NCBI GenBank assembly: GCA_046727855.1 | Contig: JBKPDL010000026.1 | Location: forward strand, 2,343-66,342 | DNA length: 64,000 nucleotides | DNA from: Acidobacteriota bacterium | GTDB taxonomy: Bacteria; Acidobacteriota; Vicinamibacteria; Vicinamibacterales; UBA2999 | Reading direction: 5' to 3' | In this document: positions 1 to 64,000 of the stretch, one piece after another | Layout of the letters: every line of letters starts with the position of its first letter | Position numbering within the stretch: the first letter of the stretch is position 1 | Translations under genes and position numbers: made by a program | The notes under the pieces: model-generated | What the model saw: the letters and a program-made list of their open reading frames with translations, nothing else | Told to the model about the DNA's origin: nothing | Databases searched by the model: none

Positions 1-138
1 GGCGCACATCGAGCTTGGCGCCCGCCGCGGGCATCGGCGGAGCGGGTGCGGGCGCGGCGTCGGTGGTCGCCATGGCCGACGGTTCGCCCCAAACTGCCGG
101 TGTTGCTGCCTCGACGCGCACCGATTCGCGCGCCGCTT

Positions 139-413
139 CTAGAGCGACTCCCGGCGGATCGAGAGCAGTACCGCGGTCGCCGTAACGACGGCAAGAAGCG
201 CAAAAGCGGCGCCCGCGGGAATGAGTTGCCAGAGCGCGTATGCCGAGAAGAATGTGGAGAACAGAATTGCAATGGCTCGGTTTGCCGCTGCAGAAGACTA
301 GAGGTTTCATCCAGCCGGGCGCGAAGACGCCTGATCGAAACCCAGAAAGCGATCGGAAGGACAAAAGGAAGCGCAATAAGGCTCAGGCCGATGAGGATCC
401 CAAGTGCTTCCAT
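139..413 (-). pseudogene. possible disrupted small membrane-protein gene (two hydrophobic segments in different frames)
   Basis: ATG at 413 (minus) reads MEALGILIGLSLIALPFVLPIAFWVSIRRLRARLDETSSLLQRQ and then becomes Arg/Ser-rich with no stop before the window edge. The neighbouring frame reads AILFSTFFSAYALWQLIPAGAAFALLAVVTATAVLLSIRRESL* (TAG 139-141). That frame has GC-rich third positions but no start codon. The ORF is not in the ORF track. Confidence 0.2.
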
Positions 414-1015
414 CGTCCGCGGCTCATTGTATCCCGGCCGTCCGCGGAGTCACCTGCTGCCGAATGCCCGCTCTCGCATGTTTCTTCACCGAACACTTCT
501 GCCTCGAAACGCAGAATCGTGGCGCCGTTCTGCCATGCGTTGCCCGGCAAGCCGGCCTTCAGGCAAGTGTGCGACAGAAACGTGACGAGGTCCCAACCGT
601 GTTCGGGCGCCACCTGCGGGAGCAGCAAACCTTTGCGCGCGCCGTGTTCGACGATCAAACCGTGACGGCCGATCTCTATCGACGCATGATCGGTCACCCG
701 CTCCGGCGGAGCGAGCAACGACAGATCGATTGTGGTCGCAACGAGCTCGTGTTCGGTGAGCGGGGCGAATCGATGATCCTCGTGCGCGACCGCGCCGGCA
801 AGGCGTGCAATCGATTCGACGATGCGGCCGAGACAGTCAAGTGATCCGAGGCACCCGCGCAGATCGCCGCGATGATGGATCGTAACGAACACACCAAACG
901 CGTTCACGATCAGATCCCGAGGCAATGCCGGGGCCGGCTCGCGTTTGATTTGCGCGTACAGTGCGCTTCTGGCGAGGGCGAGCAGCCGCTGTCGCGTCGG
1001 GAGTGCAAGCGGCAT
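383..1015 (-). CDS. AMMECR1 domain protein (AmmeMemoRadiSam system protein A-like)
   Basis: 210-aa ORF. The core GVFVTIHHRGDLRGCLGS ... HGLIVEHGARKGLLLPQV is the characteristic AMMECR1 fold signature. The C-terminal roughly 30 aa look like a non-conserved tail. Confidence 0.85.
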   Translation of the reverse strand: MPLALPTRQRLLALARSALYAQIKREPAPALPRDLIVNAFGVFVTIHHRGDLRGCLGSLDCLGRIVESIARLAGAVAHEDHRFAPLTEHELVATTIDLSLLAPPERVTDHASIEIGRHGLIVEHGARKGLLLPQVAPEHGWDLVTFLSHTCLKAGLPGNAWQNGATILRFEAEVFGEETCESGHSAAGDSADGRDTMSRGRWKHLGSSSA

Positions 1016-1194
1016 TAGACCGTTATCCGGCTCCTTGCGTGAATTATGTACTCGTTTCGCCGCATGCGAGGAAGCAGTCGGTTGACGGTCTCGGGCGCGC
1101 GGAGCGCACCGAAACCGGCATCCAGACCTAGTGCCCGAGGACGCTGCCCTTCACGGTGTCGCAGTAAACCGCGTATCAGTGTCGGCGCCATCGG

Positions 1195-2028
1195 CTAGTT
1201 CTTCCATATCGCGGCGGCGAGATATCCGACGACTGCGCTCTTGTCGCCGGAGACGTCGCCCGAATCGGCGTAGCAAACGACCTGACTGGTGGTCGCGCCC
1301 AAGGCCTTCGCGGCGCGCAGCACGGTGACGATCGGTCCTCCGCCACACGCGTGATCGGGACGCCGTTCGAGTGTCGTCATCAGCCCATCTGTGTCGAAGC
1401 GATCAATCTTTTCAATGACGGTAGTGTCGAGATCGTGAGCAGTCACGGCATCATGGTAATGCGACAGATCGCTGCTGGCCACGAGCAACGCGTGCCGCTC
1501 CTGCAACACAACCGACAGGGCATCGGCCAGCGCAAACGCGGTTTGGCGGCGCTGATGTCCCATCACGAGCGGAAGGATCGGCACGTCAGCGGCAAGCGAC
1601 GCGAGAAACGGCATCTGCATCTCGAGCGAATGCTCACGGGCGTGAGCCTCCGGCCGCACAGAAACGCACGCGCATCGCTCGATCAAATCGTTGGCGAGGA
1701 TGGCGTCGACCTGCAGCTCGCCAAACGGCGTTTCAAACGCACCCGCCGGCCACACGGAAACGCCTTCGAACGGAACAAAGTGTGAGGGACCGACGAGCAC
1801 CACGATGTCGAACTTCCGGCTGCGGAGCAGTCGATATGCGTGCGCGGCAACCGGGCCTGAATACATCAGTCCGGCATGCGGCGCGATAAGACCAACCAGC
1901 TCCGCGTCTCGACGTGGTTCGGAGGATGCAGCATCATCGGCTCGTCGAAGATGGCCGTCGATTGCCGCCTGAAGCTTCGCCGGCGCCGACGGATACCAGG
2001 TGCCGGCCACGGCTGCCCTGCGCAGCAT
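1195..2028 (-). CDS. Memo-like protein (AmmeMemoRadiSam system protein B-like)
   Basis: 277-aa ORF. N-terminus RRAAVAGTWYP and IAPHAGLMYSGPVAAHAY match the MEMO1/dioxygenase-like family. The start is 13 bp downstream of the TolC stop. Confidence 0.85.
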   Translation of the reverse strand: MLRRAAVAGTWYPSAPAKLQAAIDGHLRRADDAASSEPRRDAELVGLIAPHAGLMYSGPVAAHAYRLLRSRKFDIVVLVGPSHFVPFEGVSVWPAGAFETPFGELQVDAILANDLIERCACVSVRPEAHAREHSLEMQMPFLASLAADVPILPLVMGHQRRQTAFALADALSVVLQERHALLVASSDLSHYHDAVTAHDLDTTVIEKIDRFDTDGLMTTLERRPDHACGGGPIVTVLRAAKALGATTSQVVCYADSGDVSGDKSAVVGYLAAAIWKN

Positions 2029-2040
2029 GGCGCCAGTGTA

Positions 2041-3309
2041 CTACTGTGGGAAGCGGCCGAGCGCGACGAGTAAGTCGAGGTGCGACTGGCGCACGCGGTC
2101 GCCGGCGATTTCGGCCAAGATATCGGCGTCACGCGCCCGCCGTTGCGCATCGACGAGCTCGAGGTTGGTCGTGCCGCCGGCGCGAAAGGCAAGGGTCGTG
2201 ATGTTGAGAACGTCCGCCGCGTGCTGCGCAGCCAAGCGTGCGTGCTCGAGCGCCCGCTCGGTGCTTTCGACGGACGTCCGTGCCGTGCGCACTTCGGAGC
2301 GAGCGCGCAACTCGAGATCGGTGAGCTGAACGCGGGCGGTCTCACGCAATGCCGCACGGTCCCGTGCCGTCGCGCGGCGGGAACCGGCGTCGACAATCGG
2401 TATGGAGAATGCGACGTAGCCGCGCCATGTGCGCGAGGGCTGAAACAATCCGGACGGCGCAAGGAGCGCCGGTTCGAACGCCGCGGTCGCGTTCGGCACC
2501 CAGTCTTTCCAGCTGTCGCGGTAAACACGATCTGCCGCACGAAATTGTGCCGAAAACAAACGGATATCCGTTCGGTCGGCCAGCGCGGCATCCTCCGTGA
2601 TGTCGGCGGGGACTGCAAAGACCGGCTCGGCCGCCGCATCGATCGGACCGTTCGCCGCGAGCAATACCCCCAGCGCTTCCTGGGCGCGCTGCGCCGCGAG
2701 CCGCGCGGCTTCGAGCAACACTTCGTCGGATGCAAGTTCCTGCGCGGCACGTAGTTCGTTGAGCTTGCTGCCGGCGCCGGCTTCGAGACGCGCGCGTGCG
2801 TCATCGACATGCGCCTGTGCGTTCTCGCGCGCGCGAAGGTTGACCTCAACCTGCCGCTGCGCCGCGATTATCGCGAGATAGGCCTGCGCGGTCGAGACCG
2901 CGATCTGGCGGCGAACTTCCGAGGCATTGAGCCGCGCCACTCCAACCTGATCCTCCGCTTGAGTGCGCGCTGCCCAGCGCGACGCGGCCAGCACCGGATA
3001 CGATGCCGTGGTCACCATGACCGACTGGACTTGCGGCTGCGTCACGAGACCGTTGAATCCCCGTTCTCTGTCGAGAATGTTTGTCGTCAACTCGCCACTG
3101 ACAGTCGGACGATAAACGGTTTGCGCGTCGAGCAGGAACGCCTGCGCGCGCAAGATCGCCTGCGCCGCTTCCGCAATCCCCGGGTTTTTCTCGAGCGCCG
3201 TCGTGATCGCTTCCTCGAACGTTACTTTGGGCGCATCGACAACGGGCTGAGCCCCGGCGGTCGTCGCAACAACGCTGACAGCGGCAAACGTAAGCGCCAC
3301 ACTACGCAT
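2041..3309 (-). CDS. TolC-family outer membrane efflux protein
   Basis: 422 aa with signal peptide MRSVALTFAAVSVVATTAGAQ and two long Ala/Leu/Arg-rich coiled repeats. It overlaps the RND pump stop by 8 bp. Confidence 0.85.
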   Translation of the reverse strand: MRSVALTFAAVSVVATTAGAQPVVDAPKVTFEEAITTALEKNPGIAEAAQAILRAQAFLLDAQTVYRPTVSGELTTNILDRERGFNGLVTQPQVQSVMVTTASYPVLAASRWAARTQAEDQVGVARLNASEVRRQIAVSTAQAYLAIIAAQRQVEVNLRARENAQAHVDDARARLEAGAGSKLNELRAAQELASDEVLLEAARLAAQRAQEALGVLLAANGPIDAAAEPVFAVPADITEDAALADRTDIRLFSAQFRAADRVYRDSWKDWVPNATAAFEPALLAPSGLFQPSRTWRGYVAFSIPIVDAGSRRATARDRAALRETARVQLTDLELRARSEVRTARTSVESTERALEHARLAAQHAADVLNITTLAFRAGGTTNLELVDAQRRARDADILAEIAGDRVRQSHLDLLVALGRFPQ

Positions 3310-6300
3310 GCGCCCCGCCTTCGGCCGGAACGTCGGTGGCGTGCATCTCGTGACGAGTTCGCCCTGGCACCAGCGTTCTGATCAACACGTACAACACCGG
3401 AATGAACACAATCGACAGGAAGGTCGAGGCAACCATTCCTCCGGCTACGGCGGTGCCAACAGAACGTCGCGCCCCAGCACCGGCTCCCGTCGCAAACGCC
3501 AGTGGCAGCACGCCGAGAATGAACGCAAACGATGTCATGAGAATCGGGCGCAAGCGAATGCGCGCCGCTTCGACCGCCGCATCGATGATCGAGAGGCCTC
3601 GGTCGCGCAGCTGCTCGGCGAACTCCACGATCAAGATCGAGTTCTTCGCCGCCAGTCCGATCAGCATCACCAGACCGACCTGGCAGAACACGTCGTTCGA
3701 GAAGCCGCGCAGCAGTTGCGCACTGAGCGCACCGAACACGGCAAGCGGCACGCCGAGCAGGATGATGAGCGGCAGCACCCAGCTTTCGTACTGCGCGGCC
3801 AGCACAAGATAGACGACGAAGATGCTCAGCGCGAAGAGGAATCCTGCCTGCGCGCCCGCTTCCTTTTCCTCGAGCGATTGCCCGGACCACGCAAAGTCGA
3901 ATCCCGCCGGCAGTGTTTCACGCGCCAGCGTCTCCATGTATTCCAATGCCTGGCCGGAGCTGACACCCGGCACCGCGGCACCGGTGATAGTGGCGGCGCG
4001 AAACGTGTTGAAGTGGCTGAGGACCTGCGGCGCCGTCGTTTCCCTCATGCGAACGACGGTATCGAGCGGCACCATCTGCCCGGTCTGCGAGCGGGCATAG
4101 AGCTGCCTGAGGTCCGAAGGGTCGGCGCGATACGCCTGATCCGCCTGCACGTAGACACGATACGAGCGGTTGTTCAAGTCGAAGTCGTTCACGTACTGCG
4201 ACCCGAGAAACACCTGGAGCGCGTCCGTCACTTCGCGCATCGGCAGGCCAAGCGTGCGCGCGCGATCGCGATCGATATCAACCACGAGCTGCGGATCGTC
4301 GGCGCGAAAGCTGCTGAAAAGCCCTGCGACGCGGCCGCTCTGATTGCCTTTTGCGACGAGCGCATTGACCGTGTCGGCAAGCCGATTGACGTCACCGCCC
4401 GACTTGTCTTGCACTTCGAGCGAGAAGCCGCCGAACAGCGACAACCCCTGAATGGCAGGCGGCGCAAACGGCACCACCATGCCGCCTGTAATGCCGAACA
4501 ACGGACCGCGAATCCGGTTGAGCACCGCCTGCAAATGCTGATCAGGATCCTTTCGCTCATTCCAATCGCGCAGCGCCGCGAAGATCATTCCGCTGTTGGA
4601 AGCCGATCCGGTGAAGCTGAAACCGGCAACGGAGAAGACCCCGCGGATTTCCGCTTGCGCGCTGAGCACCTTTTCCGCTTCCCTCGCGATGTTGGTCGTG
4701 TATTCCAGCGACGCACCTGACGGCGCCTGCACGAGCGCCATGATGTAGCCTTCGTCTTCGTCAGGAACGAAGGACGACGGCACGGCGCGGAGGACCGCCC
4801 ACGTCGCCCCCAAGCCGAGCACGAAGACGGCGAGCATCGCGAGCCGCCACTGCAGCGCTCGTCCAACGACGCGGCTGTAAAGCCGTGTGCCGCCGTCGAT
4901 CACGCGATTGACGCGCGTGAAGAACCATCCAGACCCAGCCTCGTGCTTGCCGAGAAGCAGCGCAGACAACGTGGGCGTGAACGTCACCGCGTTGAATACC
5001 GACAAAACAACCGCAAAGGCGATGGTCAACGAAAACTGTTGATAGAGGCGGCCTGTCGTGCCCGGGAAGAAGGCAATCGGGACGAATACCGCCACCAGCA
5101 CGATGCCAATCACCACGACGGCGCTGAAGACTTCCTTCATCGCGTCGTGCGCGGCTTGTCGCGCCGGTTTCCCATACTGGCGCATGTGCCGCTCGATATT
5201 CTCGATGACGACAATCGCGTCGTCGACGACGATGCCCGTGGCAAGAACGAGGCCGAAGAGCGTCAGCGTATTGATCGAAAAGCCAAACAGCTTGACGAAC
5301 GCCAGCGTGCCGATCAGCGACACCGGAATCGTGACAGCCGGAATGAGCGTGGAGCGCCAATTCTGCAGAAACACGAACATCACGAGCACCACGAGGCCAA
5401 TCGCTTCCGCCAGCGTTTTCAACACTTCGATGATCGATTCACGAACCACGCTGACGTTGTCGAACGCCAGGCTCCACTCCATGCCCGGCGGGAAGTTGCG
5501 CCCGAGCCGCTCCATTTCGGCCATGACGCCCTGAAACGTCTGGAGCGCGTTGGCTTGCGGCAGGAGCTGAATGCCGAACCCGGTAGTGTTCGCGCCGAGA
5601 TAACGGAGATTGGCGGAGTAGGTTTCGGCGCCAAGCTCCACGCGTCCGACGTCACGCACGCGCACCAGCGCGCCATCGCGGCCGGCTTTGATCACCACGT
5701 CCTCGAACTCGCGCGGTTCCGTCAATCGGCCCATCGCGCGGACACTGATTTGGTACATCTGGTCCACCGGTGCCGGAGCATCGCCAAGTGCGCCTGCGGC
5801 GACCTGCAGGTTCTGCTCGCGCAGCGCGTCGACGACGTCTCCGGCGCTAACCGCGCGGGCCGCGAGCCGCGCCGGATCGAGCCACAGGCGCATCGCGAAC
5901 TTGCGTTCTCCGAAGATGAACACGCCGCCGACACCCTTGACCCGCTGCAATGAATCCTTGACATACAGATCGACGTAATTGCTGAGAAATTGCTCGGAGT
6001 AGCGGTTGTCCGGCGAGTAGACGCCGATCGCTCCGAGAAAGCCGGCCGTGTTCTTGACCACCGTGATGCCGGTCGTCCGCACGTCCGTCGGCATGCGCCC
6101 GAGCGCCTGATTGACGCGATTCTGCACCTCGACCGCCGCCATGTCGGGATCGCGGCCGACGTCGAAGAACACGGTTATGGAGCAACTGCCGCTGTTCGTG
6201 CTTTGCGACTGCATGTAGGTCATGCCCTCGACGCCGTTGATCGCCTGTTCAAGCGGAGTCGTCACCGCGGTCTCCACCGCCTGCGCGTTGGCGCCGGTGT

Positions 6301-6448
6301 AGAACGCGTTGACCGACACCGAGGGCGGCGCGAGTTGCGGGTAGCGCTCAATCGGAAGCGAGGGAATGGCAATCGCCCCAGCGAGGATGATCAACAGCGA
6401 ACAGACCGTCGCCAGAATCGGCCGCCGAATAAAGGTGTCGCTAAACAT
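3302..6448 (-). CDS. RND multidrug efflux permease (AcrB/HAE1 family)
   Basis: 1048 aa. N-terminus MFSDTFIRRPILATV, 12-TM architecture with two large periplasmic loops, and the conserved VVDDAIVVIENIERH motif. Confidence 0.95.
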   Translation of the reverse strand: MFSDTFIRRPILATVCSLLIILAGAIAIPSLPIERYPQLAPPSVSVNAFYTGANAQAVETAVTTPLEQAINGVEGMTYMQSQSTNSGSCSITVFFDVGRDPDMAAVEVQNRVNQALGRMPTDVRTTGITVVKNTAGFLGAIGVYSPDNRYSEQFLSNYVDLYVKDSLQRVKGVGGVFIFGERKFAMRLWLDPARLAARAVSAGDVVDALREQNLQVAAGALGDAPAPVDQMYQISVRAMGRLTEPREFEDVVIKAGRDGALVRVRDVGRVELGAETYSANLRYLGANTTGFGIQLLPQANALQTFQGVMAEMERLGRNFPPGMEWSLAFDNVSVVRESIIEVLKTLAEAIGLVVLVMFVFLQNWRSTLIPAVTIPVSLIGTLAFVKLFGFSINTLTLFGLVLATGIVVDDAIVVIENIERHMRQYGKPARQAAHDAMKEVFSAVVVIGIVLVAVFVPIAFFPGTTGRLYQQFSLTIAFAVVLSVFNAVTFTPTLSALLLGKHEAGSGWFFTRVNRVIDGGTRLYSRVVGRALQWRLAMLAVFVLGLGATWAVLRAVPSSFVPDEDEGYIMALVQAPSGASLEYTTNIAREAEKVLSAQAEIRGVFSVAGFSFTGSASNSGMIFAALRDWNERKDPDQHLQAVLNRIRGPLFGITGGMVVPFAPPAIQGLSLFGGFSLEVQDKSGGDVNRLADTVNALVAKGNQSGRVAGLFSSFRADDPQLVVDIDRDRARTLGLPMREVTDALQVFLGSQYVNDFDLNNRSYRVYVQADQAYRADPSDLRQLYARSQTGQMVPLDTVVRMRETTAPQVLSHFNTFRAATITGAAVPGVSSGQALEYMETLARETLPAGFDFAWSGQSLEEKEAGAQAGFLFALSIFVVYLVLAAQYESWVLPLIILLGVPLAVFGALSAQLLRGFSNDVFCQVGLVMLIGLAAKNSILIVEFAEQLRDRGLSIIDAAVEAARIRLRPILMTSFAFILGVLPLAFATGAGAGARRSVGTAVAGGMVASTFLSIVFIPVLYVLIRTLVPGRTRHEMHATDVPAEGGAHA

Positions 6449-7563
6449 CAGCGTGCCTCCGTCGCGTGAACGGGCGCACCGTCGCCGATCTTCTGCACGC
6501 CCGACACGACAAGCTTGTCGCCTTCTTTGAGTCCGCCGAGCAGCATGTAGTCGTTGCCAATGATCTGCCCCAACTGCACGGCTCGCTGCCGTGCCACTGT
6601 CTGGCCACCCTCACCGGCTTCGACGACGTACACAAAATGCTGCGCGTTGATCCGTGTGACGGCGACGAGCGGAACGGTGAGGCTTGGCTCGGCCGTCCAA
6701 ACCAGGTGCACACGAACGAACTGGTCGCTGCGAAGCGGAAGGCCGGTCTTGACTGGCGCCTTCACCAGCACCGATTGCATCGTCGGATCGACGCTCGATG
6801 AGACGAAGTTCACCTGCGTGGTGTCAATCACACCACCGCCGTCGTCCACGATGCGCACCAGCAGCCCGGGCTTGAGCCCTGGCCCCTGCTGCACCGGTAC
6901 GTTGATATACAGCTCGAGTCCGGCATTCTCGTCGATCGTGGTGAGCACTGTCGCCGGCGTTGCGCGATCGCCGACGCGCACCGGCACGTCGCCGACAATG
7001 CCCGCTGTCGGGGCGGTGACGTTGTGATAGCCAAGCTGCACGCGCTGCTCGCGGATTTGCGCCTCTACGGCGCGCAACTGCGCCTCCGTCGTTTGCACTG
7101 CGGTCGCGGCTTGCTCGTACTCCTGCTCGCTCACCGCGCCGGCGTCATAGAGCTTCTTCATGCGCTCAGCCTGTTGTCGGGCAAACTGCACATCGGCGCC
7201 GCGGGCGGCGCGCACCGATTCGAGGCCCGCGACCGTCGCTTCCTGTCCGGCCGAATCGATGCGCATCAGCACCGCACCGGCTTTCACGCGCTGGCCGGAG
7301 CGGACGCTGATGCGCGTAATGAACCCGTCGACTTGCGGCTGAATGGTCGTCGAGCGCCGCGATTTGACCGTCGCGATGAATTCACTGGTGCGCTCAACCG
7401 GTTTCGGCGTGAGCGTCCGCACCTCGACACCCATCGGCGGCATGCCACCGCCGGGCGGCCCCCCGCCGGGACCACCGGCCGCCGCGTCGCCACGGCTGCA
7501 GGCCGTCCCAAGCGTGAATGCGTAGAGGATTAGTGTCACCGCGCCAAAGGAATGAAGCTTCAT
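6448..7563 (-). CDS. RND efflux periplasmic adaptor (membrane fusion protein), lipoprotein
   Basis: The ORF track starts at 7638. The internal ATG at 7563 gives MKLHSFGAVTLILYAFTLGTACS (lipobox). Coiled-coil hairpin and beta-barrel regions are typical of HlyD_D23/MFP proteins. The stop overlaps the RND start. Confidence 0.88.
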   Translation of the reverse strand: MKLHSFGAVTLILYAFTLGTACSRGDAAAGGPGGGPPGGGMPPMGVEVRTLTPKPVERTSEFIATVKSRRSTTIQPQVDGFITRISVRSGQRVKAGAVLMRIDSAGQEATVAGLESVRAARGADVQFARQQAERMKKLYDAGAVSEQEYEQAATAVQTTEAQLRAVEAQIREQRVQLGYHNVTAPTAGIVGDVPVRVGDRATPATVLTTIDENAGLELYINVPVQQGPGLKPGLLVRIVDDGGGVIDTTQVNFVSSSVDPTMQSVLVKAPVKTGLPLRSDQFVRVHLVWTAEPSLTVPLVAVTRINAQHFVYVVEAGEGGQTVARQRAVQLGQIIGNDYMLLGGLKEGDKLVVSGVQKIGDGAPVHATEAR

Positions 7564-7654
7564 GGGGATACCAGGGAGTCCGAAACTCCTACTATACCGA
7601 CCCTTCAACGTTGAGCCCCGTGATCTGTGCGCGAACAAAGCGGTTGTTGCAAAG

Positions 7655-7669
7655 GCGTTACGTTAACGC
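7655..7669. promoter_or_regulatory. candidate operator palindrome GCGTTA-CGT-TAACGC in the efflux/YafY divergent spacer
   Basis: Perfect 6-bp inverted repeat with a 3-nt spacer, read directly from the sequence. It is followed by AT-rich GATATATG and CATAAT (7691-7696), 8 nt before the GTG of the regulator gene. Confidence 0.3.
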
Positions 7670-7704
7670 GCGATATATGCCAGCCTATGTCATAATTCGC
7701 CGCC

Positions 7705-8790
7705 GTGCGTGCGGATCGTCTGCTTTCGGTGCTGCTGCTTCTGCAAGCCAACGGCAAACAAACCGGACGCGAGCTCGCGACCCGGCTCGAGGTGTCGGAA
7801 CGCACGGTGCACCGCGACATGGAAGCATTGAGCGCCGCCGGCGTGCCTGTGTTCGCGGTGCGCGGCACGCGCGGCGGCTGGCAACTCGAAGATACCTGGC
7901 GCACGCAGGTGCCGGGCCTCGACGAGGCTGAGTTGCGCGCGCTCCTGATGGCGCAGCCGCGCGTGATCGGCGACGCCCGGTTGGCTGCGGCCGCCGAACG
8001 CGCCATCAACAAGCTGATGGCCGCGCTTCCAGTTTCGATGCGCGCGCGCGCCACGGAGATACGGCAGCGGCTGTACGTAGACACGACTGGTTGGTGGGGC
8101 GGGACGGAAAACCTCGAGGCGCTGCCTGTCGTCCAGGAAGCTGTGACCCACGACCGAAAGCTCACGATGAAGTACCGCGCGGCCGCTCGACACACCGACG
8201 CTCGCTCGGGACAGGCCGCACGCGAGCTCGTTGATCGCACGGTCGATCCACTGGGGATGGTTGCGAAGGGCGCCAACTGGTACCTCGTCGCGAACACCCC
8301 TGCCGGATTTCGCACATACCGCGTGTCGCGGATCGAACAGGCCGTGATACTCGATGAGCCTTCGACACGCCCACCGGATTTCGATCTCGCCGCGTACTGG
8401 ATATCGTCCACGGCGGAATTTCTGGAGACGCGCCAGCGTTATCACGCCACGCTCCGTCTCGCGCCGGACGCGGCGGAGAGGATGAAATCGTGGCGACTGT
8501 GTTCGCCGGTCAACGCCGAAGACGCTCCCGATGCGAACGGCTGGGTCGCTATCCATGCGCAGTTCGAGGACGAAGAGCAGGCGCTTTTCATCGTCCTGGG
8601 ATTCGGCTCCCGCGCTCGGGTCATCGAACCTGAAACGCTTCGCGCCCGCGTCCAGGCCGAGTTCGCCGCGATGTCTGACGTCATAACGGCCACCCGAAGT
8701 TCTCGCGCAGCCGATCCCGAAAGCGCCGGCTCAAGCGGAGTTCCAGTCCGGACGCGAGAACGACACGCGCATCGCCTTTCCCGAGCTTGA
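7705..8790 (+). CDS. YafY-family transcriptional regulator (HTH + WYL domain)
   Basis: GTG start. N-terminus MRADRLLSVLLLLQANGKQTGRELATRLEVSERTVHRDMEAL is the DeoR-like HTH. The central region TVDPLGMVAKGANWYLVA..FRTYRVSRI is the WYL domain. The last roughly 36 aa form a low-complexity tail that overlaps the convergent LytTR gene. Confidence 0.8.
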   Translation: MRADRLLSVLLLLQANGKQTGRELATRLEVSERTVHRDMEALSAAGVPVFAVRGTRGGWQLEDTWRTQVPGLDEAELRALLMAQPRVIGDARLAAAAERAINKLMAALPVSMRARATEIRQRLYVDTTGWWGGTENLEALPVVQEAVTHDRKLTMKYRAAARHTDARSGQAARELVDRTVDPLGMVAKGANWYLVANTPAGFRTYRVSRIEQAVILDEPSTRPPDFDLAAYWISSTAEFLETRQRYHATLRLAPDAAERMKSWRLCSPVNAEDAPDANGWVAIHAQFEDEEQALFIVLGFGSRARVIEPETLRARVQAEFAAMSDVITATRSSRAADPESAGSSGVPVRTRERHAHRLSRA

Positions 8791-9460
8791 TCACCTCGCT
8801 GACCTTTGCGAGGTTCACCGCGTGTGAGCGATGGATCTGCGCAAACTTGCGCGCCGGCAGCCTGAGCATCACCGCCTGAATCGTCTGCCGCACCATGTAA
8901 TCCTTGCGGCCGGCATGCAGGATCACATACTGGTCGGATGCCTCGATCCAGTCGATGTCATCGACCGGCACGAACACGACCCGGTCGCCCATCGGCACTG
9001 GGAACCTCACGGCCGGCGCGGCTGCCGCTGCGGGCGCGCGGCGGCCAAGAAGATCAGAGAGTCGCCGCGCCCATTCGGCTGTTCGCCGCTCGGTAATTCG
9101 ACGCGCCGCACGATCAAACGCGGCGAAGAATCGCGCCCGATCGAAAGGCTTGAGGATGTAATCGATCGCGTCGGCCTCGAACGCCCGCAGTGCGTGCTCG
9201 TCGTGCGCGGTGATGAACATCGTCAGCGGCATCTGCTCAGCGCCAATCTCCGCGATCACCTCAAAGCCATCCAGGCCCGGCATTGCGATGTCGAGGAGGA
9301 CCAGGTCGGGCGAAGCACGCCGGATCGCGTCAACAGCTTCGCGGCCATTTCGGCATTCTTCGACAATCTCCACGTCATCGCGCTCGGAGAGCAGCACCCG
9401 CAGCGCCGCGCGCGCCGGCCCCTCGTCGTCGACGATCGCGACGCGCAGACGCTCAGCCAC
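8681..9460 (-). CDS. LytR/AlgR-family response regulator (REC + LytTR)
   Basis: An internal GTG at 9460 gives VAERLRVAIVDDEGPARAAL (receiver domain). It overlaps the kinase stop (GTGGCTGA). The C-terminus VVFVPVDDIDWIEASDQYVILH...IHRSHAVNL is the LytTR domain. Confidence 0.85.
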   Translation of the reverse strand: MAERLRVAIVDDEGPARAALRVLLSERDDVEIVEECRNGREAVDAIRRASPDLVLLDIAMPGLDGFEVIAEIGAEQMPLTMFITAHDEHALRAFEADAIDYILKPFDRARFFAAFDRAARRITERRTAEWARRLSDLLGRRAPAAAAAPAVRFPVPMGDRVVFVPVDDIDWIEASDQYVILHAGRKDYMVRQTIQAVMLRLPARKFAQIHRSHAVNLAKVSEVIKLGKGDARVVLASGLELRLSRRFRDRLRENFGWPL

Positions 9461-10583
9461 TGACCGCTCCTTGCGACGATTCCCCTCCGATCCGCGCGGG
9501 CATGTCGATTGTGGCCAGCACGCCACGCTGATCCATGTTCCGCAACGTGAGCGCGGATCCTTCTCCCTGTGTGACGAGTCGCTCGTGGACATTGCGGAGG
9601 CCGAACCCGAATGCGTCTGGAGACCAGGCCTCGTCGAGCAGCGGGCCGTCGTTGTAGACGGAGACGCGAAGGCGGCCGTCGGCAAGTGCCGCTCGAACAT
9701 CCACAATCGCCGGCTCGACGCGGCGCGAGACGCCGTGTTTCAACGCGTTTTCAACGATGGGCTGCAGGATCAGCGGCGGAACGAGAGCTGAAAGCGCAGC
9801 CGGATCGATGCGCCAGGTTACGGTGAGGCGATCGCCGAAGCGTGTTTCTTCGATACGAAGGTAGCGTTTGAGATGTTCCAATTCGTCGTGCAATGGGATG
9901 AGTTCGGCGGTCTGGCGATCGAGCGTCAATCGAAGCAGCTCGCCCAGCTCAGCGAGAATCCGCATGGCGTGTTCGGTATTTCGTTGCAGGATCAGCGAGC
10001 CGATAGTGTGCAGCGTGTTGAACAGAAAGTGCGGCTGCAGTCGGGCCGTGAGCACTTGCAGCCGTGCGCTCACCAACTGCGATGAGAGCCGTAGTGCCTC
10101 GCGCTCGCGGGTGCGGAGTTCCTGGTTGGATCGCACCGCCGAAGCCACCGAGACGACAGCTGCGTACACCAACAGCTCGATATGAAAGTACGCGCTGAAG
10201 AGAAACATGACGTTCGCCCACAGCGGGCGTGCGCGATCCACGGCAGTGAACCAGGTCACCGTGGCTGGTAGATGCAACAACAGTTCATAGACCGCGACAT
10301 AAATGGCGACGACGGTGGCCGCTACAAGCATCGCCAGCGCGGCATGGCGCAGGAGGTTGGGCAACTTGTCGCCCTCGCGAACCGGCCAGCGCGCCGCCTG
10401 CGACCACGCAAGTGGTCCCAGAATCGCCCACGGGTACCAATGCGCCATCTGCAGCGCGAGAGTCGCAGCAAACGGTGTCGGCATCGACTCGGCGCGAAAA
10501 ATCACGTACAGCTGACTCGAGAAGAGCAGCGCCACGCCGGTCAGACCAGTCAGGAGCCACAATCCGGCACGCACTCGACTCAT
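9453..10583 (-). CDS. LytS/YehU-type sensor histidine kinase
   Basis: ATG at 10583 gives MSRVRAGLWLLTGL. There are about 5 TM helices, then LQPHFLFNTLHTIGSLI (His_kinase H-box) and an HATPase_c region (ILQPIVENALKHG). Confidence 0.85.
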   Translation of the reverse strand: MSRVRAGLWLLTGLTGVALLFSSQLYVIFRAESMPTPFAATLALQMAHWYPWAILGPLAWSQAARWPVREGDKLPNLLRHAALAMLVAATVVAIYVAVYELLLHLPATVTWFTAVDRARPLWANVMFLFSAYFHIELLVYAAVVSVASAVRSNQELRTREREALRLSSQLVSARLQVLTARLQPHFLFNTLHTIGSLILQRNTEHAMRILAELGELLRLTLDRQTAELIPLHDELEHLKRYLRIEETRFGDRLTVTWRIDPAALSALVPPLILQPIVENALKHGVSRRVEPAIVDVRAALADGRLRVSVYNDGPLLDEAWSPDAFGFGLRNVHERLVTQGEGSALTLRNMDQRGVLATIDMPARIGGESSQGAVSG

Positions 10584-10707
10584 ATGCCTAATCTCTGCAG
10601 CCTTACGCCCTACGAACGTAGTGGTCAGTCTGCGCCTGACGAAACACGATGGCGCGAGCGGCGACGCCGCCACGCCAGCGGTTCCTGCGCTGTCGCGGGC
10701 GGGACGT

Positions 10708-10858
10708 GGGAAGTTCCGCGGTTCTCACCTTCCGGAGTTCAGGTTGGGCGTTTCGGGGTTCCAGGCGTTGGGAATTCAGGAGTTCCAGAGTCGAACGCTC
10801 TGAACATCGAACCCAGCAACGTCGGAACTTCGAAACCTGCGAACCTAGGAACGCTGAG
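10708..10858. repeat. intergenic word array / imperfect hairpin (GTTCC-type words, then GAAC-type words)
   Basis: GGAGTTCAGG, GGGGTTCCAGG and GGAATTCAGGAGTTCCAGAG are followed by a central hairpin CAGAG-TCGAACG-CTCTG (10786-10802). After that come GAACATCGAACC, GGAACTTCGAAACC and GAACCTAGGAAC. Confidence 0.7.
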
Positions 10859-12005
10859 AGACGAGGCGCCAGAACTGCGGTTCGTTGAGCAGCGTAATCC
10901 GGTGCCCCTTCTCACGGAGCCGTTTCACCTCCATGAGCTTGCGGCCGGCGTCGCGGCCGGCGGCCTGCAGCGCGTTCGGCCGCCCGCGAACGACCACTGT
11001 GGTCAGCGTCGAGGGCGCGCCGTGCACGATCGCGCCGGCGCGACGCGCTGCCTTGACGGCCTCTGCACGGTGTCGCATCAGAATGCCGGTAAACGCCAAA
11101 TGCACGCCGCGAAGGGTCCTCAGCACGCCGGCTTTGAGCGGCGTCGGACGCGTACGCAGGGCTGCGATCAACTCGTTGGCCGTCTCGTACCGTTTACGGC
11201 GCTCGCCAAGGCAACGGTAGATGATTTCCTTCAACTGATCGCTGCACGAGAGAAGGCGCACGTCCCGCGTGCGAAGGCGCGCGGTTGCATTGCCCTTCAC
11301 GAGCATGCCGATTAGCTGGCCCACTTGATACACGTCGTCCCGCGCCTGCCATTTGGGAACGACCCCCGCCAGAATATCGCTCGGCGCCGTCAACGCGTTC
11401 ATCGTTCGTACCGTCACCCCACGACCGTCGCTTTGATGACGCGTGATGCCAAAATCACCGAGCTTCAACTGATAGTCGGCGCACACGAACACATTCATCG
11501 GTGTCAGATCGCGGTGCAACATTTGTCCGCGATGAAGCTTACCCAGCACCTCCAGGACCGCGGCGATCTCACGTCGCGCGCTTGCCTCCGACCACGGTTT
11601 GGCGGCGCGCTCCAGGAACGAGCTGAGATCGCCGTGCGGCGCGTACTCGAGCGCCAGGCAATAGAGCGCTCGCCCATCCGGTTGCATCAGCGGAAAGGCC
11701 TCAAACATCTGAATGGCGCGCGGATGTCCGTCCAAGAGTTGACCGAAGTAGGCCTCACGCATCCAGCCGTCGATCCGATCGCTGACCTTGATGCCGACCA
11801 CGGCGGGAATCTTGTTTGACGTGCCGAGCCGTCGCGCCAGGTAGACTTGACCGAAGCCTCCCTCGCCGAGCAGACGATCGACGCGATAATCCAGCTGCGA
11901 CTCGGGACTCGTGATCGTGTGGCCCGCCTCGAAGAAATCTCCGCGCCGGCGTGCGGCGCGCACCACTGTGGCCGTTCTTGTTACTGCGCGCGACGCACGG
12001 GTCAT
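10845..12005 (-). CDS. Ser/Thr protein kinase fused to a C-terminal BRCT-like domain
   Basis: ATG at 12005 (MTRASRAV). Kinase motifs are GEGGFGQVY, VGIKV, HRDLTPMNVF and LGDFG. The C-terminal roughly 90 aa (GVHLAFTGILMRHRAEAVKAARRAGAIVHGAPSTLTTVVVRG...ITLLNEPQFWRLV) resemble the LigA-type BRCT. Confidence 0.75.
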   Translation of the reverse strand: MTRASRAVTRTATVVRAARRRGDFFEAGHTITSPESQLDYRVDRLLGEGGFGQVYLARRLGTSNKIPAVVGIKVSDRIDGWMREAYFGQLLDGHPRAIQMFEAFPLMQPDGRALYCLALEYAPHGDLSSFLERAAKPWSEASARREIAAVLEVLGKLHRGQMLHRDLTPMNVFVCADYQLKLGDFGITRHQSDGRGVTVRTMNALTAPSDILAGVVPKWQARDDVYQVGQLIGMLVKGNATARLRTRDVRLLSCSDQLKEIIYRCLGERRKRYETANELIAALRTRPTPLKAGVLRTLRGVHLAFTGILMRHRAEAVKAARRAGAIVHGAPSTLTTVVVRGRPNALQAAGRDAGRKLMEVKRLREKGHRITLLNEPQFWRLVSQRS

Positions 12006-12042
12006 TCGGATCAGCATAGCGCGTTTACAATGTCGCAGGTGC

Positions 12043-12900
12043 ATGCGCGACCTTCTCACCGGCTACAGCCGCGCGTTGTATTCCAATTGGCTGTGGCATC
12101 GTCCGCTGCAGCTGCTCGTCGATGCGGGAGAAGGCGTGCACCTCGCGCTCGGCACCGAAGTGTTCGCGCCGTCGATCGTCGCGATTACGCATGGCCATTC
12201 CGATCACGTGCTCGGTCTGGCTGGCTTCGCCGGTGCGCGTCGATTCGGCAAAGGGGCAACGACCAAACCATGGACTGTGCTCTACCCTGCAGGATCGCCG
12301 GGCGTGATAGCCGCGCGCGATTTGATCGCAGCGCTGTGGCGTGGCGTCGAATTTCCGATCACCTGGACGGAAATCGAATCGGGCGACATGCATCGAATGA
12401 GCCAGCATCGCGCCATCGAAGCGTTCGCTGTGCAACACGTCGTTACCGAGCCGGCCGTCGGCTACCGCGTGATCGAGACGAGACGCCGGCTCAAAGCAGA
12501 GTACAGCGCAATGTCCGAACAAGAGATCGAGCCACTGGCAAGAACGCATGGACGTGACGCTCTGATGGAGGAATACAAACACGTGCTTTTCGTACACAGC
12601 GGTGATGCGATGCCGATCGACGTGAGCCTGACGCGCGGCGCCGATCTCCTGGTTCACGATGCCACCTTCCTATCGAGTAGCGAACGGCGCGATCCGACTC
12701 ATGCGACCACAGAGGAAGTGTTGCACGTTGCACGCGAGGCCGGCGTCCGCACGCTTGTCATCAATCACTTGTCGGTCCGATACGATCGAGCCGAGGCGCT
12801 GGGGCGACTTGCGCAACAGGTGCGGGACAGTGGATTCAGCGGTGACTGCTGGCTGCTGGATGAAGCGGAATTCCTGGCTCTCAGCCCGCGGCGCGGCTAA
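12043..12900 (+). CDS. MBL-fold metallo-hydrolase (RNase Z/ElaC-like)
   Basis: ATG at 12043 (MRDLLTGYSRALYSNWLW). It carries the HxHxDH motif ITHGHSDHV and downstream His/Asp ligands (LVHDATF, INHLS). TACAAT lies at 12026-12031, 11 nt before the ATG. Confidence 0.8.
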   Translation: MRDLLTGYSRALYSNWLWHRPLQLLVDAGEGVHLALGTEVFAPSIVAITHGHSDHVLGLAGFAGARRFGKGATTKPWTVLYPAGSPGVIAARDLIAALWRGVEFPITWTEIESGDMHRMSQHRAIEAFAVQHVVTEPAVGYRVIETRRRLKAEYSAMSEQEIEPLARTHGRDALMEEYKHVLFVHSGDAMPIDVSLTRGADLLVHDATFLSSSERRDPTHATTEEVLHVAREAGVRTLVINHLSVRYDRAEALGRLAQQVRDSGFSGDCWLLDEAEFLALSPRRG

Positions 12901-13020
12901 AGGCGCGCCCTCTTGCCCCCCCGGCGGGGAAAGCCCGCCATAACCCTTTCCGCTGTGCCGGGGCAAAAGCCCCGCCACGACCCTTCCGCTGCGGCGAGGC
13001 TAAAGCGCCGCCACGACGCT
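12890..13020 (+). repeat. tandem array (about 36-bp unit, 3-4 copies) of a stem-loop + GCCACGAC element
   Basis: GGCGGG-GAAAG-CCCGCC-ATAACC (12923-12945). GGGGC-AAAA-GCCCC-GCCACGAC (12960-12981). ..GGC-TAAA-GCGCC-GCCACGAC (ends 13017). The inter-unit segments CCCTT(T)CCGCTG are also conserved. Confidence 0.75.
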
Positions 13021-13038
13021 GATAGAATTTCCAACTTC

Positions 13039-13335
13039 ATGTCCTCATCTCTTTCCCGCGAGGAGGTCCTGCGGATCGCCTCGCTGGCGCGGCTCGAACT
13101 CACGGCCGACGAAATCGAGCTCTTCACACGGCAGCTCGCGGCGATTCTGGAATACGTCGCCCAGATCCGCGACCTCGACACCTCCGGTGTGCCGCCAACG
13201 TCGCACATCCTCAATCAACCAATCGATCGCGATGACCAAGCCGCGGATTCGTTGCCGCGCGATGCCGCGCTCGCCAACGCGCCGGAGGCGGCCCGCCACG
13301 CCGGCCTCTTCAAAGTGCCGCGAGTGTTCGGATGA
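13039..13335 (+). CDS. gatC: Asp/Glu-tRNA amidotransferase subunit C
   Basis: The internal ATG at 13039 gives [40 protein letters not shown], a classic GatC sequence. It overlaps the gatA start by 4 bp. Confidence 0.9.
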
Positions 13336-14804
13336 CGCCGACGGATCTCACCGCCACGGCGCTCGCCGCACGCATCGCTGCACGAGAGATCACGGCTACA
13401 GAGGCATGCCAGGCGGCGCTCGACCGCATCGCGCGACATGATGGCGGGCTGCACGCCTTTCACACTGTTGTCGCCGACCGCGCGCTCGCGCGTGCGAAGA
13501 CGCTCGACGCGGCCCAGGCGGCGGGAACCCCGATCGGTCCTTTGCATGGCGTGCCCGTTGCGCTCAAGGACAACATGTGTACGCGCGACGTGCTGACCAC
13601 CGCTTCGTCCCGCATCCTGGAAGGTTTTGTGCCGCCCTACGACGCAACCGTCGTGCGCAGGTTGGAATCGGCGGGGGCGGTGATCGTCGGCAAGACCAAC
13701 CTCGACGAATTCGCAATGGGATCGTCGACCGAGAACTCGGCGTTCGGACCGTCTCGAAATCCGTGGGCCACCGATCGCACGCCCGGGGGATCGAGCGGCG
13801 GATCGGCCGTTGCCGTTGCGGCCCGCATGGTGCCGGCTGCGCTCGGCTCCGACACCGGAGGCTCGATTCGTCAGCCGGCCGCGCTCAGTGGAGTTGTCGG
13901 CCTGAAGCCGACGTACGGACGGGTGTCGCGCTACGGACTGCTGGCCTTTGCTTCCTCACTGGATCAGATCGGCCCGCTGACCAGGACTGCGGAAGATGCC
14001 GCGCTGCTGCTAGAGGTGATAGCCGGCGCCGATGCAAATGATTCCACCGCTGCGGCGCGCCCGGTCCACGCCTATCGTGCGGCCTTGACTGGCGAGGTCA
14101 AAGGATTGCGCGCCGGCGTGCCGCGAACGGTGCTCGCCGAAGGCGTTGACGTCGAGGTCCTGCGCGCGTTCGACTCCGCCATTGACGCGCTGCGATCGAA
14201 CGGCGTAGAGATCATCGACGTCGATCTCCCGCATGCGCGGTATGCGATTCCGATCTACTACCTCATCGCAACTGCGGAAGCCTCGTCGAATCTCGCGCGC
14301 TACGACGGTGCGCGCTATGGCCTGCGCGCGCCGCTCGGCAAGGATGCCACTCTGGGGGCGATGTACGACCGCACGCGCGACCAAGGGTTTGGCGCCGAGG
14401 TCAAGCGCCGGATCATGCTCGGCACCTACGTGCTCAGCCACGGCTATTACGACGCGTACTATCTCAAGGCACAGCAGGTGCGCACCCTCGTGCTGCGCGA
14501 TTACGAACTCGCATTCGAGCGAGTAGATATCGTGGCGATGCCAACGGCGCCGACACCGGCGTTCAGGTTGGGAGAGAAAACCAGCGATCCGATTCAGATG
14601 TATCTCGCCGACGTGTTTACGGTGAGTGCGAACCTTGCTGGATTGCCGTCGATCAGCATCCCCTGCGGCTTCTCACAGTGCCGTCTTCCGATTGGACTGC
14701 AGTTGACCGGCCGGCCGTTCGACGAAGCCACGCTGCTCCGCGCCGCGGATGCGTTTCAGCGGGAGACGGACTGGCACGAGCGGCGGCCGGATCGTCTGGT
14801 GTAA
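13332..14804 (+). CDS. gatA: Asp/Glu-tRNA amidotransferase subunit A
   Basis: 490 aa with the amidase signature [13 protein letters not shown], and [11 protein letters not shown]. Confidence 0.95.
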
Positions 14805-14810
14805 GCGGCC

Positions 14811-14830
14811 GGTCTAAAGACCGCCACGTC
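14811..14830 (+). repeat. dispersed stem-loop + GCCACG(T)C element
   Basis: GGTC-TAAA-GACC-GCCACGTC, lying between the convergent gatA and acyl-CoA synthetase stops. Confidence 0.6.
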
Positions 14831-14836
14831 ATGTGA

Positions 14837-16408
14837 TTACTGGGCTGCGATCCCCGGTTTGCCGCCGCGCAGCACGTACTTCCGGATTTTGCCCGTTGCG
14901 GTTTTCGGCAGCTCGGCGACGACGGTAAAGCTGTGCGGCACCTTGAAGTGCGCCATGTGTTCGCGACAGAACGTGCGCAGCTCACCGTCAGCCAGCGTCG
15001 CCCCTGACTTGGCGACAATCCAGGCATGCGGCGCCTCGCCCCATTTCGCGTCGGGCAGGCCAACGACGGCGGCTTCCTGCACCGCTGGATGTCGAAGCAG
15101 CATCGCCTCCACTTCGACCGACGAAATGTTTTCGCCGCCGCTGATGATGACGTCTTTCAAGCGGTCGCGGATCTCAACGTACCCGTCCGGATGCACAACG
15201 GCGGCATCGCCGGTATGAAACCAGCCACCGCGAATGACAGCGGCGGTCGCATCGGGGTCATTGAAGTAGCCTTCCATTACGACGTTGCCGCACACGACGA
15301 TTTCGCCGAGCGTGGCGCCATCGCGAGGGACCTCGTTGCCGGCTTCGTCGACCACGCGCAGCTCGCCCGACGTGATCAGCTCGACGCCCTGCCTCGCTTT
15401 CACCACGGCTCGCTGCTGCAAGGACAACGCCTCGTGTTCCGGGCGAGGCTCACACACGGTGATGAACGGCGCGGTTTCGGTCAACCCGTAGACATGCGTC
15501 ACGTTCCAGCCGAGACCTTCTTCCAAGCGCTGGATCGTGACGGCCGCCGGCGGCGCACCGGCAGTGAGCACCCGAACCCCGCGTGGTGCGCCTGCCTTCA
15601 CCTCGTCGGGTGCGTTTGCCAGCCCAATCAACACGGTGGGCGCGGCACAGAGCATCGTGATCCGCTCTTCGCGAATCAAACGGAATACCGCGGCGGGTTC
15701 GACCTTGCGCAAGCACACATGGGCCGCGCCGGCTGCGGTCACGATCCACGTGAACGTCCATCCATTGGCATGGAACATCGGCAGCGTCCACAGGTATCGA
15801 TCGGCTGGGGTCATGGCCACATGCACGAGCGTGCCCACCACGTTCATCCACGCATTGCGATGCGTGATCATCACACCCTTCGGACGCGACGTCGTGCCGC
15901 TGGTGTAATTGATCGTCAGGAGCTCGCCTTCGCCGATGGCCGGCCGAGCGACGTTGCCGCTTGCGTTGCGGACGAGCTCCTCGTAATCCAGCCACCCGTC
16001 CCGCGCGCATGAGAGCGCCACAAAGTGCCGCACCCCGGTCAGATCGCGACGGATCGCGTCGACCGCATCGAGATGGTCGCGATCCCCGCACACGACGACG
16101 GCGCCGCTGTGCTGAATCAGATATTTGAAATCGTCGCCGACGAGACGGAAGTTGATCGGGACAAGCACCGCGCCGATCTGCGGCACCGCGTAGAACGATT
16201 CGAGCTGCGCGTGCGTGTTAGGTGCGATGTAGGCAACGCGGTCGCCCTGATGAACGCCTAGCGCCTGGAGCGCGGACGACACGCGATCGCAGCGCGCGAA
16301 GAACTCCCCGTACATCCAGCGCGCTGCACCATCGATCACGCCCTCGCGATCGCCGTAGAGCCGCCGCGTTCGGCGCATGAACTCGAGTGGAGTGAGAGGG
16401 ACGTTCAT
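14837..16408 (-). CDS. AMP-dependent acyl-CoA synthetase/ligase
   Basis: 523 aa with the AMP-binding motif INYTSGTTSRPKGV, YGLTET and GWFHTGD. Confidence 0.9.
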   Translation of the reverse strand: MNVPLTPLEFMRRTRRLYGDREGVIDGAARWMYGEFFARCDRVSSALQALGVHQGDRVAYIAPNTHAQLESFYAVPQIGAVLVPINFRLVGDDFKYLIQHSGAVVVCGDRDHLDAVDAIRRDLTGVRHFVALSCARDGWLDYEELVRNASGNVARPAIGEGELLTINYTSGTTSRPKGVMITHRNAWMNVVGTLVHVAMTPADRYLWTLPMFHANGWTFTWIVTAAGAAHVCLRKVEPAAVFRLIREERITMLCAAPTVLIGLANAPDEVKAGAPRGVRVLTAGAPPAAVTIQRLEEGLGWNVTHVYGLTETAPFITVCEPRPEHEALSLQQRAVVKARQGVELITSGELRVVDEAGNEVPRDGATLGEIVVCGNVVMEGYFNDPDATAAVIRGGWFHTGDAAVVHPDGYVEIRDRLKDVIISGGENISSVEVEAMLLRHPAVQEAAVVGLPDAKWGEAPHAWIVAKSGATLADGELRTFCREHMAHFKVPHSFTVVAELPKTATGKIRKYVLRGGKPGIAAQ

Positions 16409-16609
16409 CAGGCTTCAGATTTTAGATCTCAGATTGATCGGCGAAACGCTTCTCGCAATTTCGCGGATGCGGCAGCGAATGATCCTTGCGCCTGATTTCG
16501 GCCGGCGCGAGGATGAGCAGACCGACTGGACAGAGCGAGTTCATCAGCGGATTGTAGCGCCGGACATCGGCAAGCTGCCCAACGGGCGGACTTTGCGCGT
16601 TCGGGGGAT

Positions 16610-16930
16610 TTACGCCACCGCCGGCGGACGCCGGACGATGGCCCACAGGACCAAGGCGAACAGGATGAGTGGTGCGAGCGGCAGCACGATCGCAGCGAGG
16701 GCCGCAAGGAGACCAACGACCAGGATTACCGGTAAAGCGATGGTGACAAGCGCGAGACCTACAGCACCGAACGTGAGCCCAACCGGGATCCACAGGAGCT
16801 TGAGGATCAGCCGGATCGGGAAAAACACCGCCCAGAGAACGAGACGCAGCACGAAGAACACGAACCCGAGCACAACCGCGATCGAAATGCCCACCACAGC
16901 CAGCATCGCCAGCATGAAGAGCGTGATCAC
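16610..16930 (-). CDS. small polytopic membrane protein, unknown function
   Basis: 106 aa, almost entirely hydrophobic (3-4 TM). The GTG start at 16930 is preceded by GGGAGGG 6 nt upstream. Confidence 0.55.
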   Translation of the reverse strand: MITLFMLAMLAVVGISIAVVLGFVFFVLRLVLWAVFFPIRLILKLLWIPVGLTFGAVGLALVTIALPVILVVGLLAALAAIVLPLAPLILFALVLWAIVRRPPAVA

Positions 16931-17082
16931 AGTAACCCTCCCAAAAAAGAAGATACGGGGAACGGGAGGGAGGGGTTCACTCTCCGGTTGCCAGTTGCCG
17001 GGTCAAAGTTACCGAGTCAGCTAACTCGAAACTGAGAACGCAGCCGTAAGCTGGGAAACTGCTAACTGGAAACTATTCAGAT

Positions 17083-17367
17083 CTAGCGAGTATCGAAAAC
17101 CGCCTTGAAATCCGGCAGGTCCCACTCGACCAAGCCATTGCGGACTTCGGCCATGGCGATGCGCTCGGCTTTGGTTGGCCGGCCGGCCGTCTCGGCGTCC
17201 TGCGCGTCGCCGAGCCGTGGCCTCGCACCTCGGCGCAGCTGCTTGGCGCGGAGCGCCGACACGTCCACGTATAAGAAACGGCTTTCAATGGGCGGCGCCG
17301 GCTCTCGCGGGATCCGGCTTTCCTCCGCCGCAGGGGCCTCTACCTGCTGGACTTCCTCATCAGACAT
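17083..17367 (-). CDS. rpoZ: RNA polymerase omega subunit-like protein
   Basis: SRFLYVDVSALRAKQLRRGARPRL ... KAERIAMAEVRNGLV follows the RpoZ/Rpb6 pattern (NRF-LV-VAARRARQ.. / IALREIEEGLI). It has an acidic N-terminal extension. Confidence 0.65.
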   Translation of the reverse strand: MSDEEVQQVEAPAAEESRIPREPAPPIESRFLYVDVSALRAKQLRRGARPRLGDAQDAETAGRPTKAERIAMAEVRNGLVEWDLPDFKAVFDTR

Positions 17368-17397
17368 AGCCTTTCAGTCTATTACAACGATGCAGGG

Positions 17398-17742
17398 CTA
17401 GTCACGTTTTACGAAAATCCCTATGAACCAGGAGATGACGCTGGTAGCCAGCGCGCCCAGGATGGCCGCCGTCGTGGAGGCAATCTGAAAGCCGGGCACG
17501 AGCGCGGCGGCCAGGCCGAACGCGAGGCCGTTGACAACCAGATAAAACAGACCGAGCGTGAGCACCGTGATAGGGAGCGTCAGGATCAGCAGAATGGGCC
17601 TGACGATCGCGTTGACGAGCCCGAGAACCACAGCCGCTATGGCGAGCGCGCCCCACGACGAGAACGTCACGCCCGGCACAATCATGGCCGTGAGCCACAG
17701 CGCGAGAGCGACGACCACGGTGTGTACCAGAAAACCAAGCAT
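17398..17742 (-). CDS. phage-holin-family (Phage_holin_4_2 / YvlD-like) 4-TM membrane protein
   Basis: 114 aa. FLVHTVVVALALWLTAMIVPGVTFSSWGALAIAAVVLGLVNAIVRPILLILTLPITVLTLGLF is typical of this family. Confidence 0.7.
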   Translation of the reverse strand: MLGFLVHTVVVALALWLTAMIVPGVTFSSWGALAIAAVVLGLVNAIVRPILLILTLPITVLTLGLFYLVVNGLAFGLAAALVPGFQIASTTAAILGALATSVISWFIGIFVKRD

Positions 17743-17756
17743 CGGTTGATCGTAGC

Positions 17757-17797
17757 CGGAAAAAGAAAAGGACCAGAGCCCAATTGAGCCCTGGTCC
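17757..17797 (-). terminator. intrinsic terminator of the dnaK-hsp20 operon
   Basis: The minus strand reads GGACCAG-GGCTCAATTGGGCT-CTGGTCC followed by TTTTCTTTTTCC. Confidence 0.75.
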
Positions 17798-17883
17798 TAT
17801 TTGCACGGTCAGCGATTAGCCCTTCAGGCTCTCACCCGCTTCGACCTGACATCTGACACCTGATCCTGAGACCTGACACCTGT

Positions 17884-18330
17884 TCAGGCCACTTCGACGT
17901 TGATCGTGCGCGGCTTGGCTTCCTCGCGGAACGGCAGCTTCACAGTGAGCACGCCGTTCTTGTACTCCGCACCGACCTTCGTCGGGTCGACCGTGACGGG
18001 CAGCGAGAACGTGCGCACGAAGCTGCCATAGGCACGCTCCACGCGGTGGAAGTTCTCCTGCTTGATGTCCTCAGAGAGCTTCCGCTCGCCGCGAATCGTC
18101 AGCGAGTTGTTCTCGACCGTCAGCTCGATGTCTTCGCGCTTCATGTCGGGGAGCTCCACTTTCATCACGAGCTCGCCGTCAGCTTCGTAAATGTCAACGG
18201 GTGGAACCCAGGTGCCACGATTCATCAAATGATCTTCCTGTCGGTTGCTCCACGCATCGTTGAACATCCGGTTCATGCGGTCCTGAAGCACTGCCAGATC
18301 ACGAAATGGATCGAAACGAACAATCGCCAT
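17884..18330 (-). CDS. Hsp20/alpha-crystallin small heat-shock protein
   Basis: 148 aa with alpha-crystallin domain WVPPVDIYEADGELVMKVELPDM...AEYKNGVLTVKLP. Confidence 0.9.
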   Translation of the reverse strand: MAIVRFDPFRDLAVLQDRMNRMFNDAWSNRQEDHLMNRGTWVPPVDIYEADGELVMKVELPDMKREDIELTVENNSLTIRGERKLSEDIKQENFHRVERAYGSFVRTFSLPVTVDPTKVGAEYKNGVLTVKLPFREEAKPRTINVEVA

Positions 18331-18349
18331 TGCTTGCCTCCCTGACGGC

Positions 18350-18371
18350 GCGGCTCAAGCCGCGCCACGAC
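18350..18371 (+). repeat. dispersed stem-loop + GCCACGAC element
   Basis: GCGGC-TCAA-GCCGC-GCCACGAC, in the dnaK-hsp20 spacer. Confidence 0.6.
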
Positions 18372-18447
18372 GTTTGGTCACCGCTCGCCAGTCAACGGTC
18401 GACTGGAAGAGCGCGCTTCCTGTCGACCGGCGACCGGCGACTGTTTG

Positions 18448-20346
18448 TTATCTCGTCCCCGCGAATTCCTCGTCGACGACTTCGCCTTCCTTGACCGACG
18501 ATTCGTCGCCGCTCGTTGCAGCACCGGCCGACGGCTGGCTCTGAGTGGCCTTGTAGAGTGCTTCGGCCATCGCGTGCGACGCCTGTTGCAGCTCTGTGGC
18601 CGCCGACCGAATCTTGTCGACGTCTTCGCTCTTCACGGCGTCCTTGGCCGCGGCGAGCGCCGACTCTACACCGCTCGTCTCGGTTGCGCCGAGCTTTGCC
18701 TTGTTCTCGTTGAGCGTCTTCTCGGTCGAATAGATGAGCGCGTCCGCCTGATTGCGCGCCTCGATCTGCTCGCGCCGCGCCTGGTCTTCGGTGACGTGCG
18801 CTTCGGCGTCCTTGACCATGCGCTCGACTTCGTCCTTCGCGAGGCCGCTCGAGCCGCTGATCGTGATCGCCTGCTCCTTGCCCGTCGCCTTGTCCTTTGC
18901 CGCCACGTTCACGATGCCGTTGGCATCGATGTCGAATGAGACTTCGATCTGCGGCAGGCCGCGCGGCGCCGGTGGCAACCCCACGAGCTGGAACCGTGCG
19001 AGTGTGCGGTTATCGCGCGCAAGCGGCCGCTCACCCTGGAGCACGTGCACCTCAACGCTCGTCTGGTTGTCGGTCGCCGTCGAGAAGATCTCGCTCTTTT
19101 TCGTCGGAATCGTGGTGTTGCGCGGGATGAGCGTGGTCATGACGCCGCCGAGCGTCTCGATCCCGAGCGACAACGGCGTGACGTCCAGGAGCAGAACATC
19201 CTTCACTTCACCCGCAAGCACGCCGCCCTGAACCGCAGCGCCGACCGCCACGACTTCGTCGGGATTGACGCCCTTGTGCGGCTCTTTGCCGAAGTACTTC
19301 TTGACGGCCTCCTGCACGCGCGGCATGCGCGTCGAGCCGCCGACCAGCACGACTTCGTCGATGTCCGCTTCTTTCACGCCCGCATCCGCAAGCGCCTGCA
19401 TCACAGGACCCATCGTGCGCTGCACGAGGTCCTCGACGAGCGCTTCGAGCCTGGCGCGCGACAGCTTCATCGCGAGGTGCTTTGGACCTGACGCGTCCGC
19501 GGTGACGAACGGAAGATTGATTTCCGTTTCCATCACGGACGACAGCTCGATCTTGGCTTTCTCTGCCGCTTCGCGCAGCCGCTGCAACGCCATGCGGTCT
19601 TTACCGAGATCGATGCCTTCCGCGTTCTTGAACTCCGAGATGAGCCACTCGACCACGCGCTGGTCGAAATCGTCGCCGCCGAGGTGCGTGTCGCCGTTGG
19701 TGGCTTTGACCTCGACAACGCCTTCGCCGACTTCGAGAATGGAAATGTCGAATGTGCCGCCGCCCAGGTCGTACACGGCGATGGTTTCGTTTTTCTTCTT
19801 GTCGAGCCCATAAGCAAGCGCTGCCGCCGTCGGCTCGTTGACAATGCGCAGCACATTCAGTCCTGCGATCTTGCCGGCGTCCTTGGTGGCCTGCCGCTGT
19901 GCGTCGTTGAAGTAGGCAGGCACGGTGATAACCGCGTCGGTCACTTTTTCGCCAAGATAGTCGTCGGCGGCCTGCTTCAATTTCTGGAGAATCATCGCGG
20001 AGATTTCAGGGGGAGAGAATCTCTTTCCTCGCAGTTCAATCCACGCGTCGCCGTTGGCCTGCGCGACCACTTTGTACGGCACGCGTGACACTTCGGTGCT
20101 GACTTCCGCAAACTTACGGCCCATGAACCGCTTGACCGAGAACACCGTGTTCTCGGGATTGGTCACGGCCTGGCGCTTTGCAACCTGGCCCACCAGGCGT
20201 TCGGCGTCCTTCGCGAATCCCACCACCGACGGCGTGATGCGCGATCCCTCCTGGTTGACAATCACCACGGGCTGCCCGTTTTCCATCACGGCAACGACCG
20301 AGTTCGTTGTTCCCAGGTCGATACCGATCACCTTGCTCTTTGCCAT
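18448..20346 (-). CDS. dnaK: molecular chaperone DnaK (Hsp70)
   Basis: ATG at 20346 gives [28 protein letters not shown] and full-length Hsp70 similarity throughout. Confidence 0.97.
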
Positions 20347-20351
20347 TTGAA

Positions 20352-20435
20352 ATGAGTGCCTCCGATACGTTTTCAAGTTTACGGTCTATATGAGTGCCTG
20401 TCAAGCATAATTTCTTAGTCAATTGCACTCATATA
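20352..20435. promoter_or_regulatory. three ATGAGTGC(C)/GCACTCAT half-sites around the dnaK promoter (CIRCE-like half-sites, non-canonical spacing)
   Basis: Perfect 11-bp inverted repeat TATATGAGTGC (20387-20397) / GCACTCATATA (20425-20435) brackets the -35 element. A third copy, ATGAGTGCC (20352-20360), overlaps the RBS. Confidence 0.55.
20376..20404 (-). promoter_or_regulatory. sigma70-type promoter of dnaK (TTGACA-17-TAAACT)
   Basis: The minus strand reads TTGACA GGCACTCATATAGACCG TAAACT. This is about 30 nt upstream of the GGAGG and ATG of dnaK. Confidence 0.6.
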
Positions 20436-20478
20436 ATTCCCACATCTCCCGGCCGAAGCTTTGTTTGGGCGGCAGAGC

Positions 20479-21381
20479 TTAGAAAAAGTCGGGCGACCCC
20501 TCGAACTGATGGGCTTGCACCGCGGCAGCTAGGTCCCGCGGCGACAGTGGCCCGGCGCTCGTGAGGAATAGGGTGGCCAGATCGGCTGGAATCGACTCGA
20601 AATAACGGTTCACCCTCGCGATCTGCGCCGGACCTTCAGGCCACACTTCATCGACGGCGCCGATCGGCAACGACATGCGTGCAGCCAATGACGCAGGCAC
20701 GAACTTGTCGCGCGCGGCAACAACGTAGACCGGAGTGCCACTGATGGAGGCGGCGGCGGCCAGGCCAAAGGTGCCGACCTTGTTGACCCACGCCTCGCCA
20801 AAGACCGCGTCGGCTCCGACGACGACGGCAGAGGCTTGGGATAGAAACGACGTGAGTGCCGCGTCGACGACGAGCGTGACCTGTGCACCGGCGCGATCCA
20901 TGACATCGGCCAGACGGCGACCTTCGTAGCGTGGCCGTCCCTCCCCGCAGACCACGCGCAGCCGGCGCTTGGCGGCGATCGCGGCGAGCGCGGAGTACAC
21001 GCTGCCGCTGTACGAGAGCGTGATCAGCAGCGGATCGGGATCGTCGAGGAGCAAGTCACGCAGTGCCGCCGATGCAGCCCGCATGAGCGCGCGCGGCGAT
21101 CGCTCGAGTTCGGCGCGCACCAGCGCAAAGGTGCCGGGACGATCGTGCTCGGCGACGGCTGCCGCCGACGCGCGCCAGAGCGGCGCCATGATCGGCTGGC
21201 CACCGCACACAATCCGCGCGATCTCGATGGTCGCGCCGCGTCCGGCGGCAATCGCGTCGGCCAGCAACGGCAATGCACGCGCGAGAAGTTCGGAAGCCCC
21301 GCTTTCGGCATCGCTCGCTATCGCACGCGCGACCGGCAAGAGGTTCCTGAGTTCCGGGGTTCCGGAGTTTCGCAGTTCCAA
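20479..21381 (-). CDS. eIF-2B alpha/beta/delta-like family protein (sugar-phosphate isomerase-like)
   Basis: ITLSYSGSVYSAL...RVVCGEGRPRYEGRRLA...VVVGADAVFGEAWVNKVGT is typical of the IF-2B family. The start is uncertain. The first 14 codons lie in the word-repeat array, and an alternative TTG is at 21339. Confidence 0.65.
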   Translation of the reverse strand: MELRNSGTPELRNLLPVARAIASDAESGASELLARALPLLADAIAAGRGATIEIARIVCGGQPIMAPLWRASAAAVAEHDRPGTFALVRAELERSPRALMRAASAALRDLLLDDPDPLLITLSYSGSVYSALAAIAAKRRLRVVCGEGRPRYEGRRLADVMDRAGAQVTLVVDAALTSFLSQASAVVVGADAVFGEAWVNKVGTFGLAAAASISGTPVYVVAARDKFVPASLAARMSLPIGAVDEVWPEGPAQIARVNRYFESIPADLATLFLTSAGPLSPRDLAAAVQAHQFEGSPDFF

Positions 21382-21480
21382 AGCTCGCCTCTGCCAGATT
21401 CAAGGTACTTCGGAACCTCGAAACGGCGGAACAGCGAACCTCGCCGTCGGATCCCTTGCAACCTTGGCAACCTCGCAAAA
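21338..21480. repeat. intergenic word array: 5 x 8-bp GTTCC units, then 4 x 8-bp GGAAC units
   Basis: GTTCC/GTTTC start at 21343, 21351, 21359, 21367 and 21375. GGAAC/GAAAC/GAACC start at about 21412, 21420, 21428 and 21436. CAACCTTGGCAACCTCGCAA follows. Confidence 0.8.
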
Positions 21481-21583
21481 GGACCGCTTTCTCCGTTCTT
21501 CGTTCCTATTTCGTGCCTGCCCGATGCAATCAGCATGCGCAATTCCGTCAGCGCATGTAACGGTCGGCGCGATAATCGAAATC

Positions 21584-22921
21584 ATGTGGACCCGACGCGC
21601 CTTCCTCGCCGCGGCCGCGTCAGCAGTGACGATCGGCCGTGTCGGAATACCAGCGGCGCAATCGGTCCGCCGCCCGATGATCGACGCGGCGCGATTGCGC
21701 GCCCGCCTCGAGCAGCTGAGCACATTCGGCCGTCCCGTTGGCGGCACGTTTGCGTCCGGCGTCAGCCGCGTCGCCTATTCGGACGCTGACGTCGCAGGCC
21801 GCGCTTGGCTGATGTCCGAGATGAAAGCCGCCGGCCTCACACCCCGGATCGATCCTGCCGGCAACGTGTTCGCCCGATACGGCGGCGCCGACGATCGCCC
21901 TGCGATTCTTTTCGGCTCGCACATCGATTCGGTGCCGTCTGGCGGCAATTTCGACGGCGATCTCGGAACGCTCGCGGCGCTTGAAACGATTCAGGCCTGC
22001 CAGGCAGCCGGGGTGACGACGCGATACCCACTCGAGATGGTGTTGTGGGCGCACGAAGAAAGCACGGCATTCGGCCACGGCACCGCCGCCAGCCGCATCG
22101 TCGCCGGCGATCTCAAGGCCGGCACGCTGACGCAGGAGTGGAACGGTCTGACACGTGCCGACGCGATTCGGCGCATCGGCGGAGATCCGGCGCGCATCGA
22201 AGAGGCGGTCCGCAAGCCGCACGCCTGGCATGCCTATGTGGAATTGCACATCGAGCAAGGTGGAACGCTCGAAAAGGTGTCCACGGCCATCGGCGTGGTC
22301 GAAGGCATTGTGGCGATCCACCGCTATGACGTGGTCATCACCGGCTTTGCCAACCACGCCGGCACGACGCCGATGAACGAGCGGCGCGACGCGCTCGTGG
22401 CGGCCGCTGATATCGTGCGGATGGTGCGCGAGGTCGTCACGTCGCGACCTGGCCGGCACGTCGGCACAGTGGGCCGGCTGGAGGTCGCGCCAAATTCACC
22501 GAACGTGATTCCCGGAAAAGTGACGCTGAGCGTCGAGCTGCGCGATCTTTCGGAGGCCACACTCGACGCGCTGGCCGCGGAGATTCGCGCGCGGGCCGAT
22601 CGAATCGCGCGCGAAACGCAGACGGAAATCGCCATGGCGCTCGCCTCGCGCAACCCACCGGCGCTTGCCCATGGCGGCGTGCAGCAGTGCATCGAACGGT
22701 CCGCCGAGCGCGGGGCGCTCACCACTCGGCGCTTGCCGAGCGGCGCCGGGCACGATGCTCAGATGATTGCCGCGCTCTGTCCCATGGGCATGATCTTCGT
22801 GCCGAGCATTGGCGGCATCAGCCACTCGCCGCTCGAGCGCACCACGTGGGAAGACTGCGCAAACGGCGCAGCTGTGCTGCTCGGCACGATCCTCGAACTC
22901 GATGCGAGGAGTACAATCTAG
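21584..22921 (+). CDS. M20-family Zn-dependent amidohydrolase (allantoate/N-carbamoyl-amino-acid amidohydrolase-like), Tat signal
   Basis: The internal ATG at 21584 gives MWTRRAFLAAAASAV (twin-arginine motif). FGSHIDSVPSGGNFDGDLG, WAHEES and GAGHDAQ are M20/AmaB-like motifs. The upstream part of the 650-aa track ORF is antisense to the previous gene. Confidence 0.85.
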   Translation: MWTRRAFLAAAASAVTIGRVGIPAAQSVRRPMIDAARLRARLEQLSTFGRPVGGTFASGVSRVAYSDADVAGRAWLMSEMKAAGLTPRIDPAGNVFARYGGADDRPAILFGSHIDSVPSGGNFDGDLGTLAALETIQACQAAGVTTRYPLEMVLWAHEESTAFGHGTAASRIVAGDLKAGTLTQEWNGLTRADAIRRIGGDPARIEEAVRKPHAWHAYVELHIEQGGTLEKVSTAIGVVEGIVAIHRYDVVITGFANHAGTTPMNERRDALVAAADIVRMVREVVTSRPGRHVGTVGRLEVAPNSPNVIPGKVTLSVELRDLSEATLDALAAEIRARADRIARETQTEIAMALASRNPPALAHGGVQQCIERSAERGALTTRRLPSGAGHDAQMIAALCPMGMIFVPSIGGISHSPLERTTWEDCANGAAVLLGTILELDARSTI

Positions 22922-22927
22922 CTCGGT

Positions 22928-23410
22928 ATGCGACCGATCTCGCGCTTGCTCATCTCCACGGACGTCGGCGATCTGGGGCAGGAAGTTCGCCGCCTGTTCG
23001 ACGATTTATCGCGGCGCCGGCCGGATCGGCGCCACATGGTGTCTGGCGAATGCATGCCGCTGCTGGACGTGTTCGAGACCGACCGCACGATCGAAATCGT
23101 GGTCGACGTGCCCGGCGTGGATCCCGACAGCGTGCGAATCCTGATCAAGTCGGGCGTCGTGCTCGTGGTGGGAGAAAAGGAACGCTCTGAGCCGGCGTTG
23201 AAAGCGCCGGCCAGTTTTCATCTGGTCGAACGCGACTTCGGCCGGTTTGCCCGCGCCATTCGGATTCATGCCGCCATCGACGCCGCGAATGCGCGCGCGC
23301 GCCTGCGCGACGGCGAGCTGCGCGTGATCGTGGCCAAGATGGCGGAGCGGCGCGGCCGCGAAATTCTGATCCCTATCGAGAAGGATGTGTCCGGACCACC
23401 AGCCGCATGA
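22928..23410 (+). CDS. Hsp20-family small heat-shock protein (second copy)
   Basis: MPLLDVFETDRTIEIVVDVPGVDPDSVRILIKSGVVLVVGEK...ARLRDGELRVIVAK is an alpha-crystallin domain. Confidence 0.85.
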   Translation: MRPISRLLISTDVGDLGQEVRRLFDDLSRRRPDRRHMVSGECMPLLDVFETDRTIEIVVDVPGVDPDSVRILIKSGVVLVVGEKERSEPALKAPASFHLVERDFGRFARAIRIHAAIDAANARARLRDGELRVIVAKMAERRGREILIPIEKDVSGPPAA

Positions 23411-24201
23411 GGCTGCTGTTCATCGGCGATATCGTGGCCCGCCCTGGTCGCGACCTTCTCCGACGCGGGCTCAAACCGCTGATTCGCGCGCGCAACATTG
23501 ACGTTGTCCTGGCTAATGTCGAGAATGCGGCCGGCGGCGCCGGTGTGACGCGCGAGATCACCGACGAAGTGCTTGGCTTCGGAATTCACGCGCTGACGTC
23601 GGGGAATCACATCTGGGACAAGCGCGAGGTGATGGAGTTTATCGGCCGTGAACCGAGACTGTTGCGACCCGCGAACTTCCCTGCCGGAGCACCAGGGGCC
23701 GGCGCGTTCGTGTTCGACGCGCCGAGCGGGGTCACGGTTGGCGTCATCAACGTCATGGGCCGCGTCTTTCTGGCGAGCATCGACGACCCGTTTTCGTGCG
23801 CGACGCGCGAAATCGCACGCGTGCGCAGCCTCGGGGCGCGTATCATCGTCGTGGACATTCACGCTGAGGCAACGTCCGAGAAGATCGCCTTTGGCTGGCA
23901 TCTCGACGGGCAGGTCACTGCGGTCATCGGAACGCATACGCACGTCCAGACCGCCGACGAACGCGTACTGCCCGGTGGCACAGCGTACATCACCGACGTC
24001 GGGATGACCGGAGCGCACGACAGCGTGATTGGGATGGAGCGCATGCCGGTCATCACCCGATTTCTCACTGGACTCCCCGCGCGGATGGAGACCGCAACAG
24101 AAAATCCGCGCCTCAATGCCGTGGTGATCGACGCCGATGACGACACCGGCCGCGCGACGGCCATTGAGCGACTCAACATGAGCCCTGACGAATTGCTGTG
24201 A
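23407..24201 (+). CDS. ymdB: YmdB-like metallophosphoesterase (2',3'-cyclic-nucleotide phosphodiesterase family)
   Basis: MRLLFIGDIVARPGR...VLANVENAAGGAGVT...SGNHIWDK...VVDIHAEATSEK. ATGA overlap with hsp20. Confidence 0.85.
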   Translation: MRLLFIGDIVARPGRDLLRRGLKPLIRARNIDVVLANVENAAGGAGVTREITDEVLGFGIHALTSGNHIWDKREVMEFIGREPRLLRPANFPAGAPGAGAFVFDAPSGVTVGVINVMGRVFLASIDDPFSCATREIARVRSLGARIIVVDIHAEATSEKIAFGWHLDGQVTAVIGTHTHVQTADERVLPGGTAYITDVGMTGAHDSVIGMERMPVITRFLTGLPARMETATENPRLNAVVIDADDDTGRATAIERLNMSPDELL

Positions 24202-25610
24202 GCACACTGTTCGATCTTCCGTTCGAAGAGCCTGATCCCGCTGACGTGCACGTGGAGGAGGCCGCCCCGGCGCCAGTGGCGCCCGTTCGGCGGGTCCTCA
24301 CCGTCGGCGAGCTCACGAACACACTTCGCGAGCTGCTCGAAACGAGATTCGCGGAAGTGTGGGTCGAGGGCGAACTGTCCAACGCCAAGGTGTGGACGAC
24401 AGGACACCTGTATTTCACGCTCAAGGACACGACCGCGCAGATCAAGGGCGTGATGTTTCGCTCGGCGCTGCGCTATCTGAAATTCAAGCCGGAGGATGGG
24501 CTCCACGTCGTCGTGCGCGGACGGATCAGCGTGTACGACCCGAAGGGCGAGTATCAGATCGTCGCCGAGCACCTCGAGCCGAAGGGATTTGGCGCGCTGC
24601 AGGTGGCGTTTGAGCAGCTCAAAAAGAAGCTGACCGCGGAGGGTTTGTTCGACGCCGCGCGTAAGCGTCCGCTGCCCGCGCTGCCGCGCCGCATCGGCAT
24701 TGTGACGTCGATCGACGGCGCCGCGCTGCGCGACATCATTCGCGTCCTGCGCCGCCGCTATCCCAATGCCAACGCCGTGATTGCGCCGTGCCGGGTGCAG
24801 GGAGAAAACGCCGCTGGCGAGATCGTTCGCGCGCTGCGGCAGATTAATCGAGTCGACGCCGTGGACGTGGTGATTGTGGCGCGCGGCGGCGGCTCGCTCG
24901 AAGACCTGTGGGCGTTCAACGAAGAGAAGGTTGCGCGGGCGATCGCGGCGTCGCGCGCGCCCGTCATCTCTGGCGTCGGGCACGAAACCGACGTGACCAT
25001 CGCGGACTTCGTGGCGGATGTCCGCGCCGCCACGCCGTCGGCCGCGGCGGAGATCGTCGTGCGCCGCAAAGACGATTTCTGCGGCCACATCGATCGGCTC
25101 GGCGAGCGCCTCGACGCCGCCATCCACGGCCGAGTGCGCCGGCTGGAGTCGCGGCTGAACATTCTGATGGCGCGACCCGGCTATGCGGGATTCCGCGGCC
25201 GCGTTGCGATGCGCGCCCGCCATATTGCGGAGCTCGCGGCCGCGCTCCGGCAATCGCTCACGTCGACCGTTGGGCGCCGGCAACGGCGTCATCAATTGCT
25301 TGAGCGCGCGCTCGACCAGTTCGACCCGCGCCATCGACTCGCCGCGGTACGGACCAGACTGGTTTCGCGCGAAGGGGCACTCGCGGGTGCCATCGCACGA
25401 CGGTTGCATGTCGTCGACTCGCGGTTTCAGGGTGCGGTGGCGCGCCTCGAGGGACTCAGCCCGCTCGCCGTGCTGGGGCGCGGATATGCCGTTGCCTGGG
25501 ACGCCGCGCGGACACGGATTTTGCGCGATGCGTCCAGCGTTGATGTCGGGGATCAGATTCGCGTCACGCTCGAGCGCGGCGAGCTCGGGTGTCGAGTGGA
25601 GAAGACGTAG
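24198..25610 (+). CDS. xseA: exodeoxyribonuclease VII large subunit
   Basis: GTGA overlap with ymdB. VWVEGELSN (OB fold), GIVTSIDGAALRDI, VIVARGGGSLEDLWAFN. Confidence 0.92.
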   Translation: MSTLFDLPFEEPDPADVHVEEAAPAPVAPVRRVLTVGELTNTLRELLETRFAEVWVEGELSNAKVWTTGHLYFTLKDTTAQIKGVMFRSALRYLKFKPEDGLHVVVRGRISVYDPKGEYQIVAEHLEPKGFGALQVAFEQLKKKLTAEGLFDAARKRPLPALPRRIGIVTSIDGAALRDIIRVLRRRYPNANAVIAPCRVQGENAAGEIVRALRQINRVDAVDVVIVARGGGSLEDLWAFNEEKVARAIAASRAPVISGVGHETDVTIADFVADVRAATPSAAAEIVVRRKDDFCGHIDRLGERLDAAIHGRVRRLESRLNILMARPGYAGFRGRVAMRARHIAELAAALRQSLTSTVGRRQRRHQLLERALDQFDPRHRLAAVRTRLVSREGALAGAIARRLHVVDSRFQGAVARLEGLSPLAVLGRGYAVAWDAARTRILRDASSVDVGDQIRVTLERGELGCRVEKT

Positions 25611-25760
25611 GTCGAGCGGTTCGCAGGGTCGCAGGGTCGGAGGTTAGCAGGTGGGTCGCAGGTGGGCACGTCAGCAGGAACTTGCCTGCAAGCGTGCGCG
25701 CGATCTTGCGAACCTGTGAACCACCTGCCAACCTGCAGACCTGCTAACCTGCAAACCTAT
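25611..25760. repeat. 150-bp inverted duplication of GCAGG words separating xseA from xseB
   Basis: GCAGG/GGAGG start at 25623, 25631, 25639, 25647, 25658 and 25674. The central hairpin is GCAGG-AACTTG-CCTGC. CCTGC/CCTGT start at 25685, 25713, 25724, 25732, 25740 and 25748. The arms mirror each other in both spacing and sequence. Confidence 0.85.
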
Positions 25761-26006
25761 ATGGACGCCACGATCAAAGACTTCGAGGCTGCAATCGCAG
25801 AGCTCGAAGGCATCGTCAAAAAACTGGAGGAGGGCGACCTTCCTCTCGAGAAGTCGCTCGAGCTCTACGAACGCGGTGTGCAGTTGTCGCGCTTTTGCCA
25901 CGCGCGCCTCGAAGATGCCGAGAAACGGATCGAGGTGCTGAACGAACGAGGCGAACTCAAAGCCGCTTCCCCATCGCTCGGGCTCCCCGGAGACGACGAT
26001 CGTTGA
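25761..26006 (+). CDS. xseB: exodeoxyribonuclease VII small subunit
   Basis: ATG at 25761. MDATIKDFEAAIAELEGIVKKLEEGDLPLEKSLELYERGVQLSRFC is canonical XseB. Confidence 0.9.
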   Translation: MDATIKDFEAAIAELEGIVKKLEEGDLPLEKSLELYERGVQLSRFCHARLEDAEKRIEVLNERGELKAASPSLGLPGDDDR

Positions 26007-26953
26007 ACACGGCGACGCTCGAGCAGTATCTGTCAGTCCGGCGCCAGGAAATCGAACAGGCCCTCGACCACTACCTTCCGAAGCCTCCTGATTGTCCGTC
26101 ACTTGTGTACGAGGCGATGCGCTACAGCCTGATGGCCGGCGGCAAGCGGTTGCGGCCGGTGCTCGCGCTTGCGAGCGCCGAAGCGATCGCCGCCAATCAT
26201 CGCGCATCGATCGACACTGCGCGCACGCTGGCTCTTCCGGCTGCCTGCGCGATCGAGATGATTCATACCTATTCGCTTATTCACGACGATCTGCCGGCGA
26301 TGGATGACGATGTGCTGCGGCGCGGACGGCCCACGCTGCATGTGGTGTACGGCGAAGGGTTCGCCATCCTTGCCGGCGACGGCTTGCATGCCGAAGCGTT
26401 TGCGCTGCTGGCGCGCGAACCGAAGAGTGACGCTGCCGTGATCACGGCACGCAAGTTGCGGGTCACGGAACTGATTGCCACGGCGGCAGGAACATTCGGG
26501 ATGGTCGGCGGACAAGCGATCGACCTCGAAGCCGTGGCCCGGGTCCCCGGTCGGGGGCCGGCGCCGCCTCTCGACGAGCGTGCGCTCGAGACGATGCACG
26601 CGCGCAAGACCGGCGCGATCATCCGTGCGGCGGCGGTTGCCGGCGCCACCATGGCGGGCGCAGACGACGCCGAGCTCAGCGCCATCGATCGCTACGCCTC
26701 GGAGGTCGGCCTCGCCTTTCAGATCGTGGATGACATACTCGACGTCGAGGGCGCGTCGGAGGCGCTCGGCAAGACCGCAGGCAAGGATGCAGCCGCCGGC
26801 AAACCTACCTACCCGTCGCTCTTTGGTCTGGAACGCTCACGCCAATTGGCGAACGTCTGTCTAACGCGTGCGCACGCGGCGCTTCGCTCGGCAGCGCTCG
26901 GCGCTTCACGACTCGCCGAGATCGCTGATTGGGTGGTACAACGGCACTCGTGA
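26003..26953 (+). CDS. ispA: polyprenyl (farnesyl/geranylgeranyl) diphosphate synthase
   Basis: The first Asp-rich motif is LIHDDLPAMDDDVLRRG and the second is QIVDDILD. The likely start is TTG 26003, overlapping the xseB stop (TTGA). The track start at 25895 lies inside xseB. Confidence 0.85.
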   Translation: MNTATLEQYLSVRRQEIEQALDHYLPKPPDCPSLVYEAMRYSLMAGGKRLRPVLALASAEAIAANHRASIDTARTLALPAACAIEMIHTYSLIHDDLPAMDDDVLRRGRPTLHVVYGEGFAILAGDGLHAEAFALLAREPKSDAAVITARKLRVTELIATAAGTFGMVGGQAIDLEAVARVPGRGPAPPLDERALETMHARKTGAIIRAAAVAGATMAGADDAELSAIDRYASEVGLAFQIVDDILDVEGASEALGKTAGKDAAAGKPTYPSLFGLERSRQLANVCLTRAHAALRSAALGASRLAEIADWVVQRHS

Positions 26954-27705
26954 GCGCGCGCAAGTCGCGGCTGGACGTGCTGCTCGTGGCACGCGGGCTC
27001 GCCGAATCCCGCGAAAAAGCGCAAGCACTGATTCTTGCCGGCGACGTCGAGGTGACCGGCCACCCGGGCGCGAAAGCCGGCACGCGCGTGCCCGAAGACG
27101 CCGGTATCCGGGTTGCGACGCCCGAACATCCCTGGGTGAGCCGTGGCGGTATCAAGCTCGCGCACGCATTGGACACCTTCGCGATTGAGGTCTCTGGCCG
27201 GCTCGGCCTCGACATTGGCGCCTCGACCGGCGGCTTCACCGACGTGCTGCTGCAACGCGGCGCACGCCACGTGGTGGCCGTGGACGTCGGTCACGGGCAG
27301 TTGCACTGGAAACTGCGTCGCGACCCGCGGGTGACGTTGCACGAGGGCATCAATGCCCGCGCGCTGAGACGCGCCGACCTGCCCGAGATTGGGCATGGCG
27401 CGGATATCGTCACCATTGACGTCTCCTTCATCTCGCTGAAGCACATTCTGCCGGTCGTGCCGCCGCTGCTTGTGGCGAACGCCGACGTGATTGCGCTTGT
27501 CAAGCCGCAGTTCGAAGCCGGGCGCGCCGATGTTGGACCGGGCGGCATCGTCAGCGATCCCGCGATCCACGCCCGTGTCATCGAAGAAATGACCGCGGCG
27601 GCGGGTGAAGTAGCATTGACTCGCCGCGGGCTGATTGACTCACCCATCACCGGTGCTGAGGGAAACAAAGAGTTTTTGATGCTGTTTGGCGTGCGCTCCC
27701 AATGA
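26950..27705 (+). CDS. tlyA: TlyA-family rRNA 2'-O-methyltransferase
   Basis: RLDVLLVARGLAESREKAQALILAG (S4 domain), LDIGASTGGFTDVLL (SAM motif). GTG 26950 overlaps the ispA stop. An alternative TTG is at 26929. Confidence 0.85.
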   Translation: MSARKSRLDVLLVARGLAESREKAQALILAGDVEVTGHPGAKAGTRVPEDAGIRVATPEHPWVSRGGIKLAHALDTFAIEVSGRLGLDIGASTGGFTDVLLQRGARHVVAVDVGHGQLHWKLRRDPRVTLHEGINARALRRADLPEIGHGADIVTIDVSFISLKHILPVVPPLLVANADVIALVKPQFEAGRADVGPGGIVSDPAIHARVIEEMTAAAGEVALTRRGLIDSPITGAEGNKEFLMLFGVRSQ

Positions 27706-28559
27706 TGACTGTTGGTGTCGTTACCAAACCGAATCTGACGGCGGCGCGCGACACGCTCGTGGAGCTCGAGTCGTGGTTGCGCGACCATCAAGTCAAGACC
27801 ATCTGGGCGAGCGACGCCGAGCAATTACTGCCGCCCGGCGATCGCGTGACCCTGTCGCGCGAGCAGATTCCACCACGAGTGGATCTGGTCGTCGTGCTGG
27901 GCGGCGACGGTACGCTGCTCGCGATGGCCGACATCATCGCGCAGTCAGGCCACAATCTGCCGATCCTTGGCGTCAACTTCGGATCGTTGGGCTTTCTGAC
28001 TGAAATCACGCGACCCGAGCTCTACGACGCGCTCAACGCGGCGCTCTCGGGGCGAGCCGTGCACGACGAGCGGATGATGCTGCGTGGTACGGCCGCCGGT
28101 GCCTCGCGCGTCGCACTCAACGACATCGTCTTCACCCGCACCGCGCTCTCGCGCATGATCGACCTGGCCGTCACCGTAGGCGAACAGTTCGTGACCTCGG
28201 TCAAGGCCGACGGTCTCATCGTCGCGAGTCCGACAGGGTCGACGGCGTATAACCTTGCGGCGGGCGGCCCGATTGTTCATCCCGCGATGGACGCGATCGT
28301 GCTGACGCCAATCGCGCCGCACACCCTGACGAACCGGCCGATCGTGATTCCGGCGGAGCGCGAGATTCGGGTCCGCGCCGGCGCCGCCAACGCCGGCGCG
28401 GAAATCTACGCCACTTTCGATGGCCAGCACGGCTTCGCGCTGGCCGAAGGCGACGAAGTCTCGGTCACGCGCGCGGCGAAGCCGATTCGTCTGGTGCGGT
28501 CGACGACGAGAAACTACTTCGAAGTGCTGAGGGAGAAACTCAAGTGGGGTGAACGATAA
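27702..28559 (+). CDS. nadK: NAD+ kinase
   Basis: VVVLGGDGTLL, GVNFGSLGFLT, GLIVASPTGSTAYNLAAGGPI. Confidence 0.92.
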   Translation: MMTVGVVTKPNLTAARDTLVELESWLRDHQVKTIWASDAEQLLPPGDRVTLSREQIPPRVDLVVVLGGDGTLLAMADIIAQSGHNLPILGVNFGSLGFLTEITRPELYDALNAALSGRAVHDERMMLRGTAAGASRVALNDIVFTRTALSRMIDLAVTVGEQFVTSVKADGLIVASPTGSTAYNLAAGGPIVHPAMDAIVLTPIAPHTLTNRPIVIPAEREIRVRAGAANAGAEIYATFDGQHGFALAEGDEVSVTRAAKPIRLVRSTTRNYFEVLREKLKWGER

Positions 28560-28580
28560 ATCTGGGGTTGAATGTCCCGA

Positions 28581-29648
28581 TTAGGGACGCGGTGAGCTAT
28601 TCGTCGACGCGCCCTGCTGCCGCCGGTCGCGAAAGAAGCGCACTTGCCACTCCTCGACGTTCCGGTTGTGTTCTTCCAGCGTGCGCGCGAACACGTGCGA
28701 TCCATCGTTCTTGCTCACAAAGTACAAGTAGTCAACCTGCGCCGGATTGACCGCGGCTTCGAGCGAAGCCCTGCCCGGCGATGCAATCGGGCCGGGCGGC
28801 AGGCCGGGATAGCGATAGGTGTTGTAGGGCGAATCGAGCTGTAAATCCTCTTTACGAATGTTGCCGTTGTAATTCCCGGTGCGCTGCATTGCGTAGACGA
28901 CCGTCGGATCCGCCTGCATCGGCATATTGATTGCGCGCCGATTCAGGTAAACCGCCGCCACGATGGGCCGCTCGGACGGAACGGCCGTTTCCTTCTCGAC
29001 GAGCGACGCGAGCGTGACCGCTTCGCGCACGGTCAACCCGCGGTCGCGCGCGGCCCGGCGGAGATCGTCGTTGAACGCGCGCTCGAACGCCGCCACCATC
29101 TGTGCAACCAGGACGCTCGCCGGCGTTTCCCGCCGCAACGAATAGGTGTCGGGAAACACATAGCCCTCCAGGTCCGGTGCGTCGGGATCGAGATCGCGAA
29201 TGCTGGTGGCGTCCCGGGCAGCGTTTTCGAAGTCACTCGCGGGACCCAGCTCGGTCGCTTCGTACACGCGCGCCATCTCGCGGATCGTCAACCCCTCGCG
29301 AAACGTGACCCGCCGGCGGTACACATCGCCCCGGGCGATCTTGTCGACGACTTCGAGCGCCGACATCGGCTGATCGAATCGGTATTCACCCGCCTTCAGC
29401 TCGCGCGCGCGGCCGCTCAGCCAGAGCGCCGCCCGAAACGTCAGCGCGTCGCGAACCACGCCTGCGTCCACGAGCCGCTGCCCGATCGTTGCTGGCGTCG
29501 CGCCGCTCTGAACATCGACGAACTGTTCCGTCGACGTGTAGCCCTTGAACTTTTCATTTACTCGAGTGAAGCCGAAGTAGCCGGCAGCAGCCGCGGCAGC
29601 GGCCAGGACAACGAGCAGCAACAACAGGCCAACGAGAAAACGCTTCAC
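28581..29648 (-). CDS. mltG: endolytic murein transglycosylase MltG (YceG-like)
   Basis: N-terminal TM anchor, GEYRF, and LASLVEKETAVPSERPIVAAVYLNR...DPTVVY. Confidence 0.9.
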   Translation of the reverse strand: MKRFLVGLLLLLVVLAAAAAAAGYFGFTRVNEKFKGYTSTEQFVDVQSGATPATIGQRLVDAGVVRDALTFRAALWLSGRARELKAGEYRFDQPMSALEVVDKIARGDVYRRRVTFREGLTIREMARVYEATELGPASDFENAARDATSIRDLDPDAPDLEGYVFPDTYSLRRETPASVLVAQMVAAFERAFNDDLRRAARDRGLTVREAVTLASLVEKETAVPSERPIVAAVYLNRRAINMPMQADPTVVYAMQRTGNYNGNIRKEDLQLDSPYNTYRYPGLPPGPIASPGRASLEAAVNPAQVDYLYFVSKNDGSHVFARTLEEHNRNVEEWQVRFFRDRRQQGASTNSSPRP

Positions 29649-30073
29649 GAACGGCTATCCAGATAATCTTGCAGCACGACCGCCGCCGCAGCTGCATCGA
29701 TTTTTGCCTTGCGCCGACGCCAATCGCGCTCTCGCACTGCAAGACGGGATTCGGCTTCCGTACTCGAGAGCCGCTCATCCTGCAAGACGACAGGGATGGC
29801 GATACGTTGTTCGAGCGCGTACGCGAACGCCTCCACGATGGCGGTCTGATCGGTCGGTCTGCCGTCCAGCCGTCGCGGCCAACCCACAACCACGGCCGCG
29901 AGTCCATCGTCTTCGGCGCGTAGCTGCTCGATCTGTTCCACGATCATCGTCAACGTCTTGGCCTGCGATGGAGGCCGCATCAGCAAGCGCCACGGCGACG
30001 CCAACGTGCCGCTCGGATCGCTCAAGGCAAGACCGATGCGACGCGCACCGTAGTCGATGCCGAGCACGCGCAC
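29645..30073 (-). CDS. ruvX: Holliday junction resolvase-like RuvX (YqgF)
   Basis: GTG at 30073 (or 30067) gives VRVLGIDYGARRIGLALSDP...DERLSS. The upstream part of the track ORF is Pro/Ala/Arg-rich and overlaps the divergent gene. Confidence 0.85.
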   Translation of the reverse strand: MRVLGIDYGARRIGLALSDPSGTLASPWRLLMRPPSQAKTLTMIVEQIEQLRAEDDGLAAVVVGWPRRLDGRPTDQTAIVEAFAYALEQRIAIPVVLQDERLSSTEAESRLAVRERDWRRRKAKIDAAAAAVVLQDYLDSRS

Positions 30074-32171
30074 TCGGAGCAGTATAATCGGCGCGGTGAC
30101 ACGACCCGCCTTCGCAGCCGAAGGCCTTTGCGGCGGAAGGCTGCGTCGGCGAGGTCTCGCCGCAGCTCGCCGGCCCGGCGCGAGCGGAGGCGGACTCGCC
30201 GCGTGCGTGCTCGCCGCGGCGTTTGCCGCGGGGCTCGCATGCTCGACCCGGACACAACCATCGTTCGCGCAGAAGCTCGTCATCCTCGGGTTCGATGGGA
30301 TGGACCCGACCCTCACCGCGCGCTGGATGAAGGAGGGCAAGCTGCCGGCGCTTGCCAGGCTCGCCGCGCAGGGCGGCTTCTACCGCCTCGAAACAACGCA
30401 TTCACCTGAAAGCCCGACCGCATGGGCTTCGTTCGCCACAGGCGTGAACGCCGGCAAGCACAACATCTACGACTTTCTCGTTCGCAACACCGCGACGTAT
30501 CTGCCCGACCTCGCCATGGTCAAGCGTGAGTCGGCGCGATTTCTCTTCAACTACATTCCCGTGCGCGCGCCGAAATTGACCTCGACACGCGGCGGCACGT
30601 CGTTCTGGGTCACGGCTGGGCGCGCGGGCGTGCGATCGAGCATCCTCACTGTGCCGGTGACGTTCCCGCCTGAAGACGTGCCGAACGGCGAGCTGCTGTC
30701 GGGCCTTCCGCTCCCGGACATACGCGGGACGATGGGCACGTTCTATTACTTCGCGACCGATTTGAGCCGCTACGAAGAAGGCAACACGGAATTCGGCGGC
30801 ATTCTGAAGCGTCTGGTGTTTCAGGACAACACCGCGCAAGCGGAGATCGTCGGGCCGCCAAACCCGATTGCGCGGCAGCAGGGGCGCGACGAGGAGCTGC
30901 TTCTGCCGTTCACGATCCGCTGGAATCACGAAGCACGCAGCGCCAACATCGAGATCCAGGGCCAGACGATTCACCTCAACGAGCGCGATTGGAGCCGCTG
31001 GATCAACGTCGATTTCAACGTCAACTTGCTCGTGCGAATTCACGGCATGACGCAGTTCTATTTGATCAAAGCCGGCCAGGAAGTCCAGCTCTATGTGGCT
31101 CCCGTCAACTGGCATCCGGCGAATCCGCCGGTGGCAATATCATCGCCGGCATCGTTTGCCAACGAGTTGTACGAGCGCCTCGGGCCGTACCGCACGCTTG
31201 GCTGGCCTGAGGCGACCTGGCCGCTCAACGAGGATCGAATCGACGAAGCGACGTTCATGGACGATCTGGATCGCGCGTTCAACGACCGAGCCGCGGCGAT
31301 CCTGAATCGCATCGATGCCAAAAACTGGGATCTGCTGGTTGGCGTGATCGAAACCACCGACCGCGTCCAGCACATGATGTGGCGGCTGCTCGATCAGCAG
31401 CATCCGATGTACGAGCCGGGGCTGGCGCGCATTCATGGCGCCGCGATCGAAAAAATCTACCAGCGCGCTGATGCGTTTGTGGCAGAGGTACTCCGGCATC
31501 TCGAGCCGGGCACCACCGTGATGATTGTGTCGGATCACGGCTTCCACTCATTCCGTTGGGCGGTGAACCTCAACACCTGGCTCGTAGAGCGCGGTTACAT
31601 GGTCCTCCAGGGCCAGATGCCGGGCCAGAAAAAGCTCGACGATCTGTTTGGCGGCGGCACGTTTTGGGAAAACGTCGATTGGTCCAGGACGAGGGCGTAC
31701 GCGATGGGGCTCGGCCAGATCTACGTCAATCTCAGAGGCCGCGAAGGCAAGGGCATTGTGAGTGAGGGTGAAGAGTACGAGCGGTTCCTCGATTCGCTCA
31801 TCATCGATCTGATGAACTTCCTCGACCCGCGTTCGCAGGACCGCGTGGTCGCGAGCGTGTATAAGAAGAGCGAGATCTACAGCGGCCCCTTTCTCAAGGA
31901 GGCGCCGGACCTGCAAGTCGGATTGGAAGAGGGATACCGCACGTCATGGCAGACGGCGCTCGGCGGCGCGCCGGCCAACGTGATCGAACCGAATATGCGC
32001 AAGTGGTCGGGTGATCACGGTTCGTTCGATTACAAAGCGACACCCGGCGTGCTGATCACGAACCGGCGCCCGACGTCGAACGAGACGCGGATCATCGACA
32101 TCGCGCCGACGGTACTGAAGTATTTCGGTGTGACGATTCCCGCGGACGTGGATGGGAAGCCGCTCTTTTAA
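30057..32171 (+). CDS. alkaline-phosphatase-superfamily type I phosphodiesterase/nucleotide pyrophosphatase-like lipoprotein
   Basis: Lipobox AAGLACS, then KLVILGFDGMDPT...SPTAWASFATG...VSDHGF. The start is uncertain: ATG 30057 overlaps the ruvX start, and an alternative GTG is at 30096. Confidence 0.75.
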   Translation: MPSTRTRSSIIGAVTRPAFAAEGLCGGRLRRRGLAAARRPGASGGGLAACVLAAAFAAGLACSTRTQPSFAQKLVILGFDGMDPTLTARWMKEGKLPALARLAAQGGFYRLETTHSPESPTAWASFATGVNAGKHNIYDFLVRNTATYLPDLAMVKRESARFLFNYIPVRAPKLTSTRGGTSFWVTAGRAGVRSSILTVPVTFPPEDVPNGELLSGLPLPDIRGTMGTFYYFATDLSRYEEGNTEFGGILKRLVFQDNTAQAEIVGPPNPIARQQGRDEELLLPFTIRWNHEARSANIEIQGQTIHLNERDWSRWINVDFNVNLLVRIHGMTQFYLIKAGQEVQLYVAPVNWHPANPPVAISSPASFANELYERLGPYRTLGWPEATWPLNEDRIDEATFMDDLDRAFNDRAAAILNRIDAKNWDLLVGVIETTDRVQHMMWRLLDQQHPMYEPGLARIHGAAIEKIYQRADAFVAEVLRHLEPGTTVMIVSDHGFHSFRWAVNLNTWLVERGYMVLQGQMPGQKKLDDLFGGGTFWENVDWSRTRAYAMGLGQIYVNLRGREGKGIVSEGEEYERFLDSLIIDLMNFLDPRSQDRVVASVYKKSEIYSGPFLKEAPDLQVGLEEGYRTSWQTALGGAPANVIEPNMRKWSGDHGSFDYKATPGVLITNRRPTSNETRIIDIAPTVLKYFGVTIPADVDGKPLF

Positions 32172-32306
32172 CGCCGGGGCCGCTGCTGACCCGGGGCGAA
32201 ACGGTGGGACGAGGGGAGGTGATCGGCCGCGCTGGCCGTACGCCGCGGGTCAGCCCGCCGGGTATTTCGAGCTCCGCATCGACGGCCGCCCCGTCGATCC
32301 CGTACA

Positions 32307-33491
32307 ATGGCTCAGGAGTCTTCGATGAAATCTCGCGGCCGTCTGATCGTGCTCTTTGTGTCGGTTCCTGTCGTTGCCTTTGCCGTCATCGGCGGCTTCA
32401 TGGGCAAGGCGATGGCCCGCGAGGAGAGCTATCAGTACCTGCGCATCTTTGAAGACGTCATCACCCTCATCATGAACAACTACGTCGAGGAAGTTGACGC
32501 CAGCAAGGTGATGCACGGCGCGATGCACGGACTGGCGGACGGCCTCGATCCCGACAGTGCCTACCTCGACGCCACTCAGGCAAAGAGCTACGAGAAGAAC
32601 GAGCCGGTCGCCCCGGGCCGCACGGGACTCGAGATCACACGCCAGTACTACTTGCGCGTGATCGCGGCTCGCGACGGGTCGCCGGCGGCCAAGGCCGGGC
32701 TGATGCCCGGTGACTATGTTCGCGCCATCGACGGCCAGTCCACGCGCGACACCTCGGTCTACGAAGGCACGCGCCTGCTCGCAGGCAAGCCCGGAACCAA
32801 AGTGACGCTGACGGTTCTGCGCGGCAACGCCGCCGAACCGCACACGATTGAGCTGGTGCGCGAGGAACTGACTGCCGTCGCCGTCAACGGCCGCATCGCG
32901 CAACCTGGTGTTGGGTACGTCCGTATTCCGGAGTTCAGCAAAACCGCCGTCGATCAGCTGCGCAGTGAGATCGCCTCGCTCAACAAGGCAGGTGCCACCT
33001 CGCTCGTGATCGATTTACGCGGCAGCGCGTTTGGCGACGTCGAAACGGGCCTCGCCGCGGCACGCCTGTTTGTGCCGAGCGGCACCTTGGCGTTTCGTCA
33101 GGAGCGCGGGAAAACGAAGGAGCCGGTCGCCGCGGCGGCTGGCGATGGCGCGGTGACCCTGCCCGTCGCGCTCCTCACCGACAACGGCACCTCTGGCGCG
33201 GCGGAGCTTTTTGCCGCGGCGCTGGGCGGCAACAAGCGCGCGTCGCTCGTCGGCGAGCGAACGCTCGGCCGCGCTGCGCGCCAGCGCTTCGTGCGCCTGC
33301 CGGATGGCAGCGGATTGATCCTTACACACCTGCTGTACCTCTCGCCCGCCGAAGCCGTCATCAACGAGAAAGGCCTCGTGCCCGACGTCCCCGTCGAGCA
33401 ACCCGATCTCGATTTCGGCGATCCGGCGCCAACGACGGACGTCACGCTCGACAAAGCGATCGAACACGTGCGCCGCCCCGCGGCGAAGTGA
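32307..33491 (+). CDS. S41-family C-terminal processing peptidase with PDZ domain
   Basis: N-terminal TM anchor, PDZ domain (GSPAAKAGLMPGDYVRAIDG), and TDNGTSGAAELFAAAL, the S41 Ser region. An alternative ATG is at 32325. Confidence 0.85.
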   Translation: MAQESSMKSRGRLIVLFVSVPVVAFAVIGGFMGKAMAREESYQYLRIFEDVITLIMNNYVEEVDASKVMHGAMHGLADGLDPDSAYLDATQAKSYEKNEPVAPGRTGLEITRQYYLRVIAARDGSPAAKAGLMPGDYVRAIDGQSTRDTSVYEGTRLLAGKPGTKVTLTVLRGNAAEPHTIELVREELTAVAVNGRIAQPGVGYVRIPEFSKTAVDQLRSEIASLNKAGATSLVIDLRGSAFGDVETGLAAARLFVPSGTLAFRQERGKTKEPVAAAAGDGAVTLPVALLTDNGTSGAAELFAAALGGNKRASLVGERTLGRAARQRFVRLPDGSGLILTHLLYLSPAEAVINEKGLVPDVPVEQPDLDFGDPAPTTDVTLDKAIEHVRRPAAK

Positions 33492-33520
33492 GCGCGCTGG
33501 CGTTCGCGGTCAAGCCCCCA

Positions 33521-33770
33521 AGAGAGAACAGGGAGATCGGGGAGATCGGGGAGAACTAGCCAAGGGCCCTGCCCTTGATATCCGGCTAACTCCGCGGCCC
33601 TTGGCTAGTTCTTGTTGTTGGCTTGGCGCGCTCCGCGCGCCGTCGTCCGTTATGCGGGTCCACAACGCGTACAAAATTCACGTCTGTGGCCGCATAACGG
33701 TCTAAAACAAATCCCTGCTGATCTCCCTGATCTCCCTGATCTCCCTGTTGCTTTTCTCTCCCTGATCTCC
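33521..33770. repeat. about 250-bp nested-palindrome element upstream of hup (35-bp terminal inverted repeats enclosing three internal hairpins)
   Basis: The outer arms are AGAGAGAACAGGGAGATCGGGGAGATCGGGGAGAAC (33521-33556) and GATCTCCCTGATCTCCCTGATCTCCCTGTTGCTTTTCTCTC (33720-33760). The inner perfect inverted repeats are CTAGCCAAGGGCC/GGCCCTTGGCTAG (33556-33568 / 33596-33608), GGCGCGC-TCC-GCGCGCC (33625-33641) and CCGTTATGCGG/CCGCATAACGG (33647-33657 / 33690-33700). Confidence 0.85.
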
Positions 33771-33793
33771 TATAACCCGCTCGAGGTCATCGG

Positions 33794-34066
33794 ATGAATA
33801 AGCAGGAACTGATCGCAAAGGTCGCCAAAGACATCGGCGACACCAAGACTAACGCCGCGCGTGCGATCGATTCGGTCATCGACGGCATCACCAAGGCCTT
33901 GAAGAAGGGCGACTCGGTCACCTTTGTCGGCTTCGGCACCTTCAAGACATCGAATCGCAAGGCGCGCACTGCCCGCAATCCCCAGACGGGCGCAGAGATC
34001 AAGATCCCCAAGCGCAAGGCCGTTCGCTTTGTGGCTGGCAAAGCCCTGAAGACCGCGGTCAATTAG
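33794..34066 (+). CDS. hup: HU-family DNA-binding protein
   Basis: MNKQELIAKVAKDIGDTKTNAARAIDSVIDGI...RNPQTGAEIKIPKRKAVRFVAGKALK. GAGG lies 7 nt upstream of the ATG. Confidence 0.95.
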   Translation: MNKQELIAKVAKDIGDTKTNAARAIDSVIDGITKALKKGDSVTFVGFGTFKTSNRKARTARNPQTGAEIKIPKRKAVRFVAGKALKTAVN

Positions 34067-34098
34067 AGCCGGGCGACGGGTGCGCGAGGGGCGAAAGA

Positions 34099-34136
34099 GC
34101 GGTGGGTGCGGCGCCGACACCCACGCACCGCGTTTT
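34099..34136 (+). terminator. candidate intrinsic terminator after hup
   Basis: GCGGTGGGTG-loop-CACCCACGCACCGC followed by GTTTTA. The stem has one bulge. Confidence 0.45.
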
Positions 34137-34248
34137 ACGCACGAGCGCACCCGTGCACCGCGCCGATCTACCTGACGTACCCTCCGCACCCGAGCACCTG
34201 GTCCTTTGCTATACTTTTCGTTTGCCTGTTCGATAGAGGCATACCTCT

Positions 34249-34325
34249 AGGCGCGTAGCTCAGTTGGTTAGAGCGCCTCCCTGACACGGAGGAGGTCAGT
34301 GGTTCGAGTCCACCCGCGCCTACCA
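34249..34325 (+). tRNA. tRNA-Val (anticodon GAC), CCA encoded
   Basis: The cloverleaf was read by hand. Acceptor stem AGGCGCG/CGCGCCT. D arm GCTC-AGTTGGTTA-GAGC. Anticodon arm CCTCC-CTGACAC-GGAGG. T arm with TTCGAGT loop. Discriminator A followed by CCA. Confidence 0.93.
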
Positions 34326-34391
34326 TTCGAACTACGAGGTCTTGTTCCTGGTCCTGCCTTCAGTTCTTAGTTCTCAGGGCTTAGTTCTCGC

Positions 34392-36317
34392 ATGATCACA
34401 GTCACGCTGCCGGACGGATCGACGCGACAGGTGCCGCCGGGTACGTCCGTACGGCAGATCGCGCAGGACATCTCACCTCGTCTCGCCGACGCCGCGCTCG
34501 CGGCAAAGGTAGATGACCGTCTGGTTGATCTCACCTACCCGCTCGACACCGACGCGAAGGTGCAGATAGTCACGTCGAAAAGTCCTGAGGCGCTCGATCT
34601 CTATCGGCACTCGACCGCCCACTTGATGGCGGCGGCGGTGACGGCGCTCTTTCCCCACGCGCAATGCGGCATCGGTCCGGCCATCGACGAAGGCTTCTAC
34701 TACGACTTCATCGTCGACCGCCCGTTCGTGCCGGAGGATCTCGATCGCATCGAAGCGAAGATGCGCGAGCTGTCCAGCCAGGATCTGCCCTACGAGCGAC
34801 AGATGTGGCCGCGCCAGGAAGCCATCGACTTCTTCACCAAGCGCGGTGAGCCGCTCAAGGTGCAATTAATCGAGGAGAAAACGGCCGGCCAGTCGCAGGT
34901 ATCGTGCTACACGATCAAGGATCGCGACACGTTCGTCGATTTCTGCGTCGGTCCGCACGTCCCCTCCACGAACAAGCTCAAGGCGTTCAAGCTGCTGTCG
35001 ACGTCGAACGCTTACTGGAAGGGCGATGCCCAAAACGCGCCGATGCAGCGCATCTACGGAACCGCGTTCTTCACGCAGAAAGAGCTCGACGATCATCTCA
35101 AGCGCATCGCAGAGGCGAAGAAACGCGATCACCGCAAGCTTGGCAAAGAGCTGCAGCTGTTCATGTTTCACCCGTGGGCCCCTGGTGCCACGTTCTGGCT
35201 TGCCAAGGGCACGACGCTCTACAACACGCTGGGCGATTACATGCGCGGCATACTCTTGCCTGCCGGTTACGTGGAAGTGAAGGCGCCGATTGTCTTCAAC
35301 AAGGCGTTGTGGGAGATGTCCGGCCACTGGGACTACTACCAGGAAAACATGTTCATCGTCGAGTCGCGCGACAAAGAGGTGATGAGCCTCAAGCCGATGA
35401 ACTGCCCCGGGCACTACCTGATGTTTGCCAACGAAATGCGCAGCTATAAGGACCTGCCGATCCGGTTCCACGAACAAACACCGCTCCACCGCAACGAAGC
35501 GTCGGGAGTTCTCTCGGGCCTGACCCGCGTGCGGCAGTTCTCGCAGGACGATGGGCATTGCTTTGTGACGGAGGAGCAGATCGGATCGGAAGTGGAAGCG
35601 CTCCTTCGGCTGATCCAGCGTGTCTACAAAGACTTCGGCCTCGACTACACGGCGAAGCTTTCCACGCGTCCCGAGAAGTTTCTCGGCGAGATCGCAACGT
35701 GGGATCACGCCGAAAAATCGCTCAAGGAAGCGCTCGAGCGGTCGGGACAGGCTCACACGATCAACGAGGGCGACGGCGCGTTTTACGGGCCAAAGATCGA
35801 TTTCGACATCACCGACGCGCTCGGCCGCAAATGGCAGTGCGCCACGATCCAGTTGGACTACATGATGCCGCAACGCTTCGATCTGAAGTACGTCGGGGCC
35901 GACAACGCTGAGCATCGACCGGTGGTCATTCATCGCGCCATCTTCGGCAGCATCGAGCGGTTCATCGCTATTCTGATCGAGCATTTTGCCGGCGCGTTCC
36001 CGCTGTGGCTGGCGCCGGTGCAGGTCGTAGTGCTGCCGATTGCGGATCGCCACGTCGAGTACGCGCGGTCGGTCGAATCGCGACTCAAGACGGAGGGCCT
36101 TCGCGCGGCCATCGACGAGCGCCAGGAGAAAATCAATTACAAAATCCGCGAGGCGCAGTTGCAGAAAGTGCCTTACATGCTGGTGATCGGGGACCGGGAG
36201 GCGGCGGAAAGCACCGTCGCGGTGCGCAGTCGCGCGAAAGGCGATCTCGGCGCGCGCCAATTCGATCAGTTTCTGACCGACGTGCTTGCCGAGGTGGCCC
36301 AAAAGACGTTATTCTAG
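34392..36317 (+). CDS. thrS: threonine--tRNA ligase
   Basis: 641 aa with a TGS domain at the N-terminus, HRKLGKELQLF, and class II motifs (FRNE-like HRNEASG, GFGLERF-like). Confidence 0.97.
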   Translation: MITVTLPDGSTRQVPPGTSVRQIAQDISPRLADAALAAKVDDRLVDLTYPLDTDAKVQIVTSKSPEALDLYRHSTAHLMAAAVTALFPHAQCGIGPAIDEGFYYDFIVDRPFVPEDLDRIEAKMRELSSQDLPYERQMWPRQEAIDFFTKRGEPLKVQLIEEKTAGQSQVSCYTIKDRDTFVDFCVGPHVPSTNKLKAFKLLSTSNAYWKGDAQNAPMQRIYGTAFFTQKELDDHLKRIAEAKKRDHRKLGKELQLFMFHPWAPGATFWLAKGTTLYNTLGDYMRGILLPAGYVEVKAPIVFNKALWEMSGHWDYYQENMFIVESRDKEVMSLKPMNCPGHYLMFANEMRSYKDLPIRFHEQTPLHRNEASGVLSGLTRVRQFSQDDGHCFVTEEQIGSEVEALLRLIQRVYKDFGLDYTAKLSTRPEKFLGEIATWDHAEKSLKEALERSGQAHTINEGDGAFYGPKIDFDITDALGRKWQCATIQLDYMMPQRFDLKYVGADNAEHRPVVIHRAIFGSIERFIAILIEHFAGAFPLWLAPVQVVVLPIADRHVEYARSVESRLKTEGLRAAIDERQEKINYKIREAQLQKVPYMLVIGDREAAESTVAVRSRAKGDLGARQFDQFLTDVLAEVAQKTLF

Positions 36318-36436
36318 GGGTTTCCAAAAAGGAAGTTTTCCAGAACTCATTTGCCAGTTCAAAGTTCGGGTGATGGTGAACTGGCTGGAAACTGGGACCT
36401 GGAAACTGGAAACTAACTGAGTTCGGGAGAACCAAT

Positions 36437-37045
36437 ATCGCCTTCGATCGTTCTCGTCCCGGCCGGCGCGACGACCGGCTTCGCATCAACGAACGCATCC
36501 GCGTTCGTGAAATCCGCGTGATTGACGACACCGGGCAGCAGTTGGGAATCATGCCCCCGCCGCAAGCCCTCGCAATTGCCCGGCAGAAAGGGCTCGACCT
36601 CGTGGAGATTTCGCCCACGGCGGTGCCGCCGGTCTGCCGCATCATGGATTACGGGAAATACCAGTACCAGGAGCAGAAGCGCGCCCGCGAAGCGAAAAAG
36701 CACCAGCACGTCGTCGAGGTCAAGGAGATCAAGTTCCGGCCGAAGGTTGACGAGCACGATTACCAGTTCAAGAAGAACCACATTCAGCGGTTCATCGAGG
36801 AAGGTGACAAGGTCAAGGCAACGATCTTCTTCCGCGGGCGCGAGATGGCGCACCCGGAGATCGGACACAAGATTCTGATGCGGCTGATTGCGGATCTTGC
36901 GGACGTGGCGACGCCGGAAACGAATCCCCGGCTCGAAGGCAATCAAATGCACACGATCCTAACCGCGAAGCGCGGAGCGAAGCCGTCGAAGCCGGCGCCG
37001 GCAAGGCCGGTCCCGGCCGCCGCAGGAGAGCCGGAGAGAAGCTGA
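36437..37045 (+). CDS. infC: translation initiation factor IF-3, probable non-canonical ATC start
   Basis: The track ORF starts at GTG 36518, which cuts into the conserved N-terminus. The upstream in-frame sequence reads (I)[37 protein letters not shown] with no ATG/GTG/TTG. ATC at 36437 lies 6 nt after GGGAGA. Confidence 0.8.
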
Positions 37046-37047
37046 TA

Positions 37048-37251
37048 ATGGCGAGCATGAAACTCAAGACCCATCGTGGAGCCGCCAAGCGGTTCAAGAA
37101 GACGGCGAGCGGCAAGTTCAAGCGCAGCTCGGCGTTCAAGCGGCACATTCTCACGAGCAAGACGACGAAGCGGAAGCGCGGACTGCGGAAGTCGGTGACG
37201 GTGTCCGAGTCGGAGCAGCACAAGCTCGAGCGCATGCTGCCGTACAAGTGA
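37048..37251 (+). CDS. rpmI: 50S ribosomal protein L35
   Basis: [33 protein letters not shown]. Confidence 0.95.
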
Positions 37252-37377
37252 ACGAAGAACCAAGAACGAAGAACGACCAACCGACAGCCAGTGCTCAGGG
37301 CTTTTCCGCTGTCGAACACACGCGGTCGATGCAACACCAAGTCCCGCCAGGGCCCCTGATCACCGAAAGAGAGCAGC

Positions 37378-37740
37378 ATGCCTCGCGTCAAGCGTGGGAC
37401 CGTCCGTCGCGCCAAGCGTCAAAAGCTCGCCCGCCTCACCAAAGGCTATTTCCAGGGTAAGAGCAAGCTTTACAAGTTCATGAAAGAGTCGGCCGAAAAG
37501 GCCGGCGTATACGCGTATGCGGGGCGCAAGCAAAAGAAGCGCGACTACCGCAGCCTGTGGATCGTGCGCATCAATGCCGCCGCGCGCGAGCACGGCATCT
37601 CCTACAGCGTGCTGATGCGCGGTCTCAAGGCCGCCGGTATCACGCTCGATCGCAAGGCGCTCGCGGAGCTCGCCGCACGCGAGCCGCAGGCGTTTGCCGC
37701 CGTTGTCGTACAGGCAAAGGCCGCGACGTCAGCGGTCTGA
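37378..37740 (+). CDS. rplT: 50S ribosomal protein L20
   Basis: [33 protein letters not shown]...[15 protein letters not shown]. Confidence 0.97.
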
Positions 37741-37849
37741 CCTTCAACACGATCCCCTGTACAGGCCGGTCTTGCGACCGGACCGTTCTGGCGATGTCAA
37801 TCCGGCTGGCCCGAACGCCGGCCGTCACGGGGGATGGTTTCGTCAAGCC

Positions 37850-38953
37850 ATGGCCAACCCGATCGATCCTTCGCTTGCGCCTGACCGCGCGCTAACCGTC
37901 TTTCACGACGAGCTGGCGGCCGTGCGTACAGACGCGGACCTGCAAACGCTGCGCACGCGATGGATCGGACGCAAAGGGAGCTGGACGGCCGCCTACATGG
38001 ACGCGATCGGCAAGGCGGCGCCCGACGAAAAACGGACCCTTGGCCGCCTTGCCAACGAGCTCAAAAAAGCCGTCGAGTCCGGGATCGCGGAACGCGAATC
38101 CTCGCTCGCCGCGGCGCGCCGGCCGACGGGCGCCGTAGATGTCACCCTGCCCGGACGCGCTCCGGTGCTCGGCCATCGTCACCCTCTCTCGCTCATTCGT
38201 GAACAGGTCGAGGAGATCTTCACGCGACTCGGTTATCAGGTGCTCGAAGGTCCCGAAATCGAGGACGACTATCACAACTTCGAAGCGCTCAACATGCCTC
38301 CGGAGCATCCAGCGCGCGACATGCAGGACACGTTGTATCTGTCGGAGCCGTTGATGCCCGCGTCTTGCGACCCGCCAACGCGTGGCAAAGCCCCACGCGC
38401 TCCGCAGCCACTCACGCTTCTGCGCACGCATACGTCGTCAATGCAGATCCGGCATATGGAGGGCGCCGATCCGCCCGTGCGACTCATCGCCATCGGTCCC
38501 GTTTACCGCCGGGATAATCTCGATCTCACGCACACGCCGATGTTCCACCAGGTCGAGGGCCTCGTCGTTGGTCCGACCATCACGCTGGCCGATCTCAAAG
38601 GGACATTGACCTCGATGGCCGCCGCCCTGTTCGGTCCGGGAACCGGCGTGCGCTTTCGACCGAGTTTCTTCCCGTACACCGAGCCGAGCGCCGAAGTCGA
38701 TATCCGTTGCATCCGCTGCGAAGGTGCCGGCTGCTCGATCTGCAAGCGCACTGGATGGCTGGAGATTCTGGGCAGCGGCATGCTGCATCCCGCGCTCTTC
38801 GAATACGTCGGTTACGACCCGGATCGCGTCACCGGCTTCGCGTTCGGCATGGGGATCGAACGCGTTGCGCTCCTCAAGTGGGACGTCGACGATATCCGTC
38901 TGTTCTACGAAAACGATCTCCGCTTCCTCGAGCAGTTCCGGATTGGAAGCTAG
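37850..38953 (+). CDS. pheS: phenylalanine--tRNA ligase alpha subunit
   Basis: The internal ATG at 37850 gives MANPIDPSL... Motifs are HPLSLIREQVEEIF, LLRTHTSSMQIR, FRPSFFPYTEPSAEVD and FGMGIERVALL. About 20 extra residues precede LLRTHTS. Confidence 0.95.
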   Translation: MANPIDPSLAPDRALTVFHDELAAVRTDADLQTLRTRWIGRKGSWTAAYMDAIGKAAPDEKRTLGRLANELKKAVESGIAERESSLAAARRPTGAVDVTLPGRAPVLGHRHPLSLIREQVEEIFTRLGYQVLEGPEIEDDYHNFEALNMPPEHPARDMQDTLYLSEPLMPASCDPPTRGKAPRAPQPLTLLRTHTSSMQIRHMEGADPPVRLIAIGPVYRRDNLDLTHTPMFHQVEGLVVGPTITLADLKGTLTSMAAALFGPGTGVRFRPSFFPYTEPSAEVDIRCIRCEGAGCSICKRTGWLEILGSGMLHPALFEYVGYDPDRVTGFAFGMGIERVALLKWDVDDIRLFYENDLRFLEQFRIGS

Positions 38954-38992
38954 GGTGAACACTCACAGGGACAGAAGGGAGAGCGGCGCGTC

Positions 38993-41119
38993 GTGAAGGT
39001 CCTTCTCTCCTGGATTCGCGACTTTGTCGACGTTCCCGGCACGGCCGAAGAGATCGGCACGCGCATGTCGATGCGCGGGCTTGCGCTCGAAGGGCTCGAG
39101 CTGCGCGCAGGCGGAGTGTTGCCGCCCTGGAGCACTCACCAGGGTCCTGATGCGGTGCTTGATTTCGACGTCACCGCGAATCGGCCGGATTGCCTGTCGA
39201 TTCGAGGGATTGCGAGAGAGATCGCCACTGCCTACCGCCTGCCGCTGCGCAGCCCAGCTGAAGATCGGCCTGAACGGCGGGCCGACAGCCGCGGTGAACC
39301 GCCCGCCATCAAGGTCTCGATCGAAGAACCCGAGTTGTGCGCTCGGTACGCGGCGGCGATTGCCGAGGTCCGTCTCGAACCCTCGCCGCAGTGGATGCAG
39401 TTTCGCCTGAACGCGTGCGGGTTCCGCCCCATCAGCAACATCGTGGACATCACGAACTACGTGCTCCTCGATCTCGGGCACCCGATGCACGCGTTCGATC
39501 TCGCCCGCCTCCGCGGGCCGGCAATCGTGGTGCGGCGCGCGCGCGCGGGCGAACGCCTGACGACGCTCGACGGCAAAGATCGCGCGCTGACGCCGGACAT
39601 GCTGGTCATTGCGGACGCGGAACGTGCGTGCGCAATAGCTGGCGTGATGGGCGGCGCTGAGTCGGAAGTATCGGACGCCACCACCGAGATCGTGCTGGAA
39701 AGCGCCTGGTTCAAGCCGCAATCGGTGCGATCGACGGCGAAGCGCCTCGGTCTGCGAACCGAGGCCTCCTATCGATTCGAGCGCGGCGCGGACCTCACCG
39801 CACCCGTCAACGCGATGCAGCGCGCGCTCGAATTGCTCGAGATCACTGGCGCCGGCAAACAGCGCGGCGCGATCGTCGATGCCTATCCGCGACCGTACGA
39901 GCCGCGCGAGATCATCCTCGACGCGCCACTGATCAAAAAGCTGCTCGGCATGGACGTCCCCGGTACTGAAGCGGTGCGCATCCTGCGTTCGCTTGGAGTC
40001 GAAGTGCAAACCCTCGGCAGCTGGCAGGCCGCACAGCCCGACGCGGCGCTTCCGGTGGGCGAGATTGGCCACAGTTGGCGCGTCACCGTCCCGGCGTGGC
40101 GTCTCGACGTGCAGCGCCCGGTGGATCTGGTCGAAGAAGTGGGACGACATCACGGCTTCGAGCATCTGCCGACGACCTTCCCGCCCGTCGAGCAGCCGCC
40201 GCCGCCGTCCGACGCTCGTATTCCCCGCGACAATGCCGTGCGTCGAGCGTTGGTGGCGATGGGTTTCAGCGAAGCCATCACCTTCGGCTTCATCGAAGCA
40301 GCAGCAGCCGCTCCGTATGCAGACAACGGCGGCCCGATGGCGCTTGCGAATCCTCTGTCAGAGAAGTTCGCGGTGTTGAGGCCAAGCCTCTTGCCTGGGC
40401 TGGTTGATGCAGTCAGCCATAACCGCAGGCACGGCCGAAAGGACGTTCGGCTGTTCGAGATTGGAACGCGGTTCTCGCGGCGCGGCGAAACACGTGGGGC
40501 CGCTGCCGTGTGGAGCGGGCTTGCGGTGCCGGAACATTGGAGCGGTGGCCAGCGGGTCGTCGACTTCTTCGACGTGAAGGGCGTCGCAGAGCAGTTGTGC
40601 CGCGTGCTCGGCGGCTCGGCGACGTTTGCCGTCGCCTCACGTCCGTATCTCGTGCAGGGTCGAACGGCGGACATTTGCCTCAACGGCGATGTGGTTGGCG
40701 TCGTCGGTCAATTGGACCCGGCGATAGTCGAGCAGCGCGACTTGCCGCGCGGCGATGCCGTCTACATTACTGAGATCGACTTGGATGCACTGTCGGCGCG
40801 TGTTCCGCGCACGGCGACGTTCGCGCAGCCCCTGCCGCGTCATCCGTTCGTCGTCCGCGATATCGCGATTCTGCTCGACGACAGCTTGTCTGCCGAGACC
40901 GTTCGTGGCACGATCCGACGCGTTGCCCCTGCGACGCTCGTGGCCGTCCGCGAGTTCGATCGGTATCAAGGCAGAGGCATACCCGACGGCAAAGTAAGCC
41001 TCGCGGTGCACCTCATGTTCCAGGCTGCGGACCGCACGCTGGCCGACGCTGAGGTACAAACTGCGATGGATGCAATTGTCGCGGCATTGAAGAACGATTT
41101 GGGCGCAATACAGCGATAG
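38993..41119 (+). CDS. pheT: phenylalanine--tRNA ligase beta subunit (short form, no N-terminal tRNA-binding OB domain)
   Basis: MKVLLSWIRDFVDVPG..., then TANRPDCLSIRGIAREIA already at about residue 60. B3/4, B5 and FDX-ACB regions are present. The protein is 708 aa. Confidence 0.93.
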   Translation: MKVLLSWIRDFVDVPGTAEEIGTRMSMRGLALEGLELRAGGVLPPWSTHQGPDAVLDFDVTANRPDCLSIRGIAREIATAYRLPLRSPAEDRPERRADSRGEPPAIKVSIEEPELCARYAAAIAEVRLEPSPQWMQFRLNACGFRPISNIVDITNYVLLDLGHPMHAFDLARLRGPAIVVRRARAGERLTTLDGKDRALTPDMLVIADAERACAIAGVMGGAESEVSDATTEIVLESAWFKPQSVRSTAKRLGLRTEASYRFERGADLTAPVNAMQRALELLEITGAGKQRGAIVDAYPRPYEPREIILDAPLIKKLLGMDVPGTEAVRILRSLGVEVQTLGSWQAAQPDAALPVGEIGHSWRVTVPAWRLDVQRPVDLVEEVGRHHGFEHLPTTFPPVEQPPPPSDARIPRDNAVRRALVAMGFSEAITFGFIEAAAAAPYADNGGPMALANPLSEKFAVLRPSLLPGLVDAVSHNRRHGRKDVRLFEIGTRFSRRGETRGAAAVWSGLAVPEHWSGGQRVVDFFDVKGVAEQLCRVLGGSATFAVASRPYLVQGRTADICLNGDVVGVVGQLDPAIVEQRDLPRGDAVYITEIDLDALSARVPRTATFAQPLPRHPFVVRDIAILLDDSLSAETVRGTIRRVAPATLVAVREFDRYQGRGIPDGKVSLAVHLMFQAADRTLADAEVQTAMDAIVAALKNDLGAIQR

Positions 41120-41201
41120 TGTTGGCGCTATCGCGCCAGCAAGTCAGGCATCTTACGCACCTTGGCACTTAGGATCTTTAGGCAATCCAGGCACCCGCGA
41201 T

Positions 41202-41495
41202 ATGGCGACTACTACTACGAAAGCTACCCAGACCGCACCAACCTCTCTCGAACCAATTGACCGGCTCGAAGAGAAGATCAAGCTCCTCATCAACGCTATC
41301 ACCCGCCTGCGTGGCGAGCAGACGCGCGTCATCGAAGAGAACGGGCGCCTGCAGCGCGAAGTCGAGGGCTTGCGCGCGCAGCTGGCCGACGCCCAAGGGG
41401 CGGCCGGCGAAGTCTCCACGCTTCGAGACGAGCGCGATCAGATTCGCACGCGCGTCTCCGACATGTTGAAACAGCTCGACACCCTGAACCTGTAG
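41202..41495 (+). CDS. coiled-coil protein, ZapB-like (cell-division associated)
   Basis: 97 aa. After a Thr/Ala-rich N-terminus, heptad-like IDRLEEKIKLLINAITRLRGEQTRVIEENGRLQREVEGLRAQL. It lies immediately upstream of zapA. Confidence 0.45.
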   Translation: MATTTTKATQTAPTSLEPIDRLEEKIKLLINAITRLRGEQTRVIEENGRLQREVEGLRAQLADAQGAAGEVSTLRDERDQIRTRVSDMLKQLDTLNL

Positions 41496-41496
41496 G

Positions 41497-41802
41497 ATGA
41501 CGGACGCGCGCGTCATCCACGTCGAGGTCGCCGGGCAGCGATACCCAATCCGCACGAGCCTCCCGGCAGATTACGTTCACGACCTCGCGGCCTATGTGGA
41601 CCGGAAGATGCGCGCCGCGACCGAAGCGTCCCCCTCGAGCGACTCGGTGGGACTCGCCGTGTTGACGGCGCTCAACATTGCTGACGAGTTCTTCAGGGCC
41701 CGCGACGAACTCTCAGGCGAGACGCAAAGCCTCACGTCGAGGGCGCAGGCGCTCGAGCGGATCGTCGACCAGGCGCTGCAACTCGCCGGGCATGAGGAGT
41801 GA
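41497..41802 (+). CDS. zapA: cell division protein ZapA
   Basis: VEVAGQRYPIRTSLPADYVHDLAAYVDRKMRA...LAVLTALNIADEF is the ZapA pattern. Confidence 0.8.
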   Translation: MTDARVIHVEVAGQRYPIRTSLPADYVHDLAAYVDRKMRAATEASPSSDSVGLAVLTALNIADEFFRARDELSGETQSLTSRAQALERIVDQALQLAGHEE

Positions 41803-41831
41803 TTCGCCGGATTTTCGCTTTTATGGCCGCC

Positions 41832-41860
41832 TTGACCCATCCGGCGCTAGAGCTTAAGAT
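41832..41860 (+). promoter_or_regulatory. sigma70-type promoter of the 6S RNA gene (TTGACC-17-TAAGAT)
   Basis: TTGACC (41832-41837), a 17-nt spacer, and TAAGAT (41855-41860). The 6S closing stem starts 5-7 nt downstream. Confidence 0.6.
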
Positions 41861-41865
41861 CCATG

Positions 41866-42056
41866 GGTTCCTGCTTTGCTCGTGATGGCTTTTCAGGAGG
41901 CTTGTCTGAGCCAACGTTAACCCCAAGAGAGTTGCGACAGCCGCGTGGTGTGCATGCCTCCGTGGAGAGGAAGCCTGAAGCGCGGCTCTTACAGCGGCTC
42001 CACCTGCTGATGCAGGTTCAGCAGACCTCCCCACACGGCAAAGCGGGAACATTTTC
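41866..42056 (+). ncRNA. ssrS: 6S RNA (SsrS)
   Basis: It sits directly downstream of zapA, as in E. coli. The closing stem is GUUCCUGCUUUGC..CGUG / CACG..GCAAAGCGGGAAC. The next stem is GGAGG..UCUGA / UCAGCAGACCUCC. There is a large central bubble. The terminal stem is AGCCGCG/CGCGGCU, with hairpin CCUC-CGUGGA-GAGG. The 3' bubble hairpin is CCUGC-UGA-UGCAGG. Confidence 0.78.
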
Positions 42057-42099
42057 AAGACCAGCTGCTCAGGTCCGTAGGGTTGCGACAGATGCGGAA

Positions 42100-42138
42100 G
42101 ATGCCGTCGGGTGCGCAGGCGCACCTGTGCACGGCATC
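42100..42138 (+). terminator. strong GC hairpin downstream of 6S RNA (no U-tract)
   Basis: GATGCCGT-CG-GGTGCGC-AG-GCGCACC-TGTGC-ACGGCATC. Confidence 0.35.
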
Positions 42139-42293
42139 TCGGCACCCGCCCGCACCCGCGCACCGTACCGAAACCTGTCGCACCCAACTCACCGACGCAT
42201 CCGACTCCGCGCGGGAGATTTTGCGCCGAGCTACGTTGAGACCCTCGCCGCAGCGGCGAGACGGAGGCCGCAAAGGCGGGCCTTCCGCACCTG

Positions 42294-43289
42294 ATGAAGG
42301 TTTCTGACCTCGGTGAGCGTCGGTTACTCGAGCGAATTCGCGCGCGGCTGCCGAAGCCACCCGGCCATGTAGTGGTGGGCATCGGCGACGATGCGGCCGT
42401 CGTGGAGGTCGCCAGAAATACCCGCGTTGTGGTGACGACGGACGCGCTTGTTGAAGGTGTGCATTTCGATCGTGCGTTTTCGACGCCCGCTGACATCGGC
42501 CACAAGGCACTCGCGGTCAACCTCAGCGATTTAGCCGCGATGGGCGCCACTCCGGTTTGGGCGCTGCTGTCACTGGCGTTGCCGGACGGCACGGCCGTTG
42601 AAGACGTTGAGGCGCTCGTGGATGGGCTTGTGGGCCTGGCCAATGCAAATTCCCTTGCGTTGGTGGGTGGCAACCTGACGAGCAGCCACAACCAGCTCGT
42701 CGTTGACGTGACTGCGGGTGGAACGGTTCATCCGCGCCATGTATTGCTGAGAGACGGTGGCCGCGCTGGTGACCTCCTCTTCACCAGCGGAACCATAGGC
42801 GCAGCTGCCGCTGGGCTGGAGATGATGAAGGCCGGACTTCCTCCCAGCCCGGCTAACGAGCAGTGCTTCAGCAAGTATCGTCGGCCCGACGCGCGTGTAC
42901 GACTGGGGCGCGCGCTCTCGGCCACACGGGCCGCGCGTGCGGCGATGGATTCGAGCGATGGGCTGGCTGACGCCGTACGCCAGCTTGCCGAAGCAAGCGG
43001 GTGTGGAGCAGAGATTGACGCGTCGCAGCTGCCGATTGACGATGGCGCGCGACGCTGGTGGGTATCGCAGGGCGTTGATCCTGTCGACAGATCTCTTGTC
43101 GGCGGTGACGATTACGAACTGCTGATTGCCGTGCCGCCGAAGTGGCGTGGGCGATTGCGGCACGTAACCCGTCGAGTGTCGGATCCCCCGCTTCGATGCG
43201 TCGGCGTGTTGACGAGAACTGCAAACGAGTACGTCGTCGTTCGAGACGGCCGGAGAGAACGACTGACCGGCGGGTTCGAGCACTGGTAA
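42294..43289 (+). CDS. thiL: thiamine-monophosphate kinase
   Basis: LGERRLLERI...GIGDDAAVV...TTDALVEGVHF...GHKALAVNLSDLAAMGA. Confidence 0.9.
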   Translation: MKVSDLGERRLLERIRARLPKPPGHVVVGIGDDAAVVEVARNTRVVVTTDALVEGVHFDRAFSTPADIGHKALAVNLSDLAAMGATPVWALLSLALPDGTAVEDVEALVDGLVGLANANSLALVGGNLTSSHNQLVVDVTAGGTVHPRHVLLRDGGRAGDLLFTSGTIGAAAAGLEMMKAGLPPSPANEQCFSKYRRPDARVRLGRALSATRAARAAMDSSDGLADAVRQLAEASGCGAEIDASQLPIDDGARRWWVSQGVDPVDRSLVGGDDYELLIAVPPKWRGRLRHVTRRVSDPPLRCVGVLTRTANEYVVVRDGRRERLTGGFEHW

Positions 43290-43295
43290 ACAGCT

Positions 43296-43871
43296 ATGTT
43301 GATCTCAAAGTCGTTGGTGCGAAAAGTCGTCGCGACACTCGGCGCGGCGGTCGGATTCGTGTTCGTGTACGAAACCACGATTCGTGATTCGCGCTATGCG
43401 GCGCGGCAGGCGTGGGTTGCCGAAGCCGCGCCTCGCCCGAGCGTGGGTTCACCGCTTTCGTTCACTGCAACCGCCTACTGCAAGGGGGAAACAACCGCAT
43501 CCGGCGTCGTCGTGCGCACCGGCGTTGCCGCCGCCGATCCCGCTCTCTTACCCGTCGGCAGCGTGGTCCGCATCGATACGCCGGATACGCGCTACGACGG
43601 CATCTGGACCATCATGGACACCGGTCCCTCTGTGCAGGGACGTACGCTCGATCTCTACATGTGGAGCTGCAACGACGCGCTTAAGTTCGGCCGCCGATCG
43701 GTGCGCGTCAATGTGCTGCGGCTCGGATGGAATCCACAAAACAGCGAGCCGGTTGGGGTCGATTCGCTCTTCCTGCGGCGCGAGAAAGAGCAAGCAGACC
43801 CGCCGCTCCCCGCGCGAGCCGTCGATCCGACGGTCCTGCTTGCGCCCGCTGCGGCTTCGCCGCAATCGTAA
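43296..43871 (+). CDS. 3D-domain (MltA/RlpA-like) protein with N-terminal anchor
   Basis: FTATAYCKGETTASGVVVRTGVAAADPALLPVGSVVRI...MDTGPSVQGRTLDLYM is the 3D domain pattern. Confidence 0.8.
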   Translation: MLISKSLVRKVVATLGAAVGFVFVYETTIRDSRYAARQAWVAEAAPRPSVGSPLSFTATAYCKGETTASGVVVRTGVAAADPALLPVGSVVRIDTPDTRYDGIWTIMDTGPSVQGRTLDLYMWSCNDALKFGRRSVRVNVLRLGWNPQNSEPVGVDSLFLRREKEQADPPLPARAVDPTVLLAPAAASPQS

Positions 43872-44116
43872 CCGCCGCGGCGCCGCGCGCCGCGACGTAG
43901 GTTCCCAACGAGGTTCCCGGCGGAGGTTCCTCACGCACGTTCACGGAGGTTCCCGACAGGGTTCCTTACGTGTGTTCCTCACGGACGTTCTCGTAGTTCC
44001 TAGGTAGTGTTCCGAACGACGCGAACTCACGTCAGGAACTCTCACTTAGAGAACCTCGTGAACTCACGTGAGGAACCTACGTAAGGAACCCCCGTGAGGA
44101 ACCCACGTGATGTGGA
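43872..44116. repeat. 245-bp GGTTCC / GGAACC word array filling a convergent spacer
   Basis: The left arm has about 10 GGTTCC/GTTCC/GTTCT words (AGGTTCCC, GAGGTTCCC, GGAGGTTCCTCACG, ...). The right arm has about 8 GGAACC/GGAACT/GAACT words (GAGGAACCTACGTAAGGAACCCCCGTGAGGAACCCACGTGA). CACG/CGTG motifs are interleaved. Confidence 0.85.
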
Positions 44117-45961
44117 TCATCTCGCATATTGCAACTCGTACAGCGTCCTGTAGATTCCACGTTCTGCCAACAGCTCCTGGTGAGTCCCCGATTCGCGCAG
44201 TTGTCCTTTGTGAAACACCAGGATCCGATCCATGTCTTGAATCGTCGAGAGACGATGAGCGATCGCAAGCGTTGTTCGTCCGTTCATCAGCACGCGCAGC
44301 GCATCGCGCACCAGCAACTCTGTTTCCGTGTCAACGCTCGACGTCGCTTCGTCGAGAATCAGCACCGCTGGATTGAAGGCGAGCGCGCGCGCAAACGACA
44401 GCAGTTGCTTCTGCCCCGCCGACAGCGTTGCACCGCGCTCCACCACTTCGGCGCCGATGCCGCCTAACCGCTGCACAAACGTACTGGCGTACACGGCCTC
44501 GAGTACCCGGCGCACATCGTCGTCCGTCACGTCGGTCCGGCCAAGGCGAACGTTGCTTGCGATCGAGCCGGAGAACAAGTGGACGTCCTGCAGGACCAGC
44601 CCGAAGAGGGAACGCAGACGCTGCAGCGGCAGCTCGCGGATGTCTACACCGTCCACCGTGATCCATCCCCGGTTGACGTCGTAAAACCGCATTAGGAGAT
44701 TGATGATCGTTGTCTTACCCGCGCCAGTGGCGCCGACGATCCCAATACGCTCGCCTGGGCGGACCGTGAAAGAAACGTCGCGAAGGACGTACTCCTCGTC
44801 GGTGTAGGCGAACCAGACGTGGTCGAAGGTCAGCTCGGGCTGGTGGGGCTGCTGGGATGGGTTGGGTAGGTAGGGCACGTCGGCCCGGTGGCGAAGTTCC
44901 GCAGATTCCCCCTGCCCTGCCTGAATTACGCCACCCGCCCTACTATCCCTGTCAGCCTCACTTGCCCCAATTTCCACCGGTGTATCTAACAAACCGAAGA
45001 TTCGCTCGGACGATGCCATTGCCGCCTGCAGGATGTTGAATTTCTCCGATAAATCCTGAATCGGCCGGAAGAAGCGCTGGGCGTACTGAATAAACGCGAC
45101 GAGCGTTCCCAGCGTCAAGCTGCCCTCGAGCACGCGGATGCCGCCAAACCACAACAACAACGCGACCGCGAGCGCGCTGACCAGCTCGATCGCGGGATAG
45201 AACACCGCGTAATAGAAGATCGACCGGATATTGGCCTGCCGGTGCTGATCGTTGATCTCGACGAAGCGATCGAGATTCCGGCGCTCGCGGCGGAACAGTT
45301 GGACGGTGGAGGTGCCGGTGATGTTCTCCTGCAGGAACGCGTTGATGCGCGCGATCCAGATGCGAACGTCGCGGTACGTCTGCCGGACATGCACGCGGAA
45401 CCACTGCGTGATCATCACGATCAGCGGCAGCACCGAAAACGCGATCAACGCCAGCCGCCAATCGAGCACGAGCATCGTCACCATGATGCCGACGAGCGTG
45501 AAGACGTCGCCAAACACTGAGACCACACCGGAGGTGAAAAGCTCGTTCAGCGCGTCCACGTCGGTCGTGACGCGCGTCATCAGGCGGCCAACCGGATTTC
45601 TGTCGTAGAACCGGACATCCAGTCGCTGCAGGTGCGTGTAAATCTCGGTTCGCAGATCGAACATGATCCGCTGCCCCGTCATCTGCAGCATCCAGGTCTG
45701 GGTAAACTCCAACACGAATTCGGCGACGATCACCCCGACGTAGAGCATCGCGATCCAGCGGAGACCGTCGAAGTCGCGCGCCGGAATCGAAGCATCGATC
45801 ACCTGGCGCGTCAACCAGGGTGGCGCAAGCTGCAGGATGGCGCCCGCGATGATTGCCGCGAGTGCGATCAGAACGGACCGCGAGTAAGGCCGTAAATAGG
45901 TCAACAGCCGGCGCATCAAACGCGCGTCATACGCTTTGCCGAGAACGTCTTCTTCGTGCAT
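44117..45961 (-). CDS. ABC exporter, fused permease/ATPase (MsbA/MdlB-like)
   Basis: 6-TM domain followed by an NBD with Walker A GATGAGKTT, signature LSAGQKQL and Walker B ILILDEATS. There is a roughly 40-aa insertion before the NBD. Confidence 0.9.
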   Translation of the reverse strand: MHEEDVLGKAYDARLMRRLLTYLRPYSRSVLIALAAIIAGAILQLAPPWLTRQVIDASIPARDFDGLRWIAMLYVGVIVAEFVLEFTQTWMLQMTGQRIMFDLRTEIYTHLQRLDVRFYDRNPVGRLMTRVTTDVDALNELFTSGVVSVFGDVFTLVGIMVTMLVLDWRLALIAFSVLPLIVMITQWFRVHVRQTYRDVRIWIARINAFLQENITGTSTVQLFRRERRNLDRFVEINDQHRQANIRSIFYYAVFYPAIELVSALAVALLLWFGGIRVLEGSLTLGTLVAFIQYAQRFFRPIQDLSEKFNILQAAMASSERIFGLLDTPVEIGASEADRDSRAGGVIQAGQGESAELRHRADVPYLPNPSQQPHQPELTFDHVWFAYTDEEYVLRDVSFTVRPGERIGIVGATGAGKTTIINLLMRFYDVNRGWITVDGVDIRELPLQRLRSLFGLVLQDVHLFSGSIASNVRLGRTDVTDDDVRRVLEAVYASTFVQRLGGIGAEVVERGATLSAGQKQLLSFARALAFNPAVLILDEATSSVDTETELLVRDALRVLMNGRTTLAIAHRLSTIQDMDRILVFHKGQLRESGTHQELLAERGIYRTLYELQYAR

Positions 45962-46017
45962 GGGTTGGTCGTCGGCCGACGGTGTACGGTCGACCTTTCA
46001 ATAAAACCCGGAGCCGC

Positions 46018-46040
46018 GGAGCTTTAGCTCCGCCTACGAC
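46018..46040 (+). repeat. dispersed stem-loop + GCC(T)ACGAC element
   Basis: GGAGC-TTTA-GCTCC-GCCTACGAC. It overlaps the stop codon of the upstream ABC gene. Confidence 0.55.
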
Positions 46041-47860
46041 GCAGCAAGTTCTTCCTCCAACAATTGCTTCTGATGGAGATCGGCGTAGATGCCGCCCATC
46101 GCCACGAGCTCGTTGTGGGTGCCGCGCTCGGCGATACGCCCGCCGTCCAACACGAGAATGAGATCCGCGTCCCGAACCGTCGAGATTCGATGCGAAACGA
46201 TCAGCGCGGTGCGCTCGCCCATCACTTGCCGCAGTCTGCCCAAGATCTCCTCCTCTGTGTGCGTATCTACTGCCGACAGCGCATCGTCCAGAATCAGGAT
46301 TCGTGGATCGACATACAGCGCCCGCGCTATCGCCGTGCGCTGCTTTTGCCCACCCGACAACGTGATGCCACGCTCGCCGACACGGGTTTGGTAACCTTGG
46401 GGAAAATCGGCGACATCCTTATCGAGCCGCGCAATCGCCGACACTTCCGCAATCCGCTCCACATCGGCGTAATTGCGCACCGCCCCTTCTGCACCCCCCG
46501 GACTATCCGCACCCGAACTGCCCGCCGCAAACGCAACGTTTTCGGCAACCGTATCGGAGAACAAGAACGGCTCCTGCGGCACGAAGGCGATCGCGCCGCG
46601 CACCGTCGCAAGCGGCAAGGTCCGAACGTCCATACCATCGATGAACACCGTGCCGGGCGGCGGGTCGTGTAACCGTGCAAGCAGCGAGAGCAGCGTGCTT
46701 TTGCCCGACCCAGTACGTCCCACGATCGCGACCTTCTGCCCCGCCGCGATCCGGACGTTGACGTTGTCGAGCACGCGTTGATCGCCGTATGCGAACGACA
46801 GGTTGCGGAACTCAACGGCGCCTCGAATGTCGGCAGCCGACACGTCGGTTCGTGTCTCGCTCATGTCGGCAATGGCTGGCGGGGTATCCATGACTTCGAG
46901 CATCCGGCTCCACGATGCGCGGCCTCGCTGCAGCAGATTCGTCACCCAGCCGAAGGCGATCATGGGCCACGACAGCATCATCAGGTAGGTGTTGAAGGCG
47001 ACGAGCTCGCCGACCGACATGCGGCCGGCAATCACATCGCGTGCGCCAATCCAGAGCACGAGCAGCTCGGAGACGCCCATGAAAAAGCCCATGCTCGGAA
47101 AAAACAACCCCTGCATCCGAATCAGTGTGCGATTGCGGTCGATGTATTCCTGATTGGCGCGGCGAAACCGCTCGAGCTCGTAGTTCTCCTGTCCGTAGGC
47201 GCGAATCACGCGTACACCGGCGAGGGCCTCTTGTGTAACCGCGCTCAGGTCCGAAAGCTGCTGCTGAATCCGTTCGAAGCGCTCGTGAATAGCGCGGCCC
47301 GAGTAGCGCGCGACAAGCGTCACCACCGGCAGCGGAAGCAGCGCAATCAGCGTGAGACGTGCGTTGATCGTCGCCATCATCGACAGCGCGACCACGAAGG
47401 TGAACGCCGTGCTCGCGGTGTACATCACCGCCGGACCGATCATCATGCGCACCGCATTGAGATCGTTGGTCGCCCGCGACATCAGATCGCCGGTGCGATG
47501 ACGATGAAAGTACGAGAGTGGAAGTCGCTGCAGGTGCGCGAAGAAGGCGTTGCGCAGGTCGTACTCGATATCGCGCGACGCGCCGATGATGACGCGTCGC
47601 ATCACGTATCGGCTCACGCCGCCGATGATCGTCACCGCCAATATCAGCGACGCATAGACCAGCAGCTTGGCACGGGTGACGCCTTGCTGCAGATCGTCGA
47701 TCGCATGGCGCAACACCCATGGCCCCAGCAACGTGACCGCCGCTGTGGAGACGACGCACGCGAATCCGAGGACATAACGTCCGCGATAACGGACAACAAA
47801 CCTCAACAGGCGATGGAAAGATGAGTTCAACGCAGGTCTTTCACCTATTTTCCATGACAA
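46034..47860 (-). CDS. ABC exporter, fused permease/ATPase (heterodimer partner)
   Basis: Walker [10 protein letters not shown], signature LSGGQKQR, Walker [10 protein letters not shown]. Confidence 0.9.
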
Positions 47861-47909
47861 TCGCTTGCATTACCCCAAAGCCCTGCTGGTATCATCGAGC
47901 CGCCCAACT

Positions 47910-49742
<1,833 letters not shown>

Positions 49743-49770
49743 ATGGTTTAGCCGGTTACAATGAAAATCA

Positions 49771-50595
49771 ATGGTTGAGCTGGTTCACCGATTAAGGCGC
49801 GTTGCATTTGCGCTGTTCGTCGTTCTCACGTGGGTTTCTCTAGCTGAGGCGCAATATCGACGGCCACTAGAACCGTCGATTGGCGAGGACTACCACGTTG
49901 AGGCATCCGCCGTCCTCTGGAGCGCGGCGCCCGGTCTCGATATCTCCAGCGATGGGCTGGGACAAACCGGCACGGTCATCGATCTCGTCGACGACCTCAA
50001 CATACAGAAGAAGATGATTCGCGAGATTCGCGTCGTTCTTCGCCCCGCGACCAAGCACAAGTTTCACTTCAACTACATGCCGATCAAGTACGAGGCTGAA
50101 GCCAGCGTGCCGCGCGAGTTCGTCTTCAATGGTCAGCGCTATCGCATTGGTATGCCGGTCAACACCACAGCCCAGTTGACGACGTACCGGCTAGGTTACG
50201 AGTACGATTTCTTCTATCGCGACAGGGGCTACGCAGGCGTAATGTTCGATCTCAAGTACACGAACGTCGATGTTACGCTCGCGACGCCTATTACGTCCGA
50301 GTTCATGAAGGCACCGGCGCCTATTCCGGCCCTCGGGTTCACCGGACGCGGTTACATTGCATCTAACACGTCGGTGACCGGGGAGATTTCATTCTTCAAG
50401 GTCCCTGAGAACCTCGGCGGCGAAGACTTCGGCGGCCGGTATATCGATTTCGACATTTACGGCACCTTTAACTTCAACAACAACGTTGGTGCGCAGTTTG
50501 GATACCGCTCTGTGGATGTGGACTACTTCACAGAAGCCGATACCGGCGCGCTCAACTTCAGAGGACCGTACTTCACCGGCGTCGTCCGGTTTTGA
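49771..50595 (+). CDS. predicted outer-membrane beta-barrel protein, unknown function
   Basis: Signal peptide ending SLAEA-QY, alternating aromatic/hydrophilic strands, and a C-terminal GVVRF. G+C is clearly lower (53-57% in three sampled 60-mers) than in flanking genes. Confidence 0.55.
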   Translation: MVELVHRLRRVAFALFVVLTWVSLAEAQYRRPLEPSIGEDYHVEASAVLWSAAPGLDISSDGLGQTGTVIDLVDDLNIQKKMIREIRVVLRPATKHKFHFNYMPIKYEAEASVPREFVFNGQRYRIGMPVNTTAQLTTYRLGYEYDFFYRDRGYAGVMFDLKYTNVDVTLATPITSEFMKAPAPIPALGFTGRGYIASNTSVTGEISFFKVPENLGGEDFGGRYIDFDIYGTFNFNNNVGAQFGYRSVDVDYFTEADTGALNFRGPYFTGVVRF

Positions 50596-50657
50596 CCAGG
50601 CCGACCTCAACGTTCACGGCTACGGGTTCGAATTGAGCAGTGACCAGCCGCGGCCTC

Positions 50658-51413
50658 TCAGGTCCTCCCCACCGGTTTAATCGCATGCAACAACAACGAG
50701 CTGCCAATCGGCATGTTCGTCACGCGCAGCGCGGCGGCTTCTAACCCCACCAGCGTGCTGAAGAATCCGTTAATCGGCGCCGGCGGCACCGTGATGTCGA
50801 ACTCGCCTGCCTCCAGCTTGCCACCGCTCCGCCAGCGTTGCCAGAGCCGTACCGGCAGCATGATCGGGAAGAGCGTCGCATGTGCGAAGGTCAAACGCTC
50901 GATGACGAAGCCGGCGCACTTGAAGAGCGCGCGCAGCGTCGCCGGCGTATAGCGGCGCACTTCTTCCGACAGCACCGAGTGTCCACCGCTCAACACGTTG
51001 AGCGCCGCGACGTTGAGGATCGCGTGACCTCCGGGTTTCAGCACGCGCCACATTTCGCGCACCGCCTCGCGCTCCACCGCATCAGGCAGCGTCTGAAACA
51101 CGTCAAACGACGTGACCACATCGAATTGGCCGCTCGCAAACGGTATGGCGGCAATGCTCGCGCGCGCGATGTCGCGGCGCCCCATGGCGCGGGCAAAGGC
51201 GAGGCCATTCCATGTGAGATCGAACCCAAAGGCGTCGCCAAACTTCTCGAGCATCGCGAGATTGGAACCGGTACCGCAACCGCAATCGAGCAAACGCGGA
51301 CGCGCGCGACCCTTGACCGCGCGCGCGATTTCAGGGCGCACATACCAACGAAACCCGCGAAACCAAAAGTGTGATTGCTCGGCGCGATAGGTGAGTTCGA
51401 GCAGGCGGTCCAT
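50658..51413 (-). CDS. class I SAM-dependent methyltransferase
   Basis: RLLDCGCGTGSNL (motif I), FDVVTSFDVF, LKPGGHAILNV. Confidence 0.85.
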   Translation of the reverse strand: MDRLLELTYRAEQSHFWFRGFRWYVRPEIARAVKGRARPRLLDCGCGTGSNLAMLEKFGDAFGFDLTWNGLAFARAMGRRDIARASIAAIPFASGQFDVVTSFDVFQTLPDAVEREAVREMWRVLKPGGHAILNVAALNVLSGGHSVLSEEVRRYTPATLRALFKCAGFVIERLTFAHATLFPIMLPVRLWQRWRSGGKLEAGEFDITVPPAPINGFFSTLVGLEAAALRVTNMPIGSSLLLHAIKPVGRT

Positions 51414-51437
51414 GCAGTCGGGACGGGGCGAGGCCTC

Positions 51438-53102
51438 ATGCTACCATGGCGCTCCGTGATCGCCTGCGCGCGTGGCCTCGGCGAGGCGCTCCTCGTCGTC
51501 GTGGCCGGCCTGATGCTGACTGTGGCAATGACCTACCCGTTGGCGTTCAAGATCGATTCAATCGGCCGCCTCAACACCGACGACGGACGTTGGAGCATAT
51601 GGGTCGTGTCGTGGGTAGCGCACGCGCTGACGACAAATCCGCTGGGTGTATTCGACGCCAATATCTTTTACCCGCACAAGTCGACGCTGGCGTATTCGGA
51701 AGCCAACATCGTCGCCGGCGCGATCGGCGCACCGATATGGGCGATGTCGCACAATCCATATCTCACGCACAACTTTGTCGTGATCGTTTCGTTCGTGACG
51801 GCGTTTGCCGGAGCGTATTACTTGGTCCGGTATCTCGCGATTAGCCGCGCGGCCGCGATGGTGGCGGCGGTCCTGTATGCGTTTTGCCCCTTCGTCTTCG
51901 CGCGAACGGCACACATTCAACTGCTGCTCACCGGCGGCCTTCCGTTCTGCATGCTCGCCTTTCATCGCCTCGTGATTCAGCCAACCGTGCCGCGCGCGAC
52001 GACGCTCGGCGTCCTCATCGCGGTGCAATCACTCGCGTGTGCGTACTACGGCGTGTTTGCCATCCTGATGGTTGGGCTCGGCACGGCGCTGTTCGCAGTA
52101 ACACGCGGCCTGTGGCGTTCGCGTGACTATTGGATCGGTCTCGGACTTGCGGCGTTTGTCAGCGCGGCGTTGACGTTTCCGTTCTTCTTGCCGTACCTGC
52201 GCGTGCAGCGTGAGCTGGGATTTGCACGAACCCTCGAGGACACGCGCGAGTTTTCAGTGAATGCCGGAGCGTGGTTTGCGTCGTCGGCGTGGGCGCACCG
52301 GTGGTGGCTTCCCGGCCTGGGTGAATTCAACGAGGTGCTGTTTCCCGGAATTCTCACACTCGTCCTCGGTATCAGCGGCGCGATTTGGATGTGGAGGAAC
52401 ACTGCGCACGGCAATCGCGACGTGTTCCTGCTGTATTTCCTGATCGCCGTGATTGCGTTCTGGTCGTCGTTCGGCCCAGACGCAGGTCTCTACTGGATCT
52501 TGTACAAAACGATCCCGATTTTCTCTTTCATGCGCGCACCCGGCCGGATGGGGATCATGGTGGTGCTGGCGCTGATCGTTCTCGCCGGACCGCTGCTGGC
52601 ATCGATGCTCGCCCGCATGCGTTTGCCGTTGCTCGCGGGCGCAACAGTGGCGCTCATCGCGGCCGCGGAGCTGGCCGCAGCCCCGCTCCGGCAGCTACGT
52701 GACGCCGAGCCAGTCTCGCCTGTGTACCGCACGCTCGCCACCCTGAGCTATGCGCCAGTGATCGAGCTGCCCTATTGGTACGAGCGCAGCGACTTCCCGC
52801 GGCATGCCTACTACATGCTCAGTTCAACGACGCACTGGTTCCCGCTGATCAACGGCTACAGCGACCACATTCCGCAGGATTTCCGCGACACAGTGATTCC
52901 GCTCAGCTCGTTTCCATCGCGCGCGTCGTTCCACCTTCTCGGTCGGGTGCACACGCGCTACGTGGTGTTCCACTTGAACATGTACGACGCGCGCCTGCGT
53001 CAGCGGCTGATGGAGCGCCTGGACGCGTACTCAAAGTACCTGCGACCGTTGATGCGCGATGGTGACGTGTGGCTGTTCGAAATCGTCGACTGGCCGAAGT
53101 AG
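51438..53102 (+). CDS. polytopic membrane protein, GT-C-like putative glycosyltransferase (paralog 1)
   Basis: About 12 TM helices. The first periplasmic loop is NTDDGRWSIWVVSWVAH...FYPH..TLAYSE. There is a C-terminal soluble domain. ATG at 51438. Confidence 0.55.
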   Translation: MLPWRSVIACARGLGEALLVVVAGLMLTVAMTYPLAFKIDSIGRLNTDDGRWSIWVVSWVAHALTTNPLGVFDANIFYPHKSTLAYSEANIVAGAIGAPIWAMSHNPYLTHNFVVIVSFVTAFAGAYYLVRYLAISRAAAMVAAVLYAFCPFVFARTAHIQLLLTGGLPFCMLAFHRLVIQPTVPRATTLGVLIAVQSLACAYYGVFAILMVGLGTALFAVTRGLWRSRDYWIGLGLAAFVSAALTFPFFLPYLRVQRELGFARTLEDTREFSVNAGAWFASSAWAHRWWLPGLGEFNEVLFPGILTLVLGISGAIWMWRNTAHGNRDVFLLYFLIAVIAFWSSFGPDAGLYWILYKTIPIFSFMRAPGRMGIMVVLALIVLAGPLLASMLARMRLPLLAGATVALIAAAELAAAPLRQLRDAEPVSPVYRTLATLSYAPVIELPYWYERSDFPRHAYYMLSSTTHWFPLINGYSDHIPQDFRDTVIPLSSFPSRASFHLLGRVHTRYVVFHLNMYDARLRQRLMERLDAYSKYLRPLMRDGDVWLFEIVDWPK

Positions 53103-54646
53103 CACTATTCGTCGGCCTGACGCTGCTCCACACCTGGCCGCTCGCTTCGGATCCTGCGCATCTTTCACGACTCGACAACAGCGACACGGCGTTCAATACC
53201 TGGGTGGTCGCGTGGGATCAACATCAGCTGACGCGCGATCCGCTGCACCTCTTCGAGGCGCCGATTTTTTATCCCGAGCACGACACGCTCGCGTATTCGG
53301 AGCACCTCATCGTTCCGGCGATCATCGGGCTGCCGTTTGCATGGGCGGGCGCCTCGCCGGTGCTGCTCTACAACCTGCTGGTGATGCTTGCCTTCGTCTT
53401 GTCGGGCCTGTTCATGTGCCGGCTGGTGACGATCTGGACCGGCAGCATCGCCGCGGGGGTGATCGCCGGCGCGTTGTTCGCGTTCAACGCGCACGTGCTG
53501 ACGCGCTTTGCGCATCTGCAGGCGCTGCACGTCGAATTCATTCCAATCGTGTTGTACGCGCTCGATCGGCTGCTCACCGATCCACGACTTCGCTATGCAG
53601 CCCTGCTCGCTGTCGGATTCGTACTGCAGTCACTGTGCTCCAACCACACGATGGTGATGCTCGGCGGCGCGCTTGCTGTTGCGGTGCTGGTACGCCCTGA
53701 AACGTGGCACACGCCCCGACGAGTCTGGTCGCACCTGGCGCTTGCGGGCGCGGCGGGCGCGCTCGCGCTGACGCCGATTCTGCTGCCCTACTACCGGGTC
53801 CATGCGACACAAGGGCTGAATCGCTCCATCGAGGAGGTGCGACTCTATTCGGCCACCTGGGCCGATTATTTCGCCACCGCGGGGCGTGTCCATTACTCGC
53901 TGTGGGCACATCGGCTCGCGGCGGACCGCACGGCGCTGTTTCCCGGCTTCACCGCCGTGCTGCTGTCGTTGGTGGCAATCGCAACGGGCGAGGCGTGGCG
54001 CAATCGCCGCGCACGACTGCTGTTGCCGTTCGCGGTCGCAGGCGTGCTGCTCTCGTTCGGCGCCAATTTGCCGGGCTACGCCTGGCTGCAGGAGCACATC
54101 GGCCTGCTGCAGGGAATTCGCGCGGCTGCACGCTGGGGATACCTGCTGCTCGTCGCCGTTGCGGTGCTCGCTGGATTCGGCGTCGCGGTTCTCCAGCGAC
54201 ACTTCGGGTCGCGGTCGTGGTGGGCTGCGCTCGTCGTGGCGCTCGTTGGTGCCGTCACGATCGAAGCCCTGCGGGCTCCTCTGGCGCTTGTCCGGTTCGA
54301 GGGCGTCCCCTCCGTGTTCGGCCGGATGCGCGCACACGAAGTGCGCGCGATCGTGATGTATCCGCTCTATCAGGGCGAAGTGTTCTACTTGAACGCCCGC
54401 TACTTGCTCGATCAGACGCGCCACTGGAAGCCGCTCGTGAACGGCTACAGCGGCTTCGCGCCGGAGAGTTACGTGCAGCGCGCGGCACGGCTCAATCGTT
54501 TTCCCGCACCCGAAGCGGTCGCCGAACTGCGCGCGCTTGGCGTCAGCCACGCCATGCTGCACTACCGCGCGCCCGAGCTGCGCAGTCACCCAGATTTGGA
54601 GTTGGTGCTCGAACAGGAAGGATGGTCGGTGTATCGGATCCGCTAG
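53069..54646 (+). CDS. polytopic membrane protein, GT-C-like putative glycosyltransferase (paralog 2)
   Basis: Same layout as paralog 1: DNSDTAFNTWVVAWDQH...FYPE.DTLAYSE. The GTG start overlaps paralog 1 by 34 bp. Confidence 0.55.
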   Translation: MAVRNRRLAEVALFVGLTLLHTWPLASDPAHLSRLDNSDTAFNTWVVAWDQHQLTRDPLHLFEAPIFYPEHDTLAYSEHLIVPAIIGLPFAWAGASPVLLYNLLVMLAFVLSGLFMCRLVTIWTGSIAAGVIAGALFAFNAHVLTRFAHLQALHVEFIPIVLYALDRLLTDPRLRYAALLAVGFVLQSLCSNHTMVMLGGALAVAVLVRPETWHTPRRVWSHLALAGAAGALALTPILLPYYRVHATQGLNRSIEEVRLYSATWADYFATAGRVHYSLWAHRLAADRTALFPGFTAVLLSLVAIATGEAWRNRRARLLLPFAVAGVLLSFGANLPGYAWLQEHIGLLQGIRAAARWGYLLLVAVAVLAGFGVAVLQRHFGSRSWWAALVVALVGAVTIEALRAPLALVRFEGVPSVFGRMRAHEVRAIVMYPLYQGEVFYLNARYLLDQTRHWKPLVNGYSGFAPESYVQRAARLNRFPAPEAVAELRALGVSHAMLHYRAPELRSHPDLELVLEQEGWSVYRIR

Positions 54647-54734
54647 AAGGTTGAACCACACACTTCACAGATTCTGAATCGGTGAAATCCGTGCAACATG
54701 TGGCTCGTTTTCTTCGGGGTCAATTGCTGCGGCG

Positions 54735-57137
54735 CTATTTGCCCGTGGTCTTCTTCTTCTTCGGCGCAGCGGCCTTCTTCGCCGGCGTCACTTTCGTCGC
54801 CGTCGATTTCCGCGCCACGGACTTTCCGGCTGCCGGCTTGCTGGTCGACGCCTTCTTGGTTACCGGCTTCTTGGTGGTCTTCTTGGCCGCAGCCTTCTTC
54901 GTGCTCGGCTTGGACGTGACTTTCGCCACGTACTTCGCCGCTGCCGGCCGGAACACCGGCGAAGGCTGCACGCCGTTGCCGTACAGCCGGCGATAATCTT
55001 CCGCGGTGCCGAGAATACGCTTCACGTAGTTCTGCGTCTCAGGGAACGGGATGTCGTCGATGAATTCGTCCTGCTCGAGATCGGGCTTGTCTTTGCGCCA
55101 CCGCGCCACCCGGCTTTCCCCCGCGTTGTAGCTGGCGATGGCGTAGTGCAGGGCGCCGAACATGCGAATCAGCTCCGACAAATAGTGCGTGCCGATGCGC
55201 GCATTGAGTTCGGCTTCGGTCAGGCGTGACGGTGAGAACGGCCGAATCCCGAGCTCCTTGGCGAAGCGACGACCGGTCGTCGGCATCACCTGCATCAGTC
55301 CGATCGCGTTGGCGGAGGAAACAATTCCCGCGTCGAACGTCGACTCCTGTCCGATCAGCGCCGCAACCAGGTACGGATCGAGGTCGTTCTGCTGCGCGTA
55401 GCTCTGAATCATCGGCCAGTGATCGAGCGGAAAGATCACCTGCAGGATTTCGGTCGGCAGGCTCTCACCGCCAGCGGTCATGTACTGCGGATAGGCGCGC
55501 TTCATCGCGTTGATCCCGAGGCGCAGATTGCCGATTTTGTGCTGCACCAGCGCGATCGTCGCCTGTAGCGGCGCCGAATCGCCGTAGATGCGTTGCGCGT
55601 GCTGCAGCTCCGCGAGCGCCGGGTGATAGAGCTGCAACGCGATCAGCCGCGAAATGCGATCGAGCGTGGGCGGCGGAGGCGGCGGGGGCGCGATTGCACG
55701 CCGCACACCCGGAGTGATGGTCGCTTCTTTTCGCTCGGCGAGCCGCTTCCACGCCAGCCGGCCATAGTACGTGTTCAGATAATCGGTCGCGGCAAGGCGA
55801 TAGCGGTCGGTGGCGTCGGTCCGATTGCCAAGGCCGTCGTAGGCACGCGCGCTCCAGTACAGCCACGCCGGACGATAGTCCGAGCGCGGGAATGCCGCGG
55901 CTCCGCGCTCGAAGATCCGGACGGTTTCGCCATACTCGTCGTTGCGATAGGCCCACCAGCCCGCCTTCCAAGCGGCGCGCTCGGCGTACCTGCCGGTTGG
56001 AAACTTGTCGACCATCTCGCGAAAGATCTCAGCGGCGCGTGCGGCTTCGTCCGCGCGCACGTAGTGCGTGGCCACATCGTTGAGCGCTTCTTCCGCGCGT
56101 GCCCCTCGCGGATACGCCGTGACAAAGGCGCGCACCATCGATCGATACGCGTCGGTTTCGCCCAGGTCGCGCGTGACGCCAAGCAGCGCGAACTGCGCTT
56201 CCTCAGCGTATTTGGGGTGATTGAGATACAGCCGCAGCATGTCGCGCGCCGCGCGGTTGCGGCCTTCCTGCGCGTCGAGCGCCGCCAGATGGATGGCGAC
56301 CAGGTCGCGATCTTCGCCCGCGACATGACTACGCACCCGCTCGTAGGCGCTGCGGGCGGGCGACAAACGGCGCGCTTTGAACAGCGCCTCAGCGCGATCG
56401 AGCTCCTTTTTGGCCGCCGCTGGATCGTCAAGATCGAATCCGTCGATCCGCTCCAGTCCGAGCTCCGCTTCGTTGCCTTCCTGCGTGAGCGGGAACGTCT
56501 CGAGCACGTAGCGGAACGCCTCGCGCGCTCGATCGCGATGGCCGTTCATCTCCGCCATCATGCCGAGCTTGAGCCACGCGGTTTGCGGCGCGCCAAGGCT
56601 CCGTTTGACCAGGCTCTCGTAAATCGCTTCGGCGCCCGAGTAGTCGCTCCGCGCCTCGCGCACGTCAGCCTGTCGCAGCGCCCCCGCTTCCGGAAGATAG
56701 CCAAGCAGGTCCTGCGCCGCGACCGAGGCAAACGCGTTCTCGGCCTCCTCGAGCCGATTCAGCCGCTGGAGGGCGATCCCGGTGTAATAACGGGCGTAAG
56801 GCGCAACCTCGGTCGAGGCAAGCGCCGGCGCGTTCACCAGCGGCAACGCAGTGGCGGCATCCCCGGTCTGCTCGAGCATCCGCACGCCTTGTGCGAGTTG
56901 CACCAACACCCCGGGGGCCGCCGCAGAGCTCTTGGCGGGCGCGTACCACATGGCCTCGAGCGTTTCCGGCACGGCCGGGTGAAGCGTCGGGGACAGGGGC
57001 GCAGCGATCGTACTCGGTATGCCCGCGGTGACGAGCTCCTGCTGGGCGTCGGGCAATGCCGTCCCGGCCTGTACCGAGAGCAGCAGCGCCGAGGCGAGCA
57101 GCGCGAAGAGCAGACGCGTGTTGGTGCGTTCGTTCAT
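54735..57137 (-). CDS. soluble lytic murein transglycosylase (Slt70-like, TPR/superhelical + SLT domain) with Lys/Ala-rich C-terminal tail
   Basis: ATG at 57137 gives signal peptide MNERTNTRLLFALLASALLLSVQAG. The SLT core is LIGQESTFDAGIVSSANAIGLMQVMP...AIASYNAG. The last roughly 65 aa are KPSTKKAAAKKTTKKPVTKKASTSKPAAGK...AAAPKKKKTTGK. Confidence 0.85.
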   Translation of the reverse strand: MNERTNTRLLFALLASALLLSVQAGTALPDAQQELVTAGIPSTIAAPLSPTLHPAVPETLEAMWYAPAKSSAAAPGVLVQLAQGVRMLEQTGDAATALPLVNAPALASTEVAPYARYYTGIALQRLNRLEEAENAFASVAAQDLLGYLPEAGALRQADVREARSDYSGAEAIYESLVKRSLGAPQTAWLKLGMMAEMNGHRDRAREAFRYVLETFPLTQEGNEAELGLERIDGFDLDDPAAAKKELDRAEALFKARRLSPARSAYERVRSHVAGEDRDLVAIHLAALDAQEGRNRAARDMLRLYLNHPKYAEEAQFALLGVTRDLGETDAYRSMVRAFVTAYPRGARAEEALNDVATHYVRADEAARAAEIFREMVDKFPTGRYAERAAWKAGWWAYRNDEYGETVRIFERGAAAFPRSDYRPAWLYWSARAYDGLGNRTDATDRYRLAATDYLNTYYGRLAWKRLAERKEATITPGVRRAIAPPPPPPPTLDRISRLIALQLYHPALAELQHAQRIYGDSAPLQATIALVQHKIGNLRLGINAMKRAYPQYMTAGGESLPTEILQVIFPLDHWPMIQSYAQQNDLDPYLVAALIGQESTFDAGIVSSANAIGLMQVMPTTGRRFAKELGIRPFSPSRLTEAELNARIGTHYLSELIRMFGALHYAIASYNAGESRVARWRKDKPDLEQDEFIDDIPFPETQNYVKRILGTAEDYRRLYGNGVQPSPVFRPAAAKYVAKVTSKPSTKKAAAKKTTKKPVTKKASTSKPAAGKSVARKSTATKVTPAKKAAAPKKKKTTGK

Positions 57138-57856
57138 GTCCGGAAACCCGGAAGCGCCGGGTCGCCACCACACAGCGTGGCCACGAGCTCCTGGTGGAAC
57201 AGCTCCGCGCGAGTTCGCAATGAGGCCGGCACGCGTTCGTCGTAGATTCGACGAGCCCGCTCAATCTCCGGTCCCATGTGCGAGAGCAGATTTCGTGAGC
57301 GCCGGCCTTCGTCCACGGCCGGCTCGTGGTTCGACTTGATGTCCAGCAGCAAGAGTCGTGCACAACCCCGCGCCGATTCTTCGGGGCCTTGTGAGGCCTC
57401 AGCGTCTGCACGCATCGGCATAGACGCCTCATTTCGAGTGCATTCCTGCGCTTTCGCCTCAGGGGTGGGCTGGGGCGAGGCGGACCCGGCGGGTGCTTCG
57501 GACGTTTGTTGCGGTGTGCCTTTCGTCGGAGGTACCCAGAAGCGCGGCGTTGGCGTGGTGCTCGCCGCCTTCTGCACCGACAACGCTTCGAGGCAGCGCG
57601 ACGCATGCCGCACCAGAATTTCGATCACCTCGGGCCAACTGCTCGGCACTGCTTGTTCGCGACCATCTTCGTCGACACGTGCGCGAAACGCAGCGAGTGC
57701 CGTGGCGACGGACTGTTGAATCCGTTCTTCAGGCGACATGTTTTCGTTGGACCGGACGTAAGTCGCGGCCGGGGGCAGGCCGGCCCAGCCGGGAAACGCC
57801 GCGTCTCGTGAGCTGGGGACGTCCGTTTGTGCATTATCGGGAGTGCGATCCTGCAA
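57134..57856 (-). CDS. hypothetical protein, translationally coupled (ATGA) to the Slt gene
   Basis: There is no recognisable motif. Two predicted helical regions are joined by a Pro/Thr/Gln-rich linker. The stop overlaps the Slt ATG. An alternative start is ATG 57739. Confidence 0.4.
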   Translation of the reverse strand: MQDRTPDNAQTDVPSSRDAAFPGWAGLPPAATYVRSNENMSPEERIQQSVATALAAFRARVDEDGREQAVPSSWPEVIEILVRHASRCLEALSVQKAASTTPTPRFWVPPTKGTPQQTSEAPAGSASPQPTPEAKAQECTRNEASMPMRADAEASQGPEESARGCARLLLLDIKSNHEPAVDEGRRSRNLLSHMGPEIERARRIYDERVPASLRTRAELFHQELVATLCGGDPALPGFRT

Positions 57857-58036
57857 GTCAAGGTGGGCAAACCCCTAAACTGCTGACCTCCAAGGCATTT
57901 GCGCGTTTCGATTGATGAGCGGGATGGCCGGTTTCAGATTGGGATTGCAGATTGCTAGTCGGCCACTCCAATCGTCCTTCGCCCATCGAAGCCCTGCAAT
58001 CTCGAGCATCGCCGCGCGTATGGTTGAATTGGAGCG

Positions 58037-59026
58037 ATGCAGCGCCCCGTCCGCCTGGCGTTTCTCGGCTGCGGCTTCATCACCGATGTGCACAGCCGAC
58101 ACCTGCGGAGTTTCAAGAACGAGATCGTCGCCAGCTATGCCAGCCGCGACGGCGCACGCGCGGAGACCTATCGGCAGCGTTACGCGGGCCATCGAAGTTA
58201 CGCGGGCTATGCCGGCGCCATCGTTGACCCGGAGATAGACGCGGTCGTGATCGCCGTTCCGCCGCGCCTCCATCTCGATCTCGCGAAGCAGGCGCTGGCC
58301 GCTCGCAAGCACGTGCTCGTCGAAAAACCGGCGTTTCTTCGCCTCGAGGATTACCGCGCCGCACAAGCCGCGCGCGATCGTGCGGATCGCGTCATGCTGG
58401 TGGGCGAAAACGATCATTACAAGCCGCTCGCGGTGTCTTTGCGCAAGCTGCTCGCGAACGGCGCGATCGGCGAGATGGTATTTGCGCACTTCACGACCAT
58501 CGCGCTTCGCCCCAAGGCAGCTGACGATTGGCGCAACGATGAATCAATGGCCGGCGGCGACGCGTTTTTCGAAGAAGGTATTCACTGGCTGCATATCGCG
58601 AACAGCCTCGGACCAAAAATCACGACGATCCAGGGATATCGCCCGTCGGTGTGCCGCGACGGCGCCGACCGGCGGTGCAAAAGCATGATGGTCGCGTTCC
58701 GCTACGACAACGACGCGGTCGGTTCGCTGTACTATTCCCGCGAGATTCCGTCGTTGCTGAAGGGCTTGCGTTTGTCGAAACTGTTTGGCCGCAAAGGCAT
58801 CATCACGTTTGAATCAAACGGCGCGTTCGTGCTGGCGCGCGGACACGGTTTCCCACGGCTGTTTTTTCCAGGCTTCAGGGACATAAGGGGGTATCGTGCG
58901 ATGTATCGCGATTTTCTCGGCGCCATCGCAGAGCATCGCGCGCCGCAAATGAGCCTTGAACGAGCGATGGACGATCAACGGTTGATGGAACAGATCTACG
59001 CGAGCGTCGCGCAGACGGTATCGTGA
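58037..59026 (+). CDS. Gfo/Idh/MocA-family NAD(P)-dependent oxidoreductase
   Basis: VRLAFLGCGFITDVH Rossmann N-terminus and the EKP motif (VLVEKPA). Confidence 0.85.
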   Translation: MQRPVRLAFLGCGFITDVHSRHLRSFKNEIVASYASRDGARAETYRQRYAGHRSYAGYAGAIVDPEIDAVVIAVPPRLHLDLAKQALAARKHVLVEKPAFLRLEDYRAAQAARDRADRVMLVGENDHYKPLAVSLRKLLANGAIGEMVFAHFTTIALRPKAADDWRNDESMAGGDAFFEEGIHWLHIANSLGPKITTIQGYRPSVCRDGADRRCKSMMVAFRYDNDAVGSLYYSREIPSLLKGLRLSKLFGRKGIITFESNGAFVLARGHGFPRLFFPGFRDIRGYRAMYRDFLGAIAEHRAPQMSLERAMDDQRLMEQIYASVAQTVS

Positions 59027-60561
59027 CTGGCCACTACGACATCGTCATCATCGGAAGCGGCGCCGGCGGCGGGACCATGGCGCACGCGCTCTCGGACACG
59101 CCCGCTCGCATTTTGATCCTCGAGCGCGGCGACTTCGTGCCGCAGGAGGAGGAGAACTGGAGTCCTGCCGCGGTCTGGAAGCAGTTGCGCTATCAGACGA
59201 AGGAACGCTGGTTGGACGAGCGCGGCGAGGAATTCTCTCCTTACAGTCACTACTGCGTCGGCGGCAATACGAAATTCTGGGGAAGCGTCCTTTATCGACT
59301 GCGGCGCGAGGATTTTCAGGAGGTGGAACATCTCGATGGTGTTTCGCCGGCCTGGCCCATCGATTACGACACGCTGGCGCCTTACTACGATCGCGCCGAG
59401 CACCTCTACGACGTCCACGGCGAGGACGGCGCCGATCCGACCGAGCCGCCGCGTAAACCATATCCGCGTCCGGCCGTCCCGCACGCACCGCTGATGTCGG
59501 CGATCGCCGAACAGCTGCGAAGCCGCGGGCTGCATCCGTCGCCGCTCCCGCTCGGTCTCCGGGACGGCTGCGTTCTGTGCCGCACGTGCAATTCCTTTCC
59601 CTGCAAGCTGCACGCGAAAAGCGAAGCCGAGGTGTGCTGCGTGCGTCCGGCAATTGCGCGCCCCAACGTGACGTTGTGGACCAACGCGTGCGCGACGCGT
59701 CTCCTCACCGATCCGTCCGGAAAGAAAGTTGCTGCCGTCGAAGTGGAACGCAATGGCGAGACGCTGAAGGTCAAAGCCGCGCTCGTGGTGGCGTCCTGTG
59801 GGGCGGTTAACTCCGCTGCGCTTCTCCTCCGCTCGGGCAACGACAAACATCCGAACGGACTCGGCAACTCCTCCGGACTGGTCGGTAAGCGCTACATGGC
59901 GCACCTTGCCACCATGATGCAGGGCTTCCATCCGCTTCGACGCAACCAGACGGTCTTTCAAAAGACGCTTGCGATCAACGACTTCTATCTGCCAGGCGCT
60001 CACACCGATTACCCGCTCGGACAGATCCAATCGCAAGGACGGACGCACGGCGTCATGGCGCAAAGCGTGGTGCCGTGGATTCCGTTGTGGGCGTACGAAT
60101 CGTGGGTGGAGCGCGGCGTCGACTGGCTCGCGATGTCGGAGGATCTGCCCGACGCCAACAACTGCGTGACGGTGGAACGCGACGGACGAATACGCCTGCG
60201 CTATCGTCCGAACAACCTGCTCGCGCACGAGACGCTCGTGCGAAAGGCCAAACGCCTGCTGCGGCAGCTTGGTTTCTGGCTGGTCGTGACTCATTCACAT
60301 GGAAGCAAGAACACAACGCATCAGTGCGGGACATTGTGCTTCGGCACCAACCCGCGCGAGTCGGTGCTCGATCCTTATTGCCGCTCGCACGATGTCGAGA
60401 ACCTGTTTGTCGTCGACGCGTCGTTCTTCCCTTCGTCTGCCGCCGTGAATCCCGGACTAACGATTGCCGCCCAAGCGCTCAGGGTTGCGGATCACATCAA
60501 GGCAACAGATCTGAACACCTGGAGCGGCCGCTCTGTAGATCGGGCTGTGGGCATTTCATGA
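59023..60561 (+). CDS. GMC-family FAD-dependent oxidoreductase
   Basis: YDIVIIGSGAGGGTMA (FAD GxGxxG), C-terminal HQCGTLCFG and FVVDASFFPSS. 4-bp overlap with the upstream gene. Confidence 0.85.
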   Translation: MTGHYDIVIIGSGAGGGTMAHALSDTPARILILERGDFVPQEEENWSPAAVWKQLRYQTKERWLDERGEEFSPYSHYCVGGNTKFWGSVLYRLRREDFQEVEHLDGVSPAWPIDYDTLAPYYDRAEHLYDVHGEDGADPTEPPRKPYPRPAVPHAPLMSAIAEQLRSRGLHPSPLPLGLRDGCVLCRTCNSFPCKLHAKSEAEVCCVRPAIARPNVTLWTNACATRLLTDPSGKKVAAVEVERNGETLKVKAALVVASCGAVNSAALLLRSGNDKHPNGLGNSSGLVGKRYMAHLATMMQGFHPLRRNQTVFQKTLAINDFYLPGAHTDYPLGQIQSQGRTHGVMAQSVVPWIPLWAYESWVERGVDWLAMSEDLPDANNCVTVERDGRIRLRYRPNNLLAHETLVRKAKRLLRQLGFWLVVTHSHGSKNTTHQCGTLCFGTNPRESVLDPYCRSHDVENLFVVDASFFPSSAAVNPGLTIAAQALRVADHIKATDLNTWSGRSVDRAVGIS

Positions 60562-61076
60562 AGGTCCGAACGTTCAGTCACGCGGGGGTTACGGTTTCTG
60601 ATTTCAACAAAGCCGTCCGCTTTTACTGGGACGTGTTTGGCTGTCCGCTGGTCGGCGTCGCCGACACGCCGCCCGAGCGTGTGCGAAGTTTTTTCGGTGT
60701 GCACGGCGAGATGCCGCGCTGCAAGATTGGGTGGATTCGCGTACCCGGCGGCGGCGTGCTCGAGATCTTCGAGTTTCAGCCGCAGCTGCCGCCAGGCGCG
60801 GTGGCCTGGCAGCGCGTGGGCCTCACGCACATTTCGTTCAACGTGCGCAATCTCCAACGGTGGTACGAGTACCTCCTGAGCAAGGGTGTCGAGTGCGTCA
60901 GCAAACCCGAGCGTTCGCCACGGGGGCACTCGTTTTTCTTTGTGAAGGATTTCGACGGCAATCTGATCGAGCTGATGGATCTTGGCTATATGTACTACGT
61001 GCTTGGGTGGCTCGGTCCGTTAGGCGGTTGGCTCTTTCGCCGCGGCATGTACAAGAAGTACTACACGGACAACTGA
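60558..61076 (+). CDS. VOC (glyoxalase/bleomycin-resistance/dioxygenase) family protein with hydrophobic C-terminal extension
   Basis: The internal ATG at 60558 (ATGA overlap with GMC) gives MKVRTFSHAGVTVSDFNKAVRFYWDVFG...LTHISFNV...FVKDFDGNLIEL. The upstream part of the track ORF is Arg-rich and lies in another frame of the GMC gene. Confidence 0.8.
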   Translation: MKVRTFSHAGVTVSDFNKAVRFYWDVFGCPLVGVADTPPERVRSFFGVHGEMPRCKIGWIRVPGGGVLEIFEFQPQLPPGAVAWQRVGLTHISFNVRNLQRWYEYLLSKGVECVSKPERSPRGHSFFFVKDFDGNLIELMDLGYMYYVLGWLGPLGGWLFRRGMYKKYYTDN

Positions 61077-61254
61077 CAAATTGTCAGTCGCTGCCAGTTT
61101 TTCCCGTGACAAGACCCGGAGGCGCACAACGACCTTCCTCGAAGTGCCCGTAAATTCCTCCCGTTGATCGCCGCTTCAGCTGGCGGCGTTCCTGCAGAGC
61201 CCCAGGATTGTGTTGAGAATTTCCGCCCTGGCATTTCTCGCGTTCACGGCGCCG

Positions 61255-62103
61255 TTACGGCAAGTTCAAGAACCGTCCAAGAAATTGGCGCGCGCCGACG
61301 GTATCGAGCCGATAGTTGAAGTTGTTCGCGCGGCAGTTCGGATCGCCGCCGGTCGTCGTCGACACGATCATGTTGGTGCCGGGGACAAACTGCGGCGAAC
61401 CCGAATCACCAAAGCAAAGGCCGCCGAGATCGGTGGCTTCGGCGGTTTGATTGAACCGCAACCACGCCAGCGTTATTCCTTTCACCTCCGATATGCTCGT
61501 GCGCCGACGGCCGTCGAACAGGAACTGCGTGCCGCGCCGCTGCTGCCACACCGGGACGACGCCGTAGCCGACAAGTTCGACTTCCATGTGCTGGAGGTCC
61601 CCGGACGCTTTGAGGCCGTCCAGATACCCCGCGGGCGGTAATGAGACGGCGGGAAGGTCTGGCACTGATCCTGCCGGGAGCAGCAGCACGGCGGAATCGT
61701 AGAGGTTACCGACGTCGTGGCCAAATCGCGGGTCCCACGCGAACGCCGCGGCGGCAATCGGATTCTCCGGCCGTCCTACACCATCGCGCGGGTCGCCGTC
61801 GAACGACACCCAGAATGCGGTGACACCTCCCATGACCAGCGGCGCGACGCAGTGCCCCGCCGTGAGGAACACATCACTGGCGCCATCTTTGGCGGGTCCG
61901 GCGTACGACCCGGAACAAATGATCTCGAACCATTCGATCGTGCCGTTGGCGTTGAAATCGGCGTACATCGCGCCGACCATTGGATGTTGGTCCCCGTCGA
62001 GTTGGCCGCCCCAGGCGGCATACGCGACTGCGCGTGCGGCGAGCGTGACGGCAATCGTCAGACTGCCCACGTTCCGCTTCAACGGTTCGATCGTGCGTTT
62101 CAT
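61255..62103 (-). CDS. trypsin-like (S1) serine peptidase
   Basis: His motif FLTAGHC, Ser motif CFGDSGSP, and an N-terminal signal/anchor. Confidence 0.75.
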   Translation of the reverse strand: MKRTIEPLKRNVGSLTIAVTLAARAVAYAAWGGQLDGDQHPMVGAMYADFNANGTIEWFEIICSGSYAGPAKDGASDVFLTAGHCVAPLVMGGVTAFWVSFDGDPRDGVGRPENPIAAAAFAWDPRFGHDVGNLYDSAVLLLPAGSVPDLPAVSLPPAGYLDGLKASGDLQHMEVELVGYGVVPVWQQRRGTQFLFDGRRRTSISEVKGITLAWLRFNQTAEATDLGGLCFGDSGSPQFVPGTNMIVSTTTGGDPNCRANNFNYRLDTVGARQFLGRFLNLP

Positions 62104-62228
62104 GCGGCACCTCTTTCGGGGTCAGCGCGGATATTCGGTTTCCCGTCGCGGCATGTCAAGATCGGTCTGCGATCGCATCAATTGTCTGTGCAGCATGCTA
62201 GGATTCCGCACATCCTCTGAGGAAGCGT

Positions 62229-63095
62229 ATGGACAACGACGAGATCACGAGACGCGACTTTGTGTCGATGACTGTTGCCGCGGGCATTGCCGCGGCGGCG
62301 AACGCACCGCTATCTGCACAGCAGGTGACGGAAACAAACGTGGAGATCAAGACTCCCGACGGAAACTGCGATGCGGCGTTCATTCACCCGGCGAGCGGCG
62401 CGCATCCTGCCGTTATCATCTGGCCCGACGCCTTCGGCCTGCGCCCCTCGATGCGCGAGATCGCGAAACGCCTGGCCTCGAGCGGGTACTCTGTGCTCGT
62501 GCCGAATCCGTTCTATCGCGTCGCCAAGTCGCCGGTCTTCGAGAGCGCCTCCAATTTCAACTTCGGCGACCCGGCGCAACGCTCGAAGCTGACCCCGCTG
62601 ATGGGGTCGATCAATGCCGAGGGCGCGGTAGAACGCGATGCCACGGCGTTCAGTGCCTGGCTCGATACGCAGAAACAGGTGGATCGCACCAAGAAGGTCG
62701 GCACACAGGGCTATTGCATGGGCGGCGCGCTCGTTGTCCGAACCGCGGCAGCCGTACCCGATCGCGTCGGCGCGGGCGCGTCGTTTCATGGCGGCGGACT
62801 CGTGACCGACAACCCGAACAGCCCGCATCTGCTCGCGCCCAAGATCAAAGCGCGCATGTACTTTGGCGTCGCGGTCAACGACGACAAACAGCAGCCGGAC
62901 GCCAAGACGAAGCTGAAGGAAGCGTTCGAGGCGGCCAAAGTGCCGGTCGAAGTCGAAGTCTACGAGCAGGCGCTGCACGGCTGGTGCGTGTCCGACATGC
63001 CGATGGGCCCGGACGGAAAGCCGATTTACAAGAAGGACGACGCGGAGCGGGCGTGGAGCAAGTTGTTGGCGCTATATAAGGCCGGATTGGTGTAG
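62229..63095 (+). CDS. dienelactone hydrolase family protein with Tat signal
   Basis: ITRRDFVSMTVAAGIAAAA, nucleophile elbow GYCMGG, and C-terminal HGW. Confidence 0.85.
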   Translation: MDNDEITRRDFVSMTVAAGIAAAANAPLSAQQVTETNVEIKTPDGNCDAAFIHPASGAHPAVIIWPDAFGLRPSMREIAKRLASSGYSVLVPNPFYRVAKSPVFESASNFNFGDPAQRSKLTPLMGSINAEGAVERDATAFSAWLDTQKQVDRTKKVGTQGYCMGGALVVRTAAAVPDRVGAGASFHGGGLVTDNPNSPHLLAPKIKARMYFGVAVNDDKQQPDAKTKLKEAFEAAKVPVEVEVYEQALHGWCVSDMPMGPDGKPIYKKDDAERAWSKLLALYKAGLV

Positions 63096-63212
63096 CACAT
63101 CTCCATATCGGCACATCGATCCATGACATCGCCACATCATCAAATCTCCACATCGCAACATGGCCGCCATCCTGCTAAACTGGATGGACGGACAACGGTC
63201 CGCTTACCTCAA

Positions 63213-63558
63213 GGGGGCGACTTGGCTTCGACGGGGGTGCGGGATCGTGGAACGCGTGCCGAGGGCCAGCTCCTCGTTAATCCGTTGGAAACAACCATAA
63301 CTGCGGATACGCAGCTCGCTCTCGCTGCTTAAGCAGTGAGCGGTCACCTGGTGAGTGCCTGCGGCACCAGGCTGACCGTCATTTAGCAGGCTCGTTGTCG
63401 TGGGCCTCCCGGACCACGGCAATCAAATCTTCCGGGAGGGGCGACCGGGGATTTTCGCTCCGTTCCAAACCGGTTGCGACTTTAGAACGGAGACACGCAC
63501 GTAGCGGTCTGCGACGACGCATTTTCGGACGCGGGTTCAACTCCCGCCGCCTCCACCA
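63213..63558 (+). ncRNA. ssrA: tmRNA (SsrA)
   Basis: The 5' end GGGGGCGACUUGGCUUCGACGGGG pairs with the 3' end ..CGCCUCC-A-CCA, including a G3:U pair. The T arm is GCGGGUUCAACUCCCGC. The tag reading frame is GCG GAT ACG CAG CTC GCT CTC GCT GCT TAA (63303-63332), giving ADTQLALAA*. Confidence 0.92.
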
Positions 63559-63610
63559 ATTTCCTTCAATGAATATGGGCCTTCGGGCCCTCCGTTCCCG
63601 CCGCCTCCAC
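63542..63610 (+). repeat. direct duplication of the tmRNA 3' end (att-like core)
   Basis: TCCCGCCGCCTCCAC occurs at 63542-63556 (inside ssrA) and again at 63596-63610. The flanks CAATTTCCTTC and TATTTCTCC are also similar. A GGGCC-TTCG-GGCCC hairpin (63577-63590) lies between them. Confidence 0.8.
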
Positions 63611-64000
63611 TATTTCTCCACGGCCGCGGGGCTCGACTCGGTGCCCGTCTCCAACAACCGGATCGCAGCGTCGAGCGCCGCTGGGCTCAGGTGCATGTAG
63701 CGCTGCGTCGTGCCCAGGTCCTGGTGTCCAGCCAGTTCCTGAATGGCCCGCGCTGGCGCGCCACGCATCGCCAGGTGCGAGCAGAACGTGTGACGAAGGA
63801 TGTGAATCCCTGGCTTCACGTTCGCCCGTCTGGCGGTCCGTCGTACCAACACCTGAATGACCTTCTGCGTGAGCGGCTTGCCCGTTCCATCGCAGAGCAC
63901 TCGCGGTCCGCGGAGATGTCGCGCTTCCCGCAACGCCTCAGTCAGCCGTCTCGTCATCGGCACGTACCGTAACCGGCCGCCCTTCGGCAGCGTCACATGG
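63610..64000 (-). CDS. tyrosine recombinase/phage-type integrase, C-terminal part (runs off the window)
   Basis: The catalytic region is HILRHTFCSHLAMRG...LAGHQDLGTTQRYMHL (R..HxxR..Y). The stop codon abuts the second att-like repeat. Confidence 0.85.
   Translation of the reverse strand, partial: HVTLPKGGRLRYVPMTRRLTEALREARHLRGPRVLCDGTGKPLTQKVIQVLVRRTARRANVKPGIHILRHTFCSHLAMRGAPARAIQELAGHQDLGTTQRYMHLSPAALDAAIRLLETGTESSPAAVEK

What the first reader, a model, noticed from the sequence alone, without database searches (positions are those of the whole stretch)
21338..21480. Spacer-specific word arrays: tandem 5-8-nt words on one arm and their reverse complements on the other, in nearly every intergenic region
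In this spacer, GTTCC-type words start at 21343, 21351, 21359, 21367 and 21375, an exact 8-bp period. GGAAC-type words start at about 21412, 21420, 21428 and 21436, again with an 8-bp period.

The same architecture recurs with other words:
- 10708-10858: GTTCC then GAAC words.
- 25611-25760: GCAGG then CCTGC words.
- 33521-33770: GGGAGATC then GATCTCCC words.
- 43872-44116: GGTTCC then GGAACC words.

Shorter one-armed arrays also occur:
- 16410-16440 and 57935-57960: CAGATT.
- 17040-17100 and 36375-36420: GGAAACTG / GCTAACT.
- 17845-17888: CTGACAC.
- 34326-34391: TAGTTCT.
- 37252-37290: GAAGAAC.
- 42140-42230 and 34080-34200: GCACC.
- 63096-63165: CACATC.

The arrays occur in co-directional, divergent and convergent spacers, so they are not simply terminators. 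A classical U-tract terminator does exist at 17757-17797. The words differ between loci, which argues against one mobile family. It suggests either local generation (slippage plus inverted duplication) or selection for long hairpins or periodic protein-binding arrays. I know of no described element class that matches this.
Basis: seen in the sequence. Interest (0 to 1): 0.72.

Follow-up and report, generated by a model that had tools for sequence, protein, structure and literature searches.

The report
Short-word repeat arrays between genes
The DNA between two genes carries a 5-letter word repeated every 8 bases and then its reverse complement, one weak example of how this soil bacterial class (Vicinamibacteria) fills gene spacers with slippage-prone 7-8-base repeats that often pair into very long hairpins; this kind of repeat is already known, and here it appears in a new lineage with unusually varied words.

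Summary
GTT[CT]C starts at 21343, 21351, 21359, 21367 and 21375, and the complement starts at 21412-21435. Chance expects 0 such matches. An independent soil-metagenome assembly carries the same array, so it is not an assembly artefact.

"Nearly every spacer" is overstated: about one third of spacers of at least 60 bp carry a significant array.

The window comes from a Vicinamibacteria (Acidobacteriota) genome. In 32 related loci plus the window, arrays of at least 3 copies run at 2.6 per kb of noncoding DNA against 0.13 per kb of coding DNA. Of 154 noncoding arrays, 119 have a 7- or 8-nt unit, and 76 of 99 heptamers are distinct.

Two-armed arrays fold into giant hairpins (median 38 bp, no U-tract) that fill whole spacers. 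They are common between convergent genes (28%) and rare between divergent ones (3%).

The arrays are lineage-specific. Close strains differ by whole-unit insertions or deletions.

The flagged array is a weak member in a divergent spacer.

This matches heptamer-rich long simple-sequence repeats (Mrázek 2007) and the inverted heptamer pairs of Xanthomonas (Rehm 2015). I rate it a new variant of a known kind, most likely made by slippage. A role as an RNA hairpin is not excluded.

The parts
21343..21379 (+). Left arm of the flagged array: GTTCC-type words, period 8, 4.6 copies. It lies just upstream of the likely start (about 21339) of the IF-2B-like gene on the - strand.
   Evidence: the gene start is inferred from the N-termini of homologues
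21412..21440 (+). Right arm of the flagged array: GGAAC/CGAAA/CGAAC words, period 7-9. It is 74% complementary to the left arm.
   Evidence: fold z = -2.3 (+) and -3.5 (-) for 21340-21445
21454..21478 (+). Third small array in the same spacer: CCTTGCAA, period 8, 3 copies.
10708..10858 (.). Weak two-armed array (GTTC then GAAC words) directly downstream of the Ser/Thr kinase gene (10845-11966, - strand).
   Evidence: fold z = -2.7 and -1.1
25611..25760 (+). Two-armed array (GCAGG at period 8, then CCTGC at period 8) that fills the whole xseA-xseB spacer. Strong hairpin.
   Evidence: z = -7.1 and -6.8; an allele lacking one 8-nt unit at 25639 in run X1
33531..33554 (+). Left arm: GGGAGATCG, 2.7 perfect copies. 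It forms the outer stem around an inserted repeat element.
33713..33769 (+). Right arm: CTGATCTCC, 3.3 perfect copies plus one more unit, just upstream of the HU gene (33794-34066, + strand).
   Evidence: z = -12 and -10
43895..44110 (.). Two-armed array (GGTTCC, period about 13, then GGAACC) forming a 67-bp hairpin. It fills the convergent spacer between the 3D-domain gene and the ABC-transporter gene.
   Evidence: z about -8; the closest relatives have a 20-23 nt spacer here; the array is present in an X1 contig
16414..16435 (.). One-armed array: TTCAGAT, period 7, 3.1 copies. It abuts the start codon of the AMP-binding enzyme gene (- strand).
17844..17882 (-). One-armed array: ACCTGAC, period 7, 5.7 copies. 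It lies between the hsp20 stop codon (17884) and a classical terminator (17798-17769 plus T-tract), so it is in the 3' untranslated region.
34078..34198 (+). GGTGC then GCACC words after the HU gene. The region includes a hairpin followed by TTTT.
   Evidence: 68% identical over 116 nt to 42081-42193
34362..34388 (+). One-armed array: AGTTCTT, period 7, 3.9 copies. It ends 3 nt before the thrS start codon.
36379..36419 (+). One-armed array: CTGGAAA / AACTG, period 7, 4.3 copies, between thrS and infC.
37250..37276 (+). One-armed array: GAACGAA, period 7, 3.9 copies, starting at the rpmI stop codon.
   Evidence: a strain allele with 20 extra nt of the same units
42120..42184 (+). GCACC word array downstream of 6S RNA (41865-42053).
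57910..57954 (.). Weak GATTG / CAGATT word cluster.
63096..63165 (+). One-armed array: CACATC, period 8, about 5 copies. It starts 1 nt after the dienelactone-hydrolase stop codon and lies upstream of tmRNA.

Best explanation
The flagged feature is one instance of a lineage-wide property of Vicinamibacteria genomes. Their noncoding DNA is rich in simple-sequence repeats with 7- or 8-nt units, and the repeated word is essentially arbitrary at each locus.

**How the arrays arise and change (inferred from polymorphism and turnover).** Replication slippage adds or removes whole units. Coding DNA does not tolerate this, so the arrays pile up in spacers and can come to make up the whole spacer.

**How two-armed arrays arise (inferred, not shown).** Both halves of an inverted repeat come to consist of such arrays. 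This could happen by fold-back (template-switch) copying of a one-armed array. It could also happen by expansion of both halves of a small pre-existing stem-loop.

**The result (shown by folding).** The product is a long imperfect hairpin built from many short helices in register.

**Where they persist.** Such hairpins persist mainly downstream of genes and between cistrons. They are rare in divergent promoter regions.

**The copy at 21343-21440.** This is a weak, lineage-specific example in a divergent spacer: 5-bp word helices separated by mismatched 3-nt linkers. It most likely has no dedicated function of its own.
For: **Taxon.** The ThrS protein is 71-84% identical to Vicinamibacteria/Acidobacteriota metagenome-assembled genomes.

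**Density and unit size.**
- In 32 related loci plus the window there are 154 TRF arrays (at least 3 copies) in 59.8 kb of noncoding DNA (2.58/kb) and 68 in 532 kb of coding DNA (0.128/kb).
- Of the noncoding arrays, 89 have period 7 and 30 have period 8.
- Noncoding DNA of other phyla has 0.74/kb (GC at least 0.6) and 0.42/kb (lower GC).
- The same heptamer and octamer dominance appears in 120 independent soil contigs.

**Arbitrary words.** There are 76 distinct canonical heptamers among 99 arrays, with no dominant word.

**Slippage-type polymorphism between near-identical strains.** One 8-nt unit is missing at 25639 in one of two X1 alleles. Twenty nt of GAACGAA-type units are inserted at 37269.

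**Rapid birth and death.**
- The flagged spacer is 27-173 nt and lacks these arrays in five syntenic relatives.
- The 245-nt array spacer at 43872-44116 is 20-23 nt in the two closest relatives.
- The xseA-xseB spacer is 0-139 nt elsewhere.

**Hairpins.**
- Two-armed arrays have a median fold z of -7.6, and 95% are below -3.
- Stems have a median of 38 bp and reach about 80 bp. They sit 5 and 9 nt from the flanking genes.

**Complementarity looks word-level rather than position-specific.** Permuting the unit order in one arm rarely lowers stability; only about 2 of roughly 19 testable cases are clearly better than the permutations. There is also no sense-versus-antisense energy asymmetry (5 versus 9, p = 0.27).

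**Precedent.** Heptamers dominate long simple-sequence repeats in repeat-rich genomes, and slippage was proposed as the cause (Mrázek 2007, as described in PMC4679880). Inverted heptamer pairs are reported in Xanthomonas (PMC4692102).
Against: - The rpmI-rplT spacer holds a well-folded hairpin in 13 of 30 Vicinamibacteria genomes (17 at z < -2). Each has different words. The same spacer has a median of 15 nt and no such hairpin in 20 genomes of other phyla. Structure kept while sequence turns over is what selection on a hairpin would give.
- The two arms are closely matched in length, because hairpins reach both spacer edges. Independent neutral expansion of each arm does not predict this.
- The bias convergent > co-directional >> divergent would also be expected for functional 3'-end elements.
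- Slippage rates, the template-switch step, and the reason for 7-8 nt units were not measured.
- Gene boundaries come from my own simple codon-score caller, so the spacer statistics are approximate.
Confidence: 0.6

Rival explanations
1. The two-armed arrays are selected RNA hairpins. They would act at gene 3' ends and between cistrons as transcript-end protectors against exonucleases, as RNase III processing sites, or as U-tract-less terminators. Slippage would simply be the way their stems are built and renewed.
For: - Location bias: 28% of convergent, 9% of co-directional '++' and 3% of divergent spacers carry them. Well-folded spacers follow the same order, 58%, 36% ('++') and 5%.
- A hairpin recurs in the orthologous rpmI-rplT spacer with different words in each genome. 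A Shine-Dalgarno-like AGGAG often follows it directly.
- The arms are matched in length.
- The one-armed array at 17844-17882 lies between a stop codon and a real terminator, so it is transcribed.
- Rehm 2015 found most of the Xanthomonas repeats transcribed (PMC4692102).
Against: - Most are absent from the same spacer in close relatives.
- No G·U-type strand asymmetry favours the sense strand.
- None has a U-tract.
- Stems are far longer than any known need, and copy number differs between strains.
- Metatranscriptome contigs gave no coverage of these spacers, so there is no RNA evidence either way.
- The flagged copy is in a divergent spacer and folds weakly.
Confidence: 0.2
2. The arrays are periodic binding sites for a DNA- or RNA-binding protein (a nucleoid protein, a regulator, or ribosomal protein S1, cold-shock or CsrA-like factors). 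Alternatively they are copy-number 'tuning knobs' for neighbouring promoters or 5' untranslated regions.
For: - Several one-armed arrays abut start codons that lack an obvious Shine-Dalgarno sequence: thrS at 34362-34388 and the AMP-binding enzyme gene at 16414-16435. This resembles the TAACTGA repeats of Beggiatoaceae (PMC4679880).
- The flagged array lies in a divergent promoter region.
- Some words recur within a genome: GTTCC at three loci and GCACC at two loci in the window. Within-genome word sharing is 9.4% against 3.7% between genomes.
Against: - There are 76 different heptamers among 99 arrays, and periods of 7, 8, 9 and 13 nt. One protein cannot read them all.
- The periods are not in phase with the DNA helix.
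- The arrays are not conserved at orthologous promoters.
- Single arrays lie nearer the upstream stop codon (14 of 38 within 10 nt) than the downstream start codon (5 of 38).
Confidence: 0.08
3. The two-armed arrays are small non-autonomous mobile hairpins (REPIN-like or MITE-like) that are copied between spacers. Each genome would hold several low-copy families.
For: - L005 carries the same AGTGCC.../...GCACTT hairpin arms at two loci 6.4 kb apart, with different loops and flanks.
- Two L002 hairpins are 86% identical.
- Words are shared within genomes more than between genomes.
- In run X1, depth over the right-arm words at 44058-44105 is about 10-20 times the flanking depth.
Against: - In the 64-kb window no two-armed array has a second alignable copy. 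The only similarity is 68% over 116 nt between the two GCACC regions.
- The L002 pair shares its flanking sequence, so it looks like a segmental duplication.
- Words are extremely diverse.
- No terminal inverted repeats or target duplications were seen, and no associated transposase was looked for.
Confidence: 0.07
4. The arrays are assembly or polishing artefacts of a long-read metagenome assembly.
For: The window appears to come from a metagenome-assembled genome, because only soil and sediment metagenome runs hold it.
Against: - Independent Logan contigs from another run reproduce the arrays base for base.
- The same kind of array occurs in dozens of assemblies from many different projects.
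Confidence: 0.01

Closest known systems
Long simple-sequence repeats with 5-11-nt units (LSSR 5-11), dominated by heptanucleotides (Mrázek, Guo & Shah 2007, as summarised in PMC4679880; also Huang & Mrázek 2014, PMC4060949)
   Same: Both are tandem head-to-tail copies of 7-8-nt units. Both are far above chance, almost entirely intergenic and variable in length. Both are found in large-genome environmental bacteria. Slippage is the proposed cause, and abundance is thought to reflect a tendency to expand rather than a specific role.
   Different: These were not reported for Vicinamibacteria or Acidobacteriota; I found no paper on it. Here a large share of arrays come as complementary pairs that form hairpins of about 40-80 bp and fill whole spacers.
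GGGAATC / GGGNATC heptamer repeats of Xanthomonas and Nostoc, including 70-75 inverted pairs per Xanthomonas genome (Rehm et al. 2015, PMC4692102)
   Same: Both are heptamer arrays that are 89-93% intergenic. Both lie close to the stop codon of the upstream gene. Both are common between co-directional and convergent genes and rare between divergent ones. In both, many arrays occur as two nearby arrays on opposite strands that can form stem-loops. Array length is not conserved between related species.
   Different: In Xanthomonas one G-rich word dominates the genome and can form G-quadruplexes, with a preference for four units. Here nearly every locus has its own word (76 distinct among 99), unit GC is only 52%, and G-tracts are the exception. 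GGGAGATCG at 33531 is the one look-alike, and it has only three G-tracts.
TAACTGA heptamer direct repeats of marine Beggiatoaceae, some Cyanobacteria and Bacteroidetes (MacGregor 2015, PMC4679880)
   Same: Both are short heptamer arrays of 2-6 copies that lie within a few nt upstream of start codons lacking a Shine-Dalgarno sequence. The arrays before thrS and before the AMP-binding enzyme gene here are of this kind. Arrays occur within ribosomal-protein operons in both. AACTG-type words (36379-36419 in the window; L002 12904) even resemble TAACTGA.
   Different: That system has a single word per genome and almost no inverted pairs (one indirect repeat among 170 sets). Here words are diverse, pairs are common, and arrays lie more often after stop codons than before start codons.
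Cyanobacterial short tandemly repeated repetitive (STRR) heptamers (from my own knowledge of Mazel et al. 1990; Calothrix heptanucleotides are mentioned in PMC4692102)
   Same: Both are tandem heptanucleotide arrays in noncoding DNA.
   Different: STRR comprise a few fixed words per genome. I am not aware of any systematic paired-arm hairpin architecture for them.
REP / REPIN elements (Bertels & Rainey 2011, PMC3116915)
   Same: Both are extragenic inverted pairs that form long hairpins, mostly downstream of genes.
   Different: REPINs are many near-identical copies of one sequence family moved by a dedicated transposase. Here the sequence is different at almost every locus and the arms are internally tandem.
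Intrinsic (Rho-independent) terminators
   Same: Both are hairpins downstream of genes.
   Different: Terminators have a short GC-rich stem plus a U-tract. Here stems have a median of 38 bp and none of 21 has a T-tract. True terminators exist separately in the window, for example 17798-17769 on the - strand.

Membership tests
Long simple-sequence repeats, 5-11-nt units (LSSR 5-11 / heptamer SSR) | Head-to-tail tandem copies of a 5-11-nt unit | tested here: met
   TRF reports periods of 7, 8, 9 and 13 at all listed sites. In the clade, 119 of 154 noncoding arrays have period 7 or 8.
Long simple-sequence repeats, 5-11-nt units (LSSR 5-11 / heptamer SSR) | Longer or more frequent than expected from composition | tested here: met
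   The flagged pattern matches 4 times against 0 expected. Noncoding DNA has 1.9 arrays per kb against about 0.12 per kb in shuffled sequence. Nine of 32 spacers have p < 0.02.
Long simple-sequence repeats, 5-11-nt units (LSSR 5-11 / heptamer SSR) | Predominantly intergenic | tested here: met
   2.58 per kb of noncoding DNA against 0.128 per kb of coding DNA.
Long simple-sequence repeats, 5-11-nt units (LSSR 5-11 / heptamer SSR) | Copy number varies by whole units between strains (slip-strand behaviour) | tested here: met
   An 8-nt unit is missing at 25639. Twenty nt of the same unit type are inserted at 37269. Only two events were seen, both in metagenome contigs. The flagged array itself shows no insertion or deletion in X1.
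Xanthomonas-type inverted heptamer pairs (Rehm 2015) | Two arrays of the same unit, close together on opposite strands | tested here: met
   Five such sites in the window. Among clade spacers, 28 of 305 carry one.
Xanthomonas-type inverted heptamer pairs (Rehm 2015) | One genome-wide G-rich unit (GGGNATC) able to form a G-quadruplex, with four units preferred | tested here: not met
   There are 76 distinct heptamers among 99 arrays, and unit GC is 52%. Only 33531-33554 (GGGAGATCG) resembles the unit, and it has three G-tracts.
Xanthomonas-type inverted heptamer pairs (Rehm 2015) | Near the upstream stop codon and under-represented between divergent genes | tested here: met
   Of single arrays, 14 of 38 lie within 10 nt of the stop codon and 5 of 38 within 10 nt of the start codon. 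Two-armed arrays are in 3% of divergent and 28% of convergent spacers. The flagged copy is an exception.
Intrinsic terminator | Short GC-rich stem-loop followed by a U-tract | tested here: not met
   None of 21 two-armed arrays has at least 5 T in the 10 nt after the stem, and the median stem is 38 bp. The scan found no terminator-like site in 21250-21650.
REP / REPIN / MITE (dispersed mobile hairpins) | Many near-identical copies of one sequence across the genome | tested here: not met
   The flagged array and the other two-armed arrays have no second copy in the 64 kb. Isolated two-copy cases exist in L005 and L002. Whole genomes were not available.
REP / REPIN / MITE (dispersed mobile hairpins) | Associated transposase (a REP-associated tyrosine transposase or other) or terminal inverted repeats with target-site duplication | not tested
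   I made no search for such genes or for target duplications.
CRISPR array | Repeats of 23-50 nt separated by unique spacers of similar length | tested here: not met
   Units are 7-13 nt and directly adjacent.

The most novel reading that the evidence does not exclude
Vicinamibacteria, and apparently some Gemmatimonadales, may build a large share of their gene-end and intercistronic RNA hairpins from self-expanding heptamer arrays, which could be called 'accordion hairpins'. In this reading both arms grow together by fold-back copying. The hairpins are kept by selection as processing or stability elements that set the expression ratio of neighbouring genes, for example rpmI:rplT and xseA:xseB. 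Because they change by whole units, they provide a fast-evolving, locus-specific control. This would be a mode of making regulatory RNA structure that has not been described.
Probability: 0.2. Interest if true: 0.7.

Novelty: new variant of a known kind. Interest (0 to 1): 0.45.

Why it matters
Vicinamibacteria are among the most abundant soil bacteria and are almost unstudied at the molecular level.

- **Scale of the effect.** About a third of their longer spacers consist of 7-8-nt repeat arrays. About a tenth hold giant hairpins, rising to more than a quarter between convergent genes. Much of their intergenic DNA is therefore young, self-generated and variable between strains.
- **Practical consequences.** This affects assembly and polishing of such genomes and the alignment of spacers. 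It also affects prediction of promoters, terminators and small RNAs, and it offers markers for strain typing.
- **Evolutionary use.** It is a natural case for asking why heptamers are the preferred slippage unit. It also lets one ask whether long hairpins can arise neutrally and then be taken over for RNA-level control. The rpmI-rplT spacer, which keeps a hairpin but never the same words, makes that question directly testable.

Tried and rejected
- **Sense-strand G·U test for RNA-level selection.** Sense versus antisense folding energies of two-armed arrays in co-directional spacers show no bias (5 versus 9, p = 0.27).
- **Unit-order permutation test.** This asked whether pairing between arms is position-specific. 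It was mostly non-significant (about 2 of roughly 19 testable cases) and has low power because units are so similar. I treat it as inconclusive.
- **Rho-utilisation-site idea.** I considered that C-rich, G-poor one-armed arrays might act as rut sites after genes. The sense-strand composition of single arrays is balanced (C 0.27, G 0.27), so I rejected this as a general explanation.
- **Metatranscriptomes.** RNA runs hold only conserved coding pieces from relatives. There is no usable coverage of the spacers.
- **Rfam.** No family matches any array region.
- **Promoter and terminator scan of the flagged spacer.** Nothing was found.
- **Link to the repeat element inside 33555-33705.** I asked whether arrays are generated by, or belong to, this high-copy element. 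Only 3 of 69 copies have complementary array flanks, so it is a separate element.
- **First tandem-repeat statistic.** Scoring +1 for a match and -2 for a mismatch was too strict for words with variable linkers. I replaced it with word-cluster and TRF counts.
- **Exact-protein look-up of ThrS.** Nothing was found.
- **Mrázek 2007.** The paper could not be opened. I cite it through PMC4679880.
Full report
**What is at the coordinates**

The spacer between an IF-2B-family gene (- strand) and an M20 peptidase gene (+ strand, start 21584) holds three small arrays. The IF-2B-family gene most likely starts near 21339, judging from the N-termini of homologues.

- GTT[CT]C words start at 21343, 21351, 21359, 21367 and 21375, an exact 8-nt period.
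- [GC]GAA[AC] words start at 21412, 21419, 21428 and 21435.
- A third array, CCTTGCAA at period 8, lies at 21454-21478.

The pattern GTTCCN3GTTCCN3GTTCC with at most one mismatch occurs four times in the window. All four are here, on both strands. It occurs in none of 100 shuffles.

The two arms are 74% complementary. The fold is only marginally better than shuffled sequence: z = -1.1 for 21330-21490, and z = -2.3 and -3.5 for 21340-21445 on the two strands. The scan found no promoter-like or terminator-like site.

An independent soil-metagenome assembly (run X1) contains a 715-nt contig spanning 21172-21800 with eight substitutions and no gaps. The array is therefore not an assembly artefact.

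**The other arrays in the window**

I built a gene map with a simple codon-score caller and checked it with Pfam on 20 genes.

- HU is on the + strand, at 33794-34066.
- 25611-25760 fills the whole xseA-xseB spacer.
- 43872-44116 fills the whole convergent spacer between a 3D-domain gene and an ABC-transporter gene.
- Several one-armed arrays begin at a stop codon (37250, 63096, 17882) or end at a start codon (34388, 16414).

Word arrays (at least 4 copies of one 5-mer within 60 nt) number 13 in 6.7 kb of noncoding DNA and 12 in 57.3 kb of coding DNA. Block-shuffled sequence gives 7.7 per 64 kb.

Only 9-11 of 32 spacers of at least 60 bp are individually significant. "Nearly every spacer" is therefore overstated.

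Three of the five two-armed sites are strong hairpins: z about -7 at 25611-25760, z about -8 at 43872-44116 and z about -12 at 33520-33775. The flagged site and 10700-10860 are weak.

**Whose genome, and how general**

ThrS places the window in the Vicinamibacteria (Acidobacteriota). The best matches are 84% and 82% identical, and about 30 further metagenome-assembled genomes are 71-77% identical. Only soil and sediment metagenomes hold the sequence.

Across 32 related 8-22-kb loci plus the window:

- TRF arrays of at least 3 copies run at 2.58 per kb of noncoding DNA and 0.128 per kb of coding DNA.
- 89 of the 154 noncoding arrays have a 7-nt unit and 30 have an 8-nt unit.
- Noncoding DNA of other phyla in the same search has 0.74 per kb (high GC) and 0.42 per kb (lower GC).

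A further 120 soil contigs show the same dominance of heptamers and octamers.

The words are extremely diverse. There are 76 distinct canonical heptamers among 99 arrays, and unit GC is 52% in genomes of 62-72% GC.

Words are not strictly private to a spacer, however. Arrays in different spacers of one genome share a 6-mer in 9.4% of pairs, against 3.7% for pairs from different genomes. One genome (L005) carries the same hairpin arms at two loci.

**Two-armed arrays are giant hairpins at gene ends**

In the clade, two-armed arrays occupy:

- 28% of convergent spacers,
- 9% of co-directional '++' spacers and none of 29 '--' spacers,
- 3% of divergent spacers.

They fold far better than shuffles, with median z = -7.6 and 95% below -3.

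- The median stem is 38 bp, and stems reach about 80 bp.
- Loops are about 6 nt.
- Stems run from about 5 nt after one gene to about 9 nt before the next.
- None of 21 has a T-tract.

Classical terminators exist separately, for example 17798-17769 on the - strand. That terminator lies downstream of a one-armed array, which places the array inside a 3' untranslated region.

There is no sense-versus-antisense energy bias. Permuting the order of units in one arm rarely weakens the fold. Complementarity therefore looks word-level rather than position-by-position, although this test has low power.

**Turnover**

- *Flagged spacer.* It is 27-173 nt and lacks these arrays in five syntenic relatives whose M20 protein is 76-81% identical.
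- *43872-44116.* This 245-nt hairpin spacer is 20-23 nt in the two closest relatives.
- *xseA-xseB.* This spacer is 0-139 nt elsewhere.
- *Close strains.* Near-identical strains in one soil sample differ by one 8-nt unit at 25639 and by 20 nt of GAACGAA-type units at 37269.
- *rpmI-rplT.* This spacer behaves differently. Its median length is 82 nt in Vicinamibacteria, and it holds a well-folded hairpin in 13 of 30 genomes. Each hairpin is built from different words, such as CAGCTGT, GGATGAC, AAATGCA, AGAAGTT and CTTCAGG. In other phyla the spacer has a median of 15 nt and a hairpin in 0 of 20 genomes.

**Interpretation**

The simplest account is that these are long simple-sequence repeats with 7-8-nt units. 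Slippage makes and remodels them in DNA that tolerates length change. Paired arms arise by inverted copying or by expansion of both halves of small stem-loops. I put this at about 0.6.

It explains the unit-size polymorphism, the arbitrary words, the rapid birth and death, and the near-absence from coding DNA.

It explains three things less well: the arms matched in length, the gene-end bias, and the persistence at rpmI-rplT. A selected RNA-hairpin role therefore remains a live rival, at about 0.2. Protein-binding arrays, mobile hairpins and artefact are less likely or excluded.

The flagged copy is weakly paired, lineage-specific and in a divergent spacer. It is most likely a by-product.

**Relation to what is known**

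- Heptamer-dominated long simple-sequence repeats in large environmental genomes were described by Mrázek et al. 2007, as summarised in PMC4679880.
- Rehm et al. 2015 (PMC4692102) described GGGAATC heptamer arrays in Xanthomonas. They are 89-93% intergenic, lie about 28 nt from the upstream gene and are rare between divergent genes. In 70-75 cases per genome they occur as inverted pairs able to form stem-loops.
- MacGregor 2015 (PMC4679880) described TAACTGA heptamers just upstream of start codons.

The class is therefore known.

Three things are new here. First, the lineage: I found no report for Vicinamibacteria or Acidobacteria. Second, there is a different word at almost every locus instead of one word per genome. 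Third, the paired arms are large enough to fill whole spacers with 40-80-bp hairpins.

I rate this a new variant of a known kind, of moderate interest.

Noticed in passing
window 33546-33705, between the GGGAGATCG and CTGATCTCC arms: A three-hairpin element of about 155 nt belongs to a very high-copy repeat family of soil metagenomes.
- Its sequence runs AACyAGCCAAGGGC..CCCTTGATATCC..; GGCGCGCTCCGCGCGCC; GGACCGyTATGCGG..CCGCATArCGGTCC.
- Contig word depth in run X1 is about 9500, against about 30 for neighbouring genes and about 700 for tRNA-Val.
- The third hairpin shows compensatory changes in 5 pairs across 45 copies.
- There is no Rfam match and almost no depth in metatranscriptomes.
- Only 3 of 69 copies (window, L015, L122) sit between complementary word arrays, each with different words.

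It looks like a REP-like or hairpin-ended mobile element.
   Followed up: partly
L201 1-49, compared with window 21506 and 33605-33639: A JGI contig encodes a 100% identical M20 peptidase but departs from the window 78 nt upstream of the start codon. There it carries 35 nt that are 89% identical to part of the three-hairpin element, in reverse orientation. This is a strain-level insertion polymorphism in the flagged spacer itself. The contig ends inside the repeat, so the rest is unseen.
   Followed up: partly
window 1016-1056: A 41-nt stretch is 80% identical, in reverse orientation, to the third hairpin of the same element (33664-33704). It is probably a partial second copy.
   Followed up: no
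window 37289-37369 (also L001 12945-13030 and L002 12955-13040): A conserved structured segment lies between the rpmI-proximal array and the rplT start codon. It is shared by the window and its two closest relatives. The closing stem is TCAGGGC...GCCCCTGA, with a CCAAGTCC motif. There is no Rfam match. It may be a ribosomal-protein L20 regulatory leader of this subclade.
   Followed up: partly
window 34078-34190 and 42081-42193: The two GGTGC/GCACC word regions, one after HU and one after 6S RNA, are 68% identical over 116 nt. GGTGC/GCACC two-armed arrays also lie just upstream of 6S RNA in L002 and L012, and upstream of thrS in L006. This word family therefore recurs near the same genes in several genomes, unlike most words.
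   Followed up: partly
window 44058-44105: The right-arm units (CGTGAGGAACCC type) have 10-20 times the flanking depth in soil run X1, with many different flanks. Similar GGAACC arrays must therefore be common elsewhere in the community. GGTTC/GAACC words also recur in the window (three loci) and in L002, L006, L008, L025 and L095.
   Followed up: no
L051 14328-14413, L052 7826-7887, L054 10023-10243, L056 21265-21516 (Gemmatimonadales genomes): The same two-armed heptamer architecture (for example GTCGTAG x6 then CTACGAC x4) occurs in Gemmatimonadales loci used as controls. The habit is therefore not confined to Vicinamibacteria.
   Followed up: no
window 41865-42053 and 63213-63558: 6S RNA (90 bits) and tmRNA (174 bits; tag ADTQLALAA) are both flanked by word arrays.
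   Followed up: no
L202, L205 and L206, about 1830-1990, upstream of dnaK: A conserved AT-rich motif (ATGAGTnTTTGTCAAGCATGTTnTATGAGTG) lies between dnaK and the M20 peptidase gene in relatives that lack the IF-2B-like gene. It may be a heat-shock operator.
   Followed up: no
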